Shown here piece after piece: positions 1 to 64,000 of a stretch of 64,000 nt of DNA (positions within the stretch are counted from its first letter, which is position 1; each line of letters begins with the position of its first letter). Position numbers and translations under genes: made by a program. The notes beneath the pieces were generated by a model. The model was not told the DNA's origin. It did no database searches and worked only from the letters and a program-made list of their open reading frames with translations. This DNA comes from Desulfobacteraceae bacterium UBA2245. Its GTDB lineage: Bacteria; Desulfobacterota; Desulfobacteria; Desulfobacterales; UBA2245. The stretch spans positions 86,850 to 150,849 of the forward strand of contig DDYB01000032.1 in the NCBI GenBank assembly GCA_002347265.1, written 5' to 3'.

Positions 1-690
1 TCCGAGGCAGGAGGACTTGAGCGGGCGCGGCGCCATTCGATTCCAAGCTTTGTGGTCGATTACCGAAAAATCTTCCGGGATGTCAAAAACCAAGCCTCCC
101 CCGAACTGATACCGGCGGATTTCAATCTTGCGGAAGCGGTTTCCAAAACCCGGTTGTTTGGTCCGGACGCGGAGCCGTCCAGGATCGAGACCTTTATGTT
201 GACACGGGCTGCGGCGGAGGCGAAGCTCATTGAGGTCATGAGCGCCCACCCCTTTGATCTGCTCATATTGGCCGGCTTCATGAGAACCCTGACGCCGTAT
301 TTTATCGACCGGGTGAACACGAACCCCCAACATCCCAGAATTATGAACATTCACCCGGCCCTGCTTCCGGCCTTTCCCGGCGTGGACGGATATGGGGATA
401 CTTTCCGGTACGGGTGCAAGGTAGGCGGGTGTACGGTTCATTTCATCGATTATGGCGAAGATTCCGGGCCTATCATCGGGCAGAAATCCTTTGAGATTCT
501 TCCGGAGGACACCCTGGACGACATTCGAAAAAAAGGCCTGCACCTTGAATGGAAGCTTTATCCGGAATGCGTTCAGCTTTTTGCGGAAAACCGGTTAAAG
601 CTTGTCAGACAATCCCGTACTTCCGATAACGGCGCCCCCGGCGAACGATGGGTCGTCAAAATATTACGGACTCCGGTACGGGAAAAATAG
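1..690 (+). CDS. purN: Phosphoribosylglycinamide formyltransferase (5'-truncated by window edge)
   Basis: Frame is open from base 1 (SEAGGLERARRHSIPSFVVDY...). Motifs DLLILAGFMR, MNIHPALLPAFPG, GGCTVHFIDYGEDSGPIIGQ. Confidence 0.95.
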   Translation, partial: SEAGGLERARRHSIPSFVVDYRKIFRDVKNQASPELIPADFNLAEAVSKTRLFGPDAEPSRIETFMLTRAAAEAKLIEVMSAHPFDLLILAGFMRTLTPYFIDRVNTNPQHPRIMNIHPALLPAFPGVDGYGDTFRYGCKVGGCTVHFIDYGEDSGPIIGQKSFEILPEDTLDDIRKKGLHLEWKLYPECVQLFAENRLKLVRQSRTSDNGAPGERWVVKILRTPVREK

Positions 691-699
691 ATCCCCGCA

Positions 700-1884
700 T
701 CAAAAGGCTTTGACCATCAAGGGAATGGCCACGAATGTACCCAGGGCGCTGCCCAGGTTGGTAAACACCACCACCAGCAGAATCCGTGTGACCTTGTTGC
801 GCCAGAAACCTTTGATGGAAAGAATGTCTTCGGCCAGGCTTTCCAGATCCTTGACCCTGGGTTTCCGGAAGACCGCCTCCACCAGGCCCGAGACCCATCC
901 AGCTGCGATCATTGGGTTCAAAGAGGTCAAAGGGGCTGCCAGCACCGCAGAGATGATGGTCAATGGATGCGCAAAAGCAGCCATGGCGCCGGCGCCCGCC
1001 AAAATTCCATTTGCCAGAAACCACCACTTGACCATATCGGCCCCTGTATGAAAACCGCCGGCATAAAAGCCGCCGACGATGAACATCAGGATCGCCGCAG
1101 GAAGGATCCATTTCAGAGCTTTATTCAGTTTCCCTTTGGGAGGAAGCACCTCCAGACGGGCGGTGTCGATATCCTGATGCCAGTATTTCTGTATGCCCGG
1201 CACATGACCCGCCCCAACGACCGCAACGATTTTCTTCCCCGGAGCAGTGCGTATTTTCTGTGCAAGGTATTGATCCCGTTCGTCGATCAGGATGTCCCGC
1301 AGCGCAGGGAGTTCTTTTTCCACATCGGCCAGAATGGACTCCAGAGCATCCTCCTGCTTCATTCTTTCGATATCCTCCTGCCGGATATTCGGGGTCTGGA
1401 ACGCGGACCCGATGAACTCGACGAACAGTTTGATCTTGTCGCGAAACCGCATCATGCGCCAGGTTCGAGACAGGGTTATTCGAATATCCCGGTCTACCGG
1501 GCAGACGGCGGCATTTAAGGTCTTGGCGCTATCAATGGCCTGAATCATTTCCTGCCCGGGCTGTACATCCAGCTGCCGGGCAATGCGCTTTTGAAAGGAT
1601 GCCAGCAGAAGGTTGGCCAGGAGCAAAAATGTTTTTTTCTCTTTGATCACCTTGACGATGTCCATATTCCGCCATCGGTCTTTCTGGCTGATGGCCTGGT
1701 ATCGGGAATCACACAGCTCCACGCATACGGTATCCGGTTTTTCGAATTCGATGGTACGGGCCACCAGCTCAGCACTGTGCCTGGAAACGTGGGCGGTGCC
1801 CACGATAAGAATTTCCCTGTCCCCGCTGCGAAGACGAAGAACCGGATCTGTCCCGCCGTTTTCCATTTGATTTTTCAGGTCCAT
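700..1884 (-). CDS. TraB/GumN (PrgY-like) family protein with C-terminal membrane domain
   Basis: ILIVGTAHVS, PDTVCVELCDSR, LIDERDQYLA and VAVVGAGHVPGI are TraB-family motifs; hydrophobic C-terminus ending NLGSALGT. Confidence 0.85.
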   Translation of the reverse strand: MDLKNQMENGGTDPVLRLRSGDREILIVGTAHVSRHSAELVARTIEFEKPDTVCVELCDSRYQAISQKDRWRNMDIVKVIKEKKTFLLLANLLLASFQKRIARQLDVQPGQEMIQAIDSAKTLNAAVCPVDRDIRITLSRTWRMMRFRDKIKLFVEFIGSAFQTPNIRQEDIERMKQEDALESILADVEKELPALRDILIDERDQYLAQKIRTAPGKKIVAVVGAGHVPGIQKYWHQDIDTARLEVLPPKGKLNKALKWILPAAILMFIVGGFYAGGFHTGADMVKWWFLANGILAGAGAMAAFAHPLTIISAVLAAPLTSLNPMIAAGWVSGLVEAVFRKPRVKDLESLAEDILSIKGFWRNKVTRILLVVVFTNLGSALGTFVAIPLMVKAF

Positions 1885-2089
1885 AAAATTGATACTTCGG
1901 GCAGGCCCGAAGTACTTATCCTTTCAGCTTAATCCGCGGCCGTTCATCCGCGGGCAAGCCCGCGATACTGTATTCAACCGCATTAAAATCGTCGATCATC
2001 TTTATTATATTTGCGGACCTGCCGCAAGGCGAAATCAAAGCATAGCCTTTAAAGATATGCGATTGTTCTAGCTGGCGACGCGCTTACCC

Positions 2090-2118
2090 TTGACTTTGCA
2101 GGAAACTTTCCCTATAGC
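2090..2118 (+). promoter_or_regulatory. Putative sigma70 promoter for mlaEFD
   Basis: TTGACT-17 bp-TATAGC about 70 bp upstream of the mlaE ATG. Confidence 0.45.
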
Positions 2119-2185
2119 ATTTCTATGTCAACATATATTTGAAGCCGAAATCCAACATCTAAATTGCCGTTTTTGTTAACACTGA

Positions 2186-2956
2186 ATGATATACTTTCTT
2201 GAACTCGCCGGAAGACCCATTAAGCTCTTTGTTGAAGAATCCGGTAAAATTGTGCTGCTTTTCCTTTCCGCCCTGACCTGGCTGGTTCGCCCCCCCCTGC
2301 GCCTGCGCCTGATTGCCAAGCAGATGGAGTTTGTCGGCGTTCAATCGCTTTCGGTCGTGATGATTACCGCCGCCTTTGCCGGCATGGTCCTTGCGCTTCA
2401 AACCTATTACGGTTTCAGAATGTTCGGCGGAGAGAGCCTCGTGGGCGCTACGGTGGCCCTGTCTCTGACGCGCGAACTCGGGCCTGTCTTTACAGCCCTG
2501 ATGGTGACGGGCAGGGCCGGATCGGCCATGGCTGCAGAACTGGGAACCATGAAAGTGACGGAACAGGTGGACGCGCTCTATACCATGTCCGTCAATCCCG
2601 TTCAGTACCTGATCGTGCCAAGAATACTGGCAGCGGTCTTAATGGTTCCGATATTAACCATTCTTGCCGATTTTATCGGCATTGTGGGAGGATATTTTGT
2701 AGGCGTCCATCTGCTGGGAATCAATTCGGGAATTTTCATGGCAAGAATCGTCGAATTCGTGGAGATGGACGACATAACGAACGGGCTTATCAAATCGGCG
2801 TTCTTTGGGCTGATCCTTTCTCTGATCGGCACTTTCAAGGGGTTTTATACCACCGGCGGTGCGGAGGGAGTCGGAAAAGCCACCACCGAAGCGGTTGTTT
2901 ACGCTTCGGTTTCCATTTTAATCAGCGATTACATTCTCACCGCATTGATGTTCTGA
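2186..2956 (+). CDS. mlaE: MlaE-family ABC transporter permease
   Basis: RELGPVFTALMVTGRAGSAMAAELGTMKVTEQVDAL signature; multiple TM helices. Confidence 0.95.
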   Translation: MIYFLELAGRPIKLFVEESGKIVLLFLSALTWLVRPPLRLRLIAKQMEFVGVQSLSVVMITAAFAGMVLALQTYYGFRMFGGESLVGATVALSLTRELGPVFTALMVTGRAGSAMAAELGTMKVTEQVDALYTMSVNPVQYLIVPRILAAVLMVPILTILADFIGIVGGYFVGVHLLGINSGIFMARIVEFVEMDDITNGLIKSAFFGLILSLIGTFKGFYTTGGAEGVGKATTEAVVYASVSILISDYILTALMF

Positions 2957-3684
2957 TGATCCGACTCGAACAGGTTTCAAAAGCATTCAAAGGACAAATT
3001 GTCCTCGATCATCTGGACCTTGAAATCGAAAAAGGTAAAATTACCGTTATCATAGGCCAGAGCGGCGGCGGCAAAAGCGTTCTCTTAAAACATATGATCG
3101 GTCTGATCAGACCGGATTCGGGACATATCTATGTAAACGGCATCGACATCGTTTCTCTTGACGACAAAAAACTCAATGATATTCGAAAAAAGTTCGGCAT
3201 GCTGTTTCAGGCTGCGGCGCTGTTTGATTCGATGAACGTCGGCGAAAATGTCGCGTTTCCCCTGATTGAGCACACCAGGCTGCCGCGCAAGGAAATCATG
3301 AAAATTGCCGAAGAAAAGCTTCTTCGCGTCGGCCTGAAAAACGTATCGCACAAAATGCCGTCCGAACTTTCCGGCGGAATGCGTAAACGGGTGGGGCTGG
3401 CGCGTGCCATCGCTCTGGATCCTGAAATCATTCTCTTTGATGAACCGACAACGGGTCTCGATCCGGTGATGTGCGACGCAATTGACCGGCTGATCGTTGA
3501 AACTCAGAAGCAAACGGAGGCGACCTGCGTCATTATCAGCCATGACATCCCCTCCACGTTCAAGATCGCGAACAAAATAGCCATGCTCTACCAGGGAAAA
3601 ATTATTGAAATGGGAACCCCGGATGAAGTAAGGTCTTCAACAAACCCGGTGGTTCAAAATTTTATTGAGGGAAAATCCACATAG
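2956..3684 (+). CDS. mlaF: MlaF-family ABC transporter ATP-binding protein
   Basis: Walker A GQSGGGKS, signature LSGGMRKRV, Walker B ILFDEPTTGLDP; translationally coupled to mlaE. Confidence 0.95.
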   Translation: MIRLEQVSKAFKGQIVLDHLDLEIEKGKITVIIGQSGGGKSVLLKHMIGLIRPDSGHIYVNGIDIVSLDDKKLNDIRKKFGMLFQAAALFDSMNVGENVAFPLIEHTRLPRKEIMKIAEEKLLRVGLKNVSHKMPSELSGGMRKRVGLARAIALDPEIILFDEPTTGLDPVMCDAIDRLIVETQKQTEATCVIISHDIPSTFKIANKIAMLYQGKIIEMGTPDEVRSSTNPVVQNFIEGKST

Positions 3685-3737
3685 AAAGCCGGTGCCCGTC
3701 ATCCGGTGAAAGTCATGAAACGCAGCGAAGTTTAATT

Positions 3738-5231
3738 ATGGAAAAATTCAGCAATGAGGCAAAGGTCGGCATCCTTGTCGTTATAAGCATCATTCTTTTG
3801 GGATACATGGCGATGCGGGTTGGCAAGTTCAGCTTCACCAAAGAAGCCGGTTACACCCTCGTTGTCTATTTCGATTCCGTTGCCGGTCTTGCGCTGGATG
3901 TGCCGGTGGAAATCGCAGGCGTGGAAGTCGGAAGGGTCCGAAATATTGCATTGGAAGCAAACCGGGCCATGGTGACCCTGATGATGCGCCCCGACATTCA
4001 GCTGACCAAGGATGCCAAAGCGATCATCAGAACCAAGGGAATTCTGGGCGACAAATATGTCGAGCTGATTCCGGGTTCCGATGCAGCGCCCTTGATCGAA
4101 CCCGGCGGACGCATTACCCAGACCATCCCGACCACCGACATTGACAGCCTGCTGAATGTTCTCGGTTCCGTGGCTCAAGACATCAAAAGTCTGAGCCAAT
4201 CGCTCTCCAACGTGCTCGGTGGTGAAGAAGGGGAGCGATCTATGAGACAGATCGTCGACAACGTCCAGGAAATGGCGCAAACCCTCAACGACATCGTTCA
4301 GAAAAACAACGAGGATATATCCACAATCGTCGGCAATTTCACCATATTTTCCGAACGGCTTAAAGAAATTGGGAACGCAAACACGGACGATATTCGCAGC
4401 ATTGTCGACAATGTTCGAAAGGCCTCGGAACATCTCGAAACCCTGATTACCGGTCTTCACGAAATTACGGTCAAAGTCAATGAGGGCAAGGGCAGCATCG
4501 GACAGCTGATCAATGACGATCAAACTGTTAAAAATCTGAATGAAGCGCTTGCGTCTCTAAAAGGCGTCACGGAAAAAATAAACAAAGGCGAAGGCTCCAT
4601 CGGCAAACTCGTCAATGATGATCAAACGGTCGACAATCTGAACGACGCCCTGACCGGAATCAACGACTACATCAAAAAACAGGATACCTATCGAACCTTT
4701 CTCGACTACCGCGGAGAATATCTGTTCGGAAGCGAGGAAGCCAAATCCTATCTGTCTTTGCGAATTCAACCCCGAGAGGACAAATATTATCTTCTGCAGG
4801 TCGTGGATGACCCTCGCGGAAAAAAATCCACAACCGAGTACACCCGCACCCTTGACGGCGTGACCTCTCATGAGCAGATCGTTGAAATCGAAAAGGACGA
4901 ACTCAAATTTTCCGCGCAAATCTCCAAACGTTACTATGATATTGCATTTCGCGGCGGTCTTTTTGAATCCACCGGCGGAGTGGGCGTTGATTACTATATG
5001 TACAACGACCGATTGACCTTTTCTCTCGAAGCGTTTGATTTTGATGCCGACACGAATCCGCATTTAAAATTTAAGGCCGACTACACACCGTTTCAGCATA
5101 TTTACCTGACAGCCGGATTCGACGATTTCATCAGTGAAGAAGGCGATGAATCCTTTTTCATCGGCGCAGGCATAAGCTTTTCCGATGAAGATATAAAAAC
5201 CCTTTTGTTCAACGTCCCCATTCCTAAATAA
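3738..5231 (+). CDS. mlaD: MlaD/MCE-family protein, long form (TM-MCE-helical repeats-putative beta-barrel)
   Basis: N-terminal TM (EAKVGILV), MCE motif GLALDVPVEIAGVEVGRV...GILGDKYVEL, long amphipathic helical region, aromatic-rich beta-strand C-terminus. Confidence 0.9.
   Translation: MEKFSNEAKVGILVVISIILLGYMAMRVGKFSFTKEAGYTLVVYFDSVAGLALDVPVEIAGVEVGRVRNIALEANRAMVTLMMRPDIQLTKDAKAIIRTKGILGDKYVELIPGSDAAPLIEPGGRITQTIPTTDIDSLLNVLGSVAQDIKSLSQSLSNVLGGEEGERSMRQIVDNVQEMAQTLNDIVQKNNEDISTIVGNFTIFSERLKEIGNANTDDIRSIVDNVRKASEHLETLITGLHEITVKVNEGKGSIGQLINDDQTVKNLNEALASLKGVTEKINKGEGSIGKLVNDDQTVDNLNDALTGINDYIKKQDTYRTFLDYRGEYLFGSEEAKSYLSLRIQPREDKYYLLQVVDDPRGKKSTTEYTRTLDGVTSHEQIVEIEKDELKFSAQISKRYYDIAFRGGLFESTGGVGVDYYMYNDRLTFSLEAFDFDADTNPHLKFKADYTPFQHIYLTAGFDDFISEEGDESFFIGAGISFSDEDIKTLLFNVPIPK
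4473..4655 (+). repeat. Two-copy 34-codon (102 bp) intragenic repeat in mlaD
   Basis: KVNEGKGSIGQLINDDQTVKNLNEALA (4473) vs KINKGEGSIGKLVNDDQTVDNLNDALT (4575). Confidence 0.85.
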
Positions 5232-5282
5232 TTGAGGCGTTTGATCTTTTGAAGAAGTCGATTATGTAAACACCGGGAGCTT

Positions 5283-6746
5283 ATGTCCGCTTCGAACACA
5301 ACCCAGAAGCTTGCTGAAGAGAAAATAAAACCATTTAGACTCGTCAAGTATTTTACCTTCACCAGTATGGCGTTGATTTTTTTGGGCACGCTTTTACTAT
5401 CCATGATCAACACCTATGGCGCCAGGACTCTGCTTTTACAGAAACGCGAGGCTTACGCGCTGGCGCTGGTGGAAAATCTGAACCACCAGATCTTCCTTCA
5501 ATTTGCCATTCCGGTTGCCTTAAAATACGGTAAAATTCAACTGAGACAGCCAGAACAATCTGAACGGATGGACAAGGTCATTCGCAGCACGCTGCACAGT
5601 TTTCAGGTGGATCTGGTAACGATTTACGACACAAACAACACGGTTTCCTATAGTTTCGATCGGGATCTGGTCGGCCAGAAAGACCTTGGGGGCTCCGGAT
5701 ATCAGCAGGCGCTGGATGGCCGGTCCAACTTCAAGCTGTATCAGCGGGGAAGCTGGTGGAAGATTCTGATTGGATTCCCCAAGGAAAGCAAGCTGATTGC
5801 CCTTGCCCCGCTTCGTGCTGAAAAGCCGCTGTCCATTCTTTCCGGACCCATTCTTGGCATCGTCGAAATCGTTCAGGATATTTCCGAGGATTTTGAAACC
5901 ATATTTTTCTTTCAAATTCGCGTCATAATCACCTGTGCAGCGGTGATGGGAATCGTCTTCATCGCGCTGGTTTTTGTCGTCAAAAGGGGAGAGGGCATCA
6001 TTGAAAGGCGGGCTCAGGAAAGGCTGCGCCTGAAGGAAGATCTGAACCGCGCTCTTCATCTGTCTTCCATCGGGGAGATGATGGCAGGAATCTCGCATGA
6101 AATACGCAATCCGCTCGGCATCATCAAAAGTTCCGCCGAATTGTTGAAAAAGAAAATGGCCCTGCTGGACCCGTCAAACCCCATACCCGATGTCATCGTG
6201 GAAGAAGCCCGTCGCCTGGACAATATTATTACCGATTTTTTAAATTATGCCAGACCGAGAACACCGCATGTTGTTCCCTGCGATATCCGGGACATAATCG
6301 ACAAAAATATTACCTTTCTGCTGACTGACAGCAGGCTGGACAATTTTACGCTTCGCAAAGAAGCACCTGAAAATTTGCCGGAAGTCAGCGCCGACCCCGA
6401 TATGCTTTATCAGGCTTTTTTGAATATACTGATCAATGCGGTTCAGGCGATGCCCGATGGTGGAGAAATACGAATCGCTCTGAACAGCGCTTCGGACCAG
6501 GTTACGATCTTCTTTGACGACCAGGGCCATGGCGTTTCCGAAGATATCGCCGAAAAAATTTGGGATCCCTTTGTTACCACCAAGGAGACAGGAACAGGGC
6601 TGGGTCTGAGCATCGTAAAAAAAATCATTGAATCGCATTGCGGAAAAATCCGCATCAAAAACCTTCCGGACGGCGGCGCCAGGGTCGCCATTGAATTGCC
6701 CGTCAAACAGGAAAGTTCTGATCATGGACACCATTCTGATCGTTGA
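5283..6746 (+). CDS. Membrane-bound sensor histidine kinase
   Basis: Two TM segments, H-box AGISHEIRNPL, N-box NILINAVQAM, G-boxes DQGHG and GTGLGL. Confidence 0.92.
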   Translation: MSASNTTQKLAEEKIKPFRLVKYFTFTSMALIFLGTLLLSMINTYGARTLLLQKREAYALALVENLNHQIFLQFAIPVALKYGKIQLRQPEQSERMDKVIRSTLHSFQVDLVTIYDTNNTVSYSFDRDLVGQKDLGGSGYQQALDGRSNFKLYQRGSWWKILIGFPKESKLIALAPLRAEKPLSILSGPILGIVEIVQDISEDFETIFFFQIRVIITCAAVMGIVFIALVFVVKRGEGIIERRAQERLRLKEDLNRALHLSSIGEMMAGISHEIRNPLGIIKSSAELLKKKMALLDPSNPIPDVIVEEARRLDNIITDFLNYARPRTPHVVPCDIRDIIDKNITFLLTDSRLDNFTLRKEAPENLPEVSADPDMLYQAFLNILINAVQAMPDGGEIRIALNSASDQVTIFFDDQGHGVSEDIAEKIWDPFVTTKETGTGLGLSIVKKIIESHCGKIRIKNLPDGGARVAIELPVKQESSDHGHHSDR

Positions 6747-8094
6747 TGACGAAAAAAATTACACTCTGATTCTCAGCGCCGTGTTGCAGGACGAGGGGTT
6801 TGAAACCCTTACGGCCAACAGCGGGCAGGAGGCTCTTGAGACGCTGGCCGAATTCGACGTGAATCTTGTGATTACAGATATGAAGATGCCGGTCATGGAC
6901 GGTATCGAATTACTGCGGCATATCAAGGAAAAATACCCGACGGTTCCGGTGATCATGATGACCGCTTACGGCACTGTGGAAAAGGCGGTCGAAGCGATGC
7001 AGCTCGGCGCTTTCAATTATATTACCAAGCCTTTTGACAACGCGAGGCTGGTCATTTACGTTAATAAAGCTTTGGAAATGCACCACATGGCCCAGGAAAA
7101 CACCCGGCTTCGAAGCGAGGTGGAGGCCCGGTTTCGTTTTGACAACATCATCGGAAAAAGCAAGGCCATGCAGGATGTGTTTCAAATCATCCGTAAAGTG
7201 GCGCCCAGCGCAGCGACCGTTCTCATCGAGGGCGCCAACGGCACCGGCAAGGAACTGGTGGCCCAATCCATACATTACAACAGCCCCAGAAGAGACAAGC
7301 CCTTTATCGCGGCCAACTGTGCGGCATTTGCGGAAACACTGCTGGAAAGCGAACTTTTCGGCCACGAAAAAGGGGCCTTTACCGGGGCGACAGCCCTCAA
7401 AAAAGGCCGCTTCGAACTCGCCGATCAGGGAACGCTTTTTCTTGACGAAATCGGCGAACTCTCCGCCAGCCTGCAGGTCAAGCTGTTGCGCGTGCTTCAG
7501 GAAAGAAGTTTTGAAAGGGTCGGCGGCACAAAGTCGATTTCCGTGGACATCCGCATTATCGCCGCAACCAATAAGATCCTCAAAGAAGAAGTGGCCAGGG
7601 GTAATTTCCGGGAAGATCTTTTTTACCGTTTAAACGTGATTCATATCGTATTGCCCAGTCTCAGGGAACGTCCGGAAGATATCCGTCCTCTGATGGATCA
7701 CTTCATCAATAAATACGCCCATGAGCGCAGAGCCTCGGTTCCGGTGACCGGCGTCAGCGAGGAGGTTGAACGGCTGTTTTTTGATTACCAGTGGCCCGGT
7801 AATGTCCGTGAACTGGAAAACGTGATCGAGCGGGCCATGATCATGTGTCCGGGAAATACGATTCAGGTTTCGGATCTTCCGAAAGAGTTTAAAGACAATG
7901 TTTACAACTCCCTGCACATAACGGGCATACCGGCCGACGCCAATCTCTATGACACCCTGGCCATGGTTGAAAAAAAGATGATCGAAAGGGCCTTGAAAAT
8001 TTCAGACAACGTTCAGGCTCATGCCGCGGCTCTTTTGGGAATCGGGAAAAGCGGGCTGAACCAGAAACTCAAAAAATATAAACTGGATGAATAA
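6724..8094 (+). CDS. Sigma54-dependent response regulator (REC-AAA+-Fis HTH, NtrC/AtoC type)
   Basis: Start ATG 6724 (MDTILIVDDE). Walker A GANGTGKE, intact GAFTGA, LFLDEI, WPGNVREL, C-terminal HTH. Confidence 0.93.
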   Translation: MDTILIVDDEKNYTLILSAVLQDEGFETLTANSGQEALETLAEFDVNLVITDMKMPVMDGIELLRHIKEKYPTVPVIMMTAYGTVEKAVEAMQLGAFNYITKPFDNARLVIYVNKALEMHHMAQENTRLRSEVEARFRFDNIIGKSKAMQDVFQIIRKVAPSAATVLIEGANGTGKELVAQSIHYNSPRRDKPFIAANCAAFAETLLESELFGHEKGAFTGATALKKGRFELADQGTLFLDEIGELSASLQVKLLRVLQERSFERVGGTKSISVDIRIIAATNKILKEEVARGNFREDLFYRLNVIHIVLPSLRERPEDIRPLMDHFINKYAHERRASVPVTGVSEEVERLFFDYQWPGNVRELENVIERAMIMCPGNTIQVSDLPKEFKDNVYNSLHITGIPADANLYDTLAMVEKKMIERALKISDNVQAHAAALLGIGKSGLNQKLKKYKLDE

Positions 8095-8139
8095 CCACAC
8101 ATCCCCAAAAGTCGACGCACGCCGTTTTCGAGGCCTAGC

Positions 8140-8823
8140 CTATCCTGAAATTTTTTCTCTGGCCGCATCAAAATATATGGAATCCGGATCTTCCGAAACC
8201 AATTGCTGATACGCGCTTCGGCTTTTTTCCATGTCTCCCGCCAGTTCATAAAGCCGTCCAAGGCCAAACAGGGCTTCGGATTTCATCAGGGCGCCGCCTT
8301 CGGAGACGATTCTTTCAAAATGAGCTGCCGCGTTTTTATAATCTTTTTTCGCCTCGAAGCTATAGGCTAGTCCGCTCAAAATCATGCTTTTATAAGGCTC
8401 CTGTCCGAAATCATTCAGGGCGCTTTGATACAATTTAAGCGCCTGATCGAACTGACCGGAATCATAACAGATGTCTGCATAAATCATCCGGGATATTCGG
8501 CTGGTTTCTCTGTCCGAATATTGATCCAATACCCGTTCAAAATCCTTTTTCACCGCTTGGTATGCGGCAGGGGGCCCTTCTTCGCGGGAAAGAACCTGGT
8601 ACCTTGAAAATACCTCGTACATTGCAGCGAGCGCCCGGGCCTCGGCTTTACTCGAAAAATAAGAATTTGCCGCCCACAGCGATGCGGCGGCGATCACGGC
8701 GCATATAACGCCGATAATATGCTTTTTATACCGAAAGATGACCTGCAGCATGGTGTTTGAAAACGTCATAATTTTATCTGGTTGGTCGACAAAATCTTTT
8801 AGCCCCATATTCTTCCTTTCCAT
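8140..8823 (-). CDS. Membrane-anchored TPR protein (YfgM-like)
   Basis: One N-terminal TM followed by TPR-like helices (ALFGLGRLYELAGD..KSRSAYQQL). Confidence 0.7.
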   Translation of the reverse strand: MERKNMGLKDFVDQPDKIMTFSNTMLQVIFRYKKHIIGVICAVIAAASLWAANSYFSSKAEARALAAMYEVFSRYQVLSREEGPPAAYQAVKKDFERVLDQYSDRETSRISRMIYADICYDSGQFDQALKLYQSALNDFGQEPYKSMILSGLAYSFEAKKDYKNAAAHFERIVSEGGALMKSEALFGLGRLYELAGDMEKSRSAYQQLVSEDPDSIYFDAAREKISG

Positions 8824-8872
8824 CCTTTCTTCATGGATAGATCAAATAAAATCAGCCCGCGCAGGCTGAATC

Positions 8873-9298
8873 CTACCAAACCAAAGACCGATGAATCCAG
8901 CCTTTATCGCCGTCGGCATGTTCCACTCGCAACCAGTCCCCTTTCCGCTCCGAAACCTTGAACGGAACTCCTTTTTCAACGGAAAAAAACACTTCGAAGT
9001 TTGTACCGGGACCTGACCGGATGTTGCACTTGTCTTGTACGGTGATCACCGCGTCGATTTTCCCGACAATATCCTGATGGATCCAGCCCTGGTCCCCCTC
9101 AAAGTCTCGAAAACGACGCCATTCTCCTTTTTTTTCAATTATTTCAATTGGATGGTTCTGTTCGACATTCCACAGAACCTCGTATCCCTGTCCGGGGCCC
9201 GATCGAACATTTCCGATCTGCGCTTTTACCGCCAATCGCTGCGCCATGGCGGATTGGGCACACAGTAAAACAGCTATGGCAATCAACAAACGTTTCAT
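8873..9298 (-). CDS. Exported protein with two bacterial SH3 domains
   Basis: Start placed at MKRLLIAIAVLLCAQSAMA (signal peptide). Two repeats NVRSGPG..Y.V / NIRSGPGTNFEV ... GDxGWIH. Confidence 0.85.
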   Translation of the reverse strand: MKRLLIAIAVLLCAQSAMAQRLAVKAQIGNVRSGPGQGYEVLWNVEQNHPIEIIEKKGEWRRFRDFEGDQGWIHQDIVGKIDAVITVQDKCNIRSGPGTNFEVFFSVEKGVPFKVSERKGDWLRVEHADGDKGWIHRSLVW

Positions 9299-9492
9299 CC
9301 CTGCACCTGTCACGTTGAATGTCCAATCAAATGCCTTCCTCTCCGGTTGCCTCCGGCGCCTGTGAGCGATCCTTCGGTGAAACAGGCGTTGGTCTCCCTT
9401 TGAAAGCATCAGGCGCCCGACTGGAAGCCCCGGGCAGCTATTCCCGGCGGCATCCTGAATCCTCGCATTTGATTCAAGATGTTTCCGCGCAC

Positions 9493-11682
9493 CTATCCCA
9501 AACCCAAAAGCAGCCCGCCCTGATAGACAAAAAAAGCGGCCAGCCACGCAATTCCGGTACTGTAGGCAATACTGAACGCCGTCCACTTGAACGAATTGGT
9601 CTCTTTTCGAATGGTGGTTACCGTAGCCAGGCACGGCAGATAAAGCAATACAAAAACCATCATGGAAAGCGCGGACAGAACCGTCATCCCTGAATTTTTT
9701 AACGCATGCTGCAAGGCCTCGGCAGACCTGCTTTCCACCGCATATAAAATCCCCAGGGTGCTGACAACAATTTCCTTCGCCACAAAACCGGTCATCAGCG
9801 CGATGCTTCCCCGCCAATCAATCCCGATCGGAGCAAAAACCGGTTCAATTCCTTTGCCGATCCGCCCCATATAGGATTTTTCGGCTATTTCAGCCTTTTT
9901 AGCGGCCAGCAGAACACTCAGTTCAGCCTCCAGGTTCGCGGCAAGCTCCTTTTGCCGCTGAGGATCCGCCGCTACAATCTCGCGCTCGAAATAATCCGAA
10001 ATACTGTGAATTTGCCCATCATAATCCCTTGAATATTCGATGTTCCGGGGGAAGGCCGAAAGAGACCAAACCACGATGGAACCGACCAGAATCACCCCCC
10101 CCATCTTTTTCAGAAACATCTTGCCTCGGTCCCACATGTGAATCATCAGGCTCTTGAGCATGGGAATCCGATAGGGAGGAAGCTCCATCACAAAGGGAGC
10201 ATCCTGGCCCCTCAAAAGGGTGGATCGAAACAGCCGGCCGGAAACAACAGCCATAACGATTCCCAGCAGATAAATGGAAAAAATCACGGTTCCGGCCTTG
10301 GCGGCAAAAAATGTCCCTGCCAGTACGATATAAATCGGCAGGCGGGCCGAACACGACATGAAGGGCGTGATCAAAATGGTCAGTATCCGGTCCTTTTCGC
10401 TTTCCAGGGTACGAGAGGCCATGATGGCCGGCACGCTGCATCCGAATCCCATCAGCATGGGAATAAAGGACTTTCCGTGCAGACCGATCAGGTGCATGAC
10501 CCTGTCCATGAGAAAAGCGGCCCTGGCCATATATCCCGTATCCTCGAAAAGCGCGATGCAGAAGAAGAGCAACAGGATGTTGGGTAAAAATACGACCACG
10601 CTTCCCACGCCGGCGATAATTCCGTCGAGTAAGAGCTCCTTGAAAAGACTGTCGGAAAGGGCTGCATTCAAAGACGCAGACAGCAGCCCCACGCCGCTTT
10701 CGATCCATGCCTTGGGATAGTCTCCAACCGTAAAGGTCAGCTGGAACATGGCCCAGATAAACAGGATGAAAATCGGAAAGCCGAAAAACCGATTGGTCAG
10801 CACCAGATCGATATTTCGGGATATATCCACGCGCTGCTGCGTGGTAGTGGTCAGAACCTCCTTGACGATACCGGCGATAAAACCAAAGCGTTCGTCGGTC
10901 AGCAGGATTTCGGGCTCATCGTTGAACTGGTCCGTCAATTGTTTTCTCAGCCTCTCGGCCGTATCCAGAATCCGCCTGCTGCCATTTTCCAGCTTTTCCA
11001 GGACCCGCTCCCGTATCACCTCGTCGTTTTCCAGAAGCTTGATCGCCGTCCATCGGGCATGATACGGGAATGCGGCGGTGGTGTGCTCCTGGATTTCGGC
11101 CTGAAGCTTCCCGATGGCATCCTCGATATCGGCGCTGTATCGGACTCGGCGGTTCACAACTATCGGGGTTTCTGATTCCGCAAGTTCCACGGCGGTCTTC
11201 AGCAGATTTTCCATGCCTTCTTTCTTGTTGCCGACCGTAAATACCACCGGAACATCGAGAAGTTCGGAAAGTTTCTGTGCGTCGATCTTGATTCCCCGTC
11301 TGCGCGCCAGATCGGCCATGTTCAAAACAAACACAACCTTGCAGTTGATTTCCCTCAGCTGAACGGCCAGATAAAGACTGCGCTCAAGGTTGGAAGCATC
11401 GATGATATCCACGACCACATCGGGAGATTCATTGAGCACGAAATCCCGGGCCACGATCTCTTCGATGGAATACGGGGTCAGACTGTAGGTTCCCGGTAAA
11501 TCCACGATCACCAACTCATGGCCAAACCCGCGGATAGTCCCCTCTTTTTTTTCAACGGTGACCCCAGGCCAGTTGCCCACCTTCTGCCGGGTTCCCGTGA
11601 GGTTGTTGAATACGGTCGTCTTACCAGAATTAGGATTTCCAGCCAGTGCGATGGTGATGGATTTTTCAGTTACAGCGCTCAT
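9493..11682 (-). CDS. feoB: Ferrous iron transporter B
   Basis: G1 GNPNSGKT, VGNWPGVTVE, DLPGTYSL, gate motifs GFGCSVPA and PFMSCSARLP, LYLPCLAT. Confidence 0.97.
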   Translation of the reverse strand: MSAVTEKSITIALAGNPNSGKTTVFNNLTGTRQKVGNWPGVTVEKKEGTIRGFGHELVIVDLPGTYSLTPYSIEEIVARDFVLNESPDVVVDIIDASNLERSLYLAVQLREINCKVVFVLNMADLARRRGIKIDAQKLSELLDVPVVFTVGNKKEGMENLLKTAVELAESETPIVVNRRVRYSADIEDAIGKLQAEIQEHTTAAFPYHARWTAIKLLENDEVIRERVLEKLENGSRRILDTAERLRKQLTDQFNDEPEILLTDERFGFIAGIVKEVLTTTTQQRVDISRNIDLVLTNRFFGFPIFILFIWAMFQLTFTVGDYPKAWIESGVGLLSASLNAALSDSLFKELLLDGIIAGVGSVVVFLPNILLLFFCIALFEDTGYMARAAFLMDRVMHLIGLHGKSFIPMLMGFGCSVPAIMASRTLESEKDRILTILITPFMSCSARLPIYIVLAGTFFAAKAGTVIFSIYLLGIVMAVVSGRLFRSTLLRGQDAPFVMELPPYRIPMLKSLMIHMWDRGKMFLKKMGGVILVGSIVVWSLSAFPRNIEYSRDYDGQIHSISDYFEREIVAADPQRQKELAANLEAELSVLLAAKKAEIAEKSYMGRIGKGIEPVFAPIGIDWRGSIALMTGFVAKEIVVSTLGILYAVESRSAEALQHALKNSGMTVLSALSMMVFVLLYLPCLATVTTIRKETNSFKWTAFSIAYSTGIAWLAAFFVYQGGLLLGLG

Positions 11683-11777
11683 GGGTGAACCCGAAAAGGC
11701 TTTTTGATGTCTTTTGACGCCGATTTGTTTAAAACATACTGCATGCCGCGGGCTGTTTTCGACGTCAATTTATGGAT

Positions 11778-12011
11778 TTATTCGATCAACTCGACAGTGA
11801 TATGATGGGCTTCCTCAACACGAAGGGAGATATGATATCCTTTGACAATCAACTCCACGGGGTCTTTGAGCGGAGCGTATTTTTCCACATAAATTTCCGT
11901 TCCCTTCTGAAGACCCATTTCCAGAAGCCTTCTTCTCAGAGCCCCGGTAGAACCCACATGAACGATTCTTGCCCTGCTGCCTTCCCTCATTCCACTTAAA
12001 GTCAATTCCAT
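11778..12011 (-). CDS. feoA: Ferrous iron transport protein A
   Basis: RRRLLEMGLQKGTEI.V...APLKDPVEL.VKGY.ISLR; directly upstream of feoB. Confidence 0.95.
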   Translation of the reverse strand: MELTLSGMREGSRARIVHVGSTGALRRRLLEMGLQKGTEIYVEKYAPLKDPVELIVKGYHISLRVEEAHHITVELIE

Positions 12012-12029
12012 GTTGTTCCACGTTCTGAA

Positions 12030-12707
12030 TTATTGGACCGCTTCCACCTGTATTTTCTCAGCAAGCCCTCTTCCAAGCGCAAACCGCGTTCGGTCTGCGG
12101 CGATAACCACCTGGCCCTTGCTCGAATTGGTAATCACCTCGATTTCATCCCCCACCCGCAATCCCATCGCGCTCAGTCGGACGCGCGTCGTCGTACCTCC
12201 GGTAAATTCCCTGATAATCAGGCGCTGGCCCTGTTTGGCCATCACCAGAGAAATGGATGCTTGTTGTTTGGGAAAACACTGGGAACAAAGTCCGTACAGC
12301 TCCATCTTGTGCTGAAGAATATGAAAACCGTGCCGCCCGGAAATGCGGATCTGAAGCGCCTCCATGTCGGAATCCTCAAACTCGAGAATCCGGTCGCACT
12401 TGATGCAAATCATATGATCGTGATGCTGGCCAAGATGTCTGTGTTCATATCGAACCAGGCCATTATTGAAGCGGTTCTGCTGCGCAAATCCGAAATAACA
12501 CATTAGATCAAGGGTTTGCTTGACGAAGCTTTCTTCAAAATCAACCCCCTTGTCCTTAAGAACCCCAATGAACTCTTCAAGGGTAACATGGTTTTCTATT
12601 TGCAGAAAAACATCGAGGATTCTGTAGCGATCTTCAAAATTATCCAGCTTTTCCTGCAGGAAAAGCTGCTTGAACTGTTCTTTTTCCTGTTGGTGAATCT
12701 GCTTCAT
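12030..12707 (-). CDS. Fur-family metalloregulator fused to C-terminal FeoA domain
   Basis: Fur core HHDHMICIKC...LYGLCSQC, then FeoA-like RVRLSAMGLRVGDEIEV...RFALGRGLAEKIQV. Confidence 0.85.
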   Translation of the reverse strand: MKQIHQQEKEQFKQLFLQEKLDNFEDRYRILDVFLQIENHVTLEEFIGVLKDKGVDFEESFVKQTLDLMCYFGFAQQNRFNNGLVRYEHRHLGQHHDHMICIKCDRILEFEDSDMEALQIRISGRHGFHILQHKMELYGLCSQCFPKQQASISLVMAKQGQRLIIREFTGGTTTRVRLSAMGLRVGDEIEVITNSSKGQVVIAADRTRFALGRGLAEKIQVEAVQ

Positions 12708-12834
12708 GAAGGTATCCTGTTGTTTAAAACTTTTATGAAATAATGCGAAACCATGAAATTGTCAACCAATCAGGTCAAAACAAGTTGAATACGGTATATT
12801 GAAACAAGCTTTGGATCCTTGCCGGCCGAATCCG

Positions 12835-12869
12835 AATAAAAAATCCCGGCCTGCTGTGCGCCGGGATTT
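12835..12869 (-). terminator. Rho-independent terminator after gyrB
   Basis: 10-bp stem AAATCCCGGC/GCCGGGATTT next to an A-run (U-run on minus strand); outer ATCCGAATA/TATTCGGAT pairing extends it. Confidence 0.75.
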
Positions 12870-12901
12870 CAAGTATTCGGATTAAAAAAAGAATATACAG
12901 A

Positions 12902-16416
<3,515 letters not shown>

Positions 16417-16449
16417 ACGTCAATCTCTTTAAAAAATTTAAACCTCTGG

Positions 16450-16986
16450 TTATTTTCGCTCGCTGGAGCGGATCCATTTCTGAATGTCTGGAACGATGTT
16501 CGTGCTCCATGCTTCTGAAATTCTCAAACGGATGAATCGGTTAAAAGTTTTGTCTAAAAACGAGAACAGCTTTTCATAAAGATACCCCTTTTCCAGGATG
16601 GCGCCTTCAATATCCTCCTTTTTTTCGATCGGGGCTGTATCCGGTGTTTTAAGATTGGAAATTCCAAGACTTTCTCCTTTTAAGCAAAAACGCCAGATCT
16701 GTTCTTCGGATTTGTAAGATAGGTTGATTTCGGTAACAACGGCCCCTTTTTGAAGCGCCATATATGCTTCTTCAAGTCCGGCATCATCTCCTTTGATGGT
16801 GATGGTTTCAACTGTATGCGTCAGATGGTTCTGCAGAACCAGGCGGTTTCCGATTTCAACCAGTGCGCCGGGACTCTCCGAGTCGCTCAAAATATCTTTA
16901 TCATTTTCTATAACATACCATAACCACGTAAGAAATTCATATCCAATAAACTTATAACGATTGTAGGACACCGAAACATCAAGCAT
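16450..16986 (-). CDS. Conserved protein resembling the C-terminal half of RdgC
   Basis: FIGYEFLTWLW start motif. EAYMALQKGAVVTEINL resembles the RdgC C-terminal EI..HL.AGK.VTKLAL motif. Lies 4 bp downstream of the RdgC-like gene. Confidence 0.6.
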   Translation of the reverse strand: MLDVSVSYNRYKFIGYEFLTWLWYVIENDKDILSDSESPGALVEIGNRLVLQNHLTHTVETITIKGDDAGLEEAYMALQKGAVVTEINLSYKSEEQIWRFCLKGESLGISNLKTPDTAPIEKKEDIEGAILEKGYLYEKLFSFLDKTFNRFIRLRISEAWSTNIVPDIQKWIRSSERK

Positions 16987-16990
16987 TTAT

Positions 16991-17605
16991 CTACCCCGCA
17001 AACCGGGTCGGCGTCAGCCGGGAAAGTGTGTCGCGCTGAACGGCCTCAAGACCGCAAAGCAGGTCCGCCATGGTGAAGGGAAAGTAACGGATTAAACTCA
17101 GGTTGAATGATTTAAAAAACAGGGTTTCAAATGCTTCGCAGGCGGTCTTCTGGTGGGTGAACAACCAAACCGATTCCTGTTCGTGGCTCCAGATCGCGTC
17201 ATAAACATTCGGCGTTGCCGGAATGCGCAAGGTAAGCGTTCGGATTACCTGATCCTTGATTTCTTTTTTTTCATTTCGGCTCAGAAAGGTCTTTAAATTT
17301 TTAGCAAGCCTTTTGGCGCTCTCTATTGCGAAGTTTTTTTGAACTACCTTGGCTGGAATGCTTTTTTTATCCATCCGCATGGAGAAAATCAGGTAAGGTC
17401 CTACAATCAAAGAGGATGATTCGAATTTCGGCTGAAAAGGATCGTCAAAGTCTGTCCACCCGACCACTGTGTTTGCATCTTCGCCGTCAACATCTTGAAT
17501 GACGTTTTTTTTCAAACCGGAGGTGATCGTTTCAATGACCGGATTCTGAATCCGGCCGTTGACTTTGTAGCGGGTCACAGAAACACTGGATGAAAGAAGT
17601 CCCAT
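16991..17605 (-). CDS. rdgC: Recombination-associated RdgC-like protein (N-terminal-half type)
   Basis: Start reassigned to MGLLSSSVSVTRY (ATG 17605). GWTDFDD, FSMRMDKKSIPAKVV, LSRNEKKEIKDQV..L match the RdgC N-terminal region. Confidence 0.7.
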   Translation of the reverse strand: MGLLSSSVSVTRYKVNGRIQNPVIETITSGLKKNVIQDVDGEDANTVVGWTDFDDPFQPKFESSSLIVGPYLIFSMRMDKKSIPAKVVQKNFAIESAKRLAKNLKTFLSRNEKKEIKDQVIRTLTLRIPATPNVYDAIWSHEQESVWLFTHQKTACEAFETLFFKSFNLSLIRYFPFTMADLLCGLEAVQRDTLSRLTPTRFAG

Positions 17606-17964
17606 TACCGAAAAGATTCCAATTCGCAAAATATTGTATATAATAAGAAAAAAGTTAAATATATATAGTCTCTTTGATTGTGGATTACAAGAAAATTTTC
17701 CTTTAATCCCTTTCGAAGGGCTGATATTAAAAGTTTTAATTAATTCTAATAATCTTAAAAAAAAAATCATACTAATAAATGATGTCAACAATTCTGACAA
17801 ACCAGCAAGGCACTGAATTATTAAAACAAAACAAGAAAAAAAATGTTTATAATCCTGTTTCTAAACTGTCTAAAGCCGTTGATATCCGTTAAGGATTGTT
17901 TGGTCTTGTCGATAATTCGCTGCTTATGAACAAGTTTTCAACTCAATTTTGACGACGCATCAAT
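17606..17964. other. Putative chromosomal replication origin (oriC)
   Basis: About 20-30% GC by hand count. DnaA-box-like 9-mers at 17635, 17679, 17844, 17907, 17924. Upstream of the dnaN-gyrB operon, divergent gene orientation, parS 1.3 kb away. Confidence 0.7.
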
Positions 17965-20900
17965 ATGGAATTCATTGCAGATCTACACGTGCATTCGTGC
18001 CATTCCCGGGCAACCGCCAAAGATCTTAATCTGGAAAACCTTTATATTGCCGCTCAGATCAAGGGAATTACCGTCGTCGGCACCGGAGATTTTACCCACC
18101 CGGCCTGGTTTTCCGAAATAGAGAAAAAACTTGAGCCGGCCGAAGAAGGCTTGTTCAAGCTTAAAGAAGAAATCGTCCGCATATGTGATCCGCGGGTTCC
18201 GGAGGGGCGGCGAAGACCGGTAAGATTTCTGTTATCTACCGAAATATCAAATATTTATAAAAAAAATGACCGGGTAAGAAAAAATCACAATCTCGTTTTC
18301 ATGCCGGATCTGGAATCGGCGCGAAGCTTCTCTCAGAAGCTTTCCAGAATCGGCAACATCGTATCCGACGGCAGGCCTATTCTGGGGTTGGACGCCAGAG
18401 ATCTTCTTGAAATCGTTATTGAGACCAGTGATCAGGGATTTCTGATTCCGGCCCACATCTGGACGCCCTGGTTTTCAATGTTGGGATCTAAATCCGGATT
18501 TGATTCGGTAAAGGACTGTTTCGGGGATCTGATTTCCTATATTTTTGCGGTTGAAACCGGGCTTTCGTCGGATCCGGCCATGAACTGGCGTGTGTCGGAA
18601 CTGGATGGGCTCACGCTGGTTTCGAATTCCGACGCTCATTCTCCTTCCAAACTGGGTCGGGAAGCCAATCTCTTTGATGCCGGGCTTTCTTATTCAGATA
18701 TTTTCGAGTCCTTAAAAACCGGCAAAAATTTTTGCGGGACTCTGGAATTTTATCCGGAAGAGGGTAAATATCATCTGGACGGACACAGAAATTGCGATGT
18801 TCGGCTTTGGCCCAAAAAAACAGCGGAGCTTGATGGAATCTGTCCGGTATGCCGGAAACCGTTGACCCTCGGTGTGCTGCACCGCGTGGAGGAACTGGCG
18901 GATCACGAGGATGGCCGCAAGCCTGAAAGGCATCATCCCTTTTATTCACTGGCGCCGCTTTGTGATATCTTGTCCGAAATATTCAAAGTGGGTTCCGGAT
19001 CCAAAAAGGTGCAGAACGCCTACCAGAAGATCATTTCAGACACAGGATCGGAATTGGATGTTTTGCTCAAAATTCCCATCGATCAATTGAACAGAAGCTC
19101 CATCCCGCTTTTAGGAGAAGCGGTCAGAAGAATGCGGGAAAAAGAACTGTCGATTCTGCCCGGCTATGATGGATTTTATGGGAAAATATGTATTTTTGAA
19201 CCCGGTGAACGCGAAAAAATTTTAGGCCAGCGCACCTTGTTCTCAATGGCTGGTTTGCCAGTTCAAAAAGATGCAAATGTTTCACGTGAAATCAAAAAAC
19301 CCGCATCGAAGGCTTGTGATCCGAAAAAAGAAATTTCTATCCTGACTCAGCGATTAAAATCCGAAGATCTTAATGAAGACCAAAGAGCGGCCGTCATGTG
19401 CACCGACGGGCCCATGATTATCATTGCGGGACCTGGTACGGGAAAAACCCATACTCTGACCCGCAAGATCGCATATATGATTCAGGAAAAGGATGTTCCC
19501 GCAAAAAACATACTGGCCGTGACCTTTACCAATCAGGCCGCCGGAGAAATGAAAGACAGACTCCGAAGATTGCTTCCGGATGCCTCGATGCTTCCTTTGA
19601 CCGGCACGTTTCATTCGCTTGCCTATCGGATGATTCAGGATACCTGTCCCGATTTTGTTCTGGTTGAGGAGGTGGATCGTAAGACCCTGGTTCGGGAGGC
19701 GATGGAGCGGTTTGAAAATCAGGGAGTTGCAAAGAGTCTCGAATCCGCGGACCGGATGCTTGAAGCCCTGGTTCTGGCCAAACAGAGCCTGCTGGGGCCG
19801 GAAGACGTGCTGTCAGATCTTTTTCCGGAAAATGAATGTTCGATGATTTCCGAGGTGTATCGGCAGTATGAACATCTTTTATGCCTGAATCGTCTCATGG
19901 ATTATGAAGATCTGGTGTTTAAGGCGGTCAGGCGTTTTGAAAACGAGCCGGACTTTTTAAAGACCTGTCAGAAAAGGTTTTCCTGTGTATTTGTGGACGA
20001 ATATCAGGATGTTAACTATGCGCAATACCGGTTTATTCAAGCGCTTTGTCCGGAAAATGCCAATATCACCGTGATCGGCGATCCGGATCAGGCCATTTAC
20101 GGGTTCAGAGGTTCGGATGTGCGTTATTTCGAGCGGTTTGCCGAGGATTATCCCTCGGCTCGCGTTGTTCGCCTGGGGCGGAATTATCGGTCCACTCAGA
20201 TTATTCTGGATGCCTCCCGGCAGGTGGTTCGGGCGGACGGAAAGGATGCGAACCTTCGTCTTTACTCGGGAATAAAGGGGTATCCGGCGATCGGCATTCT
20301 GGAATCACCCTCGGAAAAATCCGAGGCGGCGCTGATAGCAGGACTGATCGAAAAAACGGTGGGAGGCGCAGGTTATGATGCCGTGGATTTCGGAAGAATC
20401 GACGGCAATGAAACCGGCTCGCATATGGGATTTTCAGATTTTGCCGTATTGTACCGAACCGGGCGGCAAAGCCGGATTCTGGAGGAGTTTTTTAATCAGC
20501 GCGGAATTCCCTGTCAGGTGGTCAGCCGGGAAAAACTGTTTGACGACAGACAGGTTCGAAATCTGATTTCTTTTTTAAAAATTCTTGAGGGATGTGCGGC
20601 ATATACGGATTTCGATCGACTGATTTCAGAAAAGCTGGTTTCCGTGGGATCCGGAATATCCGGTTTGTTTAAACACTGGGCCTATTGCCGCCACCTGAAA
20701 TTTAACGAGGCCCTGACAAAAGCAAAACGGTTTCCGATTCCGGATATGACCCGGAAGGATCAGATGCGACTCTGTGAATGGTTTGAAGCTCTGGAGCGGA
20801 TGCAAAACGATATGTCCGGAAAGGTTCTGGAGGAAAAGCTGAATTTTCTGGTCCAGCATCTTCAATGGAATCGAATGGATCCGAACGGATTTCCGGAAAT

Positions 20901-21327
20901 ATTCAAAAGGCTGTTGGAAATTTCGCGCTCCCATGCACTGGATGTGCCTGGGTTTCTGGTCCACATGGGGCTTCAGAAGGATCCGGACACCTTTGACAAG
21001 CGCGCACAGAAGGTGACTCTGATGACCATGCATTCGGCAAAAGGGCTTGAATTTCCCGTTGTTTTTGTGACCGGATGCGAATCCGGCCTGATTCCCTTTG
21101 ACCGATCAGATGTCGAAGAAGAGCGCCGTTTGTTTTATGTGTCCATGACGCGGGCCCGCGAGCGGCTTTATCTTTCCTGCGCCGGCAGACGCCGGGTAAA
21201 TGGGGTGGTGGTTTCCAGAGAGCCGTCCCCCTTTCTATGCCGGATAGAGACGCATTTAAAACAGACAGCGTCTTTCTCGGGACGCAAAAAGGCAGATGCC
21301 GGTCCCATGCAGCTCAATCTGTTTTGA
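17965..21327 (+). CDS. Endonuclease Q-like PHP domain fused to UvrD/PcrA SF1 helicase
   Basis: N-term ADLHVHSCHSRAT, GTGDFTHP, PAHIWTPWFS, SNSDAHSP, EEGKYHLDGHRNC, CPVC. C-term AGPGTGKT, VDEYQD, GDPDQAIYGFRG, TMHSAKGLEF, EERRLFYVSMTRA. Confidence 0.92.
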   Translation: MEFIADLHVHSCHSRATAKDLNLENLYIAAQIKGITVVGTGDFTHPAWFSEIEKKLEPAEEGLFKLKEEIVRICDPRVPEGRRRPVRFLLSTEISNIYKKNDRVRKNHNLVFMPDLESARSFSQKLSRIGNIVSDGRPILGLDARDLLEIVIETSDQGFLIPAHIWTPWFSMLGSKSGFDSVKDCFGDLISYIFAVETGLSSDPAMNWRVSELDGLTLVSNSDAHSPSKLGREANLFDAGLSYSDIFESLKTGKNFCGTLEFYPEEGKYHLDGHRNCDVRLWPKKTAELDGICPVCRKPLTLGVLHRVEELADHEDGRKPERHHPFYSLAPLCDILSEIFKVGSGSKKVQNAYQKIISDTGSELDVLLKIPIDQLNRSSIPLLGEAVRRMREKELSILPGYDGFYGKICIFEPGEREKILGQRTLFSMAGLPVQKDANVSREIKKPASKACDPKKEISILTQRLKSEDLNEDQRAAVMCTDGPMIIIAGPGTGKTHTLTRKIAYMIQEKDVPAKNILAVTFTNQAAGEMKDRLRRLLPDASMLPLTGTFHSLAYRMIQDTCPDFVLVEEVDRKTLVREAMERFENQGVAKSLESADRMLEALVLAKQSLLGPEDVLSDLFPENECSMISEVYRQYEHLLCLNRLMDYEDLVFKAVRRFENEPDFLKTCQKRFSCVFVDEYQDVNYAQYRFIQALCPENANITVIGDPDQAIYGFRGSDVRYFERFAEDYPSARVVRLGRNYRSTQIILDASRQVVRADGKDANLRLYSGIKGYPAIGILESPSEKSEAALIAGLIEKTVGGAGYDAVDFGRIDGNETGSHMGFSDFAVLYRTGRQSRILEEFFNQRGIPCQVVSREKLFDDRQVRNLISFLKILEGCAAYTDFDRLISEKLVSVGSGISGLFKHWAYCRHLKFNEALTKAKRFPIPDMTRKDQMRLCEWFEALERMQNDMSGKVLEEKLNFLVQHLQWNRMDPNGFPEIFKRLLEISRSHALDVPGFLVHMGLQKDPDTFDKRAQKVTLMTMHSAKGLEFPVVFVTGCESGLIPFDRSDVEEERRLFYVSMTRARERLYLSCAGRRRVNGVVVSREPSPFLCRIETHLKQTASFSGRKKADAGPMQLNLF
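19278..19293. promoter_or_regulatory. parS centromere-like site
   Basis: TGTTTCACGTGAAATC, a 14/16 match to consensus TGTTTCACGTGAAACA, within the EndoQ-UvrD linker. Confidence 0.75.
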
Positions 21328-21380
21328 AGATCGAACGGTGAAAAAATAACTGCACGATGCCAAAAGAAAGGAACGGCAAT

Positions 21381-21767
21381 ATGGCTGAAACACTGATGGG
21401 GTCTCACAGTCTTTCCAATGGCCTTGTTCTTGAAATTTTTGATGGATCGCGTAAAATTGCAGCGGATCGCTGGCAGATTTTGATTAAAACACGAATTCGA
21501 ATTCCGATTTCCGATGGTTTGCTCGGGGAAGATACCGAAAAAATTAGAAAAGCTTTGGGTGCATCCGTTGTTTTTGAAAAAAAAGAGGTTCGAAATTTTA
21601 TTGATGAAAATCAAAAGGATGATATTGTTAACTCAATATGCGAGGTTATCAAAGCATACGGTCTTTCTTATTATGCCCACCCCCAATTCGGGTTGCGGTA
21701 TGTTTTGAAAGCTTACCGGGAGTATGAAAGTGCGGCCATTCGAAATTCCAGAGTATCCTATGAATAG
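21381..21767 (+). CDS. Hypothetical protein
   Basis: 128-aa ORF with AAAGGA upstream of ATG 21381; fills the gap between helicase and Slt genes; no motif recognised. Confidence 0.7.
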   Translation: MAETLMGSHSLSNGLVLEIFDGSRKIAADRWQILIKTRIRIPISDGLLGEDTEKIRKALGASVVFEKKEVRNFIDENQKDDIVNSICEVIKAYGLSYYAHPQFGLRYVLKAYREYESAAIRNSRVSYE

Positions 21768-22356
21768 AGCCATATTAATAACCGGAAGTTTTGTCTGGAT
21801 CGTTTTCTTTTCACTGATGGCGCTGTATGGAACCGCGCGGGCCGATATATATAAATATATCGACAGTCAGGGAGTGCTTCACTTTACCAATGCGCCTACC
21901 AATGGACGTCAATGGCGCGTGTATTTAAGGGAAAATACGGCCAGGGTCTCCGGCCGTGAAAAGAGGGTCATCAGTCTGTATGACGATCTGATCAACGAGG
22001 CGGCCGTAACGCATGGTGTGAAATTTTCCCTTTTAAAGGCCCTGATCAAGGTGGAATCGGATTTCAATCCCGATGCGTTATCACCCAAGGGTGCGATGGG
22101 TTTGACCCAGATCATGCCGGAAACGGCCAAAATCCTTCGGATTCAGGATCCTTTTGATCCATCGGAAAACATCATGGGGGGTGCGCGCTACCTCAAGCAG
22201 ATGATCGAGCGTTTCGGCGGAGAGCTTCACCTGGCTCTGGCTGCTTACAATGCCGGACCCAAGGCGGTAGAGCGTTATCAGCGGATTCCCCCCATTCCGG
22301 AAACCGAAAATTATGTCGAAAGGGTGATGCGTTACTATGATGCCTATCGACAATGA
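21760..22356 (+). CDS. Lytic transglycosylase (SLT domain) with N-terminal DUF4124-like segment
   Basis: Signal/TM, then ADIYKYIDSQGVLHFTNAP; catalytic IKVESDFNP, GAMGLTQIMPET, ALAAYNAGP, ETENYV. Confidence 0.9.
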   Translation: MNRAILITGSFVWIVFFSLMALYGTARADIYKYIDSQGVLHFTNAPTNGRQWRVYLRENTARVSGREKRVISLYDDLINEAAVTHGVKFSLLKALIKVESDFNPDALSPKGAMGLTQIMPETAKILRIQDPFDPSENIMGGARYLKQMIERFGGELHLALAAYNAGPKAVERYQRIPPIPETENYVERVMRYYDAYRQ

Positions 22357-22361
22357 CCCGG

Positions 22362-23753
22362 TCAGGCAAAAACTCTTTCACCCTCGATGATGCTTCCGCT
22401 GGAAATCACCACCTGAGACTTTGTCCGGTTTCGAATTGCCACCTCGCCTTTGAGAATCACATCTTTTTCAAAGGCCACATCGCCCTCGACCGTCAGGCGT
22501 CTGCAGTCGATCAGGGAAGGAACCCCGTTTGGAAACCGCTTTTCATATTCGTCGATTTTCCTGTAAACTCCCGGGTCTAGGTGAATCGTTATCATATCGA
22601 GCGTTCTTCTCGGGCTGATCGTCAGTCTTCCGTTGCCGCAAAATTCAAAACAATCCGATTGTACAGCCAGAAGCTCGCTGCAGGTTTTGACCGGGAAAAA
22701 ACGGGAACGTGGAACCCGAACGGCCGCTGCGCCTTCGAAGAGCGAAATGGCCGATCCCATGGCAGTTTCGATCTGATAAACTTTCGGGCTGGTTTCGTCT
22801 CGAGGATCCAGGTTTTTGGGATTGACGATTATGGGAAGATGAATGGATTGTCTGTGCGTCACCAGATCCTTGAGATAGCCCAGATGAATCCAGAGATTGT
22901 TGGTGTTGAAAAAGCAATGGGTGTCGATGTCCTCAAAAAAACGTCGGTCCTCTTGAGGGCACTGGGCGGCTTCGCGCAGGATCAGGCGTCCGGACTTCAT
23001 ACGGGCAAGGTGCCCGCCTTTTTTATCGGAAGCCGTTCGTCGGGTCACTTCCATCATAAAGGGGAAATCCTTTTCGGAAAAATACCCCAAAAGCCCCGGA
23101 TCCAAGCTGGCGCCCAGATTGTCGGAATTGCAGATAAACGCATACGAGATCCCCGACGCCAGAAGCTTGTCCAGAATGCCCGATGTGATCAGCGCCATGT
23201 ATACATCGCCGTGTCCTGGAGGGTTCCATTCCAGACCTGGATTTTGGGGCCAGGATGCGGGTCCAAGGGTCTGTTGAAGTATTTTGGGGAACTGGTGCTG
23301 CAGAAACAGCCAGGGACAGAGCTCGGGTTTGATTGTCGAAAGCGCTGACACCGTGTCATCATGGGTGTTGAAGCTGTTCATCAACGCCAGCCGGACGCCA
23401 TTGTCAGCCGCCTGTTTCAGGATGATATCGAGAAAGGTTTTGCCTTCCCGGACATGAATCAGGGATTTGGCCTTGGTCAACCCCATGCTGGTGCCCAACC
23501 CTCCGTTTAAAACGATCATGACGGCTTTGCCGAGAGCGCGCCTTCCGGCCGCCTCGAATCCGGTCAGATGTTCGGCATTCGCGAATTCATCGGCTTGGGC
23601 CGCAACAATTTTGTTTTCCGCGATCAGTCCGTCCTCACCGCTCAAAAGGGTTTGATAATAATGGGAAAAAGTTTCAATAACGATCGGTTGCAGGCCCGCG
23701 GATTTCATCTTCTCAACAAAAAGCGGCAAATGACCGGTTTCCGGGTGCGCCAT
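22362..23753 (-). CDS. UTP--glucose-1-phosphate uridylyltransferase, eukaryote-type (UDPGP family)
   Basis: LNGGLGTSMGL..AKS, LMNSFNT, WNPPGHGD, NSDNLGA, KKGGH, QIETAMGSAI, RFFPVKT; GGAGG SD. Confidence 0.9.
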   Translation of the reverse strand: MAHPETGHLPLFVEKMKSAGLQPIVIETFSHYYQTLLSGEDGLIAENKIVAAQADEFANAEHLTGFEAAGRRALGKAVMIVLNGGLGTSMGLTKAKSLIHVREGKTFLDIILKQAADNGVRLALMNSFNTHDDTVSALSTIKPELCPWLFLQHQFPKILQQTLGPASWPQNPGLEWNPPGHGDVYMALITSGILDKLLASGISYAFICNSDNLGASLDPGLLGYFSEKDFPFMMEVTRRTASDKKGGHLARMKSGRLILREAAQCPQEDRRFFEDIDTHCFFNTNNLWIHLGYLKDLVTHRQSIHLPIIVNPKNLDPRDETSPKVYQIETAMGSAISLFEGAAAVRVPRSRFFPVKTCSELLAVQSDCFEFCGNGRLTISPRRTLDMITIHLDPGVYRKIDEYEKRFPNGVPSLIDCRRLTVEGDVAFEKDVILKGEVAIRNRTKSQVVISSGSIIEGERVFA

Positions 23754-23836
23754 GAGGATCCTCCTGTTTATTAGATGTGTGACAAAACTTGAAAATACTG
23801 AAATTCAGGAAGAAATGCAAACAGTTCGAAATACCG

Positions 23837-24648
23837 ATGCGCGTTAAGAAACATCTCGGTTTTTCTTTTTTAAGAGCCGCCATCGCTCAGCGCATCCGGC
23901 AGATCGATGATCCGCGCCAGTCCGGAAAGGTCGCTCATTGTCTGCACGATGTGCTGATGAGCGGCTTTGCCATGATGTTTTTTCAGGACCTCTTTCTTCT
24001 GACCTGCCAGCGACGATTGCATGAACAAGCGCAGATCAACAACCTTCGCACGGTATTTGACAGCGGCAAGCCAGCCTACCGCAGCATTCTGGTTTAGTGG
24101 GTCAACGAGATCGGTTCCATGGACTGTGCGGGACGTTTTCAATTCATCGACAGAAAAGGCAAATGCCATAAGTATCATCGGGTTAACGACGCGCCGCTCA
24201 ATGGAACCGCAAATGCCGATCCGGGTAATTTTTTCCAGTACTGGATCATCGATGCCAAGGGAAAACGAGCTATCATAACAGCTGGGTAACCGACATCGCC
24301 GTTTCCGGAGATAACGTCCAAACCCTTGGAAAAGGTGGCCGCACACGATGGAAGATCGAAAACGAAACCTTTAACGCATTAAAGAACCAGGGCTGCCCCA
24401 TCGAGCACAACTAGGGTCACGGTCGGCAACATCTTTCGATGACTTTTCTAGTTCTGAACCTGCTTGCGTTTTTTGTTCATCAGATCCTGGAACTCTGTGA
24501 CCTGCCGTACCGGCGGTGTCGGGAAAAGTTTTCTTCCCGACGGGAGTGCTGGAACCAGTTACGATATGCCTTTCGAATCCTGCTGTTCAAAGATTATTAC
24601 CACTTGCTCGATTTCATTTTTAACCCGCCCATACTTCGAGCGCCGTAA
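23837..24648 (+). pseudogene. Decayed ISNCY-type transposase
   Basis: Homologous to 25069-26373 (RVKKHLGFS...MMFFQD; RWKIENETFN.LKNQG). Has a ~165-codon internal deletion removing both catalytic Asp, TAG stops at 24095 and 24412, and a frameshift near 24270. Confidence 0.9.
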
Positions 24649-24854
24649 GGAAACGCTCTGCCTTGTCTCCAATATCCTGGCCGCTCTGAATGGAGCGCAC
24701 CCCAATGCTCACCTGCGCCCCATTGCCCTGACTGCATGACTTCTGTCGGTCTGTTATGGACTCTATCGTGCAAAATAACAGCAAAACCGCTCGCCCGTTC
24801 TCTCCAAACCCAGTAGAACAATGCGCTGCCGGTTCATTCATCATAACCGGTCTC

Positions 24855-24871
24855 TTCGCTGAGAATTGCTG
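24855..24871 (+). repeat. Probable right terminal inverted repeat of the decayed IS
   Basis: TTCGCTGAGAATTGCTG is 14/17 identical to the right IR of the intact copy; 223 bp after its stop vs 219 bp in the intact element. Confidence 0.7.
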
Positions 24872-24880
24872 CACAATGTG

Positions 24881-26592
24881 CAGCAATTCTAACTGAATAT
24901 TGTTCATTGTTTCAGGCATGGGTTTTTGTGATTTTTCAAAATTATTTTTCGCAAAGGCAAAGCCTGCGATTTTTACAACTGATTGAATTAACTCAATAAA
25001 ATAAGTCTAGACATAACCCCTAAATATTGTTATATACTCTAACAGAACACCAATATGCAGGGGTTATTGTGCACGTTAAAAAACATCTGGGCTTTAGCGC
25101 ACTGCGCAAATCGATCGGCCAGGTCTTCGGCCAGATCGATGATCGCAGGCAATCGGGCAAGGTCGATTTTTCCTTGCACGATTGCCTCATGAGCGCTTTG
25201 GCGATGATGTTTTTTCAAGACCCCTCGCTGCTTGCCTTTCAGCGCCGCATGCAAGATCGCATGCATTGCAGCAATTTAAAAACCATGTTCGCGGTAAAGG
25301 CCATCCCCAGTGACGCTGTATTGCGAAAAAACATGGACCCTATTGGTACGGAAGATATCGATCCTTGCTTTGCGATCTTGTTCAGTCACCTGCAGCGGGG
25401 CAAGCAGCTGTTGCTCTACCAATTGGATAGCGGGCATTACCTGATCGCGCTGGATGGCTCGCAGTACTTTTCTTCCGATAAAATCAACTGCCCGAGCTGT
25501 TTGACCTACAAAGGCAGCAAGAGCAAGTTGCGCTACTCGCATCAAATCCTGCAGGCCGTGCTGCTTCATCCCAATATGCGCCAGGTGATACCGCTTGCCC
25601 CGGAGCCGATCATCAGGGCCGATGGATCCGATAAAAACGACTGTGAGCGCTGCGCGGGCAAAAGGCTGATTGCCAAAATCCGCTCAACCCATCCGAAGTT
25701 AAACATCATGGTCACCGGCGATGGCCTTTACTCTAATCAGCCTTTTATTGACGCGCTCAAAGCCAATGCCATGTCCTTTGTGCTGGTGGCCAAACCCAGC
25801 GATCACAAAATCTTGTTCCAATGGGTCGAAGAACTCGATGGCCTGGCCGGCGTTGAACACATCGAGTTTTGCGACCAGAAAGGCCGGCGCCACCATTACC
25901 GCTGGATCAACCAGGTGCCGTTAAACGGCGCCCGTGGTGCGGACCTTATCAATTTTTTTGAGTATTGGCTCACCGTGGATCAAAAAGTCACCTATCATAA
26001 CAGCTGGGTTACCGACCAGACGCTAAGCAGGCAAAACATTGTTGAACTGGTCAAGGCTGGACGGGCCCGCTGGAAAATCGAAAACGAAACGTTCAATACA
26101 CTCAAAAATCAAGGCTACCATCTCGAACACAATTTCGGCCATGGCCAGCAAAATTTATCGAACAACTTTTTCGTGCTCAACCTGCTGGCCTTTTTCATCC
26201 ATCAGATCCTTGAGTTGTGCGACTCTGGCTATCAGTATTGTCGTTCAAAGTTCAGTTCCCGAAAAGAGTATTGGAACAACCTGCGCGCAGCGATCCATCT
26301 GATGCTGTTTCGTGATTTTGAACACCTGTTGCGCTATGTGGCCAATCCGCATGAAATCTGGGCTCCCGACTGACAGGCAATCTGATAACATCCCATCTTA
26401 AAAAATGATCCGTCACTGCCGATGGTGGATACCTGTTGCCATCGCCTTTCTTAAAAATCCTATGCACACTGGATCTGGCCGAAACTTGGCCGCCCAACAC
26501 TCGAAAATACACTTCCAATTGTCAACTTCGTGCCTCACCCTCCCTTTACCACCCCCTGCTTGCGTCATTTGAATGTTCAGTTAGAATTGCTG
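24881..26592 (+). mobile_element. Intact insertion sequence, ISNCY-type (1712 bp)
   Basis: Perfect 17-bp terminal IRs CAGCAATTCTAACTGAA (24881-24897) / TTCAGTTAGAATTGCTG (26576-26592), extending to 21 bp with one mismatch, around one transposase. No target-site duplication seen. Confidence 0.85.
25069..26373 (+). CDS. DDE transposase, ISNCY type (IS4-like fold)
   Basis: GTG start aligns with the paralog ATG. Catalytic LIALDGSQ, VTGDGLYS, RWKIENETFNTLK. Internal TAGACA-17-TATATA promoter at 25008-25036. Confidence 0.92.
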   Translation: MHVKKHLGFSALRKSIGQVFGQIDDRRQSGKVDFSLHDCLMSALAMMFFQDPSLLAFQRRMQDRMHCSNLKTMFAVKAIPSDAVLRKNMDPIGTEDIDPCFAILFSHLQRGKQLLLYQLDSGHYLIALDGSQYFSSDKINCPSCLTYKGSKSKLRYSHQILQAVLLHPNMRQVIPLAPEPIIRADGSDKNDCERCAGKRLIAKIRSTHPKLNIMVTGDGLYSNQPFIDALKANAMSFVLVAKPSDHKILFQWVEELDGLAGVEHIEFCDQKGRRHHYRWINQVPLNGARGADLINFFEYWLTVDQKVTYHNSWVTDQTLSRQNIVELVKAGRARWKIENETFNTLKNQGYHLEHNFGHGQQNLSNNFFVLNLLAFFIHQILELCDSGYQYCRSKFSSRKEYWNNLRAAIHLMLFRDFEHLLRYVANPHEIWAPD

Positions 26593-26609
26593 GCTTGCGA
26601 AATTACAGC

Positions 26610-26681
26610 TTGACGAATCAAAAATTTTAGATTCTAATAACAAGTTTTTATGTTGACTTCTGGAATGGGGCTAAATAACAT
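26610..26681 (+). promoter_or_regulatory. Two tandem sigma70-like promoters upstream of the Cys-rich protein gene
   Basis: TTGACG-17-TCTAAT (26610-26638) and TTGACT-17-TAACAT (26653-26681). Confidence 0.5.
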
Positions 26682-27196
26682 ATAAATATATAAAGTGAGC
26701 ATCTTTTCGCAGCGACCCCTCCGATTGTACGTTTCTGGATTCTGAAAGATTTTATAATCGTCTTTTCCGTGCGGGCGACCTCTTTATTCAGATAAACCTC
26801 CACCAGGGAGGTGTGCAATGAACAAGAAACTGAAGTTCTGCATTTCTGTCTCCTGACAGGTTTTTTCGCCTGGTGGGAGAAGCTGGCAACATTTCTAAAC
26901 TTCAGCCACATCAATGTTTTTAAGCCTTTGATCGCGACGAAGCCGTGCGGCGCGTTGTGAAAAAAAGAGCTGTTTGTATGAGGTGCGGTTATGTCAAACA
27001 AGGCTTTGGTGTATTTCAAAATACCCATACAGCCGCCCAGCAGTGGCGCATGCCATTCCTGGGCGTGAAAACATGGCGGTCGGAGATGGTTTTTTTAACA
27101 TCGGGCACAATGATTCAAGGTTGTGCGGGATGGAGAAAAAACCAGGCGAAGAAAATGGACCTGTATTTTCAATTCTCGGAAAAAGGAGGTACGGGT

Positions 27197-28885
27197 ATGA
27201 AGATTTCGATACAAACGGTATGTGTTGGAGTTGCGCTCGTCTTTTCCGTATTTTTTCTATCGGGCGCAAGCACTGTGTTCGGGGCAGACGGGGCGGGTTT
27301 GTTTGAACTGGAGGGCAATGCCGTCCAGGACGATACTGAGCCCCCCCCTGACGATTGGGAGACCCTTTACGGTGGCGCCGGCGCCGCTGACCCCTCTATA
27401 TTTGAGCATGAGGGTACGGGCGTGACCATCTTCACGGGCGGCCGGAAGGACATTCAGAACATTCCGGAATGGGGCTACAAGGACGGCGCTGTGCCGGACA
27501 AGGACGATATCCTCGATGCCTTTGGCGCGGCTTATAATGATAATGGAGATCTGGTTGTCTATTTCGGCGCTGACCGTATCTCCAATGTCGGGGATGCCTA
27601 TATGGGCTTCTGGTTCTTCAAGCAGCAGGTCAGCCTGGATGGAAACGGCGGGTTCATTGGAGAGCACGAATTCGGCGATATTCTGGTGCTGGTGAACTTT
27701 CCGCAGGCTACGAACGCGGAACCCCTGGTGCAGGTGGTCGAGTGGGATACCAGTTGTTCCAAAGCGGACAGCAACACCCCCACGGTCGGTCAATGCGCCG
27801 CGGCTAACCTCAGACTGCTTGCGGGCGTTTCGGGCGCAGGCGCGATTTGCTCGGATACAGGGTATGTGGGCGCCTCTGGTGCATGTGCCATCACCAACGA
27901 GGAGGGCGGCCCCTATCATCTTACGACCTCGCCATGGCCTTACACGTCCAAGGACGGGTACGTGAACCAGTTTCCGTATGAAACATTCTTTGAGGGCGGA
28001 ATCAACCTGACCCAGCTTGTCGGGGGAGACACCTGCTACAGCAGCTTTATGGCCGAGACGCGTTCTTCAAGTTCGTTCACCGCATCGCTCAAGGATTTCG
28101 TTCTGGATTCCTTCCCGGTGTGCGCGATCTCCGTGACCAAGGACTGCGCCAATCCGAGATTCAGCGCCGATGATAATTATATCATCTATGACATTGCCGG
28201 CGCGGTCACGAATGACGGTTCCGCCACGGTGTACAACGTCAGCCTTGTCGACGTTCCCGCCTTTGATTCGGGTTCCCTGAACTGGTCCGGCAGCACCGCC
28301 TCCCTGGCCGGGGGTGCGAGCATCACCTACTTGGCGACCATTACAGTACCTAAAAATCAGAACGGACCTTCGGATCAGGTGACGGCAAAGGCTTACACGC
28401 TTCCGGCAGGCGGTACTGCGCTGACCGCTTCGGCTACGGATACCTGTCCGCAACTGCAGATCAGTCCCGAGCTTTCCGTTACCAAATCCTGCAGCTCCAT
28501 CGTTACAACGATGAATGACCCCGTGCAGGTCGTGGCTCGGGTGAATGTTTCCGGCGAGGTCTGCAACATCGGCGACACGCCGTTGTTCAACGTGGCGGTT
28601 GTAGATAATGAAGCCGGCACCCTGCTCTCGGGTCAGTACCTGGTCGAGCCGGATGATCCAGCAAATCCGGGCGACACCGAAGGTGCCTGCAAGACTTACA
28701 GCGGCTCGTATATCCCGTCCGAGGCCCTTGTATTCGATGGTTCGGCATCGACCACCGATCCTTCACTGGTTTATTTCAGGGATAGCGTGACGGCCACCGC
28801 TACCGATATTTTTGGAGCCCCTGTGACGCCACAATACGCCAATGCAAAATGCCCGCTCTGTCCGGAATGTGAGGAGTGCCCGTGA
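27197..28885 (+). CDS. Exported Cys-rich protein with two DUF11-like Ig repeats (putative adhesin/matrix protein)
   Basis: AAGGAGGT SD 6 nt before ATG 27197; signal peptide; FELEGNAVQD..PPPDDW and VPDKDDILDAFGAAY domain; two VTKxC...N.G...NV..VD repeats; ends CPLCPECEECP. Confidence 0.75.
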   Translation: MKISIQTVCVGVALVFSVFFLSGASTVFGADGAGLFELEGNAVQDDTEPPPDDWETLYGGAGAADPSIFEHEGTGVTIFTGGRKDIQNIPEWGYKDGAVPDKDDILDAFGAAYNDNGDLVVYFGADRISNVGDAYMGFWFFKQQVSLDGNGGFIGEHEFGDILVLVNFPQATNAEPLVQVVEWDTSCSKADSNTPTVGQCAAANLRLLAGVSGAGAICSDTGYVGASGACAITNEEGGPYHLTTSPWPYTSKDGYVNQFPYETFFEGGINLTQLVGGDTCYSSFMAETRSSSSFTASLKDFVLDSFPVCAISVTKDCANPRFSADDNYIIYDIAGAVTNDGSATVYNVSLVDVPAFDSGSLNWSGSTASLAGGASITYLATITVPKNQNGPSDQVTAKAYTLPAGGTALTASATDTCPQLQISPELSVTKSCSSIVTTMNDPVQVVARVNVSGEVCNIGDTPLFNVAVVDNEAGTLLSGQYLVEPDDPANPGDTEGACKTYSGSYIPSEALVFDGSASTTDPSLVYFRDSVTATATDIFGAPVTPQYANAKCPLCPECEECP

Positions 28886-28924
28886 CATCGGAAGGGCCGG
28901 CCGACTGTTAGTGGTAACCTGAGG

Positions 28925-28959
28925 GGGGCGGTGGGAGTGATCCCACCGCCCCTTTTATT
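28925..28959 (+). terminator. Rho-independent terminator between convergent accessory genes
   Basis: 12-bp stem GGGGCGGTGGGA/TCCCACCGCCCC, 4-nt loop, then TTTTATT. Confidence 0.85.
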
Positions 28960-29011
28960 CAGGCGGGGATATGAGCGCGGCGGCGCCGAGCGGACCGAGA
29001 GACGAGGCGCG

Positions 29012-31318
29012 CTACCTGGTTTTTGTAAACGACACCTGAACCGCTGCCGTTGCCTCGCATATGCCGTCCGTGATGGTATAGAAGAAACTGTCTTTCCCCT
29101 TGGCTTTGGGCACGGGGGTGTAGGTCGCCCTGCCGCTGGCGTCGAATGTCACGGTTCCCATGGAACCCTGTGTGAATCCCTTCACCGTCAGCGGATCATT
29201 GTCCGGATCCGAATCGTTGTTGAGTACGTATATGACCACTGGTGCGAGCTTTGTCGTTGAGGCGCTGTCATCAACGGCGACGGGCGCCTCATTATCCGAT
29301 TGCCGGCTCACGATATACGTCAACGAAGCCGAGGCTGCGCAGGCGGGATCACCGATGTCCTGCGCCGTAATGTCTATGGTATAGGAAGCAACCGCCGCAG
29401 AGGGCGCCGATGTGATCTCCAGGGTGGTAGCGGCGCTCGCACCCGGCTGTACCTCCAGGCGATCCGTGCCCCAGACGGCGGTCCATCCCTGCGGAATGAC
29501 GGCCGCCAGGTCAAAGAAGACGCCTGTGCAGCTGGCGCTGCCGGTATTGCTGACCGTAACGGTATAGGTTGCGGTCGTACCGGCCGCCACCCACTGACTT
29601 TCGGCAGGCGAAATCGCCACAATCGGATTGGTGCGCACGCAGATTGGCGTATCGAAGCTGACAGCCACCGACGCGGTGCCGCCGTTTCCGGAGAGGCTGG
29701 TAATCCATATACCGTTTCCAGGATCGGCAAATGTTCGCCCGAATACAAGCGCCGGATCTCCCCAGTCCCACGTCAACGAGCTGCCGGGCGTCATATCCAG
29801 CAGAACGCTGCTTCCGGGGTCAGACTCGTTTGCCATGTGCACCACCACCCCGTTGAGGTTGAGCATGTAATTGCTGCCGGCGAGGAAATCGTCGAAACCC
29901 AGGGCCTGACGGTATTCGATGTAGTACCACGTCTTTCCGCCGGTAACCGGGTCTGTGTCTTTCAGTACTTTCAGGGCGTTGGGCGTCGCATCGCGGTCCG
30001 TTTCGTAAGCTTCCAGCGTGTAGGTGCCGGATCTGTCGGCAGTGATGATATCATTCAGATTGGGGTCCAGCCAGCCAAGCCGCTCTTTCTGGAAGGCGTT
30101 GAAGTGTCCGACCGATTGATTCCCCATGATGTCCATGGTGTCACCGTATGGATATACCACGAAATCACCGCCGAGGGTCGTATCGCCGCACTCGAGGGCG
30201 GCGGAGTGAAAAAGTCCCAGATTATGACCCAATTCGTGGCCGACCGTCTTTAACCTGAACCAGCTTCCGTTGATCCATGCCTCGGAGGGATTGCCGCCGA
30301 CAGTGCCCGAACCCGAAGGAAAGCAGGGGGTTTGAGGGAAGACATAGATGTAGCGGTTAAAGGCGGAAAGGCTTACTCCCGCGTTTCGAGCCGCTTCCTG
30401 GGCAAGTCGGGCCACCTCGGCGGTTTTGCAGGTGGTGCTGTCGGTCGGCTGATCAAAGGGCAGCGTGTACCAGCCGTAAACCTCGCCGGTGAGCCAGGTC
30501 TGGCCGAAAGAACTCTCTTTGAAAAAATCGTTTACCGTGCCGAATACCAAGTCCCGCGCCTCTTCAACCGTCCAGGGCTCATTGGTCGGATCATTTCGAA
30601 AATTCACCAGCAGGACCAATGTGCGCTGCTCGCCGATGGTGTTGGGCAGCACCGCCGCCGAAGCTGCGCCCGCGGTCACGGATTCTTCACCGTCCAGCGC
30701 CAGGATTTGCAGGCCGGTCTCTCCGGACTCCAATGCCATGGCATCGTCCATCTGCACCCCACGGGCTCGCACCCGCAAGCCGCTGAGAACTCTGGGCGGC
30801 CGGGCTTTGAAGTAAAGCGAAATACGTTCACCGTTCACATTCAGAAGGTAACGAAGGCGGCTGCCGTCCTCGTAATCCTCTTCGATTACCTCCAGTGTGC
30901 CCTCCAGTTCGCGCCACTGTTCGATGAATGTCCGTACCAAAGCCGGCATTCCGTTATTCAGCCGTTTGGGCAGGGCGAGCCGCAGCACCTCGCCCGGATC
31001 GACCTCGATCAGCGAAAGAAGAAGCTGCCAGCGCTCGACCGCCGGATTGATGAGTTCGCCCTGCAGTTTTGACCGTTCGGCTGGACCGGCGGACAGGTAG
31101 CGGTTCATCAGGCCAACCAGGTGGTTTGTCAGGTGCTCTGCGTCGGCGGCCGCTCCGGCATCAGGGGTGGGCTGGGTGAGGGAAACCCCTGATGTGTCAG
31201 AGAACACAATCCCGAAAGCCAAAAGAATGACGAAGATCAGACGAAAGATGGGATACGAAATTCTCTGCAAGGAGAAAGGGTTCAAAAAGATTGATTTAAA
31301 TACAGGTCTCGGGTTCAT
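29012..31318 (-). CDS. Exported zinc metalloprotease (M11/gametolysin-like) with NEW3-like and Ig/cadherin-like (Big_9) domains
   Basis: HELGHNLGLFH metzincin motif, Met-turn GDTMDIMG; TYTVTVSNTG...PQGW NEW3-like; NEAPVAVDD...VLNNDSDPDND Big_9-like; hydrophobic N-terminus; AAAGGAGG SD. Confidence 0.85.
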   Translation of the reverse strand: MNPRPVFKSIFLNPFSLQRISYPIFRLIFVILLAFGIVFSDTSGVSLTQPTPDAGAAADAEHLTNHLVGLMNRYLSAGPAERSKLQGELINPAVERWQLLLSLIEVDPGEVLRLALPKRLNNGMPALVRTFIEQWRELEGTLEVIEEDYEDGSRLRYLLNVNGERISLYFKARPPRVLSGLRVRARGVQMDDAMALESGETGLQILALDGEESVTAGAASAAVLPNTIGEQRTLVLLVNFRNDPTNEPWTVEEARDLVFGTVNDFFKESSFGQTWLTGEVYGWYTLPFDQPTDSTTCKTAEVARLAQEAARNAGVSLSAFNRYIYVFPQTPCFPSGSGTVGGNPSEAWINGSWFRLKTVGHELGHNLGLFHSAALECGDTTLGGDFVVYPYGDTMDIMGNQSVGHFNAFQKERLGWLDPNLNDIITADRSGTYTLEAYETDRDATPNALKVLKDTDPVTGGKTWYYIEYRQALGFDDFLAGSNYMLNLNGVVVHMANESDPGSSVLLDMTPGSSLTWDWGDPALVFGRTFADPGNGIWITSLSGNGGTASVAVSFDTPICVRTNPIVAISPAESQWVAAGTTATYTVTVSNTGSASCTGVFFDLAAVIPQGWTAVWGTDRLEVQPGASAATTLEITSAPSAAVASYTIDITAQDIGDPACAASASLTYIVSRQSDNEAPVAVDDSASTTKLAPVVIYVLNNDSDPDNDPLTVKGFTQGSMGTVTFDASGRATYTPVPKAKGKDSFFYTITDGICEATAAVQVSFTKTR

Positions 31319-31385
31319 AAAAAAGCCTCCTTTGTTGATGGTACCGGAGGACTCCTTACTGCCCGATGCCGATAAGATGGTCTCT

Positions 31386-31473
31386 CTTCCTTCGGCAGCC
31401 CGGCTGTCCGTAATCAGTTCAGGACCCTAGACTTTGCGCCGCTGTCTTGCTACAGCGTTACCTTTTCGGGAAG
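31386..31473 (-). ncRNA. GEMM-I (c-di-GMP-I class) riboswitch aptamer
   Basis: Minus strand CUUCC-CGAAAAGGUAAC-GCUGUA-GCAA-GACAGC-GGCGCAAAGUCUAGGGUCC...GGACAGCCGGGCUGCCGAA-GGAAG. Shows P1 closure, P2 with GYRA loop, GCAAAG junction, P3 GUCC/GGAC with ACAGCC receptor; 68 nt upstream of the protease ATG. Confidence 0.88.
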
Positions 31474-31505
31474 GAGCCCTCAATCTTCAATTCTGTACAA
31501 AATTA

Positions 31506-31521
31506 AGCAACAACGGCGCCA
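31506..31521 (-). promoter_or_regulatory. Sigma54 (-24/-12) promoter upstream of the riboswitch
   Basis: TGGCGCCGTTGTTGCT fits TGGCAC-N5-TTGCW with exact GG-N10-GC spacing; predicted +1 near 31495, about 22 nt before P1. Confidence 0.7.
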
Positions 31522-31732
31522 TGTTCAGCAGATTCATATGCGCCATTATTTTCATGATCAACCCGCCTTTGCCAATTCCGGTTTCGGCAGTACATCGCGG
31601 CAATATATGCGCCTATTCAATCACTGCGCAGCGGCAGGCATCTTTTCCGCGCCCTGTCTTTCCGCCCGTCATGGGGCGGCTGCGCAGCATAAAAATTTAT
31701 CGGATAAATGTGAATACAACATCATTTTTTGA

Positions 31733-31860
31733 ACATAATGACACTATATGTAATAAAATGTCATTATGTCAAGCGAAAGAATCTCCGCATCTTTGAAAAA
31801 TAAAACCGCGTTCCCTTATTCATAAAAGCGCCGTCATGACAAGCGAAAAAATTTCCGCAT
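31733..31860. repeat. Inverted plus direct repeat cluster (candidate activator sites)
   Basis: IR ACATAATGACA-N15-TGTCATTATGT (31733-31769); DR AAGCGAAAGAATCTCCGCAT / AAGCGAAAAAATTTCCGCAT (31771, 31841; 18/20). Confidence 0.65.
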
Positions 31861-32138
31861 ATGCCGGGAAATAAGGTTAAGGCACAGTATTGTTTCCGTT
31901 TACTCAGCATGAGGGTGTGGATAAATTACCGGAAAGGGTCGGACGGGCTGGGAATCGCGGCTGCATAGTCGAATATCGGCTTAGACATGAACCGTCAAAA
32001 GCGGTGAGGCCGTACTCTGATTTGTCGTCAAGGCGTTGTATACTGCCAGGGGAAAATGGGGGGGCGGAAAGATTCTTGCCTCGCTTTCCGTGAAAGACGA
32101 TTGCCGGCTGTTATGATTCATGCGCAAACGCTCACATC

Positions 32139-33674
32139 CTACCGGATTTTTCCTCCCCGCTCCATTGTGCGGTACTGAACGGCCTCCGACACATGGGCCA
32201 GTTCGATGTCAGGCTTTTCTTCAAGATCGGCGATGGTCCGGGCGATTTTCAGTATCCGGTTGTAGGCGCGGGCCGAAAGCCCCAGTTTCTCGATAGCGTT
32301 TTCCAGAAGCGCCGAGGACGCGGTATCGATTCTGCAGAACTGTTTGATCTGCCGGCTGGCCATCTGTGCGTTGCAGTAAATGGGAAGCCTGACGAACCGA
32401 CGGGCCTGAATCGTGCGCGCCGAGGTGACCCGCTGGCGTATTTTTTCTGAGGATTCGGCGGAAAACTCCTTTTTAAGATCCCGGTAGGCGACCGCGGGCA
32501 CCTGAATGTGAATGTCGATCCTGTCCATCAGGGGTCCGGAGATCTTGGACCGGTAGCGCTGAATCTGGAGTGCGCTGCAGTCGCATCGGTGTCTGGGATC
32601 GGACAGATATCCGCACGGACAGGGGTTCATGGCGGCGACCAGCATGAAGCGGGAAGGGTAGGTGACGGTCGTTGAAGCCCGGGATATGGTGACCCGGTGA
32701 TCTTCCAGGGGCTGACGCAGCACCTCGAGTACATGTTTCTTGAATTCAGGCAGTTCGTCGAGAAACAGTACTCCGTTGTGAGCCATGCTGACCTCTCCGG
32801 GGCGTGGGCTCTGCCCCCCGCCGATCAGACCGGCATCCGAGATCGTATGGTGCGGGGATCGAAACGGACGCCGGGTGATCAGGGCCTGGTCTTTTTCAAG
32901 CATTCCCAGCACACTGTAAACCTTGGTGGTTTCGATGGACTCCTCAAAGCTCAAGGGGGGCAGGATAGTCGGCATGCGTTTGGCCAGCATGGTTTTCCCG
33001 GACCCGGGCGGCCCGACCATCAAAATGTTGTGCCCCCCGGCGGCAGCCACTTCAACGGCCCTTTTGGCGTGCTCCTGACCCAGAACTTCTGAAAAATCAG
33101 TATCCGTTTGATTCGGGGGTGCAAACAGCCCGGAAATGTCTATGGATTCGGCGGGTATCTGCTGGGAGCCGCGGCAGAATTCCACTACCTGGGAAAGGGT
33201 TCTGGCGCCGAGCACCAAGATGCCGTCCACCACCGACGCTTCCCGGCCGTTGTCCTCGGGAACGATAATGCCTTTGTAGCCGGACTGACGGGCTGCAAGG
33301 GCCATCAGAAGCGACCCTTTCACCGGTTTTACGCGGCCGTCCAGGGAAAGCTCTCCCATGATGAGATAGCGGGAAACCGTGTCCTGAGGAATGGTTCCTT
33401 TGGCTGCAAGAATTCCCAGGGCCATGGGAAGGTCAAATCCGGTTCCGTCCTTTTTGATGTTCGCCGGCGCCAGATTCACCGTGATCCGGTCATCCGGAAA
33501 CGTATAGCCGGAGTTTTGAATCGCCGACTTTACCCGTTCCCTGCTTTCTTTTACCGCGGTTTCCGGAAGTCCCACAGTGGTAAAGCAGGGAAGTCCCCGC
33601 GCTATATCTACTTCCACTTCAACCAGATAAGCATCAATCCCGATAACGGCGCTGCTCAAAACCTTGGATAGCAC
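32139..33674 (-). CDS. comM: YifB/ComM Mg-chelatase-like AAA+ ATPase
   Basis: VGLPETAVKESRERV, ITVNLAPA, GPPGSGKTM, RSPHHTIS, GVLFLDELPEF, AMNPCPCG, LSARAYNRILKIARTIADL. Confidence 0.95.
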   Translation of the reverse strand: MLSKVLSSAVIGIDAYLVEVEVDIARGLPCFTTVGLPETAVKESRERVKSAIQNSGYTFPDDRITVNLAPANIKKDGTGFDLPMALGILAAKGTIPQDTVSRYLIMGELSLDGRVKPVKGSLLMALAARQSGYKGIIVPEDNGREASVVDGILVLGARTLSQVVEFCRGSQQIPAESIDISGLFAPPNQTDTDFSEVLGQEHAKRAVEVAAAGGHNILMVGPPGSGKTMLAKRMPTILPPLSFEESIETTKVYSVLGMLEKDQALITRRPFRSPHHTISDAGLIGGGQSPRPGEVSMAHNGVLFLDELPEFKKHVLEVLRQPLEDHRVTISRASTTVTYPSRFMLVAAMNPCPCGYLSDPRHRCDCSALQIQRYRSKISGPLMDRIDIHIQVPAVAYRDLKKEFSAESSEKIRQRVTSARTIQARRFVRLPIYCNAQMASRQIKQFCRIDTASSALLENAIEKLGLSARAYNRILKIARTIADLEEKPDIELAHVSEAVQYRTMERGGKIR

Positions 33675-33987
33675 AATTCCTCCCTGGGCGGATCAACGAT
33701 ATTTGCATGCGAAGAAGATCGGCGTTGAATCGTGCAAAACTGACGAAAGGAACGCCTCAATATAACAAAGGCCCGGAATCCTTACAATCTATTTATCAGG
33801 TTGTCGATTTTTTAACCGTGTCGGGGCGTTTTGCCCTGTTCCACAAACTGCTTGCCTTGAAGACGGGTAATGCGATAAGAAAAAACGATTCTACGGCTGG
33901 CCGGATTTAAAAATGCATTTCGGCAGGAGCCAGACCCGGTTGTTTGCCCGCGGATGGGAACCGGAACCAAAGGGGTGATGTCCGGAA

Positions 33988-34881
33988 ATGAGCGTTGATT
34001 TGATAAAAGCATCGAGAAATGTTCCGGTTCAACAACGAACGATCGTCAGGCCTGCTGGATGTTCGGGAGTTGGCGTGCATTCGGGAAAACCGGTCAATCT
34101 TGCCATCAAGCCTGCCCCGGCCAATCACGGCATCAAATTCGTCCGCACCGATCTTCAGGATTCGCCCAAGGTTCCCGCCCTTTTCAAATCCGTTGTGGAT
34201 ACCAGCCTGGCAACGGTAATCGGCTACGAAGGTTTTATCGTTTCGACCATCGAGCATCTCATGGCCGTGCTGAGCGCGTTCATGATCGACAATGCTCTAT
34301 TGGAAATCGACGCCTATGAGATGCCCATCATGGACGGCAGCGCAGCGCCTTTTGTTGAGATGATCAAATCCGCGGGCGTGCAGATGCTGCAAGCCCCCCG
34401 TTGCTATTTCCGGGTCAAGGAGCCCATCGAACTCGAGGAGGACGGAAAGTCCGTGGGCATATATCCGTGTTCAACTTTCAAGGTAACCTGTTCGGTCGAA
34501 TATCCGCATCCTCTGATCGGCAGACAGACTCTGACTCTGGAGGGCTCCTCCGATATTTTCGAGAGAGAGATAGCACCGGCCAGAACCTTTGGTTTTCTTA
34601 AAGAGGTTGAGTATCTGAAACGCTTTGGCCTGGCTCGGGGCGGATCCCTGGATAACGCCATCGTGGTGACAGAAGACGGAATTTTGAATCCGGGCGGCCT
34701 TCGGTATCCGGATGAGTTTGTCCGTCATAAGATTCTGGACTGTATCGGAGATTTTGCCCTGCTGGGAATTCCCATTCTGGGGCATATTATCGCCAGCAAG
34801 TCCGGCCATACTTTTCACCATGCCTTCCTCAACAAGTTTTTTTCAGAAAAGAAATCCTGGGAAACCTATATGGTTTCTTGA
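33988..34881 (+). CDS. lpxC: UDP-3-O-acyl-N-acetylglucosamine deacetylase
   Basis: QQRTI, GVGVHSG, TIEHLMA, MPIMDGSA, APARTFGF, HKILDCIGD, SGH. Confidence 0.97.
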   Translation: MSVDLIKASRNVPVQQRTIVRPAGCSGVGVHSGKPVNLAIKPAPANHGIKFVRTDLQDSPKVPALFKSVVDTSLATVIGYEGFIVSTIEHLMAVLSAFMIDNALLEIDAYEMPIMDGSAAPFVEMIKSAGVQMLQAPRCYFRVKEPIELEEDGKSVGIYPCSTFKVTCSVEYPHPLIGRQTLTLEGSSDIFEREIAPARTFGFLKEVEYLKRFGLARGGSLDNAIVVTEDGILNPGGLRYPDEFVRHKILDCIGDFALLGIPILGHIIASKSGHTFHHAFLNKFFSEKKSWETYMVS

Positions 34882-35111
34882 GATGATATTCGATAAACGC
34901 TTTTGAATTCCGGACCGGCCGGATCGGCGCTTCCTTCGGTTCCGAAATGAAAACCGCTTGCCATTTAAATTCCGATTCGATATGGGTAGGTATTCCAAAT
35001 ATATACAACCGACGGCAAATTTTTTAAGACTTGGAAAATAAAAGGCTCGAAATTGTCAACCGGCAATTGAGAGAAATGGCTTTGTTTGTTGTCACTATGC
35101 AAAGATTTTAA

Positions 35112-35672
35112 ATGATCCAGAAAATATTATTTTCCATCCTGTTTTGTTTCCTGGCTCTGATGCACGATTCAGCTGCGGCCCAGACTGCGACGCTGACCGA
35201 CATTATTGTGACCAACAACCGGGACGACCTGCTGCTTTATCTGAATGTCGAAGGCGCCTTTCAGGATGAGGTGAAGGCGGCGGTATTAAGCGGCGTACCG
35301 ACCACTTTTTCCTTTTCGGCCAACCTGAACAAGATTCGAAGTCTGTGGCTGGATAAAAATCTTACGGACATCGAAGTGACTCATACGATCAAATACAACA
35401 ACCTGAAAAAGGAGTTCGTCGTCAAACGTTCCTGGGAACAGAATCAGCCCCGGACGACGCAGTCCTTTGAGGAAGCCCAGCGGTGGATGAGCGAAATCGA
35501 CAGCTTGAGGATTATTTCCCTGAAACAGCTCGAAAAGGGCAGACAGTATCAGCTGCGGGCCAAGGCCGAACTCAAACGAGTGACGCTTCCGTTTTATCTT
35601 CACTATGTTTTGTTCTTTGTATCTCTCTGGGATTTTGAAACGGATTGGTACGCGATCGATTTCACGTATTGA
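35112..35672 (+). CDS. DUF4390-family exported protein
   Basis: Signal peptide, AVLSGVPTTFSF, KYNNLKKEF, DFETDW; usual position upstream of ntrY-ntrX. Confidence 0.75.
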   Translation: MIQKILFSILFCFLALMHDSAAAQTATLTDIIVTNNRDDLLLYLNVEGAFQDEVKAAVLSGVPTTFSFSANLNKIRSLWLDKNLTDIEVTHTIKYNNLKKEFVVKRSWEQNQPRTTQSFEEAQRWMSEIDSLRIISLKQLEKGRQYQLRAKAELKRVTLPFYLHYVLFFVSLWDFETDWYAIDFTY

Positions 35673-35704
35673 CATAAGATACGTGGGGCGTTCTTTCGAA
35701 CATT

Positions 35705-37942
35705 ATGAAAAACAACCGTTTCAGAAAACTCTCCACCCCCCTTTCAGAACAGGAACGCGGGCGCCGTAAGCGTGAAATGATCCTCATTCCGGTCATCATC
35801 GGGGTCGTTGCGCTGCTCACCTATGCGGAAAGCCGCATCATCTATTTCGGGTCTGCTTTTCCGATCTCCAATACCATCCTGATGTTCATTCTGATCAACA
35901 TCAACCTGTTGCTGTTGCTGCTGCTGCTGTTTCTGGTTTTTCGAAATGCGGTAAAGCTGTTTTACGAGAGAAAACGAAAGGTTACGGGCTCTAAACTCAG
36001 AACGCGGCTGGTGGTGGCCTTCATCACGCTGACGCTTCTGCCGACCACCGTGCTTTTTTTCTTTGCGATCAATTTCATTACGACCAGCATCGAGTTCTGG
36101 TTCAATGTGCCGGTGGAACAGGCCTTGGAAAATTCTCTTCGCGTGGGAAGGCGGATTTACGACTATGCGGAAACCAGCAGCCAATTTTATATGGAGAGAA
36201 TCGCCTATCAGATCAAGGCCCGCAATCTGCTTGATTCCGGACAGAACAACGCACTGGAGCGTTACATTCAGGTTGTGCAGAGGTCCTTTAATCTGGAGGC
36301 CGTGGAGATTTATTCCACCAATGCCGCCCGGTTGGCTTTCTCCGGAAACGGGGGTATGGAGGCGATCAATCTGGCATCCATGTCCTCGGACGATCTTCGC
36401 GCCGAATTTCATTCCAAACCTGTCCGGTCGGTTTCAATGCCGGTCGATCAGGGCGAGATGGTTCGAACCATCGGAACCATTCCTTTTGGATCGGGGGTTG
36501 CCGATGCACAGGCCTTTATCGTTCTGTCCGTTCTGATTCCGATGGATCTGTCCGAGGACATGGCCTCCATTTCCCGGGGATTTGAAGAATACCAGCAGAT
36601 CAAACTGCTGCAGAAACCCATTCAGGCTACCTATTACATTACGCTCTCCATCGTTGCGCTGCTGGTGCTTTTTTGCGCTGCATGGTTCGGGTTTTATCTG
36701 GCCAAGAGGATTTCCATCCCCATCATGGAACTGGCCGAAGGCACCCGGAGGGTGGCTGGAGGAGATCTGCAGTTTACCATCGGGGCGGTTGCCGACGATG
36801 AAATCGGAATCCTGGTGAATTCCTTCAACAGGATGACGCGAGACCTTCGCATCGGCCGTGAACAGCTTGAAATTTCCGCCCGAATGCTTCGGGACCAGAA
36901 TATCGAGATCGAGGAAAAACGCCGGTACATGGAGATTGTTCTGAGAAACGTTTCCGCCGGCGTCATCACGCTGGATGCCGGCGGATTTATCGCCACGGTC
37001 AACAAGTCCGCTGAAAAAATGTTGAACCTCGATGCGGCGGAAGTTCTGGGCAAAAGCTATAAGCGGCTTTTAAAGGGACCGTTTGTGGAGCTGGCCAGGG
37101 AAATTATGGACAACCTTGCCGAATCGACGGACGGAGCCGTTCAGTTGCCATTGAAGCTGACCATCGAAGGCCAGTCCAGAAGTTTTCTGCTTCACGTAAA
37201 CGCCCTGACCGACGACGCGGGCAGCCCTCTGGGTATCGTGATGGTATTCGACGATTTGACCGAACTGGAAAAGGCCCAGCGAATGGCTGCCTGGCGGGAG
37301 GTGGCCCGCCGGATCGCTCATGAGGTGAAAAATCCACTGACCCCGATATCGCTTTCGGCCCAGCGGCTGAAGCGCAAATATTCGCGTCGTCTGAATGAAC
37401 CGGTTTTTGATGAGTGCACCCGCATGATTATAGATCACGTCGAGTTGATTCGAAACCTGGTAAATGAATTCTCGAACTTCGCCCGATTGCCGGCGGCCAA
37501 TCCTCTGCCATGCGCATTGGCGCCGCTGATAGAGGAAACCGTGGCGCTTTACAAGGATGGGCCCTGGAATATACGGTTTGAAATTCATGCGGGTCAGGAT
37601 ATGCCCAGGCTGAATCTGGACCGGCAGCTGATGAAAAGGGCGCTGATCAATCTGGTGGACAATGCCGTGGCGGCCATCGGCGCTGAAGGCAGCGTCGTTA
37701 TTTCGGCGTCTTTTGATCCTATCCTGAAAATCGTTCGCATCGAGGTTTCCGACACCGGACCGGGGATTTCCGACGAAGATAAAACCCATTTGTTCGAGCC
37801 CTATTTTTCCACCAAGAAATCCGGCATGGGATTGGGGCTGTCCATTGTCAGCGGCATCATTTCGGATCATAACGGGCGGATCTACGTTCAGGACAATGTG
37901 CCGCAGGGCGCCCGGTTCGTCATTGAACTGCCGGTTTCCTGA
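35705..37942 (+). CDS. ntrY: NtrY-like sensor histidine kinase (HAMP-PAS-HisKA)
   Basis: KLRTRLVVAF, HAMP domain, AWREVARRIAHEVKNPLTPI, NLVDNA, DTGPG, GMGLGL. Confidence 0.9.
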   Translation: MKNNRFRKLSTPLSEQERGRRKREMILIPVIIGVVALLTYAESRIIYFGSAFPISNTILMFILININLLLLLLLLFLVFRNAVKLFYERKRKVTGSKLRTRLVVAFITLTLLPTTVLFFFAINFITTSIEFWFNVPVEQALENSLRVGRRIYDYAETSSQFYMERIAYQIKARNLLDSGQNNALERYIQVVQRSFNLEAVEIYSTNAARLAFSGNGGMEAINLASMSSDDLRAEFHSKPVRSVSMPVDQGEMVRTIGTIPFGSGVADAQAFIVLSVLIPMDLSEDMASISRGFEEYQQIKLLQKPIQATYYITLSIVALLVLFCAAWFGFYLAKRISIPIMELAEGTRRVAGGDLQFTIGAVADDEIGILVNSFNRMTRDLRIGREQLEISARMLRDQNIEIEEKRRYMEIVLRNVSAGVITLDAGGFIATVNKSAEKMLNLDAAEVLGKSYKRLLKGPFVELAREIMDNLAESTDGAVQLPLKLTIEGQSRSFLLHVNALTDDAGSPLGIVMVFDDLTELEKAQRMAAWREVARRIAHEVKNPLTPISLSAQRLKRKYSRRLNEPVFDECTRMIIDHVELIRNLVNEFSNFARLPAANPLPCALAPLIEETVALYKDGPWNIRFEIHAGQDMPRLNLDRQLMKRALINLVDNAVAAIGAEGSVVISASFDPILKIVRIEVSDTGPGISDEDKTHLFEPYFSTKKSGMGLGLSIVSGIISDHNGRIYVQDNVPQGARFVIELPVS

Positions 37943-38060
37943 AAGCCGGTTTCCGCCGATTCCGGAGATGCATTAAAAATGTTTTGCAGGAAAGGCTCTT
38001 GACAGGATACCGGCAATTCTTCTACGTAGTTGGACTGAATGACAGATAAAGGTAATCGCG

Positions 38061-39422
38061 ATGTTTCCAACAATATTGGTTGTCGACGACGAAGCGCCGA
38101 TCCGCCAGATGCTCAGCGGACTTCTGGCCGATGAAGGCTTTGAGGTGAAAACGGCTTCCAACGGATACGAAGCCCTGAAGTGCATTGAAGCCGAGTCTCC
38201 GGATCTGGTTTTGCTCGACATTTGGATGCCGGGCATCGACGGGATTGAAACTCTCAAGGAAATCAAAAAGGAAAATTCCCATATTCAGGTCATCATCATC
38301 ACGGGCCACGGGACGGTTGAGACCGCTGTCAAGGCCACCAAGCTCGGGGCCTTTGATCTGATCGAAAAACCCCTGTCCTTTGACAAGGTGTCTGTGGCGA
38401 TCAACAATGCCCTGAATTTCAGAAGGCTGGAAGAAGAAAACCGGTATCTTAGAAAAAAAACACTGGAAAAAAATTCGATTACCGGCATCAGCAGTCATAT
38501 CGGAGACCTGAAGAAACAGATCGCCGTGGCGGCCCCGACCGATGCATGGATTCTGATCACCGGTGAAAACGGAACCGGAAAAGAACTCGTTGCCCGCACG
38601 ATTCACCAGCTCAGCGCCCGTTCGGATCAGCCTTTGATGGATGTCAACTGCGCTGCCATTCCTGAGAACCTGATCGAAAGCGAGCTGTTCGGACACGAAA
38701 AAGGCGCTTTCCCCGGGGCAGGCAACAAGAAAATCGGAAAGTTCGAACTGGCGGGAAACGGAACCATTTTCCTGGATGAAATTGCGGACATGAGCCTGAA
38801 AACTCAGGCAAAGATTCTTCGGGTGCTTCAGGAACAGAAATTTCAGCGGGTGGGCGGGAGCAGAACCCTGGACATGAAGGCCCGGATCATTGCCGCCAGC
38901 AACAAGGATCTGGAACAGGAGATCGACAAGGGCGCTTTCAGGGAGGATCTCTATTACCGGCTCAATGTGATACCCATCTGGGTGCCGCCTCTGAGGGAGC
39001 GGCGGCAGGATATTCCGTTGCTGATTGAAACCTTTCTGGTGGAGTGCGAAAAACAGCATCGAAGACCCCGGAAGCGAATGACGGCCGAGGCTTTGGATCT
39101 GCTCTGCGCTTATTCCTGGCCGGGAAATATTCGGGAACTCAAAAACCTGGTCGAACGGCTGGATATCATGTCCGCCAGGGAGGTCATCGATGCCGCGGAT
39201 CTTCCGGCGCCTTACAATCCGCAGTCATTTTCCGGCAAGGGCGTCAGGAATGAAAAACTTTTTCTGATGGACAATCTCAAGGATGCGCTCAAGGCTTTTG
39301 AGCAGGAGTTCGTCCAGCGAAAACTTTTGGAAAACAACAATGATATTGCGCAAGCGGCCCAGGCGATCGGCATCTCCGTCAGCAAGCTTTCTGAAAAGCT
39401 CAAGCGATGGAGCCAGATTTAA
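38061..39422 (+). CDS. ntrX: NtrX-like response regulator (REC-AAA+-HTH)
   Basis: LLDIWMPG, GENGTGKE, GAFPGA variant loop, FLDEI, WPGNIREL; downstream of ntrY. Confidence 0.88.
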   Translation: MFPTILVVDDEAPIRQMLSGLLADEGFEVKTASNGYEALKCIEAESPDLVLLDIWMPGIDGIETLKEIKKENSHIQVIIITGHGTVETAVKATKLGAFDLIEKPLSFDKVSVAINNALNFRRLEEENRYLRKKTLEKNSITGISSHIGDLKKQIAVAAPTDAWILITGENGTGKELVARTIHQLSARSDQPLMDVNCAAIPENLIESELFGHEKGAFPGAGNKKIGKFELAGNGTIFLDEIADMSLKTQAKILRVLQEQKFQRVGGSRTLDMKARIIAASNKDLEQEIDKGAFREDLYYRLNVIPIWVPPLRERRQDIPLLIETFLVECEKQHRRPRKRMTAEALDLLCAYSWPGNIRELKNLVERLDIMSAREVIDAADLPAPYNPQSFSGKGVRNEKLFLMDNLKDALKAFEQEFVQRKLLENNNDIAQAAQAIGISVSKLSEKLKRWSQI

Positions 39423-39434
39423 GGGTTGCCTGCA

Positions 39435-40022
39435 ATGGGTCTGAGAATCATCAGCGGGGCTTTAGGGGGCAGACGTCTTGCCTCTGTGCGGGGCATGAGC
39501 ACCAGGCCTACCTCGGATCGGCTTCGCGAGGCGGTGTTCAATATCCTCGGTCCAAGGGTGATGGATGCCTCTGTGCTGGATCTTTTTGCGGGAACCGGGG
39601 CTCTGGGTATTGAGGCATTGAGCCGGGGAGCAGATAGCGGCGTATTTATCGACAATGCGGTCGAGGCACTGGTCGTCATCCGTAAAAATATCGCGCAATG
39701 CGCTCTAAAAGAAAAATCCCGGGTGATTCGGTGGAATATTCTCAAAAGTTTGGACTGCATTCAATGCCACCAGCCCCCATTTGATCTGGTCTTCATGGAT
39801 CCGCCGTACGGCGCAGACATGATCGTCCCGACGCTGAACCATCTTCAGCGCAGCGCAAGTGTCGGGGCGGACGTTCGAATTGTTGTCGAACACGACGCTT
39901 CGGATTGTGTTCCCCAGGTTGTGTCCGGGTTTAAAATAATTGATCAGCGAAGGTATGGAAAGAGTTTTGTATCATTTCTGGCTTGTTTGCAGTGCATGAC
40001 GGCGCCGACAGGAAAGCGATAG
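39435..40022 (+). CDS. rsmD: 16S rRNA m2G966 methyltransferase
   Basis: LRIISGALGGRRL, RPTSDRLREAVFN, LDLFAGTGALGIEALSRGA, FMDPPY. Confidence 0.95.
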   Translation: MGLRIISGALGGRRLASVRGMSTRPTSDRLREAVFNILGPRVMDASVLDLFAGTGALGIEALSRGADSGVFIDNAVEALVVIRKNIAQCALKEKSRVIRWNILKSLDCIQCHQPPFDLVFMDPPYGADMIVPTLNHLQRSASVGADVRIVVEHDASDCVPQVVSGFKIIDQRRYGKSFVSFLACLQCMTAPTGKR

Positions 40023-40025
40023 ATT

Positions 40026-40502
40026 ATGGCAAAAATTGCGGTTTATCCCGGATCCTTTGATCCGATCACCAACGGGCATATCGACATCATCAGAAGAGGT
40101 GTGAAGCTCTTTGACAGGGTCATTGTTACCGTTTTGAACAATCCCGTAAAAAAAGGTCTGTTTACGCCTGAAGAACGTATCGACATGATCCGGAGCAGTA
40201 CGAAGGATTGTCCGAATGTCGATGTGGATTATTTTGACGGATTGCTGGTCGATTATTGCGTCAGGATGAAAGCCGATGCCATACTTCGCGGCATGCGCGC
40301 GCTTTCCGATTTTGAATTTGAATTTCAGATGGCCCTGATGAACCGGCGGCTCAATCGCAATATCGAAACGGTGTTTCTGATGACCAGCATGGACTGGATA
40401 TTCACTAGTTCCACCATCATCAAGGAGGCGGCCAGATTCGGCGGTAACATTGCCGACCTCGTGCCTCCGCTGGTGTGCCGGCGGCTTAAGGAAAAATTTT
40501 AA
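40026..40502 (+). CDS. coaD: Phosphopantetheine adenylyltransferase
   Basis: YPGSFDPITNGH, RGMRALSDFEFEFQMA, SSTIIKE. Confidence 0.97.
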   Translation: MAKIAVYPGSFDPITNGHIDIIRRGVKLFDRVIVTVLNNPVKKGLFTPEERIDMIRSSTKDCPNVDVDYFDGLLVDYCVRMKADAILRGMRALSDFEFEFQMALMNRRLNRNIETVFLMTSMDWIFTSSTIIKEAARFGGNIADLVPPLVCRRLKEKF

Positions 40503-40518
40503 TTGGATGGGATTCAAT

Positions 40519-41430
40519 ATGGATCTGTGGCAACTATACATATTTACCAAGGTGGTGGAGCTGAAAAGCTTTTCCAAGGCCGGTGAATCGGCTCATCTGA
40601 GTCAGCCTACGGTGAGCAGCCACATGAAGGACCTGGAGGATCATTTCGGGTGCCGGCTTATTGACCGGCTGTCCAAGGAAGCGATTCCCACAAGGGCGGG
40701 AGAATTGCTTTACCAGTATGCCCGTCGGCTGGTGGCGCTTCGCGATGAGGCTGAAACGGCTATGACGGATTTTCTGGGAAAGGTTCAGGGCCGCTTGACG
40801 ATCGGCGGGAGCACCATTCCTGCCGTTTACATGCTGCCCAAACTTATCGGGGCTTTTACCAACGCCAGGCCGGGCGTGACGCTTGCGCTGGTTGTCAAAG
40901 ACACCGGGCAAATTATCGAGGACGTTCTGGCTGGTACTCTGGAGCTCGGAATTGTCGGAGCGTTGAGTTCGGATAAAAAAATTTCACAGAAAAAACTGTT
41001 CGAAGACGAGATGTGCCTTGTAGTTCCCGCAGGGCATTCCTGGGCCTCGGTCGAAAGCGTTACTCTGGACATGCTTTTTCAAGAGCCTTTTATTGTCCGG
41101 GAGAGCGGCTCCGGAACCCTGAGGTCCTTTGAGCGCCATCTTATTGAAAACGGCTTTTGCGTTGATGAACTCAGAATTGCAGCAGAGATGGGCAGTACGG
41201 AGGCCGTTATTCAGGGCATTAAAAATCATGTCGGAATTTCAATACTGTCGCGTATCGCCGTGGAGGAGGAGTTAAAATCCGGCGCCTTACGCGCCTTGCA
41301 CATTGACGGCGTGGACATTCGACAGGAATTTTACCTTACCACCAACACGCAAAGAACCCCTTCCCCGCTCGCTGGCGCATTTATCGAATTTGTTGAACAG
41401 TCCGCTCGGAACAGGGGCATGTTCGGATAG
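40519..41430 (+). CDS. LysR-family transcriptional regulator (resembles the selenium-metabolism-associated subgroup)
   Basis: HTH MDLWQLYIF..VVELKSFSKAG....LSQPTVSSH; IGGSTIPAVY.LP; FIVRESGSGT; EMGSTEAV. Confidence 0.9.
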   Translation: MDLWQLYIFTKVVELKSFSKAGESAHLSQPTVSSHMKDLEDHFGCRLIDRLSKEAIPTRAGELLYQYARRLVALRDEAETAMTDFLGKVQGRLTIGGSTIPAVYMLPKLIGAFTNARPGVTLALVVKDTGQIIEDVLAGTLELGIVGALSSDKKISQKKLFEDEMCLVVPAGHSWASVESVTLDMLFQEPFIVRESGSGTLRSFERHLIENGFCVDELRIAAEMGSTEAVIQGIKNHVGISILSRIAVEEELKSGALRALHIDGVDIRQEFYLTTNTQRTPSPLAGAFIEFVEQSARNRGMFG

Positions 41431-41774
41431 CAGAAATAAGAAATTGCCGCTTAACGATGCGGTATGGCGATGCAGATCGCCTCAAGCGGACATTGCGTCC
41501 TGAGGCGGCGTCGTTATAGGGCTTGGGATGAGGCACAGGCCGTATTGCGTTGTTTGGTATGATTCAGCTCTGATGAAAATTTTTGGCATGCTCGTTGACG
41601 CGGTCTGGCAGACCGAGGAACCGGGGCGCTGCTCATGGACCGGATCAATCAGACCAATCAGAGGATGGGCCTGCCAGCGTATCATCTTTGACAATGAGCG
41701 GTGCTGCACATGCGAAATGCCGCTACAACCACATTATCGGCGGCGACCGGGGAGAACCTTCGGGCTCAAGAAAA

Positions 41775-42434
41775 TCATTCTTCCTTCCATCCGTATTCCC
41801 CCACCAGTTTGACAAACCGGCACCCACCCAGAGAGATCTTTTGAATTCCCTGTTCGGTCCGGCGCAGTTTGACCAGTTCCTGAACATAGGCATTTCCAAC
41901 GGGAATCACCATGCGTCCGCCGATGGACAGCTGCGACACAAGAGTTTCGGGTATATCGGGAGCGCCGGCGGTTACAATGATGGCGTCAAAAGGGCTTTCG
42001 TCCTTCCATCCGGACGTGCCGTCCGAATAGCGGGTGATGATATTGAAGTAATTCAGCTGATCAAAAATTTTCCGGGCCCTGACATACAGAGAGCGAATCC
42101 GTTCGATGGTATAGATCCGAAAGGCGATTTGGGACAAAATGGCGGCCTGATAGCCGGAACCGGTGCCGATCTCGAGCACGCGGTCTTCTTTGGTCAGTTC
42201 CAGAGCCTCAGTCATGGCGGCAACGATATAAGGCTGGGAAATGGTTTGCTGCTCACCGATGGGCAGGGGGAAGTCTCCGTATGCCTGGTCCATCAAGGCT
42301 TCACTGACAAACAAATGCCGTGGCACCTTTCGCATGGCATCAAGGACTTTTGGATCTTTGATGCCACGCGCCTGAATCTGAGATGCCGTCATCTCTTCAC
42401 GCAGGCGTTGATATTTTATGGAATCCGCATCCAT
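41775..42434 (-). CDS. pcm: Protein-L-isoaspartate O-methyltransferase
   Basis: [58 protein letters not shown]. Confidence 0.96.
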
Positions 42435-42691
42435 TTACATTGTATTCTTCGGGTTTTCAATATTAAGCCAAAGGCTGTTCGCGCTTCGAAGCTTTCTCTT
42501 AAACGATATGCCGCCGTTTTTCAAGTCTGTTATCGTAATGATCCTGCGGCGGCAATTAAAATCGATCCGGCTGCATGAAATGCCCCTCTGAACAAGCCTT
42601 CGTCAAGGCTCGATCGTGCAGAAAGCCGACGGCTGGTGAAGAACGCTTCGGGCGCATCGGCGGACGCTGATTTGTTCACATGCACACGGTT

Positions 42692-43270
42692 TCAGATTTT
42701 GTAGATGATACGGGTGTCCGTGATAATGATGTCCACGTGTTTGTCGTGCGAATCCATTGGGATGTGGGGCATGATCTGTTCTTCCAGAGCGATAGCAACC
42801 TTTCGGGTTGTGGCCGGAAGCTTTGGAATCAAACGGTCGTAGAATCCGTCGCCTGCTCCAATTCTTCCGCCTTTTTCATCCAGGGCGAGGCTGGGAATGA
42901 TTGCGATATCCACCCGGTCAATGGGAACCTGCTTGCATCTGTTTTCCACTGGCAGAAACATCCCGCAGGCCGTTGGCTTTGTATCCGTACTGAGATTGTC
43001 GATTTTAAACATCTTCAACTCCGGTCCGAACACAGGAAGTACGACGATCTTGTTCAGATCTAGAGTGTTTTGAATGATTTCCCGGGCATCAACAGGATAT
43101 TGAGAACTCAGGTACAGCATAACGATCTTGGCTTCAAGAAAGTTTGCAAAATCAAAAAGGCGTCCTTGCAAGGCTCGGGCCTTTTTTCTGATCTCGCCGG
43201 CTGGAAAACGACTTAGCACCTCATCCACTTTAAGACGGATGTCGATTTTTTTTTCTTGAATTTCGTCCAT
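42692..43270 (-). CDS. 5-formyltetrahydrofolate cyclo-ligase
   Basis: Start MDEIQEKK; VVLPV, DIAIIPSLALDEKGGRIGAGDGFYDR, PMDSHDKHVDIIIT. Confidence 0.88.
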   Translation of the reverse strand: MDEIQEKKIDIRLKVDEVLSRFPAGEIRKKARALQGRLFDFANFLEAKIVMLYLSSQYPVDAREIIQNTLDLNKIVVLPVFGPELKMFKIDNLSTDTKPTACGMFLPVENRCKQVPIDRVDIAIIPSLALDEKGGRIGAGDGFYDRLIPKLPATTRKVAIALEEQIMPHIPMDSHDKHVDIIITDTRIIYKI

Positions 43271-43350
43271 ATATGGTCTCCAATGGAATGGATTAACAAG
43301 ATAATTTTTAGTATACATATTAAGTCAATAAAGTCAACTCGCAATAATCA

Positions 43351-43379
43351 TTGACTATATGGGCTGCCTATGTTAATTT
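43351..43379 (+). promoter_or_regulatory. Putative sigma70 promoter for serS
   Basis: TTGACT-17-TAATTT with an extended -10 TG. Confidence 0.45.
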
Positions 43380-43617
43380 TTCCGACAGATTTCCGGCTCC
43401 GACAGGCATGCCGTCACACATCGGAGCCCCTGATTTTGGACAGAACCAGAACTGCCGTGGAGGCAGCCGGGCTATCTCTCAAAACATGCCCCCCTTTTTA
43501 AGGGCGGAGCCAAGGGCGCAAGGCCTCTGGGTCTTGTTTTGTTTTAATGTATCTTCTGGCTCGCCGCCCTCCCGTCGAGGCATTTGTTTTCATATTCAAA
43601 TGACAGTAAGGATTGTT

Positions 43618-44901
43618 ATGCTAGAAATCAAGTTTGTCAGACAGAATTTGACGGAAGTTCAGAACGCCATGGCTGCTCGGGGCGAAGGACTCAAGCTGGA
43701 TACATTTATTCAGATCGATGAAAAACGCAGGGAAGTTCTTGTTCAGATTGAAAGCTTGAGGCATCGGCGCAATGTGGTTTCCGATCAGATCGCCAAACTG
43801 AAAAAAAGCGGTGAAAATGCCGATGACTTGGTGCTGGAAATGCGGGATGTATCTGTGCAGATCAAGGAAATGGATGGCGCGCTCTCCGAGTTTGAAGCCT
43901 CGCTTCATGAGATATTGATGGGTTTGCCGAATCTGCCCCATTCCTCGGTTCCCAAGGGAACTGACAGTTCGCAGAATCCGGTGGTTAGAAGGGTGGGCGA
44001 ACCCCGCAGCTTTGATTTTGTGCCCGAAGCGCACTGGACGGTGGGCGAGCGCCTTGGAATTCTGGATTTCGAGCGGGCATCCAAAATTGCCGGCGCCCGT
44101 TTTCCCCTTTATCTGGGAGCCGGCGCCCGGCTGGAGCGAGCATTGATTAATTTCATGCTGGATGTCCATACTATCGAACATGGGTATAAAGAAGTGCTTC
44201 CTCCGTTTATCGTGAATCGCGCTGCAATGACGGCAACCGGCCAGCTTCCCAAATTTGCGGCGGATCTTTTCAAACTGGAGGGATGGGATTTTTTTCTGAT
44301 TCCAACGGCCGAGGTGCCGGTGACCAACATTCACCAGGGAGAGGTGCTGGATGAAGACAGCCTTCCCCTGCTGTATGCGGCTTATACGCCGTGTTTCCGG
44401 TCCGAGGCGGGCTCCTACGGCAAGGACACGCGGGGTTTGATCCGGCAGCACCAGTTCAACAAGGTCGAACTGGTGAAATTCACGACGCCTGAAACCTCAT
44501 ATGACGAACTGGAAAAACTGCTGTCCAATGCTGAAAGCATATTGCGGCGGCTGGAACTTCCCTTCCATGTGGTGAACCTGTGCACCGGAGATCTCGGATT
44601 TTCGGCATCCAAGACCTATGACATCGAGGTCTGGCTTCCAGCTCAGGGTGTTTACCGGGAAATTTCTTCGTGCAGCAATTTTGAGAATTTTCAGGCGCGT
44701 CGGGCCGATATCCGGTACCGCCGCAAAGGAAAAAACAAGACGGAACTGGTCCATACCTTGAACGGTTCGGGACTGGCGGTGGGCAGAACCGTTGCCGCCA
44801 TTCTTGAAAACTATCAGCAGGCGGACGGAAGCGTTACAATCCCCAAGGCCCTGCGGCCTTACATGGGCAATATGGAAAGAATCGAAAACCGTGAAGCTTG
44901 A
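43618..44901 (+). CDS. serS: Seryl-tRNA synthetase
   Basis: [70 protein letters not shown]. Confidence 0.98.
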
Positions 44902-46402
44902 AGATTTTCCCCAGGATATACGGCCGCATCTTATTCCGAAACATCCGGGCGCAATGGTATACCGTTGTCTGGGGTGCGACCGTGTTTTCGGAATTGAAAA
45001 GCTGCTTTATACATGCCCGGATTGCAGGGAGGTTCTGCTGCTCGAAGATCAGCGGTTTGACCAGCTCAAGAATATTCCGGGCAAAACGTGGCACAAGATT
45101 TTTGATTATCGAAAAATGCTTACCCTGCCTGCGTTAAAGGGCATTTACCGTTATCACGAGTTCATCGGTCCGGCTATTCCCCTGGATGCGGTGGTTTATC
45201 TCGGAGAGGGGCACACCCCCGCCATTGAAGCCAATGAAAGGCTGCAAAAGAAGGTCGGGCTTCGGTTCTATTTTAAGAACGACGGCCAGAATCCGAGCGC
45301 TTCCTTTAAGGATCGAGGCATGGCCAGCGCCCTGAGCTACATCAACTACCTGCTCCAATGCGGCCATCTTTCGGATGTGCTGGCCGTATGCGCTTCCACG
45401 GGCGACACGTCTGCTTCAGCCGCCCTATATGCGTCTTATCTGTATCCGCATGTGAAATCCGCCGTGCTGCTTCCTCATAAGAAAGTGACTCCCCAGCAGC
45501 TTTCCCAGCCGCTGGGCAGCGGAGCGCGTGTGTTTGAAATCCCCGGTGTGTTTGACGACTGCATGAAGGTGGTTGAAAGACTCTCCGATACCTACAATGT
45601 GGCCTTGTTGAATTCCAAGAATTCCTGGCGGATTCTGGGCCAGGAATCTTATTCCTACGAGATTTCCCAGAATTTTGAGTATGAATTGGGCGATAAGGCC
45701 ATGGTGGTTCCGATCGGAAATGCCGGCAATATTACGGCCGTCATGAGCGGATTTATCAAATTTTTCAAGACCGGAATTATCTCATCATTGCCCAAGATCA
45801 TCGGCGTTCAATCCGAACATGCCAATCCTGTTTATCGCTATTATCTCGAGCCGGATCCGCAGAAGCGTCAATTTGTACCTGTGACCGTCAGGGCGAGCGT
45901 GGCGCAGGCGGCCATGATCGGAAATCCGGTTTCCATGCCCCGGGTGATCCGCCTGGTTGAGCAATACAACCAGCTGGCGGGCTGCCGTCGCGTGTTTACC
46001 GTTGAGGTTTCGGAACAGGCAATCATGGATTGGCAGCTCACGGCAAACCGGAATGGAAATATTGCCTGCACGCACGGGGGAGAAACTCTGGCCGGTCTGG
46101 CCGTGGCGCTTGAGCAGGGCATTCTGAATTCAGCGGATGTGGCGGTGCTGGATTCAACGGCGCATGCCCTTAAGTTCTCCGGATTCCAGGACATGTATTT
46201 TTCCGGGCATTTTCCGGAGGAATTCGAGATCGTCCCGGATCGGCGCCTGATGAATCATCCCGTGCTGGTCCGGCCGGAAGATTTAAAAAAAATGCCGGCG
46301 CCCGGCAAGCCTTTGACCGGTTTGGATTTTGAGTCTTTTGTTCGCCGAGTATCCGAGGAAATCGCCAGGATGCTTGATTTAAAAAGGATGATGTCCGAAT
46401 GA
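44891..46402 (+). CDS. thrC: Threonine synthase
   Basis: GTG start at 44891; LGEGHTP, PLP-lysine motif [39 protein letters not shown]. Confidence 0.93.
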
Positions 46403-48195
46403 ACTCAGGTGGCCTTCGGAGTGTCATCGGCCTGCTGATCCTGTTTGTGCTTGCAGGGTTGCTTTGCCCGGTTCCCGCGTACAATGCCCTTTTGTATAAA
46501 AGTTATATTGTTCGAGAAGACTATGGAAAGAACATCCTGTGCGACGCCTATATCGTGGGGAAGAACGACTGGGTATATAAAATTTTCCGCCAGCGCGGAG
46601 AGATCGCCGAGAAAGATTTTCCCCGATTCCTGGGCATATTTAAACGCATCAATCCGCATATCAAGGATATCGATACGATTCATCCCGGCCAGCAGATCCT
46701 CATTCCGCTGAAGGAATTGGAGAACAATCCCCTGCCCGGCCAGGAAAGCGGAGTTGTCACCCTCCCGTTTGTAACCATATCCGGGCTTCCGGACACCCTG
46801 GAACCCTATGTTCAAGAGTATAAGGTCAAAGAAGGAGACAGCCTGTCAAAAATCTTTTACCGGCTTTACGGCTCCAGACCTTTTGAAGAATCTGTCCGCC
46901 TGTTTTCCGCTTTGAATCCGGACGTAAAAGATTTAGACCGGATTTATCCTGAGCAGGTGATTCGGCTGCCGGACCCTTCCATGAAAGACAAACCTTGGTA
47001 CCCGGAGCTTGTCACCCATCCCGAACGGATGAAGACGACCGGTGAGCCGGCCGAGCTGCAGGCCCAGGCGCTCTCCGAGCCTGCATCTGCTGCTCCGGAT
47101 GCGCCGACGGAAACCCGCAGGGATATGGGGCCCTTCGGCAGGGCGGCCGCCATTCTGGAAGCCAGGTCGCAAAGTCGGGGCGTTTATTATTTTCCGCGCA
47201 GTTCCGAGCCGGATTTAAAGCTCGACCTGTCGCGTTTTCCGGTCTACGCGTTTGAAAACGGTACACGGATGATGTTTGTCGATGAATCCATGGCAAAGGC
47301 TGATCTGGAACTGATCCGCGGTTTTTGGAAAGATCTGCGTCCGGTTTCGATGCCTGCCAAAACCACGGTTTCCAGCATCCTGGATGCGGTAGCATCGGAA
47401 GTCCGCCAGGATTCGGAGAATGAAATTCTGTTTAACGATAACGGCTTGGTTTTTAAGGTCTCAGCGCAGTGGGTTATTCCAAGGCCGCGCGCTGCGGGTC
47501 AGCCCGCGATCCGGGATTGCATTACCCATATCGATCAGGTTCAGGAGCGCACTCCGGATTGCATTTGTCTGTATCTGGAGCAGTACGGAATAAAGATCAA
47601 GGATGTGCTCAAATCCGATCCGGATCTTCCGCCAAAGCCCAAACGCCTCTACGATGATGCGGCGGAGCACATCCGGACCTTGAATGGCGCGACGGCGACC
47701 GCTCTTGTCAGAGATCTTGTTCCGGTGCTGGGATATCCGTATTCGGAAAAGGTTCCCATCAGCTTTCCCTATGCCGGCATGCAGATTGAGGCGTTTTTAG
47801 GCCTGATTTCAAAACCCGACGGCAATCCGCTTTTGATCGATTTCGGAGAATTGTATGGTGAAGCCCTTGAAAGCATCGGTCGGACGATGCAAGTTATTCA
47901 GATTACGCCTCAGGACGATTTTCAGACAATTTTGAATAAGCTTTTTGCGGGTCTTGGCCTTGACTGTACGAAGGATCCGATATTTCTCTGCGCCAGGCGT
48001 TCTCCAAGATACAATACGGCCATAATGGTTCCTGGCTTTCTGGTGAAGCAGGGGGAAGGAAAGAAAATTCTGCTGACATCGATTCCCCTGCATCAGCGGC
48101 TGATTGAGTTCATGCGACTGGAAAATGTGCAAATCGTCCTTGTCGGAGACGGCTTAGGCCGGCCGAAACAAGGGATGTGGGAGTCAGAGCGATGA
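46399..48195 (+). CDS. Exported LysM peptidoglycan-binding protein with unknown C-terminal region
   Basis: Signal peptide; two LysM-like units (YIVGKNDWVYKI...INPHIKDIDTIHPGQQILIP; YKVKEGDSLSKI...LNPDVKDLDRIYPEQVIRLP). Confidence 0.75.
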   Translation: MNSGGLRSVIGLLILFVLAGLLCPVPAYNALLYKSYIVREDYGKNILCDAYIVGKNDWVYKIFRQRGEIAEKDFPRFLGIFKRINPHIKDIDTIHPGQQILIPLKELENNPLPGQESGVVTLPFVTISGLPDTLEPYVQEYKVKEGDSLSKIFYRLYGSRPFEESVRLFSALNPDVKDLDRIYPEQVIRLPDPSMKDKPWYPELVTHPERMKTTGEPAELQAQALSEPASAAPDAPTETRRDMGPFGRAAAILEARSQSRGVYYFPRSSEPDLKLDLSRFPVYAFENGTRMMFVDESMAKADLELIRGFWKDLRPVSMPAKTTVSSILDAVASEVRQDSENEILFNDNGLVFKVSAQWVIPRPRAAGQPAIRDCITHIDQVQERTPDCICLYLEQYGIKIKDVLKSDPDLPPKPKRLYDDAAEHIRTLNGATATALVRDLVPVLGYPYSEKVPISFPYAGMQIEAFLGLISKPDGNPLLIDFGELYGEALESIGRTMQVIQITPQDDFQTILNKLFAGLGLDCTKDPIFLCARRSPRYNTAIMVPGFLVKQGEGKKILLTSIPLHQRLIEFMRLENVQIVLVGDGLGRPKQGMWESER

Positions 48196-48211
48196 ATGGA
48201 GGTATGCATTG

Positions 48212-48994
48212 ATGGTAAAGGCTATGGGTGTCGTATCGGCATGTGTTTTGTTGATGCTGATCGCTTCTTGCGCACCGCAACAGACCAAAAGCAACCTGAT
48301 CAGGCAGAGCGAGACAACGCGGGATCTGGGCGAGGCGTACTTAAGACAGGGGGATTACACATCGGCGCTTCGCAAGCTGCTTGAGGCCGAGTCCATGAAT
48401 CCAGAGGATCCGTTTCTGCAAAATGATCTTGGACTGGCTTACATGGCCAAGAACAGCCTGGAGAATGCCGAAAATCACTTTAAAAAGGCAATTGCCATCA
48501 AACCGGATTATGCGCCCGCAAAGAACAATCTCGGCGTTGCCTATCTGGCTCAGGAAAAATGGGACATGGCGATCGCGGTTTTCAAGGAGCTGACCGGAGA
48601 TCTCCTGTATGCAACGCCGCACTATCCGCTAACCAACCTGGGATGGGCGTACTATAACAAGCGGCAATACGAAACTTCCGAAAAATATTATCGTGACGCC
48701 CTTGGGTATGACGCCAATTATCCTCAGGCCCTCAGGGGGCTGGGGCGCACCTGCGCGGCCATGGGCCGGATCGAGGAGGCGATTGCATTCTATGAAAAGG
48801 CGGTCGCCAAATCTCCTCGATTTGTCGAGGCTTATTTTGATCTGGGCAAGGCCTATGGGATGTCCGGTGATTATGAAAAAGCCCACGGCGCTTATGAAAA
48901 GGTTCGAGAGCTGGTGCCCGAACATCCCCTGGCCCAGGAAGCGGAAAAAGAGATATTGCGAATCAAGATGATGCAGTCGGGCAGGGGGTTTTAA
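48212..48994 (+). CDS. TPR lipoprotein, PilF/PilW-like (type IV pilus assembly)
   Basis: Lipobox LIASC; tandem TPRs (LGEAYLRQGDY, NDLGLAY, AKNNLGVAY, NLGWAYY); LYATPH motif. Confidence 0.75.
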   Translation: MVKAMGVVSACVLLMLIASCAPQQTKSNLIRQSETTRDLGEAYLRQGDYTSALRKLLEAESMNPEDPFLQNDLGLAYMAKNSLENAENHFKKAIAIKPDYAPAKNNLGVAYLAQEKWDMAIAVFKELTGDLLYATPHYPLTNLGWAYYNKRQYETSEKYYRDALGYDANYPQALRGLGRTCAAMGRIEEAIAFYEKAVAKSPRFVEAYFDLGKAYGMSGDYEKAHGAYEKVRELVPEHPLAQEAEKEILRIKMMQSGRGF

Positions 48995-49290
48995 AAGTGT
49001 TTGGTTTGAATCGTCCGATGAGGCAAAGGGTTCGCAGGAGTGAAAATATTTTTTCCTTTTTGTTTCGGGTGTTTGAGGGTTGACCTCAACGGAGCGTTTT
49101 TGCATCAATAATGACCCGAGACGTCTTCCGGCAGCAGCTGCTGGTCGGATGGAGCTTTAAGGCTTTAATTCTCCGGTTTAAATTTTTCTTGCATTTCTGA
49201 GTGGGGTTATATATTTCACGTTCACTATGGGAACATGGGCCGACCTGTTGAGACAGGTCAAGATCTGTGATGGATTGAGGAGGTGCAGGT

Positions 49291-49812
49291 ATAGCTATAA
49301 CGAAGAAAGAAAATAAGACGAATATTAACAGGATGATCCGTGCCAGAGAGGTGAGAGTTATCGATCCTGAAGGAAACCAGCTCGGAGTTATATCGATCGC
49401 CAGGGCGTTGGCAGCAGCTGCTGATTTTGGTCTGGATCTGGTGGAGGTGTCTCCAAATGCGGATCCGCCGGTCTGCAAGATCATGGACTATGGCCGTTAT
49501 AAATACGAACTGACCAAACGGCAGCAGGAGGCCAAAAAAAAGCAGAGCACCTTTCAGATCAAGGAGATCAAGGTCCGCCCCAAAACCGGTGAACATGATT
49601 TGCAGGTCAAGATCGGGCATATCAGACGGTTTCTGGAAAAGAAGGACAAGGTCAAGGTGACCGTGATGTTTCGAGGCCGTGAGATAACGCTCTCTCAACT
49701 GGGTCGGGAACTGCTCGACAAGATCGCCGCAGACACCCAGGATGTCGCGCTGGTGGAACAGGGTCCCAAATTTGAGGGCCGGACCGTTGTAATGATTTTG
49801 TCTCCCAAATAA
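49291..49812 (+). CDS. infC: Translation initiation factor IF-3 (non-canonical ATA start)
   Basis: INRMIRAREVRVID, LDLVEVSPNADPPVCKIMDYG, VKVTVMFRGRE; SD GAGGAGGT 6 nt before an in-frame ATA. Confidence 0.95.
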   Translation: MAITKKENKTNINRMIRAREVRVIDPEGNQLGVISIARALAAAADFGLDLVEVSPNADPPVCKIMDYGRYKYELTKRQQEAKKKQSTFQIKEIKVRPKTGEHDLQVKIGHIRRFLEKKDKVKVTVMFRGREITLSQLGRELLDKIAADTQDVALVEQGPKFEGRTVVMILSPK

Positions 49813-50020
49813 TCCGTTGCATGACGATTCGGTAGCAATGCACCGGTGGAATAAGCGGTGCAGGATGACTTGATACGGCTTGTTTGGTGGTGGCGCGAGC
49901 CGATCCAAAGGGTTGGTTGGCGCCATCAATATTTGGCTGATCATGATGAGGCTTATCATTTCAAGCCCTTCAGACAAAAATTTTCAGTAATTTATCGCGA
50001 AAAAAGAGGAAGAATTAAGC

Positions 50021-50218
50021 ATGCCGAAAATTAAAACAAACCGAGCTGCTGCCAAGCGCTTTGGAAAAACAGGTTCGGGAAAATTTACGTATCATAAATC
50101 TCATGCGAGCCATATTTTGACGAAAAAATCGCCCAAAAGGAAACGCTCGTTAAGAAAAACTCAAATCATCAGCAATTCAAATGTGAAAGAACTCAGGCTT
50201 CTGATGCCCAATGGGTAG
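50021..50218 (+). CDS. rpmI: 50S ribosomal protein L35
   Basis: MPKIKTNRAAAKRF..TGSGK, HILTKKSPKRKRSLR. Confidence 0.97.
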   Translation: MPKIKTNRAAAKRFGKTGSGKFTYHKSHASHILTKKSPKRKRSLRKTQIISNSNVKELRLLMPNG

Positions 50219-50264
50219 CAAATCGTTTTGGAAAAAGTTCTGAGGTGGAACAAGGAGAAGTAAA

Positions 50265-50615
50265 ATGCGTATTAAAAGAGGATTTAAGGCGAAAAGACGG
50301 CGCAACAAAATTTTTCAGTTGGCCAAAGGTTTCCGGGGCGGGAGAAGCAAGTTGTTTCGAACGGCCGCTGATTCCGTAGATAAGGCCCTGATGTATGCTT
50401 ACCGGGATCGTAAAGTCCGCAAGCGCGAATACCGGCAGTTATGGATTGCTCGAATCAATGCGGCTGCGCGGATGAACGGTTTGAGTTACAGCAAGTTCAT
50501 TCATGGCTTGAAGGCGGCGTCCGTGGAATTGGATCGCAAGGTGATCGCCGAGTTGGCCGTTTCCGATCCGACCGGCTTTTCCCAGATCGCCAACCTGGCT
50601 TCCCGGCAAGCATAA
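50265..50615 (+). CDS. rplT: 50S ribosomal protein L20
   Basis: [45 protein letters not shown]. Confidence 0.98.
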
Positions 50616-50691
50616 AGCGCGCTTCGATCCAGGAGTATTTTGAGGCTGGAGGTATGTTCTCAGAAGCGTGCCGCCGGTCGGCTAAGGGCAA

Positions 50692-51723
50692 TTGAGCGAG
50701 GCAGAGCAGGATAAATTGTATAAGACAATCGAGCAAATTCAAGAAGCGGCGGTCGCCGAGGCGCGAACGATATCGGATAATGAGGCCCTTCAGGCACTGA
50801 GTACGCGATATCTGGGACGAAAGGGCATTCTGACCCAGTATCTGAGAAATATTGCATCGCTTCCGGCCGAGGAGCGGCCTCTGGCCGGCAAGAAGGCCAA
50901 TGAGGTCAAGTTGCGCCTTGAAGCGCTGTTCAAGGAAGCATTGGTTCGGCTGGAGAACCGGGATGCACAATCCGGCCCCTCCATCGATGTTTCCCTTCCC
51001 GGAAGGCGCTTGTCGCACGGTGCGCTGCACCCGATCACACAGATAACCGACAGGATTTGTGAAATATTTTCCAGAATGGGATTTGATATTGCCGAAGGGC
51101 CTGAAGTCGAAATGGATTACTATAATTTCGAGGCCCTGAACATACCCAAGGATCACCCGGCCCGGGACATGCAGGATACGTTTTACGTTTCGGAAAATGT
51201 GGTTCTCAGAACCCATACATCGCCGATTCAGGTGCGGGTTATGGAAAAAACCCGGCCTCCGGTCCGCGTCATCGCTCCGGGGAAGGTATACCGGTGCGAT
51301 TCGGATATTACCCATACGCCGATGTTTCATCAGATCGAAGGGCTTCTGGTGGACGAAAAAGTTTCCTTTGGAGATCTGAAGGGAATTTTGACTGCCTTTG
51401 TTCATCAGATTTTCGATGAACACACCCGGCTGCGGTTTCGTCCCAGCTTTTTTCCATTTACAGAGCCCAGCGCTGAAGTAGATATTCTTTGCGTGATGTG
51501 CCGCGGCAAGGGATGCCGGGTATGCAAGCAGACCGGATGGCTGGAAGTCCTTGGCTCAGGGATGGTGGATCCTGCGGTTTTTCAGAATGTTGGATATGAT
51601 CCGGACCGGTATGCCGGATTTGCCTTTGGCATGGGCATTGAGCGCATTGCGATGCTCAAGTTCGGAATAGACGATATCCGCAAGTTTTTTGAAAATGATC
51701 TGAGATTTTTGAGGCAGTTCTGA
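50692..51723 (+). CDS. pheS: Phenylalanyl-tRNA synthetase alpha subunit
   Basis: [56 protein letters not shown]; TTG start. Confidence 0.98.
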
Positions 51724-51724
51724 T

Positions 51725-54142
51725 ATGAAAGTAAGTTTGAGCTGGCTGCAGGATTACGTTGACCTGAAAATGGCATCCGCGGATCTGGTCGATGCCCTGA
51801 CCATGGTCGGCCTTGAGGTGGATGCGATCTGGGATCGTTATGAATACCTGGATAGTGTTCTGGTCGGCAGAATTCTTGAAATCATGCCGCATCCGAATGC
51901 CGATAAGCTCAGGATCTGTCGGGTGGATCTTTCACAGCGGGAGATGCCGGTCGTTTGCGGTGCGCCGAACATCCGCGTCGGAATGCATGTGGCGGTTGCT
52001 CTGGTCGGAACTCAGTTTCCCGGTGGAAGCCAGCTGCAGTCGACAGTGATTCGCGGGGTTGTTTCCGAGGGGATGATCTGCAGCGAATCAGAGCTTGCTT
52101 TAGGACCCGACCGGAGCGGAGTGATGGATCTGAAAGACCGGGGGTGCCCTGGTGAAAAGCTTGCGCAGGTGCTGGGACTTTCCGATCCTGTGATGGAAAT
52201 CGGATTGACGCCGAACCGTTCGGATTGTCTCAGTATCATAGGGCTGGCCAGGGAAGTGGCGGCCATTCAGAAAGCAGACCTTTGCCGCCCGCAGATTTGC
52301 CTGCCTGCCGGAGTCAAAAATATTGAAAGTCTGGCAAAGGTAACCATCGAGTCGCCCGAGCTGTGTCCCCGTTATGCGGCCCGGCTTCTGGAGGGAGTGG
52401 TTGTCGGTCCCTCTCCCTTTTGGCTTCAGGACCGTCTCCAGTCCGTGGGGCTCAGGTCGATCAACAACCTGGTGGATGTCACCAACTTTGTCATGATGGA
52501 AACCGGGCAGCCTTTGCATGCCTTTGATTTCGACAAGCTTGCCCAGAATCGCATCGTGGTGCGCAACGCCCGGGAAGGAGAGGAGTTCGTCACCCTGGAT
52601 GATAAGCGGCGGTCGCTTGGCCGGGACATGCTTTTGATTTGCGATGGTGAAAATCCCGTGGCGATTGCCGGGGTGATGGGCGGCCTTAACTCCGAGGTCG
52701 TGGATTCGACTCGCAGTGTTCTGATTGAAAGCGCCTGCTTTGAGCCGATCAGCATTCGCAAGACCGCCAAGAAGCTGGGTATGAGCACGGAGGCGTCCTA
52801 TCGTTTCGAACGGGGGGTTGATTCGAAGGGTACATTGTTTGCTCTCAATCGCGCGGCCCAGCTGATGGCCGAGGTTGCCGGAGGCGTTCTGGTTCAGGGA
52901 GTCATCGATGTACACCCGGGTCATGCCGAGGATGTGCCGCTGTCCTTGAGTGTGGAAAAAACCAACCGCCTGCTGGGAACAAATCTGGATGCGGGCCGAA
53001 TAGCCGATCTCCTGTCGTCCATCGAATTTACGGTTCAGCGGCAGGAAAGGGAAGATTTGCTGACGGTTCAGGTTCCCTCCTTCCGGGTGGATGTGACGCG
53101 GCCGGTGGATCTGATGGAGGAGGTGGCCCGGCTTTCGGGGTATGATCATATTCCCACAACCTTCCCTGAGAGTCCGGTCAGCGATAAGCCGATTGATCGT
53201 TGCTTGCAGATTCGGTCGCGGATTCGAGCCCTCATGAACGCTTTCGGATTCACCGAAGCCGTCAACTACAGCTTCATCAGCGGGAAGGCCTGCGACCATC
53301 TCAGGTACCCTGCGGAAGACCGCCGCAGGCGCTGCGTTCATATTCTCAATCCCCTTAGCGAGGATCAGGGCGTCATGCGAACTTCCCTGATGCCCGGACT
53401 TCTGGAAAACATGCGCAACAATGCGGCCCAGCAGGTTAAATGCCTGAAGCTTTTTGAGGTGGGAAGAATTTACATTGCCAGAGATGAGGACGCACTGCCC
53501 GAGGAACGGGAGATGCTTGCCGGTTTATGGTCTGGTCTGCGATCCGAAGCAACGTGGTATTCCAAGCCTGTGGAGTGTGATTTCTACGATTTGAAGGGCG
53601 TTGCAGAATCCCTGTTTGAGGCGTTGCGCATTGAAGGCATTGAATGTGTCCGCATGCCGGATGCGGACTGCATTGAGCTTCGCCCCGGGTCGGCGGCCCG
53701 GATGCTGGACGGGAATGCGCCGATTGGAATCATCGGAGAAATCCATCCCGAGTCGGCCCGCTGGCTGGGGTTGAAACAGACCGCCTATATTTTCGAGATA
53801 GATCTTGCCCGGATTTATGACCGCGTGCCGGAATCAAAACAAATCCGACCGGTTCCGAAGTTTCCGGCTATTTCCCGTGACATTACCATTATTGTGGATC
53901 AGAATATTGAGGCGCAGTGTATCATCAGACAGGCCCGTGTTCAAAAGAGCGAGCTGGTGGAAGACCTGTGCCTTTTGGATGTGTTTCAGGGAGATCCCAT
54001 TGCGCCTGGGAAAAAGAGCGCATCCCTGCGCGTGACGTACCGCTCGAATGTCAAGACCCTGGAAGATGAGGATATCCGGTCGCTCCATGAATCGATAACG
54101 CAAGGAATTATGGACGCTTTCGGGGCAACCTTGCCGGGTTGA
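51725..54142 (+). CDS. pheT: Phenylalanyl-tRNA synthetase beta subunit
   Basis: MKVSLSWL, HPNADKL, VVCGAPN, LTPNRSDCLS, GQPLHAFD, RFERGVD, KFPAISRDI. Confidence 0.98.
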   Translation: MKVSLSWLQDYVDLKMASADLVDALTMVGLEVDAIWDRYEYLDSVLVGRILEIMPHPNADKLRICRVDLSQREMPVVCGAPNIRVGMHVAVALVGTQFPGGSQLQSTVIRGVVSEGMICSESELALGPDRSGVMDLKDRGCPGEKLAQVLGLSDPVMEIGLTPNRSDCLSIIGLAREVAAIQKADLCRPQICLPAGVKNIESLAKVTIESPELCPRYAARLLEGVVVGPSPFWLQDRLQSVGLRSINNLVDVTNFVMMETGQPLHAFDFDKLAQNRIVVRNAREGEEFVTLDDKRRSLGRDMLLICDGENPVAIAGVMGGLNSEVVDSTRSVLIESACFEPISIRKTAKKLGMSTEASYRFERGVDSKGTLFALNRAAQLMAEVAGGVLVQGVIDVHPGHAEDVPLSLSVEKTNRLLGTNLDAGRIADLLSSIEFTVQRQEREDLLTVQVPSFRVDVTRPVDLMEEVARLSGYDHIPTTFPESPVSDKPIDRCLQIRSRIRALMNAFGFTEAVNYSFISGKACDHLRYPAEDRRRRCVHILNPLSEDQGVMRTSLMPGLLENMRNNAAQQVKCLKLFEVGRIYIARDEDALPEEREMLAGLWSGLRSEATWYSKPVECDFYDLKGVAESLFEALRIEGIECVRMPDADCIELRPGSAARMLDGNAPIGIIGEIHPESARWLGLKQTAYIFEIDLARIYDRVPESKQIRPVPKFPAISRDITIIVDQNIEAQCIIRQARVQKSELVEDLCLLDVFQGDPIAPGKKSASLRVTYRSNVKTLEDEDIRSLHESITQGIMDAFGATLPG

Positions 54143-54231
54143 AACGTCCTGAGGATGCGGCGTTTCGAATTTCTTTCGGGGACCTTGGCGACATGCCGGG
54201 ATACGTCCCGCGGTGCGAGAGGTTTGAAAAT

Positions 54232-54576
54232 ATGGCCGCTATGACGCCGGAGTCCGATATTCCCGACAAACTGTATTTCAAGATCGGAGAAGCCGCACAG
54301 ATCGCCGGCGTTCCAACCTATGTGCTCAGATTCTGGGAGACGGAATTCCCGCGAATAAATCCCAAAAGAACCCCGTCGGGGCAGCGGCTCTACCGAAGGC
54401 AGGACGTTGAACTTATTTTGGAAATCAAACGCCTCCTGTATGAAAATAAATTCACCATTCAGGGCGCCAGGGAATATTTAAAGACAGCTTCCCGGAAGAA
54501 AGAACGGGATCAGTCGCATTTTACCCTGGAAGATATTCAGAAAGAGCTGGAATCCATCCGGAAGCTGCTGTCCTGA
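54232..54576 (+). CDS. MerR-family HTH protein
   Basis: IPDKLYFKIGEAA......YVLRFWETEFP.I.P.R...GQRLYRR; usual position downstream of pheT. Confidence 0.9.
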   Translation: MAAMTPESDIPDKLYFKIGEAAQIAGVPTYVLRFWETEFPRINPKRTPSGQRLYRRQDVELILEIKRLLYENKFTIQGAREYLKTASRKKERDQSHFTLEDIQKELESIRKLLS

Positions 54577-54683
54577 GATCTAAATCCTTTTGTATGCATT
54601 TCTAAACCTGTTAAGGCCGATCATGCCGAATGCTTTCTGCGGCTGATACTGTTGCGGCGACGCTAAAGAGCTGTTTAAAGATA

Positions 54684-54712
54684 TTGACAAGAAAAATAAA
54701 TGGTTTTATAGT
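54684..54712 (+). promoter_or_regulatory. Sigma70 promoter of tRNA-Gly
   Basis: TTGACA-17-TATAGT immediately upstream of the tRNA. Confidence 0.85.
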
Positions 54713-54725
54713 TGCCCAACAAAGA

Positions 54726-54801
54726 GCGGGCATAGCTCAGTTGGTAGAGTACAAGCTTCCCAAGCTTGGTGTCGCGAGTTCGAATCTCGTTGCCCGCTCC
54801 A
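54726..54801 (+). tRNA. tRNA-Gly (anticodon CCC)
   Basis: 76-nt cloverleaf: GCGGGCA acceptor stem, GCTC/GAGT D-stem, CAAGC-TTCCCAA-GCTTG anticodon arm, GTTCGAAT T-loop, encoded CCA. Confidence 0.97.
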
Positions 54802-54938
54802 GTTAAGAAGTCCGCCTTTTCTATGTAAGGGTAGAGCTGTTTTCAACGTTGCTGGGATTTATGGACGGAACGGCGATGATGGTGGGATGAACGGATAAGG
54901 CGCATCGATCTGCTGAAAATCGATACATAGAGAAGAGG

Positions 54939-54965
54939 AAACGGGCGGTTGCCCGTTTTTTATTT
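54939..54965 (+). terminator. Terminator-like hairpin between tRNA-Gly and rimP
   Basis: AAACGGGC-GGTT-GCCCGTTT followed by TTTATTT. Confidence 0.7.
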
Positions 54966-55002
54966 TGCAAAAACAGGGTATATCGGGTTTGCAAGAATAG
55001 AT

Positions 55003-55548
55003 ATGCAGAAAAAACGATTGGAAAAAAAAAGAACATCGCGAATCGCCAAAGCTCAAGGTCAGGCAGGAGCGTCCTTTTTCAAGGAGGTAGCCGCTCAAGT
55101 CATGCGGTTGGCGGAACCATTGTGCGAATCCGAGGGAATCGAACTGGTTCATGTGGAGCATCAGCTTGAGACGTCAGGGCGTACGCTGAGACTCTACATT
55201 GACAAGCCGGGCGGTGTGACGCTGGATGATTGCGCGGCCATCAGCCGTCAGCTCGGCGATATTCTGGATGTCAACCTTGAGGCGGGTGGATTTTATCATC
55301 TGGAGGTATCGTCGCCCGGCCCGGAACGTCCTCTGGGAAAAAAACAGGATTACGCGAGATTCAAGGGGAAGACCGTTAAGATCAGAACGCTTCGCCCGGT
55401 GAATGACAGAAGGAGTTTCCGAGGCGTGTTGATGGGCGTTACCCAGGATGTGGTAACAGTCGTGGTAAACGGGGAGAAGATCGACATACCCTTTGCGGAA
55501 ATTGCCAGAGGACGCCTGACCTCAAATAACGGAGAAAACGGATGTTAA
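55003..55548 (+). CDS. rimP: Ribosome maturation factor RimP
   Basis: LRLYIDKPGGVTLDDCA, YHLEVSSPGPERPL; start uncertain. Confidence 0.93.
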   Translation: MQKKRLEKKRTSRIAKAQGQAGASFFKEVAAQVMRLAEPLCESEGIELVHVEHQLETSGRTLRLYIDKPGGVTLDDCAAISRQLGDILDVNLEAGGFYHLEVSSPGPERPLGKKQDYARFKGKTVKIRTLRPVNDRRSFRGVLMGVTQDVVTVVVNGEKIDIPFAEIARGRLTSNNGENGC

Positions 55549-56855
55549 TTACAGATATCAAGCGTGTTGTCGAACAGGTGAGCAAAGACAAGGGAATTGA
55601 TCGTGCGGTGCTTATCAAGGCTCTTGAGGACGCGCTGCGTTCCGCGGCACGAAGAAAATACGGCAATAAAATCGATATTGAAGTCAAGTACAGCGAAGAA
55701 ACCGGCGAGATAGAAGTTTTTCAGTTCAAAGAGGTGGTGGAAAAAATTACCGAACCGGATCTTCAGATCAGCCTGGAAGAGGGTCGGAAGCTGGATCCTG
55801 AGTGCGAGATCGGCGACAGCCTCGGCACCAAAATGGATACGGCCGCCTTTGGGCGGATAGCTGCGCAATCCGCAAAACAGGTGATTATTCAAAAGATGAA
55901 AGATGCTGAACGGGATGCCGTTTTTTCAAATTTTATCGAACGTAAAGGGGAGATTATCAACGGAATCGTCCAGCGTTTTGACCGCAACGACATCATCGTG
56001 AATCTGGGCCAAACCGAGGGGACGATGCCGCTGCGTGAGCAAATTCCAAAGGAGACCTACCGCCGCGGCGACCGGATTCGAGCGTATATTCTGGATGTTT
56101 TGTACGAATCCCGCGGTCCCCAGATTGTTTTGTCCCGGACTCACCCGAATTTTCTGATCAGCCTCTTTAAAACCGAGGTACCGGAGATCGGCGAGGGAAT
56201 CGTTCTTATCAAGGATGCCGCCAGGGAACCGGGCAGCCGGGCGAAGATCGCCGTTTCTTCCACGGATTCGGATATTGATCCCGTGGGGGCCTGCGTCGGA
56301 ATGAAGGGCAGCCGGGTGCAGAATGTCGTTCAGGAGCTCAGGGGGGAGAAGATCGATATTATTTCCTGGCATGTGGATCCGGCAAAATATGTCTGCAACG
56401 CATTGTCGCCCGCGGAAATATCCCGGGTGATCATCGATGAGGAAAATCATGCCATGGAAATTATTGTTCCCGATGAATCCTTGTCCGTTGCGATCGGGAA
56501 GCGAGGCCAGAACGTGAAGCTGGCCTCCAAGCTTACCGGGTGGCGTCTGGATGTCAAGAGCGCCAGCAGCTACGACCAGACCTTGAAGTCCGGGTACGCT
56601 TCCCTGATGGAGCTGCCGGGAATGTCGCAGAATCTGGTGTATAAGCTGGCGGCCAGCGGATATTATTCCACGCTGGAACTGCGTCGGGCTACGGTGGATG
56701 ATTTGGTCGAGATCACGGGCCTTACACCCGAACAGGCGCAGGGTTTTATTGAAGCGGCTGCGGCCAGGCCGGTGGAGGAATCCGCACCTGAAGAAAAAAG
56801 CGCTGAAGGCGAAAACGCTGCAGACTCAGAAGCTCCCAAAACCGAGGAGTCATGA
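55542..56855 (+). CDS. nusA: Transcription termination/antitermination factor NusA
   Basis: FGRIAAQSAKQVIIQK, AREPGSRAKIAV, DPVGACVGMKGSRVQ, AIGKRGQNVKLASKLTGW. Confidence 0.98.
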   Translation: MLITDIKRVVEQVSKDKGIDRAVLIKALEDALRSAARRKYGNKIDIEVKYSEETGEIEVFQFKEVVEKITEPDLQISLEEGRKLDPECEIGDSLGTKMDTAAFGRIAAQSAKQVIIQKMKDAERDAVFSNFIERKGEIINGIVQRFDRNDIIVNLGQTEGTMPLREQIPKETYRRGDRIRAYILDVLYESRGPQIVLSRTHPNFLISLFKTEVPEIGEGIVLIKDAAREPGSRAKIAVSSTDSDIDPVGACVGMKGSRVQNVVQELRGEKIDIISWHVDPAKYVCNALSPAEISRVIIDEENHAMEIIVPDESLSVAIGKRGQNVKLASKLTGWRLDVKSASSYDQTLKSGYASLMELPGMSQNLVYKLAASGYYSTLELRRATVDDLVEITGLTPEQAQGFIEAAAARPVEESAPEEKSAEGENAADSEAPKTEES

Positions 56856-56943
56856 TTCGTCGCCTTATACCGACGTGATGCATTATCAAAGTCGAATCGT
56901 GGGACAGTTCGGTTAATCAGCAAAGTTAAGCTAAGGGGGATGG

Positions 56944-59670
56944 ATGGCGAAGATCAGAGTATACGAGCTTGCCAGGGATCTCAATATGACGAACAAGGAG
57001 CTGCTCGAGAAGTTGATCGAGCTGGGTATTTCCGTGAACAGCCATATGAGCGCTCTGGAAGATGAGGACCTTAATAAGATCAGGGCCGATCTTCAAGGTG
57101 CAGAATCAAAAGATGTGGAAGTCAAGCGCGTCCGGCCAACAGTGATCCGAAGGCGTAAAAAACAGGCTGCCGAGGAAGCTGAGGAGGCTGAAACAACCGC
57201 TGGATCTGAGCCGGAAGTCGTCGAAGATACAGAGACCGCTGAAAAAGAAGTGCCCGATATCGCTCTTGAGGTGCGGCCTGTTGTTGAAGAAATCCCTCAG
57301 CCAGAGCCGCAAGTCCAGCCTTCCGCGGGCATACCCGAGGAGGCCCAAGCTTCGCCGGCTGAACCTCCGGAATCCATTCGACAAGTGGCTCCAGAATCAA
57401 GAGCTGAAACCATTCAAGAACCCGAGGCCGTACCTGTGGAACCCCTTGCCGTGGCCGTTGCAGTTGAAGAAGAAAAAGTCGAACCGGCGGCAGCTCCGGC
57501 GAGACTGCCAAAAGCTAAAAAGAAAACCAGGAAAGATATGCCGGCAAAGATTATCAGCCTTCCTGAGCAGGTTGAGGAAAAACCGGCGGCGCAGGAGCCT
57601 GAGCCGATCATCCCCCTGAAGGCTTTTGACAAAGCGGCATTGACGGAGCCCAAGGAACCTGAATTAATCGAAGTGAAGGAAAAACCGCTTTCCGAGGACA
57701 AAAAGAAGAAAAAGGGAAAAATAAAGGCCGATGTAGTTAAGGTTGAAGAAGAAATTCGGGACAAGAAGATCATCAAAAAGAAAGTGACCTTCCGGAAAAA
57801 AGAAATCGTGGAGGGAGCGGATCTTTACGATGAAATTCCCCGTGGGCGAAAGGCCAAGAAGGGTGCAAAGCCCAAGCCGGTTTCCCAGGGAACCCAGATT
57901 ACGACGCCCAAGGCGATCAAGCGGCGGGTGAAGATTGACGACAGCATTATTCTGGCCGATCTTGCCAAGCGCATGGGCATCAAGGCCGGTGAAATGATCA
58001 AAAAACTCTTGATGATGGGCGTGATGGCCACGGTTAATCAGACCATCGATTTCGACACCGCCGCTCTGGTGGCTGCCGAGTTTGGTTACGAGGTGGAAAG
58101 GGCTTCCTTCGAAGAGGAAACTTTGATGCGGGTTGAACAGGATGATCCGGCAAAGCTGATGCCCAGGCCGCCGGTAGTGACCATCATGGGGCATGTCGAC
58201 CACGGAAAAACCTCGTTGCTGGATGCGATTAGAAAGACCCGTGTCACCGAGGATGAGGCCGGAGGCATTACCCAGCATATCGGCGCCTACAATGTGGCGA
58301 CCGAGAAAGGGCAGATCGTATTTCTGGATACGCCGGGCCATGAGGCTTTTACGGCGATGCGTTCAAGAGGCGCTCAGATTACCGACATCGTGGTTCTGGT
58401 CGTTGCCGCCGATGACGGCGTGATGCCTCAGACGCTTGAAGCGATCAATCATGCCAAGGCAGCCGGCGTCTCCATCATCGTGGCGGTCAACAAGATCGAT
58501 AAGCCCGGCGCGGACCCGGACAGAGTGCTGCGGCAGTTGTCCGAAGTCGGATTGACTTCCGAGGAATGGGGCGGCGATACTATTTTTGTCAAGGTTTCCG
58601 CCAAAAAGAAGCTGGGCATCAACGAGCTGCTCGATATGATACTGCTTCAGGCGGAAATCATGGAGCTCAAGGCCAACCCGTACAAGCTGGCTTCCGGACA
58701 TGTTGTTGAAGCCAAGATTGATGCGGGACGGGGGCCGGTGGCAACCGTTCTGGTCGAGGAAGGAACGCTTCGGGTCGGGGATCCGATCGTTTGCGGAATT
58801 CATTCCGGAAAAATCAGGGCTATGATCAGTGATCGGGGGGGGCTGGAGGAGTCGGCCGGGCCGTCGATTCCCGTCGAGATTATCGGCCTTTCGGGAGTTC
58901 CCATGGCGGGGGATGATTTCGTGGCGCTCAACGATGAGAAAAATGCACGCCAGATCAGCCTTCACAGAACTCAGAAGCTTCGGTCCCAGGAGCTGGCCAA
59001 GACAAGCCGCCTGAGTCTGGAAAAACTCTATGAACGGATGCAGGAAGGGAAAATCAAGGACCTGAACATCATCATCAAGGCCGACGTTCACGGGTCGATA
59101 GAAGCCCTGGCCGATTCTCTGATCAAGCTCTCCAATGAGGAAGTCCAGATCCACGTTATTCATTCTGCCACGGGAACCATCTCTGAGTCCGATGTTTCCC
59201 TGGCTGCAGTGTCCAATGCCATTATTATCGGCTTTAATGTTCGACCGAGTTCCAAGATTCAGGATATGGCCGCCGAAGAACACGTGGACATGCGCTTCTA
59301 TAACATCATCTACAATGTGATCAAGGACGTCAAGGATGCGATCGTGGGCATGATGGCTTCGACGTTCGAAGAGCGAATGATTGGCAAAGCCTCTGTCCGT
59401 GATGTTTTTCATGTTCCCAGGGTGGGCGCGGTGGCCGGATGCTATGTCACGGAAGGCAAATTGGAGCGGGGCCGCCCCGTGCGTCTGATACGTGACGGCA
59501 TCGTTCAGTTTGAAGGCAAGATCGGTTCTCTTCGGCGGTTCAAAGACGACGTCAAAGAGGTTGCGGCCGGATATGAGTGCGGTGTGGGCATTGAGAATTA
59601 CAACGACATCAAGGTCGATGACGTCATGGAATGCTTTTATATGGAAGAAATCAAGCCCGAGTTTGAATGA
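56944..59670 (+). CDS. infB: Translation initiation factor IF-2
   Basis: [59 protein letters not shown]. Confidence 0.98.
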
Positions 59671-59708
59671 GAATGATGAAGAAAAATTTTCGAATCAGGC
59701 GGTGAGTC

Positions 59709-59996
59709 ATGGTCGTCGGACTCGGAATGATGACGTTTCGTTTGCACGAGTGCAACAGTCTGAAAGCAAAGAGAAGTATTGTCAAATCGATCATCGGCCA
59801 GATGCGAAACCATTTTAATGCATCCATAGCCGAAGTGGGTTCCAATGAAGTGTATCAGCGGGCGGAGATCGGTTTTTCCATGGTCGGCAATGACCGCCGG
59901 CTGATAAACGCCAAGATCGACAAGATGTTTAATTTTGTTGAGGCGCTTGGATTGGCGGAGTTGATAGATACGGACATGGAGATTATGAATATATGA
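59709..59996 (+). CDS. DUF503 (YlxP-like) protein
   Basis: MVVG......L.EC.SLK.KRS.VKS, FNASIAEV; conserved position between infB and rbfA. Confidence 0.88.
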   Translation: MVVGLGMMTFRLHECNSLKAKRSIVKSIIGQMRNHFNASIAEVGSNEVYQRAEIGFSMVGNDRRLINAKIDKMFNFVEALGLAELIDTDMEIMNI

Positions 59997-60370
59997 GACA
60001 TTTTTCCAGGTCCGACAGAGTGGCCGGATTGATCCAGCGGTTGCTTTCGGTGCTGCTGGCCAAAGAAATCAAGGACCCGCGGCTTGAAATGGCCGTCATT
60101 ACCAGCGTGGACATGTCCGACGACCTGCGTAATGCGAGAATCTATTTTATCCCTTCCGGGGGGCGGCGGAACCGGGTTGATGCCGAGAAGGGATTCAAGG
60201 CGGCCCGTGGATATATCAAGCGAACACTGGCTCGTGAACTGGGTTTGCGCTATATGCCGGAACTCGAATTCTGCTTTGACGAATCATTTGATTATGGATC
60301 GCGCATCGAAGAGATTCTTCAATCCATAGACACAGCCGATGGATCGGATCATCAAACACCTGAAAAATAG
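59993..60370 (+). CDS. rbfA: Ribosome-binding factor A
   Basis: RSDRVAGLIQ, IKDPRL, VDMSDDLRNARIY, LRYMPELEF.FDES. Confidence 0.95.
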   Translation: MRHFSRSDRVAGLIQRLLSVLLAKEIKDPRLEMAVITSVDMSDDLRNARIYFIPSGGRRNRVDAEKGFKAARGYIKRTLARELGLRYMPELEFCFDESFDYGSRIEEILQSIDTADGSDHQTPEK

Positions 60371-61382
60371 CCGTCATGTGCTTCTGGCCACCCATGTCAA
60401 TCCGGATGGGGATGGTCTTGGATCCATGATTGCCCTGGGCCTGGTTCTGGATGCCATGGGCCGGCGGATCACGCTATACAATGAAAGCCCTATTCCTGCG
60501 GTATTTTATTTCCTTCCGGAAGTCGGAAGGATCGTAAGGAAAATCAAAGACTTTCGCGATTATGACACCGCCGCGATTCTGGACTGCAGCGACCTTGGAA
60601 GGGTGGGCGAATCGGCTGCGGAGATCGATCAGATTCCCACTGTGATTAACATCGATCACCATATTACCAATTCGAATTTCGGGAATATGCAGCTGATTTC
60701 CCCGGATGCCTGTGCATCCGCTGAGATTGTTTACCGCTTGATTCGGCGCATGGGTGCGCGGATCGATAAAAATATAGCGATATCGATATATACCGGCATA
60801 TTGACCGATACAGGTTCGTTTCGATTTGCCAATACCAACCGGGCGGCTTTTGAAATTTGCGAGGAAATGATACAGATCGGGGTTGAGCCTTACATGGTGG
60901 CGCAGAAGGTATATGGTGCCTATTCGCTTGGAAGGATCAAGTTGCTGAACCTGGCGCTGAACTCCATTGAGATATCCTCGAACCGGAAGATGTCCATGAT
61001 GACGCTGACTCAGAAAATGCTCGATGAAACCCATACCCGGTCGGAGGATATCGACGGACTGATCCCCTATGCCATGGGAATTGCCGATATCCGCGTGGCG
61101 GTGCTTGTTCGGGAACGCCACGATTCAAGTCAGATACTCGCGCAACGCAAAAGGTATCATGTCAGCCTTCCGGGCAGGGACTGGCATTTTCCCGGAGAGG
61201 AAGGGGAATCGCTGAAAAAAAATCAGTTTGACGTCAGTCTGAGGTCCGACGGCACGGTCGATGTGGCCGCAATTGCCGCCCGTTTCGGCGGAGGCGGTCA
61301 TTCCCGGGCAGCCGGTTTCAGTATCGAGACCTCCCTGGAGGATCTGAAGAAACAACTGTTTGAGCTTTCGGAAAGGTTTTGA
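60339..61382 (+). CDS. nrnA: DHH/DHHA1 phosphoesterase (NrnA-like nanoRNase/pAp phosphatase)
   Basis: THVNPDGDGLGS, LDCSD, NIDHH, GILTDTGSFRF, SLRS...FGGGGHSRAAG. Confidence 0.88.
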   Translation: MDRIIKHLKNSRHVLLATHVNPDGDGLGSMIALGLVLDAMGRRITLYNESPIPAVFYFLPEVGRIVRKIKDFRDYDTAAILDCSDLGRVGESAAEIDQIPTVINIDHHITNSNFGNMQLISPDACASAEIVYRLIRRMGARIDKNIAISIYTGILTDTGSFRFANTNRAAFEICEEMIQIGVEPYMVAQKVYGAYSLGRIKLLNLALNSIEISSNRKMSMMTLTQKMLDETHTRSEDIDGLIPYAMGIADIRVAVLVRERHDSSQILAQRKRYHVSLPGRDWHFPGEEGESLKKNQFDVSLRSDGTVDVAAIAARFGGGGHSRAAGFSIETSLEDLKKQLFELSERF

Positions 61383-62302
61383 ATACCGCGGAAACCAATG
61401 CATGCAGCGGGATTCTGATTATCGACAAGCCTGCGGATATGAGTTCGGCAAAGGTCGTGGCTCATATCAAAAAAATGACCCGGGTTAAGAAAGCGGGGCA
61501 TGCCGGTACGCTGGATCCCTCCGCCACCGGGGTTCTGGTTTGCTGCCTCAACCAGGCGACCCGGCTGGCGAGGTTTTTTCTGCACGGAGACAAAACGTAC
61601 CTGGCCGAACTTTTTCTGGGGGTTGAGACCGATACTCAGGATGCAACGGGTGAGGTTGTTGCAAAACGTCCGGTTCTGTGCGATACGCAGACCGTGCTTT
61701 CGACGCTTCGATCTTTTCAGGGCGTCCAGCAGCAGATACCGCCGGTTTTTTCGGCCCTCAAACACCAGGGGTCGCCTTTATACCGGTGGGCCCGAAAGGG
61801 CCAATATATCGAAAAGAGCGCGCGGGAAATAGAAATTTATTCCATTCATGCGGCGCAGATCAGCCTGCCGTGGGCGCGCTTTGAGGTGCGGTGTTCATCG
61901 GGAACCTATATACGGACCTTATGCGCCGATATCGGTGACGCCCTTGGATGCGGCGGACATCTGGCGAATCTGAGAAGACTCGGCAGCAGCCAGTTTCGAA
62001 TTCAGGACGCTCTTTCCCTGGCGGATCTGGATCAGCTGGTCGAGGCGGGCCGGATGACCGAAAGGCTAATCCCGATGGCGGATGTTCTGCCGTTCATGCC
62101 CGGTGTGGTCGCCGATGATGCATTGAGGAAGCGGATTTTTAACGGCAAGCGCCTGACTTTTGATGACATTCAGGGCCTGCCGAATGAATTCAGGGAAGGA
62201 TATTTTAAGATTACGGATGCCACGGGCCGCCTGCTTGCCGTGATGCGGGCCGAACCAGGATGCAGCGACTATCAATATGGTTGCGTTTTTCCGTATGAAT
62301 GA
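61379..62302 (+). CDS. truB: tRNA pseudouridine(55) synthase
   Basis: IDKP, KAGHAGTLDPSATGVL, QIPPVFSALK, CSSGTYIRTLC, GHLANLRR; TTG start overlaps the upstream stop. Confidence 0.96.
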   Translation: MNTAETNACSGILIIDKPADMSSAKVVAHIKKMTRVKKAGHAGTLDPSATGVLVCCLNQATRLARFFLHGDKTYLAELFLGVETDTQDATGEVVAKRPVLCDTQTVLSTLRSFQGVQQQIPPVFSALKHQGSPLYRWARKGQYIEKSAREIEIYSIHAAQISLPWARFEVRCSSGTYIRTLCADIGDALGCGGHLANLRRLGSSQFRIQDALSLADLDQLVEAGRMTERLIPMADVLPFMPGVVADDALRKRIFNGKRLTFDDIQGLPNEFREGYFKITDATGRLLAVMRAEPGCSDYQYGCVFPYE

Positions 62303-62411
62303 AGTAAATACATAATCGGATTCAACTGGATTTCCGATCGGAAGTCCAAAGGTGTGCCGGATCCGGTGATTTGTGGAACGTGAATTTATCAATAACAGGA
62401 GGCGAAAAAAA

Positions 62412-62681
62412 GTGGTTCTATCAGTGGAAAACAAAAAGGACTTAATCGGGCGGTTCAAGCTTCACGAAAGCGATACCGGATCTCCGGAGGTTCAGGTCGC
62501 TCTGCTGACCCATCGCATTGAATATTTGACCGAGCATCTCAAGGTTCATAAAAAGGATCATCATTCCCGCAGAGGACTCTTGATGCTGGTCGGGCGGCGC
62601 AGAAGACTCTTGAACTACGTGAAGACCAAGAATATTCAGAGATACCGCGGCATCATTGAGACGCTCGGGCTCAGGCGATAG
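62412..62681 (+). CDS. rpsO: 30S ribosomal protein S15
   Basis: GTG start, 89 aa; [25 protein letters not shown]. Confidence 0.98.
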
Positions 62682-62736
62682 GTCATCGCGCGAAGTCGGA
62701 AGCCCATTGGGCTTCCTGCCGGCCATGGTCCGGCTG

Positions 62737-62770
62737 CAAGGATCGAGATGATCTCCCCTTGTATTTTTTT
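62737..62770 (+). terminator. Putative terminator after rpsO
   Basis: Imperfect hairpin CAAGG..GAGAT-G-ATCTC..CCTTG followed by TATTTTTTT. Confidence 0.5.
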
Positions 62771-62899
62771 ACTCGACACGGCGGCCAGGCAACAAAACGA
62801 AGCAGACATGCCCGGGCAAAGGCGCCGCTTTGGTAGTGATGCGACGGTTCGTTATCCGTGCGGCGAGTATTTATTTTTAGAAAGTTTTTAGGAGAAGAT

Positions 62900-64000
62900 A
62901 TGGAAATTTCGCTGAAAGCGGAAATCGGGGGCAGGACCCTGAGCATCAAAACAGGCAAGATTGCCAAACAAGCTTCCGGCGCGGTCGTGGTTCAATACGG
63001 CGAAACCGTTGTTCTGGTTACCGTGGTGGCTGCAAATGAAGAAAGGACCGGCGTTGATTTTCTGCCGCTTTCCGTAGAGTATCAGGAAAAAATCTACGCC
63101 GCCGGCCGGATTCCCGGAAATTATTTCAGACGAGAGATTGGAAGGCCCAGTGAAAAGGAAACTTTGACCGCCCGCCTGATCGATCGCCCCATTCGTCCGC
63201 TTTTTCCAAAGGATTTCCGATGTGAAATTCAAGTTATCGCCACTGTCTTGTCCATGGATCAGGAAAACGATGCAGATACCCTGGCCATGGTCGGGGCTTC
63301 GGCGGCGCTTGAAATTTCGGATATTCCTTTCAGCGGTCCCGTCGCTACGGTGCGCGTCGGCCGTATCGACGGCAATTTCGTGATCAATCCGTTGATATCG
63401 GAACTGGATAAAAGCGACATCAACATCATCGTGGCCGGGTCCAAAAACGGAGTGGTGATGGTGGAAGGCGGCGCCGACATCGTGAGCGAGGCCGATTTGC
63501 TCGAGGCGATCTTTTTCGGGCACAATGCCATGCAGCCGCTGATCGAGATGCAGGAGAAGCTGAAGGAAAACATCGGGGTTCCCAAGCGGGTCCATGTGTC
63601 GGCCGAAAAAGATGCGGTTCTGGTAGAGAGGCTTGAATCCCTCGCTGCTGAAAGAATCCGTCGGACCATTATCTCCATACCCGGAAAAATCGATCGCCAG
63701 AAGGCCTTGCGTGCGCTCCGGGCGGAGATATTCGAGAGCCTGGGCGAAGAATACATGGACCGAAGGGGAGAGGTTTCCGGCATTCTGGAAGAGATTCAGA
63801 ACAAGGTCTGCCGCGCCCTGGTTCTCAAAGAGGGCCGGCGCATCGACAACAGAAGTTTTGACGAGATTCGGCCGATTGCATGCGAGGTGGGGATACTGCC
63901 CAGGCCCCATGGAAGCGCCCTGTTTACCCGCGGAGAAACCCAGGTCCTGGGCGTTTTGACGCTGGGGTCCGGTCCGGATGAACAGCGCGTGGAAACTCTC
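62900..64000 (+). CDS. pnp: Polyribonucleotide nucleotidyltransferase (3'-truncated; not in the supplied ORF list because no stop falls in the window)
   Basis: [74 protein letters not shown]; GGAG SD. Confidence 0.97.

Follow-up and report, generated by a model that had tools for sequence, protein, structure and literature searches.

In bacteria, the default expectation is a replication origin (oriC) beside dnaA. The oriC of Escherichia coli (gidA-mioC) departs from it, being located 42 kb from dnaA; in this case, dnaA stays with dnaN and the origin has moved. The canonical intergenic oriC between dnaA and dnaN is represented by Bacillus subtilis incC, Mycobacterium, and oriC2 of the Epsilonproteobacteria (PMC5043019). 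A third arrangement, a dnaN-linked oriC with dnaA elsewhere, was predicted with Ori-Finder and is listed in DoriC for cyanobacteria (Synechococcus, Prochlorococcus, Microcystis) and for Sorangium cellulosum, with species-specific DnaA boxes, TTTTCCACA in cyanobacteria and TTATCCCCC in Sorangium; the dnaN-linked origin is established for cyanobacteria and predicted for S. cellulosum (PMC2650636). Our literature search found no paper on oriC in Desulfobacterales or Desulfobacterota, and a search by the box sequences given below returned nothing on the box in Desulfobacterales.

The analyzed window is a stretch of 64,000 nucleotides (G000:C24:86850-150849) from the 3.1-Mb genome of a Desulfobacterales bacterium, available as a 35-contig draft in which C24 is a 387-kb contig. 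A preliminary description of this DNA had proposed that a 359-bp spacer of about 20-30% GC is an oriC uncoupled from dnaA. The spacer is indeed 359 bp long, is non-coding, and separates two divergent gene starts (Table 1). Its GC content is 27.9% versus 51% for the window, which makes it the second-lowest-GC 300-bp window across the 3.1 Mb. No other locus of the genome makes as good a candidate for the origin, based on the GC skew, AT-richness, clustering of a lineage-specific box motif, the proximity of a parS site, and the sequences and skew profiles of relatives. We estimate at about 0.8 the probability that it is the DnaA-dependent chromosomal replication origin of this bacterium.

Table 1. 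Features of the candidate origin and its surroundings, in window coordinates.
Feature	Position	Strand	Description
gyrB	12902-15304	-	Pfam DNA_gyraseB, Toprim, HATPase_c
dnaN (sliding clamp)	15301-16416	-	all three Pfam beta-clamp domains
178-aa gene (hyp178)	16450-16986	-	no Pfam match; conserved beside rdgC in relatives
rdgC-like gene	16991-17605	-	Pfam RdgC, E = 3.8e-8; first gene of the rdgC-hyp178-dnaN-gyrB string
Candidate oriC	17606-17964		AT-richness, contig GC-skew minimum, top TTATNNACA cluster in the genome
Left module	17606-17725		conservation above coding-sequence level; holds boxes 17635 and 17679 and an inverted repeat, 17682-17709
Box TGTATATAA	17635-17643	-	reads TTATATACA on the - strand; kept in L008
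Box TGTGGATTA	17679-17687	-	reads TAATCCACA on the - strand; differs from the E. coli consensus at one position; kept in L008
Candidate DNA unwinding element	17723-17783		least stable 60 bp in 15001-21000 (nearest-neighbour energy)
Box TGTTTATAA	17844-17852	-	reads TTATAAACA; inside block ATGTTTATAATCCTGTTT, conserved in L008
Box TGTCGATAA	17907-17915	-	reads TTATCGACA; forms the left arm of an inverted pair, CTTGTCGATAA-N8-TTATGAACAAG
Box TTATGAACA	17924-17932	+	of the type present in 9 copies in the spacer of G045
Conserved block TTTTCAACTCAATTTTGACGA	17935-17955		identical in L008
PHP-UvrD gene	17965-21327	+	PHP-type N-terminal part fused to a UvrD-family helicase, 1120 aa; Pfam UvrD-helicase, UvrD_C; first rightward gene
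parS-like site TGTTTCACGTGAAATC	19278-19293		14/16 positions; 0.05 chance matches expected; 1.7 kb from the spacer
orf136	21357-21767	+	small rightward gene after PHP-UvrD
orf210	21724-22356	+	small rightward gene after orf136

The spacer lies upstream of dnaN in the same gene string, at a distance of 1.2 kb and with two small genes between them; further left, beyond gyrB, Fur-FeoA and FeoB are also encoded leftward. All genes from 8140 to 17605 point leftward and 68% of the coding bases to the right of the spacer are on the plus strand, matching the divergence read from the open reading frames in the preliminary description (leftward from 8.1 to 17.6 kb, mostly rightward afterwards). Over the two sides, with 57% minus on the left and 68% plus on the right, gene orientation agrees only loosely with an origin. 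The protein encoded by dnaN shares 88% identity with its counterpart in the MAG AnMBR.bin530 (L008, a same-genus genome), and the closest named relatives are uncultured Desulfobacterales. The pair formed by the rdgC-like and 178-aa genes is kept at the head of dnaN in L008, L009, G049, G075, and G074, while the PHP-UvrD gene flanks the spacer also in G075, G074, and G014. The match of the rdgC-like gene to Pfam RdgC is confined to the first half of the model (profile positions 9-156 of 298). The ATG of PHP-UvrD at 17965 is not preceded by a Shine-Dalgarno-like sequence (17945-17967), and the start may be leaderless or misplaced.

The parS-like site, already noticed in the preliminary description, was recovered, and only two good parS sites exist genome-wide, both on C24, 1.7 kb and 36 kb from the spacer. 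The sole perfect parS of the genome (TGTTTCACGTGAAACA) is the latter, at C24:68630, 36 kb left of the spacer and 18 kb left of the window start. The parB gene is found on contig C5.

GC skew was judged contig by contig, as the 35-contig draft gives no whole-chromosome curve. The cumulative G-C of the 387-kb contig falls over 104 kb, reaches its minimum in the 5-kb bin of the spacer, and then rises over about 224 kb; in the window, the sign of the skew changes between 16-18 kb and 17-19 kb. The shift is present in the genes of both strands, from -0.016 on the left to +0.044 on the right of the spacer for plus-strand genes and from -0.035 to +0.026 for minus-strand genes, and is therefore not a coding-strand effect. 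The skew flip that three 60-bp samples had hinted at is thus real and much stronger than those samples suggested.

Smaller V-shaped turns of the skew occur elsewhere in the assembly, on C11 at 164 kb and on C32 at 164 kb. The origin might instead be located at one of them, chiefly at the C11 turn, 38 kb from dnaA, in which case the turn at the spacer would be a rearrangement scar. Several turning points in the assembly imply that rearrangements or mis-joins exist, the C11 skew falls over 126 kb before rising over the last 11 kb, and a 29%-GC window is found at C11:166983-167282. However, the rise spans only these 11 kb versus 224 kb at the spacer, the turn falls on a 379-aa ORF (transposase by eye) followed by a coding island of 34-37% GC with no intergenic AT tract, and the 29%-GC window is devoid of boxes of the lineage motif TTATNNACA introduced below; the C32 turn has neither an AT-rich tract nor boxes. 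We consider an origin at either turn very unlikely. The segment C11:164966-168400, comprising this ORF and the island at the local skew turn, looks acquired.

The preliminary description had inferred that dnaA moved elsewhere, and the gene is indeed found away from the spacer. A single dnaA is encoded at C11:125879-127219, on a 175-kb contig, and is separated from the spacer by at least ~150 kb, as calculated from the positions of both on their contigs. There is no skew switch at this gene: every 5-kb bin of C11 between 40 and 165 kb has negative skew, an unbroken stretch that extends 80 kb to one side of dnaA and 40 kb to the other. The gap upstream of dnaA measures 387 bp with ~39% GC and holds one box and one near-box, arranged as the pair TTATCAACA-N3-TGTTGACAA. 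An origin flanking dnaA, as in most bacteria, is the default expectation; the box pair would suit it, as would the relative G059, whose skew switch interval includes dnaA. Against it stand the unbroken negative skew across the gene, at 126-127 kb of C11, the ~39% GC and the single box with one near-box of the upstream gap, and the single skew sign on both sides of dnaA in four other relatives (G049, G075, G067, and G074), and we regard this location as extremely improbable.

The 500 bp upstream of dnaA were surveyed across the order in 30 genomes (L164-L192, together with G000:C11:127220-127719). In 13 of the 30, a TGTTNATAA box occurs ~200-240 bp upstream of dnaA, always in the same orientation. 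This box is likely an autoregulatory DnaA site of the lineage-specific type. Such a site is the expected signature of dnaA autoregulation, and its presence ties the motif to DnaA.

All five candidate DnaA boxes in the spacer had been named in the preliminary description, and each was found in place. Two of the five, TGTGGATTA and TGTCGATAA, fall within one mismatch of TTATCCACA, but 34 other 500-bp windows across the genome also hold two such hits; by the canonical criterion, the box count of the spacer is not above chance. A perfect TTATNCACA box is absent from the spacer, and perfect TTATCCACA boxes number 5 in 3.1 Mb, with no canonical cluster anywhere. Clustering of canonical boxes does not discriminate and was dropped as a genome-wide criterion. 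The apparent top canonical cluster, C29:23799-25011, was rejected as a repeat array with a 64-bp period, probably CRISPR. This array, outside the window, consists of ~20 units, each with TTATCCCCA, and mimics a DnaA-box cluster in naive scans.

A different picture emerges with the lineage motif TTATNNACA, which was fixed after the spacer and the spacers of relatives had been seen. Four of the five boxes qualify and lie within 290 bp, while the maximum elsewhere in the genome is two, a comparison made with a motif set post hoc. Four TTATNNACA boxes were reached in none of 20,000 dinucleotide-preserving shuffles (mean 0.14); as the motif was chosen post hoc, this partly post hoc test is supportive but not clean. 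No TTATNNACA box was detected in the other very AT-rich windows (C14:140642, C31:644, C28:11001, C8:64451, C11:166983, C26:81304, C8:189054, and C20:65313). These windows were rejected as origins for this reason, and C14:140642 is moreover located on a contig whose skew falls monotonically. Judging from these sequences, the spacer boxes appear better read as a lineage-specific, TTATNAACA-like DnaA box than as degenerate E. coli boxes. With a local box of this kind, prediction software whose scoring relies on E. coli-type boxes will under-call the origins of Desulfobacterales.

Comparison with L008 reveals a modular organization of the spacer. The left 120 bp share 95% identity with this relative, exceeding the 86-88% of the flanking genes, and all boxes of the spacer are kept, whereas the AT-rich center is the least conserved part (65-75% identity). 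Within this center, the 40-mer 17724-17763 has a GC content of 7.5%, and a computational stability scan of 15001-21000, about 3 kb either side of the spacer, placed the least stable segment there. Conserved flanks that putatively bind protein, combined with a freely drifting and easily melted center, should be the pattern expected of an origin. A regular-expression scan of both strands of 17550-18020 for a DnaA-trio array (at least four repeats of [T/A]A[G/A]) found none. An RNA locus was also considered for the spacer and rejected, as the Rfam scan gave no RNA match at E <= 1. Scans of the spacer for promoters and terminators did not exceed shuffled sequences.

Many families of the order share the gene layout orf210<-orf136<-(PHP-UvrD<-)spacer->rdgC->hyp178->dnaN->gyrB, and the orthologous spacers of relatives carry dense clusters of TTATGAACA, TTATCAACA, or TTATGCACA. 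There are five copies of TTATGCACA within 90 bp in L009, nine copies of TTATGAACA, several as palindromic pairs, in G045, and ten boxes of TTAT[CGT][AG]ACA in G070; upstream of dnaN in G067, the TGTTNATAA box occurs four times. In the outgroup MAG L013, where dnaA adjoins dnaN, six canonical TTATNCACA boxes and none of the variant type are found upstream of dnaA. The GAACA...TGTTC palindromes of G045 were also considered as LexA boxes of the Cheo type, in which the half-sites are spaced by N4; this was rejected, the spacing being N8.

The skew of relatives was computed from sampled 20-kb pieces, in five genomes with long contigs. In G049, assembled as one contig of 4.455 Mb, a positive arm of the skew runs from 0 to ~2.25 Mb and a negative one from ~2.5 to 4.45 Mb, with the switch at ~1-4 kb and dnaA at 1.23 Mb, inside the positive arm. 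This switch, 36 kb away from dnaN, falls on the spacer upstream of the orf136 homologue, and that spacer carries a block homologous to the window spacer. A TTATGAACAAG box is found in this spacer, at the skew minimum, and is followed by the block TTCAAACTCAACTTTCGG, which is similar to TTTTCAACTCAATTTTGACGA. In G075 (contig C2), with synteny exactly as in the window, the minimum is within 2 kb of the rdgC/PHP-UvrD spacer, and the sign of the skew does not change across dnaA, nor around a distant orf136 copy. In G067 (contig C1), a local V falls exactly at dnaN when two islands of low GC are left out of account, and again one sign is seen on both sides of dnaA. In G074 (contig C5), the minimum is ~5-7 kb from the spacer and the skew is positive on both sides of dnaA, as judged from a single 20-kb sample.

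In none of these four genomes does the skew switch at dnaA. The fifth, G059 (contig C1), has a chaotic skew with a negative-to-positive switch somewhere in 3.1-3.6 Mb, an interval that holds dnaA and not dnaN, and is an ambiguous exception. In G049, G017, and G059, which represent three families, the orf136 homologue and dnaN are not divergent neighbors but converge across a distance of 36-47 kb. Such an arrangement suggests that a rearrangement, recurrent or shared, had its breakpoint at the origin spacer. In G059 (L125:16500-17695), a ~500-bp, 25%-GC segment with TGTTAATAA and TTATTGACA boxes is tandemly duplicated upstream of dnaN.

The same data bear on whether the spacer is only a divergent promoter or regulatory region, in which DnaA boxes tune rdgC-dnaN-gyrB and PHP-UvrD while replication starts elsewhere. 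Replication genes are commonly regulated by DnaA boxes, and dnaA itself has similar upstream boxes without a skew switch; in G049, moreover, the switch is not beside dnaN. The spacer cluster, with its 4-5 degenerate boxes, is also far thinner than those of G045, G070, and L009. A purely regulatory role, however, leaves the contig skew minimum at the spacer unexplained, together with the same coincidence in G075, G067, and G074 and the nearby parS, and the number of sigma-70-like sites (2 versus 1.9 in shuffles) does not point to a promoter. We judge it unlikely.

With the spacer taken as the origin, we hypothesize that initiation could proceed as follows. DnaA, made from a gene at least ~150 kb away, would bind the five 9-mers of the lineage type TTATNNACA, two of them in the left module (17635, 17679) and three in the right module (17844, 17907, 17924). 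The DnaA oligomer would then melt the 60-bp, almost pure A+T tract between the modules, with 17723-17783 as the putative unwinding site. Upon firing, forks would depart both ways, the leftward one moving in the direction of rdgC-dnaN-gyrB transcription and the rightward one in that of PHP-UvrD.

The unusual box has a possible counterpart in the initiator itself. To our knowledge, G-G-R-D-H-T-T-V-L-H is the near-universal form of the DnaA base-contact helix. The DNA-reading helix of DnaA is F-N-R-Y-H-A-T-A-L-H in this genome and in all 24 relatives of the order in which it was readable, whereas G-G/D-R-D-H-T-T-V-L/I/M-H is found in E. coli (1J1V), B. subtilis (8BTG), Aquifex, and the outgroup that has canonical boxes. 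Numbered as in E. coli, the replacements are D433Y, T435A, and V437A, together with a shortening of the motif by one residue. Base-specific contacts of DnaA are made by residues 432-435 and 438-439 (PMC5043019). At position 6 of the box, the candidate origins of the order have A in 25 cases, G in 9, C in 6, and T in 2, and the replacement of Asp433 and Thr435 may be the reason for the predominance of A. The changed reading helix would offer a natural case of how the DNA specificity of an initiator can shift.

The separation of dnaA from dnaN is not peculiar to this bacterium. Among the 73 Desulfobacterales genomes in which both genes were found, dnaA is within 5 kb of dnaN in none; in 8, the two genes share a contig and are 93 kb to 3.2 Mb apart, and in 65 they are on different contigs. 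In the rest of the phylum, dnaA adjoins dnaN in 60 of 86 genomes, and for this reason a dnaA-dnaN oriC is probably the ancestral state. The 26 non-adjacent genomes outside the order are those with the DnaA most like that of this bacterium (36-45% identity), which indicates that the split predates the order. The split is thus an ancient trait of the order and of a wider clade of the phylum, and not a local rearrangement of this genome. The idea that the origin stayed with dnaN while dnaA moved away fits these data as an ancient event, but the preliminary description had viewed it for this DNA alone, and the separation is common to 73 of 73 genomes of the order.

We tentatively propose, at somewhat less than even odds, that the DnaA of Desulfobacterales reads a different box and that two changes, one being that position 6 lost its canonical C and the other the ancient separation of dnaA from the origin, arose in the same clade and are linked. 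An initiator with relaxed specificity might no longer need to be made beside its target. In practical terms, the spacer at the head of rdgC-dnaN-gyrB provides an annotation anchor and a concrete origin candidate that can be tested in an order whose sulfate reducers matter to the environment.

In comparison with the known systems, the locus combines features of all three. As in the canonical dnaA-dnaN oriC, the candidate is positioned at the head of the dnaN-gyrB string and has candidate DnaA boxes and an AT-rich tract suited to unwinding; in contrast, dnaA is absent from the locus, with the rdgC-like gene in its place, and neither canonical boxes nor a DnaA-trio array of the B. subtilis incC type are found. 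With E. coli oriC it shares the uncoupling from dnaA, the location between divergent genes, and a dnaA with its own autoregulatory boxes, predicted in the present case; here, however, it is dnaA that is set apart, while the origin remains beside dnaN. The closest resemblance in layout is to cyanobacteria and Sorangium, where an intergenic AT-rich origin candidate near dnaN and not dnaA was likewise found by strand asymmetry and a species-specific box. Unlike in those systems, the rdgC-like and 178-aa genes lie between dnaN and the spacer, the box has A, sometimes G, at position 6 instead of C, and the separation spans a whole order (none of 73 genomes with adjacent genes) and part of Desulfobacterota. 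A dnaN-linked origin with dnaA elsewhere is therefore an arrangement already known, extended here to a whole order with an unusual box.

Follow-up and report, generated by a model that had tools for sequence, protein, structure and literature searches.

Taken together, our analyses suggest that two convergent genes within a 64,000-nucleotide stretch of the Desulfobacteraceae bacterium UBA2245 genome (the window) probably form a protease-and-target unit, not described before, by which cells leave or remodel a biofilm. We lean towards a reading in which the pair is a horizontally mobile extracellular module whose protease, made at low c-di-GMP, cleaves the neighbouring protein and so brings about detachment or matrix turnover, while the putative protease-substrate relation itself we regard as close to an even call. 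The features on which this reading draws are as follows.

About 23790-24875: degraded, related IS copy, left of the intact IS
24881-24901 and 26572-26592: 21-bp inverted repeats of the intact IS on the left flank (transposase 25027-26373)
26593-27196, plus strand: partner leader and promoter region, starting where the IS inverted repeat ends and matching the sister genome at about 90% identity over 600 nt
26818-26856, plus strand: uORF of 12 codons in the partner leader, MNKKLKFCISVS
27197-28885, plus strand: partner gene, 562 aa, with a predicted signal peptide, an N-terminal domain, two CLIPPER_2/DUF7507-like domains and a C-terminal CPLCP
28925-28959, plus strand: intrinsic terminator of the partner gene, 12-bp GC stem and 4-nt loop, then TTTTATT, between the two stop codons
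29012-31318, minus strand: protease gene, 768 aa, secreted zinc metalloprotease with an M11 domain
31319-31390, minus strand: expression platform, with P1 3' strand GGAAG (31390-31386), anti-SD AAGGAGUCCUCC (31357-31346), SD GGAGG (31330-31326), U6 and AUG (31318)
31391-31472, minus strand: c-di-GMP-I (GEMM-I) aptamer, RF01051, 46.3 bits against a cut-off of 35 (E 7e-6 for the window)
31471-31481, minus strand: leader element GAGGGCUCCUU, an SD mimic that pairs with the P1 3' strand or with the anti-SD
31506-31521, minus strand: sigma54-type -24/-12 element TGGCGCcgttgTTGCT, 10/11 consensus positions, 33 nt upstream of the aptamer
31733-31772, minus strand: distal sigma70-like promoter, TTGACA-N18-TATAGT, overlapped by the palindrome ACATAATGACA-N15-TGTCATTATGT
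32139-33674: comM, right flank of the module

Support for a link between the two genes comes from their distribution. In an order-wide survey of 41 genomes each gene was present in 2/41, only the two genomes of the window's genus, a perfect co-presence and co-absence, and metagenomic relatives that are 95% and 61% identical show the convergent layout again. The pair is also found in Desulfuromonas, Nitrospirales, Rokubacteria, Marinobacterium, Pseudogulbenkiania and a gammaproteobacterial MAG, and overall the convergent arrangement spans many phyla at 30-60% protein identity. Pseudomonas sp. 8AS carries a partner gene on either side of the protease, and in Vibrio parahaemolyticus and Shewanella salipaludis the pair occurs twice in tandem, with a separate partner class for each protease type. 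Of the 37 full-length metagenomic partner homologues whose downstream sequence extends for 0.9 kb or more, 24 have a convergent protease 60-170 bp away. Of some 28 genome loci, 14 have the aptamer immediately upstream of the protease, as do 7 of 16 metagenome loci, in several phyla. Neither link is obligatory: roughly one in three partner homologues with sufficient flank lacks an adjoining M11 protease, and the riboswitch is missing from about half of the protease loci. Pairwise divergences of partner and protease correlate (Mantel r 0.755, p <= 2e-4, 24 loci), which is a sign of co-inheritance and not of interaction, as expected of any two linked genes. The initial annotation had let the functional link rest on adjacency only and proposed that co-occurrence and synteny be compared; the two genes prove to be co-present or co-absent in the order and convergent in dozens of loci from several phyla, so that shared presence and absence, recurrent convergence and correlated divergence now stand beside adjacency.

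The module itself consists of the two genes tail-to-tail, with a hairpin of 12-bp GC stem between them. Both encoded proteins begin with a hydrophobic signal-type segment, judged from sequence, in keeping with the original description of two convergent genes for exported proteins. For the partner the ORF is open from 26945, every homologue begins MK..., and the ATG at 27197 has AAGGAGG 7 nt upstream. The partner belongs to a family of 683 homologues and matches Pfam DUF7507 (CLIPPER_2, PF24346) at residues 310-387 with 37.6 bits against a cut-off of 27; it combines a conserved, all-beta N-terminal domain of about 280 aa with two CLIPPER_2/DUF7507-like beta-sandwich domains. Lys315 and Lys430, each opening one CLIPPER_2-like domain, are invariant, the Asn/Asp position of the Lys-Asp-Asn isopeptide triad varies (Asp in the window), and Cys552 and Cys555 are invariant in an alignment of 24 homologues. 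This make-up, a novel all-beta N-terminal domain with predicted isopeptide-type domains, is typical of a surface or matrix protein. No lipobox, LPXTG or C-terminal transmembrane sorting tag is recognisable in the partner sequence, and release from the cell is thus less likely than matrix remodelling. Isopeptide-type domains (DUF7507, SpaA_4) also occur in two of the other convergent partner classes scanned. We rejected homology between partner class A (the window type) and class B (partners of the long Shewanella/Vibrio proteases), as hhalign gave a probability of 22% limited to the beta-sandwich region, and therefore treat the two as separate families.

The AF2 model of the partner has a pLDDT of 78.5, and the N-terminal domain alone had no significant neighbour among PDB structures (best E 0.027). 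Function could not be read from the whole-partner fold, which matched only generic Ig-like tandem domains at TM <= 0.27; these matches comprised integrin legs, pilins, RbmA and transglutaminase barrels. Searching solved structures by sequence gave no match for the partner or for the protease.

The protease is built from an N-terminal signal/anchor segment, an N-terminal region that is missing from short paralogues, the M11 catalytic domain, a NEW3/DUF11-like domain and a Big_9/cadherin-like domain, with Pfam matches to Peptidase_M11 (PF05548; 42.6 bits, cut-off 21, residues 262-497), NPCBM_assoc (37.2) and Big_9 (69.5). Its metzincin zinc site, HELGHNLGLFH, fits HExxHxxGxxH, and His361, Glu362, His365, Gly368, His371 and Met398 are invariant in 19 homologues. 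Gametolysin of Chlamydomonas, a eukaryotic cell-wall lysin, shares this M11 catalytic family and zinc motif, whereas the bacterial M11 proteins add the NEW3 and Big_9/cadherin-like domains. The Pfam scan returned M11 with weak M6 and astacin matches only, and no M34 (Pro-Pro endopeptidase type) domain. Our literature search found no report tying a c-di-GMP riboswitch to gametolysin/M11, and literature that mentions both riboswitch and DUF11 does not appear to concern the protease/partner pair.

Upstream of the protease, the initial annotation's pairing of a cyclic-dinucleotide riboswitch with sigma54 on one gene is borne out by the RF01051 match (46.3 bits) and the -24/-12 element (10/11). The aptamer match is full-length (model positions 1-87) and is the sole RF01051 match in the 3.1-Mb genome; orthologous aptamers score 55.3 bits in G001 (RF01051) and 60 bits in L002, where the match is listed under the clan model RF03167. 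With Vc2 numbering (G20, A47, C92) placed on the Rfam consensus by what we take to be the Vc2 sequence, the ligand-contact nucleotides G20, A47 and CC at 92/93 are kept (G-G at the GGC position, GCAAAG, GCCGAA). The c-di-GMP-I-GGC variant (RF03167) was rejected, at 45.5 bits against a gathering score of 59 and with A, not G, at position 47 in the window. G20 versus A20 distinguishes c-di-GMP from cGAMP sensing (PMC6140456), and cGAMP was discarded as the ligand with G, not A, at position 20; the aptamer is thus predicted to sense c-di-GMP.

Between aptamer and start codon, the leader would likely act as a translational OFF switch at high c-di-GMP by sequestering the SD. Our ON/OFF call relies on folds in which each competing helix was forced, because unconstrained thermodynamic folding, in which SD accessibility differs only slightly, is uninformative. 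Forcing P1 gave a probability of 0.00 that the SD is unpaired, forcing leader:anti-SD a probability of 0.76, and the two forced conformers are isoenergetic in the window (-62.1 vs -61.9 kcal/mol). The same switch direction was obtained in G001, L003, L087 and L134 despite their differing sequences, and the three-part leader/anti-SD/SD design recurs with other sequences in at least 10 loci. Some gammaproteobacterial leaders have a leader:anti-SD helix without overlap with P1, and in these the switch direction is uncertain.

Transcription of the protease is probably from the sigma54 promoter and possibly also from the distal, repressor-controlled sigma70 promoter. The sister genome has an equivalent sigma54 element (11/11) at 28-35 nt from the aptamer, on its upstream side, as do three further loci, two of which belong to distant lineages; the position is kept in G001, L002, L014 and L018. 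The distal promoter falls within a block of about 120-290 nt that in the sister genome also precedes a TetR-family gene; that gene is 100% conserved, but on another contig of the window's genome.

The partner side is laid out differently. The long leader of the original description is present, about 600 nt and about 90% conserved, whereas the sigma70-like promoters attributed to it show no excess over shuffles (11 consensus matches in the region against 8.0 +/- 2.9 expected). The stop codon of the uORF falls inside a terminator-like hairpin (26845-26860 followed by T6), and its peptide is the same in the sister genome, with one synonymous change; conservation outside the genus was looked for and not found. 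Known RNA families were absent from this leader at gathering score and at E <= 1, and no c-di-GMP-responsive element was seen upstream of the partner in the window or of the partner homologues scanned. The window also has no sigma54 element upstream of the partner; some gammaproteobacterial loci have 9/11 sigma54 matches about 115 bp upstream of partners, a lead only. Downstream, the hairpin GGGGCGGTGGGA-gtga-TCCCACCGCCCC at 28925-28952 is followed by TTTTATT. Because the U-tract is on the plus strand only, this is a canonical terminator for the partner and not for the protease, and the one strong terminator noted between the genes holds for the former gene alone. An 'Acido-1' RNA match at 28910-28950 (28.5 bits, cut-off 50) was dismissed as this same hairpin.

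The surroundings revise how the module came to lie where it does. It had been described as inserted between an IS pair and comM; the module-comM junction is common to the sister genome, and the IS came later, on the partner side, where sister-genome homology begins exactly at 26593, also the start of the region as first annotated. The two genes measure 54-60% GC, in line with the roughly 60% first reported, and the left side 42-53%; since comM is equally GC-rich, the module is compositionally not odd. The genome encodes 6 GGDEF proteins and rpoN. At many gammaproteobacterial loci the genes beside the module encode a VpsR-domain sigma54 activator and DsbA-like proteins.

We picture the system as follows. 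The partner would be exported via Sec and the protease as an M11 metzincin, the latter transcribed mainly from the sigma54 promoter, perhaps also from the distal sigma70 promoter, and gated in translation by the c-di-GMP-I riboswitch. With c-di-GMP bound, helix P1 (CUUCC:GGAAG) would sequester the leader, leaving the anti-SD AAGGAGUCCUCC available for pairing with the Shine-Dalgarno region, and protease would not be made. At low c-di-GMP the leader would pair with the anti-SD, the ribosome-binding site would open, and the protease could cut its cognate neighbour, releasing or remodelling it, so that falling c-di-GMP would lead to detachment or matrix turnover. Of the initial annotation's riboswitch-gated attach/detach or matrix-maturation system in a sulfate-reducer lineage, the conserved riboswitch-protease link and an OFF logic that fits release at low c-di-GMP speak for the former part; the lineage does not stand, as no dsrA was found in the genome, which is 99.9% complete.

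The partner might instead be a targeting, scaffolding or anchoring subunit, a chaperone or an inhibitor of the protease. The two would then cooperate at the cell surface, within the matrix or on some external substrate, for instance glycoproteins of algal or microbial cell walls. DUF11/CLIPPER-like beta-sandwich domains in both proteins, a cognate partner class for each protease type, the tight synteny of the pair and the degradation of cell walls by gametolysin (M11) would all suit such cooperation. However, convergent genes with separate promoters and leaders and a riboswitch on the protease only argue against obligatory co-expression, a third of partner genes have no protease beside them, and we consider cooperation rather unlikely. 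Isopeptide-type domains resist proteolysis (PMC12617251), a property that suits a protein meeting a protease and is compatible with substrate and cooperation alike.

A reversal of the switch seems less probable still. Here c-di-GMP would stabilise a stack of P1 on leader:anti-SD and free the ribosome-binding site, and the protease would mature the partner at high c-di-GMP. Several gammaproteobacterial leaders (L089, L015) do have a leader:anti-SD helix just outside P1 that could stack, VpsR-like activators of the kind controlling matrix genes lie beside the module, and there are weak Foldseek matches to RbmA; but the window, G001, L002, L003 and L134 use the same leader nucleotides for P1 and for leader:anti-SD, making the two mutually exclusive, and forcing P1 closed the SD in 5/5 leaders tested. 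Under such an ON switch the protease would be made alongside matrix components, like the secreted proteases that process Vibrio cholerae RbmA. That partner and protease are unrelated secreted proteins, neighbours on a transferred fragment, we hold to be very unlikely: each gene can occur alone, and the protease-partner interaction is one that we infer from sequence, yet convergence in many phyla at 30-60% identity, tandem duplicates and the perfect co-presence and co-absence in the order all weigh against chance.

For the reading we favour, cleavage of the neighbour at low c-di-GMP, precedent comes from Clostridioides difficile, where the secreted zinc metalloprotease ZmpI/PPEP-1 (CD2830), under a class I c-di-GMP OFF riboswitch, cleaves the adjacent adhesin CD2831, described as collagen-binding, with CD3246 a further adhesin of the system; protease and target are inversely regulated, so that attachment goes with high c-di-GMP and release with low (PMC6366702, PMC6200980). 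Similar to that system, the window has a secreted zinc protease with a class I c-di-GMP riboswitch on its mRNA and a surface-type neighbour. However, PPEP-1 is an M34-like Pro-Pro endopeptidase and ours an M11 metzincin, the C. difficile targets are LPXTG sortase substrates with class II ON riboswitches while the window partner lacks both an anchor motif and a known riboswitch, control in the window is predicted to be translational through SD sequestration, unlike in C. difficile, and that host is Gram-positive whereas window-type pairs occur in diderm lineages. By analogy PPEP-1/CD2831 is nevertheless a closer precedent than LapA/LapG, the comparison made initially, which shares the logic and not the parts. 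In the LapA/LapG/LapD system of Pseudomonas fluorescens c-di-GMP likewise decides adhesin release by a protease, LapG being a periplasmic cysteine protease held by the receptor LapD and LapA a giant T1SS adhesin; sensing there is by the protein LapD and here by RNA, and a Pfam scan of partner and protease found no LapG, LapD or T1SS retention-module domain. Vibrio cholerae RbmA is a secreted beta-sandwich matrix protein remodelled by secreted HapA, PrtV and IvaP; that system has no dedicated adjacent protease and no riboswitch, and its structural likeness to our partner is generic Ig-like. The partner also resembles the CLIPPER/CLIPPER_2 fibrillar adhesins (DUF11/DUF7507) in its DUF7507 match above cut-off, though with only two such domains, putative isopeptide bonds, no long stalk and a large additional N-terminal domain. 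A CxxC at its C-terminus is similar to the tetrapeptide disulfide that a solved CLIPPER domain has in its last strand (PMC12617251).

More tentatively, and with somewhat less conviction than the substrate relation, we suggest a widespread diderm 'stick-and-release' cassette, in which a riboswitch-bearing metzincin would cleave an isopeptide-stabilised surface or matrix partner, in specific, co-diversified and horizontally mobile pairs. Its range would take in Desulfobacterota, Gammaproteobacteria, Nitrospirota, Rokubacteria and others, with two pairs in tandem in Vibrio and Shewanella. If true, it would be a new RNA-sensed family of adhesin or matrix release, parallel to LapG/LapA and PPEP-1/CD2831.

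c-di-GMP riboswitches are abundant, but to our knowledge the roles of their target genes have rarely been worked out except in C. difficile and Vibrio cholerae. In the present case a single riboswitch-gene association is seen again and again across phyla, with a conserved neighbour as plausible target. The protease leader is a compact natural three-element translational OFF switch, as predicted, stacked on a sigma54 promoter. Our reading offers a concrete protease-substrate hypothesis for bacterial M11 'Ig-like domain-containing' proteins and for a 683-member 'hypothetical/DUF11' family, both large and uncharacterised. If true, it would provide culturable systems in Vibrio parahaemolyticus, Shewanella, Marinobacterium and Pseudomonas, and would extend the protease-off/adhesin-on arrangement at high c-di-GMP from a Gram-positive pathogen to environmental diderms, built from unrelated parts.

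Two convergent genes occupy the interval in the window sequence, an exported DUF7507-type protein (the partner) and an exported M11 metzincin (the protease), and together with their flanks and candidate control elements they are laid out as follows.

Features of the module and its flanks (window coordinates)
About 23790-24875: degraded related IS copy beyond the intact IS, segments 71% identical
24881-26592: intact IS left of the module, with 21-bp inverted repeats at 24881-24901 and 26572-26592
25027-26373: DDE transposase of the intact IS
26818-26866, + strand: 12-codon uORF MNKKLKFCISVS in the partner leader, SD (Shine-Dalgarno) GGGAGG
27197-28885, + strand: partner gene, 562 aa, ATG at 27197
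28925-28952, between both stop codons: 12-bp GC stem, then TTTTATT on the + strand only
29012-31318, - strand: protease gene, 768 aa, GGAGG 8 nt ahead of the ATG
31330-31319, - strand: SD region GGAGGCUUUUUU
31357-31346, - strand: anti-SD AAGGAGUCCUCC
31391-31472, - strand: full-length c-di-GMP-I aptamer
31481-31471, - strand: leader segment GAGGGCUCCUU, which competes for pairing
31521-31506, - strand: sigma54-type -24/-12 element TGGCGCcgttgTTGCT, 33 nt upstream of the aptamer
31733-31772, - strand: within the TetR-type promoter block, distal sigma70-like promoter (31772-31743) overlapped by palindrome ACATAATGACA-N15-TGTCATTATGT (31733-31769)

This confirms the two convergent genes around a terminator described in the initial annotation. 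The partner reading frame is open from 26945 (+), and we place its start at 27197 on two grounds: all partner homologues open with MK and then a hydrophobic signal segment, and AAGGAGG lies 7 nt upstream of that ATG. GC content is 54-60% across both genes and equal in comM. The module had also been placed between an IS pair and comM, and the IS copies do lie to its left with comM as its right flank; however, homology with the sister genome G001 (the other genome of the genus) starts exactly at 26593, spans both genes and continues into comM, so the IS came in later, next to the partner, and is not the vehicle of the module. The two related IS copies adjoin each other (23790-26592), and in L002, a metagenomic relative, part of the end of the degraded copy is likewise found beside the module.

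The protease matches Peptidase_M11 in Pfam (42.6 bits, cut-off 21), together with NPCBM_assoc/NEW3 and Big_9/cadherin-like domains; a sequence search of solved structures returned no detectable relative. Across 19 homologues its HELGHNLGLFH motif and a Met downstream of it do not vary, and we therefore predict that it is a competent metzincin. The partner matches DUF7507 (Pfam, 37.6 bits, cut-off 27), which is now named CLIPPER_2, a CnaA-like domain that is typical of surface proteins and for which intramolecular isopeptide bonds are predicted (PMC12617251). Its AF2 model (pLDDT 78.5) consists of an all-beta N-terminal domain of about 280 aa and two beta-sandwiches; structure searches with the whole model matched generic Ig-like tandem structures only, and the N-terminal domain alone gave no significant PDB neighbour. 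The partner had been called Cys-rich, and the conserved element of that kind is a C-terminal CP[LI]CP, with C552 and C555 invariant, comparable to the CxxC disulfide located in the final strand of the solved CLIPPER domain (PMC12617251). In the partner sequence we recognised neither a lipobox nor LPXTG nor a membrane tag at the C-terminus, so that the label of adhesin is plausible by domain type but no firmer, and a secreted protein of the matrix is no less probable.

The riboswitch upstream of the protease is real. The cyclic-dinucleotide riboswitch and sigma54 element first assigned to this gene are borne out by an Rfam score of 46.3 bits (cut-off 35) and by TGGCGCcgttgTTGCT ahead of the aptamer. 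The alignment retains G at position 20, A47 and C92, A20 being the mark of a cGAMP sensor (PMC6140456), and the GGC variant is ruled out (45.5 bits versus 59). It is the sole c-di-GMP-I aptamer in the 3.1-Mb genome and likewise in the sister genome. Other members of the order often carry such riboswitches: 24 of 41 genomes have them, and a single genome can hold as many as 14. The order also holds tandem c-di-GMP-I arrays, each immediately ahead of the gene for a small DUF6160 protein (152-201 aa) and followed by an ORF of about 290 aa plus an LVIVD-repeat protein in two cases and a CheA-like kinase in the third; arrays of such length are unusual.

Tandem c-di-GMP-I arrays
G013:C114:690-1206 (L160): 6 aptamers
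G019:C75:11273-11672 (L161): 5 aptamers
G019:C79:7082-7405 (L162): 4 aptamers

A switch needs two isoenergetic states, one of them stabilised by ligand. In the protease leader, CUUCC doubles as a strand of P1 (the basal aptamer helix), pairing with GGAAG (31390-31386), and leader, anti-SD and SD region would form three mutually competing segments. Constrained folding with P1 forced gives a best fold of -62.1 kcal/mol and a probability of 0.00 that the SD is unpaired; with leader:anti-SD pairing forced the values are -61.9 kcal/mol and 0.76, so that the two states are isoenergetic. The three-part design recurs elsewhere with quite different sequences, including in L134 and in the following homologous loci.

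Leader, anti-SD and SD segments in other loci
L087: leader GAAAGAUCUC, anti-SD GAGAUCUUUC, SD GGAGGGAUCU
L089 and L015: leader UCGAAAGC, anti-SD GCUUUCGA

These fold states, and a direction of switching that was the same in five of five leaders tested by constrained folding, lead us to predict a translational OFF switch, such that the protease would be made at low c-di-GMP. Plain thermodynamic folding discriminates weakly between the states. Some gammaproteobacterial leaders have an outer helix without P1 overlap, which could stack on P1 instead.

An equivalent -24/-12 element lies 28-35 nt ahead of the aptamer in G001 (a perfect TGGCAC-N5-TTGCT), L002, a deltaproteobacterial MAG (L014) and a Rokubacteria MAG (L018), and is absent in gammaproteobacterial loci. 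The genome encodes rpoN and six GGDEF proteins, and in about 20 loci the module has as its neighbour a sigma54 activator whose N-terminal domain is of the VpsR type. Within the genus, G001 and L002 have a TetR-family gene next to the partner, and the promoter block of this gene, about 120-290 nt, is duplicated upstream of the protease as a diverged copy (71-78%; 6680-6900 and 12228-12516 in L086). The window copy includes, at 31733-31772 (-), a near-consensus sigma70 promoter, TTGACA-N18-TATAGT, overlapped by the palindrome, which has 11-bp arms; the TetR gene itself is intact and 100% conserved in this genome but lies on contig 13. On the other side, the 600-nt partner leader shows about 90% conservation in the genus, and the stop codon of its uORF falls within a terminator-like hairpin with T6 behind it, an arrangement that looks like an attenuator. 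The sister genome encodes the identical uORF peptide, differing by a single synonymous change, and the feature was not found upstream of more distant partner homologues.

Among known systems, the control logic predicted here matches that of Clostridioides difficile ZmpI/PPEP-1, a protease whose mRNA carries a class I riboswitch through which c-di-GMP represses it and which cuts adhesins off the cell, while class II riboswitches induce the adjacent adhesin genes (PMC6366702). Membership of that family is nevertheless rejected, since our protease is M11 rather than M34, the partner has neither LPXTG nor a riboswitch, and the hosts are diderm. Domain searches likewise rejected a Lap system for the pair, and a literature search returned no c-di-GMP riboswitch linked with M11/gametolysin and nothing on this protein pair. 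The assignment of the organism to a sulfate-reducer lineage is not supported: dsrA (TIGR02064) has no match across the genome, rated 99.87% complete, and the organism is therefore probably not a dissimilatory sulfate reducer.

The check for co-occurrence and synteny was positive. Each gene is confined to the genus's two genomes among 41 of the order, the top matches of both protein searches share at least 12 contigs, and, of 37 full-length partner homologues whose metagenomic contigs extend at least 0.9 kb downstream, 24 are followed by a convergent protease at a distance of 60-170 bp. The convergent layout is also present in relatives at 95% and 61% identity, and in Desulfuromonas, Nitrospirales, Rokubacteria, Marinobacterium, Pseudogulbenkiania and a gammaproteobacterial MAG; in Pseudomonas sp. 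8AS the protease lies between two partner genes. Two tandem copies of the pair occur in Vibrio parahaemolyticus (L084, 6956-15635) and Shewanella salipaludis (L085, 4367-15641); in each, a short protease is paired with a partner of the window type and a long one with a partner of a second class. No aptamer was found within these two loci, the long protease's leader lying beyond the locus end. Ahead of the Shewanella pairs lie genes for a VpsR-domain sigma54 activator and a DsbA-like protein. DsbA-like genes lie close to the module in several loci, in keeping with a partner in which many cysteines are invariant. Nearly all protease loci without a window-type partner keep a convergent ORF of 450-840 aa, and several of these alternative families again carry isopeptide-type domains (DUF7507 or SpaA_4).

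Of about 28 genome loci, 14 have the aptamer directly ahead of the protease, as do 7 of 16 metagenome loci. In L026 two c-di-GMP-I aptamers stand back to back (3282-3359, -, and 3569-3657, +), one facing the protease and the other a divergent gene, and in the 61% identical relative L003 the orthologous aptamer (2242-2379) reaches 138 nt, compared with 82 nt for the window aptamer, and its additional nucleotides fold as an extended hairpin in the variable helix. Across 24 loci, divergence of the protease is correlated with that of the partner (Mantel r 0.755, p <= 2e-4), which shows co-inheritance, not interaction. The key step of the proposed module would be cleavage of the partner by the protease. 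The functional module first proposed on adjacency only is in this way raised to conserved, co-inherited synteny: as far as comparative data can show, the pair is a unit, and the association of protease, partner and aptamer is frequent, phylogenetically wide and non-obligatory.

Follow-up and report, generated by a model that had tools for sequence, protein, structure and literature searches.

The window, as the whole analysed stretch of 64,000 nucleotides is called here, carries on its minus strand an intact ORF that the original prediction described as a secreted metalloprotease controlled by a GEMM-I cyclic-dinucleotide riboswitch. The description of the protein was borne out. The product contains a Peptidase_M11 domain (PF05548, 42.6 bits against a threshold of 21, E = 5e-11) and the zinc motif HELGHNLGLFH (HExxHxxGxxH) at residues 361-371. 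Residues 24-38, near the N-terminus, form a hydrophobic segment, one further domain is NPCBM_assoc/DUF11-like, and the C-terminal domain is of the Big_9/cadherin-like kind. The aptamer lies in the leader of its gene. The protease gene faces a convergent gene; on one side of the pair is a DDE transposase gene (25027-26373), on the other a comM-like gene (32139-33674).

31318-29012, minus strand: gene predicted to be regulated, 768-aa M11-type metzincin, predicted to be exported (ORF, Pfam)
27197-28885, plus strand: convergent partner, 562-aa DUF7507 protein (CLIPPER_2 in the contig tables; DUF7507 2.3e-9)

The convergent neighbour accompanied the protease in every orthologous locus examined (L089-L103, from Desulfobacterota and Gammaproteobacteria). 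It is 529-610 aa long in most loci and 758 aa in L099, and is cut by the contig end in L092 and L102. The DUF7507 protein is a possible substrate or partner of the protease, as judged from this gene arrangement. Between the two genes, matches to Acido-Lenti-1 RNA (RF01687) were found on both strands in L093 (5560-5630) and L094 (3084-3154); these may represent a bidirectional terminator-like hairpin.

The aptamer and its occurrence upstream of protease homologues

When the window was scanned with Rfam 15 at gathering thresholds, two matches were obtained, one tRNA and RF01051 (c-di-GMP-I/GEMM-I). The latter covers 31472-31391 of the minus strand and the full length of the model (positions 1-87). 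Its score of 46.3 bits is above the gathering score of 35 bits (E = 7e-6 in the window, 8e-8 in the genome), so that the covariance-model search, suggested with the original prediction as a check, agreed with the claim of a GEMM-I aptamer. It is the sole GEMM-I match of the 3.1-Mb, 99.9%-complete assembly, and the Rfam scan gave no match to c-di-GMP-II anywhere in the 3.1-Mb genome. The 3' end of the aptamer is 72 nt from the AUG of the 768-aa ORF, on the same strand, i.e. in 5' leader position. The leader (31481-31316, minus strand) reads GAGGGCUCCUUCCCGAAAAGGUAACGCUGUAGCAAGACAGCGGCGCAAAGUCUAGGGUCCUGAACUGAUUACGGACAGCCGGGCUGCCGAAGGAAGAGAGACCAUCUUAUCGGCAUCGGGCAGUAAGGAGUCCUCCGGUACCAUCAACAAAGGAGGCUUUUUUAUG. 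A check of the sequence found all motifs listed in the prediction, each at its place on the minus strand. The parts of the aptamer are the following.

31472-31391, minus strand: GEMM-I aptamer core (RF01051 match; covariation over seven orthologues)
31473-31469 / 31390-31386, minus strand: P1 core, CUUCC/GGAAG (sequence)
31476-31467 / 31394-31382, minus strand: full P1 helix, with A31385 and A31391-92 bulged
31394-31382, minus strand: 3' strand of P1, CG-AA-GGAAG-A-GAG, pairing with 31476-31467 (CUCCUUCC-CG); co-varies across orthologues
G31461-C31436 and U31460.G31437, minus strand: base of P2 (model alignment, pairing)
31457-31452 / 31445-31440, minus strand: P2 stem; GCAA loop at 31450-31447, with a closing A.G mismatch
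31438-31432, minus strand: junction, CGCAAAG (sequence)
31433-31419 / 31413-31397, minus strand: P3, with conserved AG bulge and 5-nt loop
31425-22 / 31409-06, minus strand: distal P3, GUCC/GGAC (sequence)

Homologues of the protease were collected, their contigs were fetched, and the DNA upstream was scanned with Rfam for GEMM-I. Thirteen homologue leaders carry the aptamer. It was present upstream of the orthologue in a sister genome ('Desulfobacterales bacterium AnMBR.bin530', L031) and of all eight metagenome homologues (53-95% identity) with enough upstream DNA (L089, L090, L092, L093/94, L096/97, L098 and L099); L091 and L095 were left out, their contigs ending too close to the gene. At 42-50% identity, three of four sampled homologues carry it (L101 from Marinobacterium arenosum, 50%; L102 from Desulforhopalus singaporensis, 42%; L103, 50%), and the Rfam scan found no aptamer upstream of the fourth (L100, 49%). 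No GEMM-I was detected by Rfam within 3 kb of thirteen distant relatives (33-44% identity), mostly from Shewanella but also from Vibrio, Psychromonas and Zobellella, and the association of the aptamer with the protease family is therefore not universal. Immediately upstream of the riboswitch-less homologue L100 lies a gene for a VpsR-like sigma-54 activator (1-533), and a PAS-containing sigma-54 activator is encoded nearby in L096/L097. Behind the riboswitch and SD of the latter locus (2690-2725), the AUG opens a reading frame of just 11 codons (MQSRPLTILIN*) resembling the N-terminus of the protease, and the called protease ORF begins about 300 nt further on; the short ORF is a leader peptide or else the remnant of a start.

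RNAalifold applied to seven orthologous aptamers recovered P1, P2 and P3. Compensatory changes on both sides were found in 8 of 25 pairs, and in the P2 stem five of the six pairs are compensated. P1 reads CUCCUUCC/GGAAG(A)GAG in the window, CUCCCC/GG(C)GGAG in L098 and CUCUGCC/GGUGGAG in L099. The aptamer of the sister species scored 55.3 bits, and its changes fit the fold (U.G to C-G, A.G to U.G). The leader RNA of the window is almost certainly a genuine, ordinary GEMM-I aptamer.

The original prediction was mistaken in one detail of the fold: the element AGGGUC...GACAGCCGGG, regarded as the receptor, actually belongs to P3, of which it is the conserved proximal portion including the AG bulge, and the 11-nt tetraloop-receptor columns of RF01051 are deleted in the window RNA (model alignment). 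The P2 loop, GCAA with A.G closure in the window, is GCAU (non-GNRA) in the sister species. We take the window aptamer to be a member of the receptor-less, GYRA-loop 'type 2' subgroup of GEMM-I. It is the lowest-scoring of the set (46.3 bits vs 52-72 bits in the orthologues), its P3 carries an A.G mismatch, and it has A-GCAA-G and U.G where the aptamer of L089 has C-GCAA-G and a C-G pair. To judge from the weakest score, the A.G loop closure, the P3 mismatch and the missing canonical receptor, its affinity could be lower.

The ligand-contacting bases

In the RF01051 alignment, G20, A47 and C92 of Vc2 correspond to G31462 (model position 11), A31435 and C31395, and these positions are G, A and C in all 11 leaders with alignments shown (the window and ten others). 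Aptamers with G20 are selective for c-di-GMP in the cases studied. Of the two guanines of the ligand, one is read by G20 on its Hoogsteen face and the other pairs with C92; the cGAMP-type GEMM-Ib RNAs have A at position 20, and the affinity of the wild-type G20 Vc2 RNA for cGAMP is about a million-fold below that for c-di-GMP (PMC6140456). The assignment of G31462 as the discriminating base and the choice of c-di-GMP made on its account were both upheld, and with all three contacts canonical the ligand is very probably c-di-GMP, not cGAMP. Specificity for cGAMP was rejected on the G at the G20 position; the A that defines GEMM-Ib was found neither in the window nor in the ten other leaders shown. 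Of the suggested likeness to Geobacter-type RNAs, the receptor-less GYRA-loop style stands, and the cGAMP-defining A20 is absent.

A second class label was also discarded. When only 500 nt were scanned, clan competition led to RF03167 (c-di-GMP-I-GGC) being reported for the window at 45.5 bits, below the cut-off of 59 bits. The consensus of this class, GACGCGAA, has G replacing A47 after GACGC, vs GCGCAAAG in the window, and A, not G, occupies this position in the window and all orthologues (GCGCAAAG or GACGCAAAG). RF03167 out-scores RF01051 and passes the cut-off in L099 (72.1 bits), L103 (70.2), L092 (65.1), L098 (65.0), L089 (60.0) and L101 (59.7); there, too, the label is a clan-competition artefact. 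These RF03167-passing aptamers (L099 2860-2935, L103 1365-1444, and those of L092, L098, L089 and L101) carry the canonical A47, and automatic annotation would place them in the GGC variant class by mistake.

The genome of the window encodes six GGDEF domains and one EAL domain. Four of the six combine GG[DE]EF with the guanine-specifying Asp, and another, a degenerate copy, is joined to the only EAL domain. This repertoire indicates that c-di-GMP turnover is present, as far as domain content can tell. The GGDEF domain at G000:C29:47920-48390 (minus strand) has an intact GGEEF and the sequence NDAYGHEEGN, with Asn for the guanine-specifying Asp. Other genomes of the same order contain head-to-tail arrays of five to six GEMM-I aptamers (G013:C114:690-1206; G019:C75:11273-11672 and C79:7082-7405), the densest with six aptamers in about 520 nt.

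The expression platform

Downstream of the aptamer, a strand that is complementary to two others was recognized; the three are designated X, Y and Z.

31481-31466, minus strand: strand X, anti-sequestor 5' strand, made up of GAGGG (a mimic of the SD that lies outside the aptamer), CUCCUU (5' strand of P1) and CCCGA (P1 top/junction)
31366-31346, minus strand: strand Y, UCGGG-CAGU-AAGGAG-U-CCUCC; mimic of the P1 3' strand and anti-SD, pairing with X or Z
31330-31319, minus strand: strand Z, 3' arm of the sequestor; SD GGAGG (31330-26) and spacer CUUUUUU (31325-19)

Pairing between Y and Z creates a sequestor hairpin of 11 bp (-13.1 kcal/mol), formed by AAGGAG-U-CCUCC (31357-46) and GGAGG-CUUUUU (31330-20). 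CCUCC (31350-46) pairs with GGAGG and AAGGAG with CUUUUU, and the SD and the spacer are buried to one base before the AUG (31318-16, minus strand), U31319 being unpaired. The same hairpin is formed, with different sequence, in all SD-type orthologues: AGGGG-U-CCUCC / GGGGG-U-CUCCU in L090, UAUGGGGU-C-CUCC / GGAG-ACUCCAUA in L093, GAGGUCUUUCC / GGAGGGAUCUC in L098, and equivalent hairpins in L099, L101, L102 and L103. This conservation supports the pairing of CCUCC with the SD, and the control at the level of the SD, that had been proposed.

The competing pairing of X with Y consists of 11 bp between GAGGGCUCCUU (31481-71) and AAGGAGUCCUC (31357-47) and 5 bp between CCCGA (31470-66) and UCGGG (31366-62). 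The alternative pairing of CUCCUU (31476-71) with AAGGAG (31357-52), noticed in the original prediction, is present, and folding shows it to be part of this much longer helix of 16 bp. Its energy of -26.9 kcal/mol was reached by none of 500 shuffles of X. This anti-sequestor occupies the 5' strand and the top of P1 and four of the five anti-SD bases, and therefore it can coexist neither with the ligand-bound aptamer nor with the sequestor.

Bipartite complementarity between X and Y was found in 11 of 11 SD-type leaders, with duplex energies of -16.5 to -27 kcal/mol vs shuffle means of -10 to -13.5. The number of shuffles (of 500) reaching the observed energy was 0-1 in nine of the 11 leaders, 3 in L096 and 14-15 in L098. 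The X:Y sequences fall into two families, GAGGRCUYYUU:AAGGRGUCCUC and GAAAGAUCYUC:GAGRAUCUUUC. Within each leader X and Z are alike, both being complementary to Y, and the three co-vary as a set: GAGGGCUCCUU / AAGGAGUCCUC / GGAGGCUUUUU in the window and GAAAGAUCUC / GAGGUCUUUC / GGAGGGAUCUC in L098. The co-varying strands of L101 are GAAAGAUCCUC / GAGGAUCUUUC.

Since unconstrained RNAfold was unreliable for some orthologues (for L093 it failed to recover P1), duplex energies, shuffles and comparisons of enforced states were used instead. The window RNA was folded from the predicted start, 31495, to 31295 with either the P1 or the anti-sequestor state enforced; ligand and tertiary contacts are outside this nearest-neighbour model. 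The P1 + sequestor state, which is the minimum-energy fold, had an MFE of -62.1 kcal/mol and, with P1 enforced, an SD unpaired probability of 0.00. The corresponding values for the enforced anti-sequestor state were -61.9 kcal/mol and 0.72, i.e. the two states are isoenergetic. The SD was more exposed in the anti-sequestor state in all eight leaders tested, and the two states were within about 4 kcal/mol in six of them. In L099 and L096 the P1 state was favoured over the anti-sequestor state by about 10 kcal/mol, and the local hairpin dominated.

The original prediction had also allowed for control at the level of termination. This model was rejected: a terminator scan found no intrinsic terminator at 31350-31319, and the U-tract is unconserved (diverged orthologues read UCUCCUC, ACUCCAUA or GAUCUCU there) and paired in the sequestor. 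The hairpin in this segment has a stem of 5 bp and a loop of 15 nt unless the U-run pairs with AAGGAG. Because the hairpin is kept in orthologues with different sequence, the U6 run of the window is best read as one version of the 3' arm of the sequestor, not as a terminator tail. In L092, a strong intrinsic terminator (505-556; 12-bp stem, GUAA loop, U-tract) replaces the SD-sequestering platform, and the gene starts about 230 nt further downstream. There, the 3' strand of P1 can pair with the 5' arm of the terminator (-16.8 kcal/mol) and so provide an antiterminator. According to this folding model the antiterminator would be lost on ligand binding, which would again be OFF logic.

Two promoter-like sequences precede the leader.

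31521-31506, minus strand: candidate sigma-54-type promoter-like motif, TGGCGC-N5-TTGCT (GG 31520-19, GC 31508-07)
31772-31743, minus strand: near-consensus sigma-70-like site, TTGACA-18-TATAGT (11 of 12 matches)

The sigma-54-type motif is located about 25 nt upstream of strand X and would place the +1 near 31495, about 14 nt before X. It is the single match with at most one mismatch in 64 kb, vs 2.0 expected by chance, a number that by itself is not significant. In the sister species L031 a perfect motif (TGGCAC-N5-TTGCT) occupies the same position, and similar motifs are found upstream of the aptamer in L089, L092 and L093; the genome has one copy of rpoN. The motif is taken as a conserved positional lead, not as a result. 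A start from the sigma-70-like site would make the leader 260 nt longer, and either start includes strand X. After the sigma-70-like promoter there is a long inverted repeat (31690-31626, minus strand; CUGCGCAGC...GCUGCGCAG), partly conserved in the sister species; the frame of a 25-codon ORF inside the repeat was found not to be conserved there.

Direction of the switch and comparison with known systems

The features described above can be combined into the following mechanism. In the absence of ligand, X would pair with Y in the 16-bp anti-sequestor, P1 would be open, and with the SD and the start codon accessible the protease would be made. When c-di-GMP binds, it would bridge G31462 and C31395, with A31435 stacked between its two bases, and lock P1 (31476-67 / 31394-82), thereby withdrawing X. 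Y, freed from X, would then fold onto Z, and the 11-bp hairpin burying the SD and the spacer would block translation initiation. As P1 competes with the anti-sequestor and the two states are isoenergetic, stabilization of P1 by the ligand would tip the leader towards the sequestered SD. High c-di-GMP, as in sessile or biofilm cells, would silence the extracellular protease, and its release would follow when c-di-GMP is low. The original prediction held that ON and OFF could not be told apart from the sequence; the conserved, co-varying anti-sequestor competing with P1 in 11 leaders points to OFF. On this evidence the c-di-GMP-I riboswitch is probably a translational OFF switch for the protease, and the joint statement, that a canonical c-di-GMP riboswitch acts as a translational OFF switch for an M11-type protease, we hold to be fairly probable. 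The parts of this scheme that we infer are the binding of the ligand, the sign of the regulation in vivo, the place where transcription starts and the role of the protease.

A switch of the opposite sign, in which for example CUCCUU, the 5' strand of P1, is free as long as no ligand is bound and then covers the SD itself, draws on the complementarity of CUCCUU to AAGGAG in the SD region (31332-27) and on the existence of GEMM-I riboswitches that are ON, such as Cdi-1-1 of C. difficile (PMC6200980). However, the local hairpin of anti-SD and SD can form alongside P1, and the minimum-energy fold contains both. When P1 is enforced, the SD is 0% unpaired, and in 11 of 11 leaders the partner of the conserved SD mimic that lies upstream of P1 is the anti-SD and not the SD. 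All of this makes an ON switch unlikely. We regard it as still somewhat less likely that control is mainly transcriptional, either by intrinsic termination (CCUCC/GGAGG and U6) or by Rho. The U6 run does follow a hairpin, the L092 orthologue does use a strong intrinsic terminator, and blocked translation often secondarily exposes mRNA to Rho or decay, but against this stand the empty terminator scan, the 5-bp stem with its 15-nt loop (unless the U-run pairs with AAGGAG) and the fact that across orthologues the pairing is conserved and the U-run is not.

Two further alternatives concern the aptamer. That it senses 3',3'-cGAMP or both dinucleotides, like GEMM-Ib of Geobacter, would fit a Desulfobacterota-type MAG, GEMM-Ib being found in Geobacter, the receptor-less GYRA-loop style and the Asn in one of the six GGDEF domains (G000:C29:47920-48390). 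It is improbable in view of the missing A20 (G in the window and the ten other leaders shown), the about million-fold weaker binding of cGAMP by the G20 Vc2 RNA (PMC6140456) and the four canonical diguanylate cyclase domains of the genome. The lowest score of the family, the A.G loop closure and the P3 mismatch could alternatively be signs of a decaying relic that binds its ligand too weakly to regulate. This is very improbable: the bases that contact the ligand are all intact, as are P1, the anti-sequestor and the sequestor, and these elements are identical or nearly so in the window, L031 and L089 despite diverging flanks; the protease ORF is intact as well. The OFF switch responding to c-di-GMP remains the preferred reading.

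With Vc2 (Vibrio cholerae, tfoY leader, RF01051) the window RNA shares the three-helix aptamer, the G20/A47/C92 contacts and the 5'-leader position. It differs from Vc2 in lacking the pair of GAAA tetraloop and 11-nt receptor, having instead a GCAA loop with A.G closure, in the downstream gene, and in having a compact SD switch of three strands directly behind the aptamer. Geobacter GEMM-Ib RNAs (e.g. Gs1761) have the same fold and a deltaproteobacterial-type context, but A at the G20 position, where the window and the other leaders shown have G. The short, receptor-less P3 resembles that of c-di-GMP-I-GGC (RF03167), whose distinguishing G is absent from the window and the orthologues.

The closest functional precedent is Cdi-1-12 of C. 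difficile. When c-di-GMP is high, this GEMM-I riboswitch lowers expression of the metalloprotease gene zmpI about 60-fold, and the adhesin substrates of ZmpI are induced under the same condition (PMC6200980). As predicted for the window, Cdi-1-12 (zmpI/PPEP-1) is a class-I c-di-GMP riboswitch that is OFF for a secreted zinc metalloprotease, the gene of which adjoins one for a surface or exported protein (PMC6200980). The protease families are unrelated, however: the enzyme of C. difficile is an M34 Pro-Pro endopeptidase and that of the window an M11-like metzincin carrying cadherin-like domains. C. difficile is a Firmicute, and the regulation was measured there as a drop in transcript abundance. 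In C. difficile the neighbour has its own class-II ON riboswitch; no second riboswitch was found in the window case.

It is possible, if doubtful, that the riboswitch, the M11-cadherin protease and the exported DUF7507 protein constitute a mobile, self-contained 'c-di-GMP-off dispersal module'. Such a module may have moved between Desulfobacterota and Gammaproteobacteria with the complete RNA switch, and it may be the sole RNA output of c-di-GMP signalling in the window genome. The DUF7507 neighbour would be the matrix or adhesin substrate of the protease, by analogy a diderm counterpart of ZmpI/CD2831. The sigma-54 promoter would add a second regulatory layer, and in one homologue without aptamer a VpsR-like activator might replace the riboswitch.

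What the locus adds is a readable switch design and a link between riboswitch, protease and partner that is conserved across phyla; the knowledge of the class as such is unchanged. It is a well-resolved example of a GEMM-I aptamer wired to translation by a three-strand exchange, and as the strands co-vary across phyla, the sequence alone is enough to tell the regulatory sign. For this uncultivated Desulfobacterales lineage of anaerobic reactors, the extracellular metzincin, predicted to be repressed by c-di-GMP, and its partner are assigned as the only riboswitch-controlled target, and they are a candidate for biofilm-matrix remodelling or dispersal in anaerobic-reactor communities.
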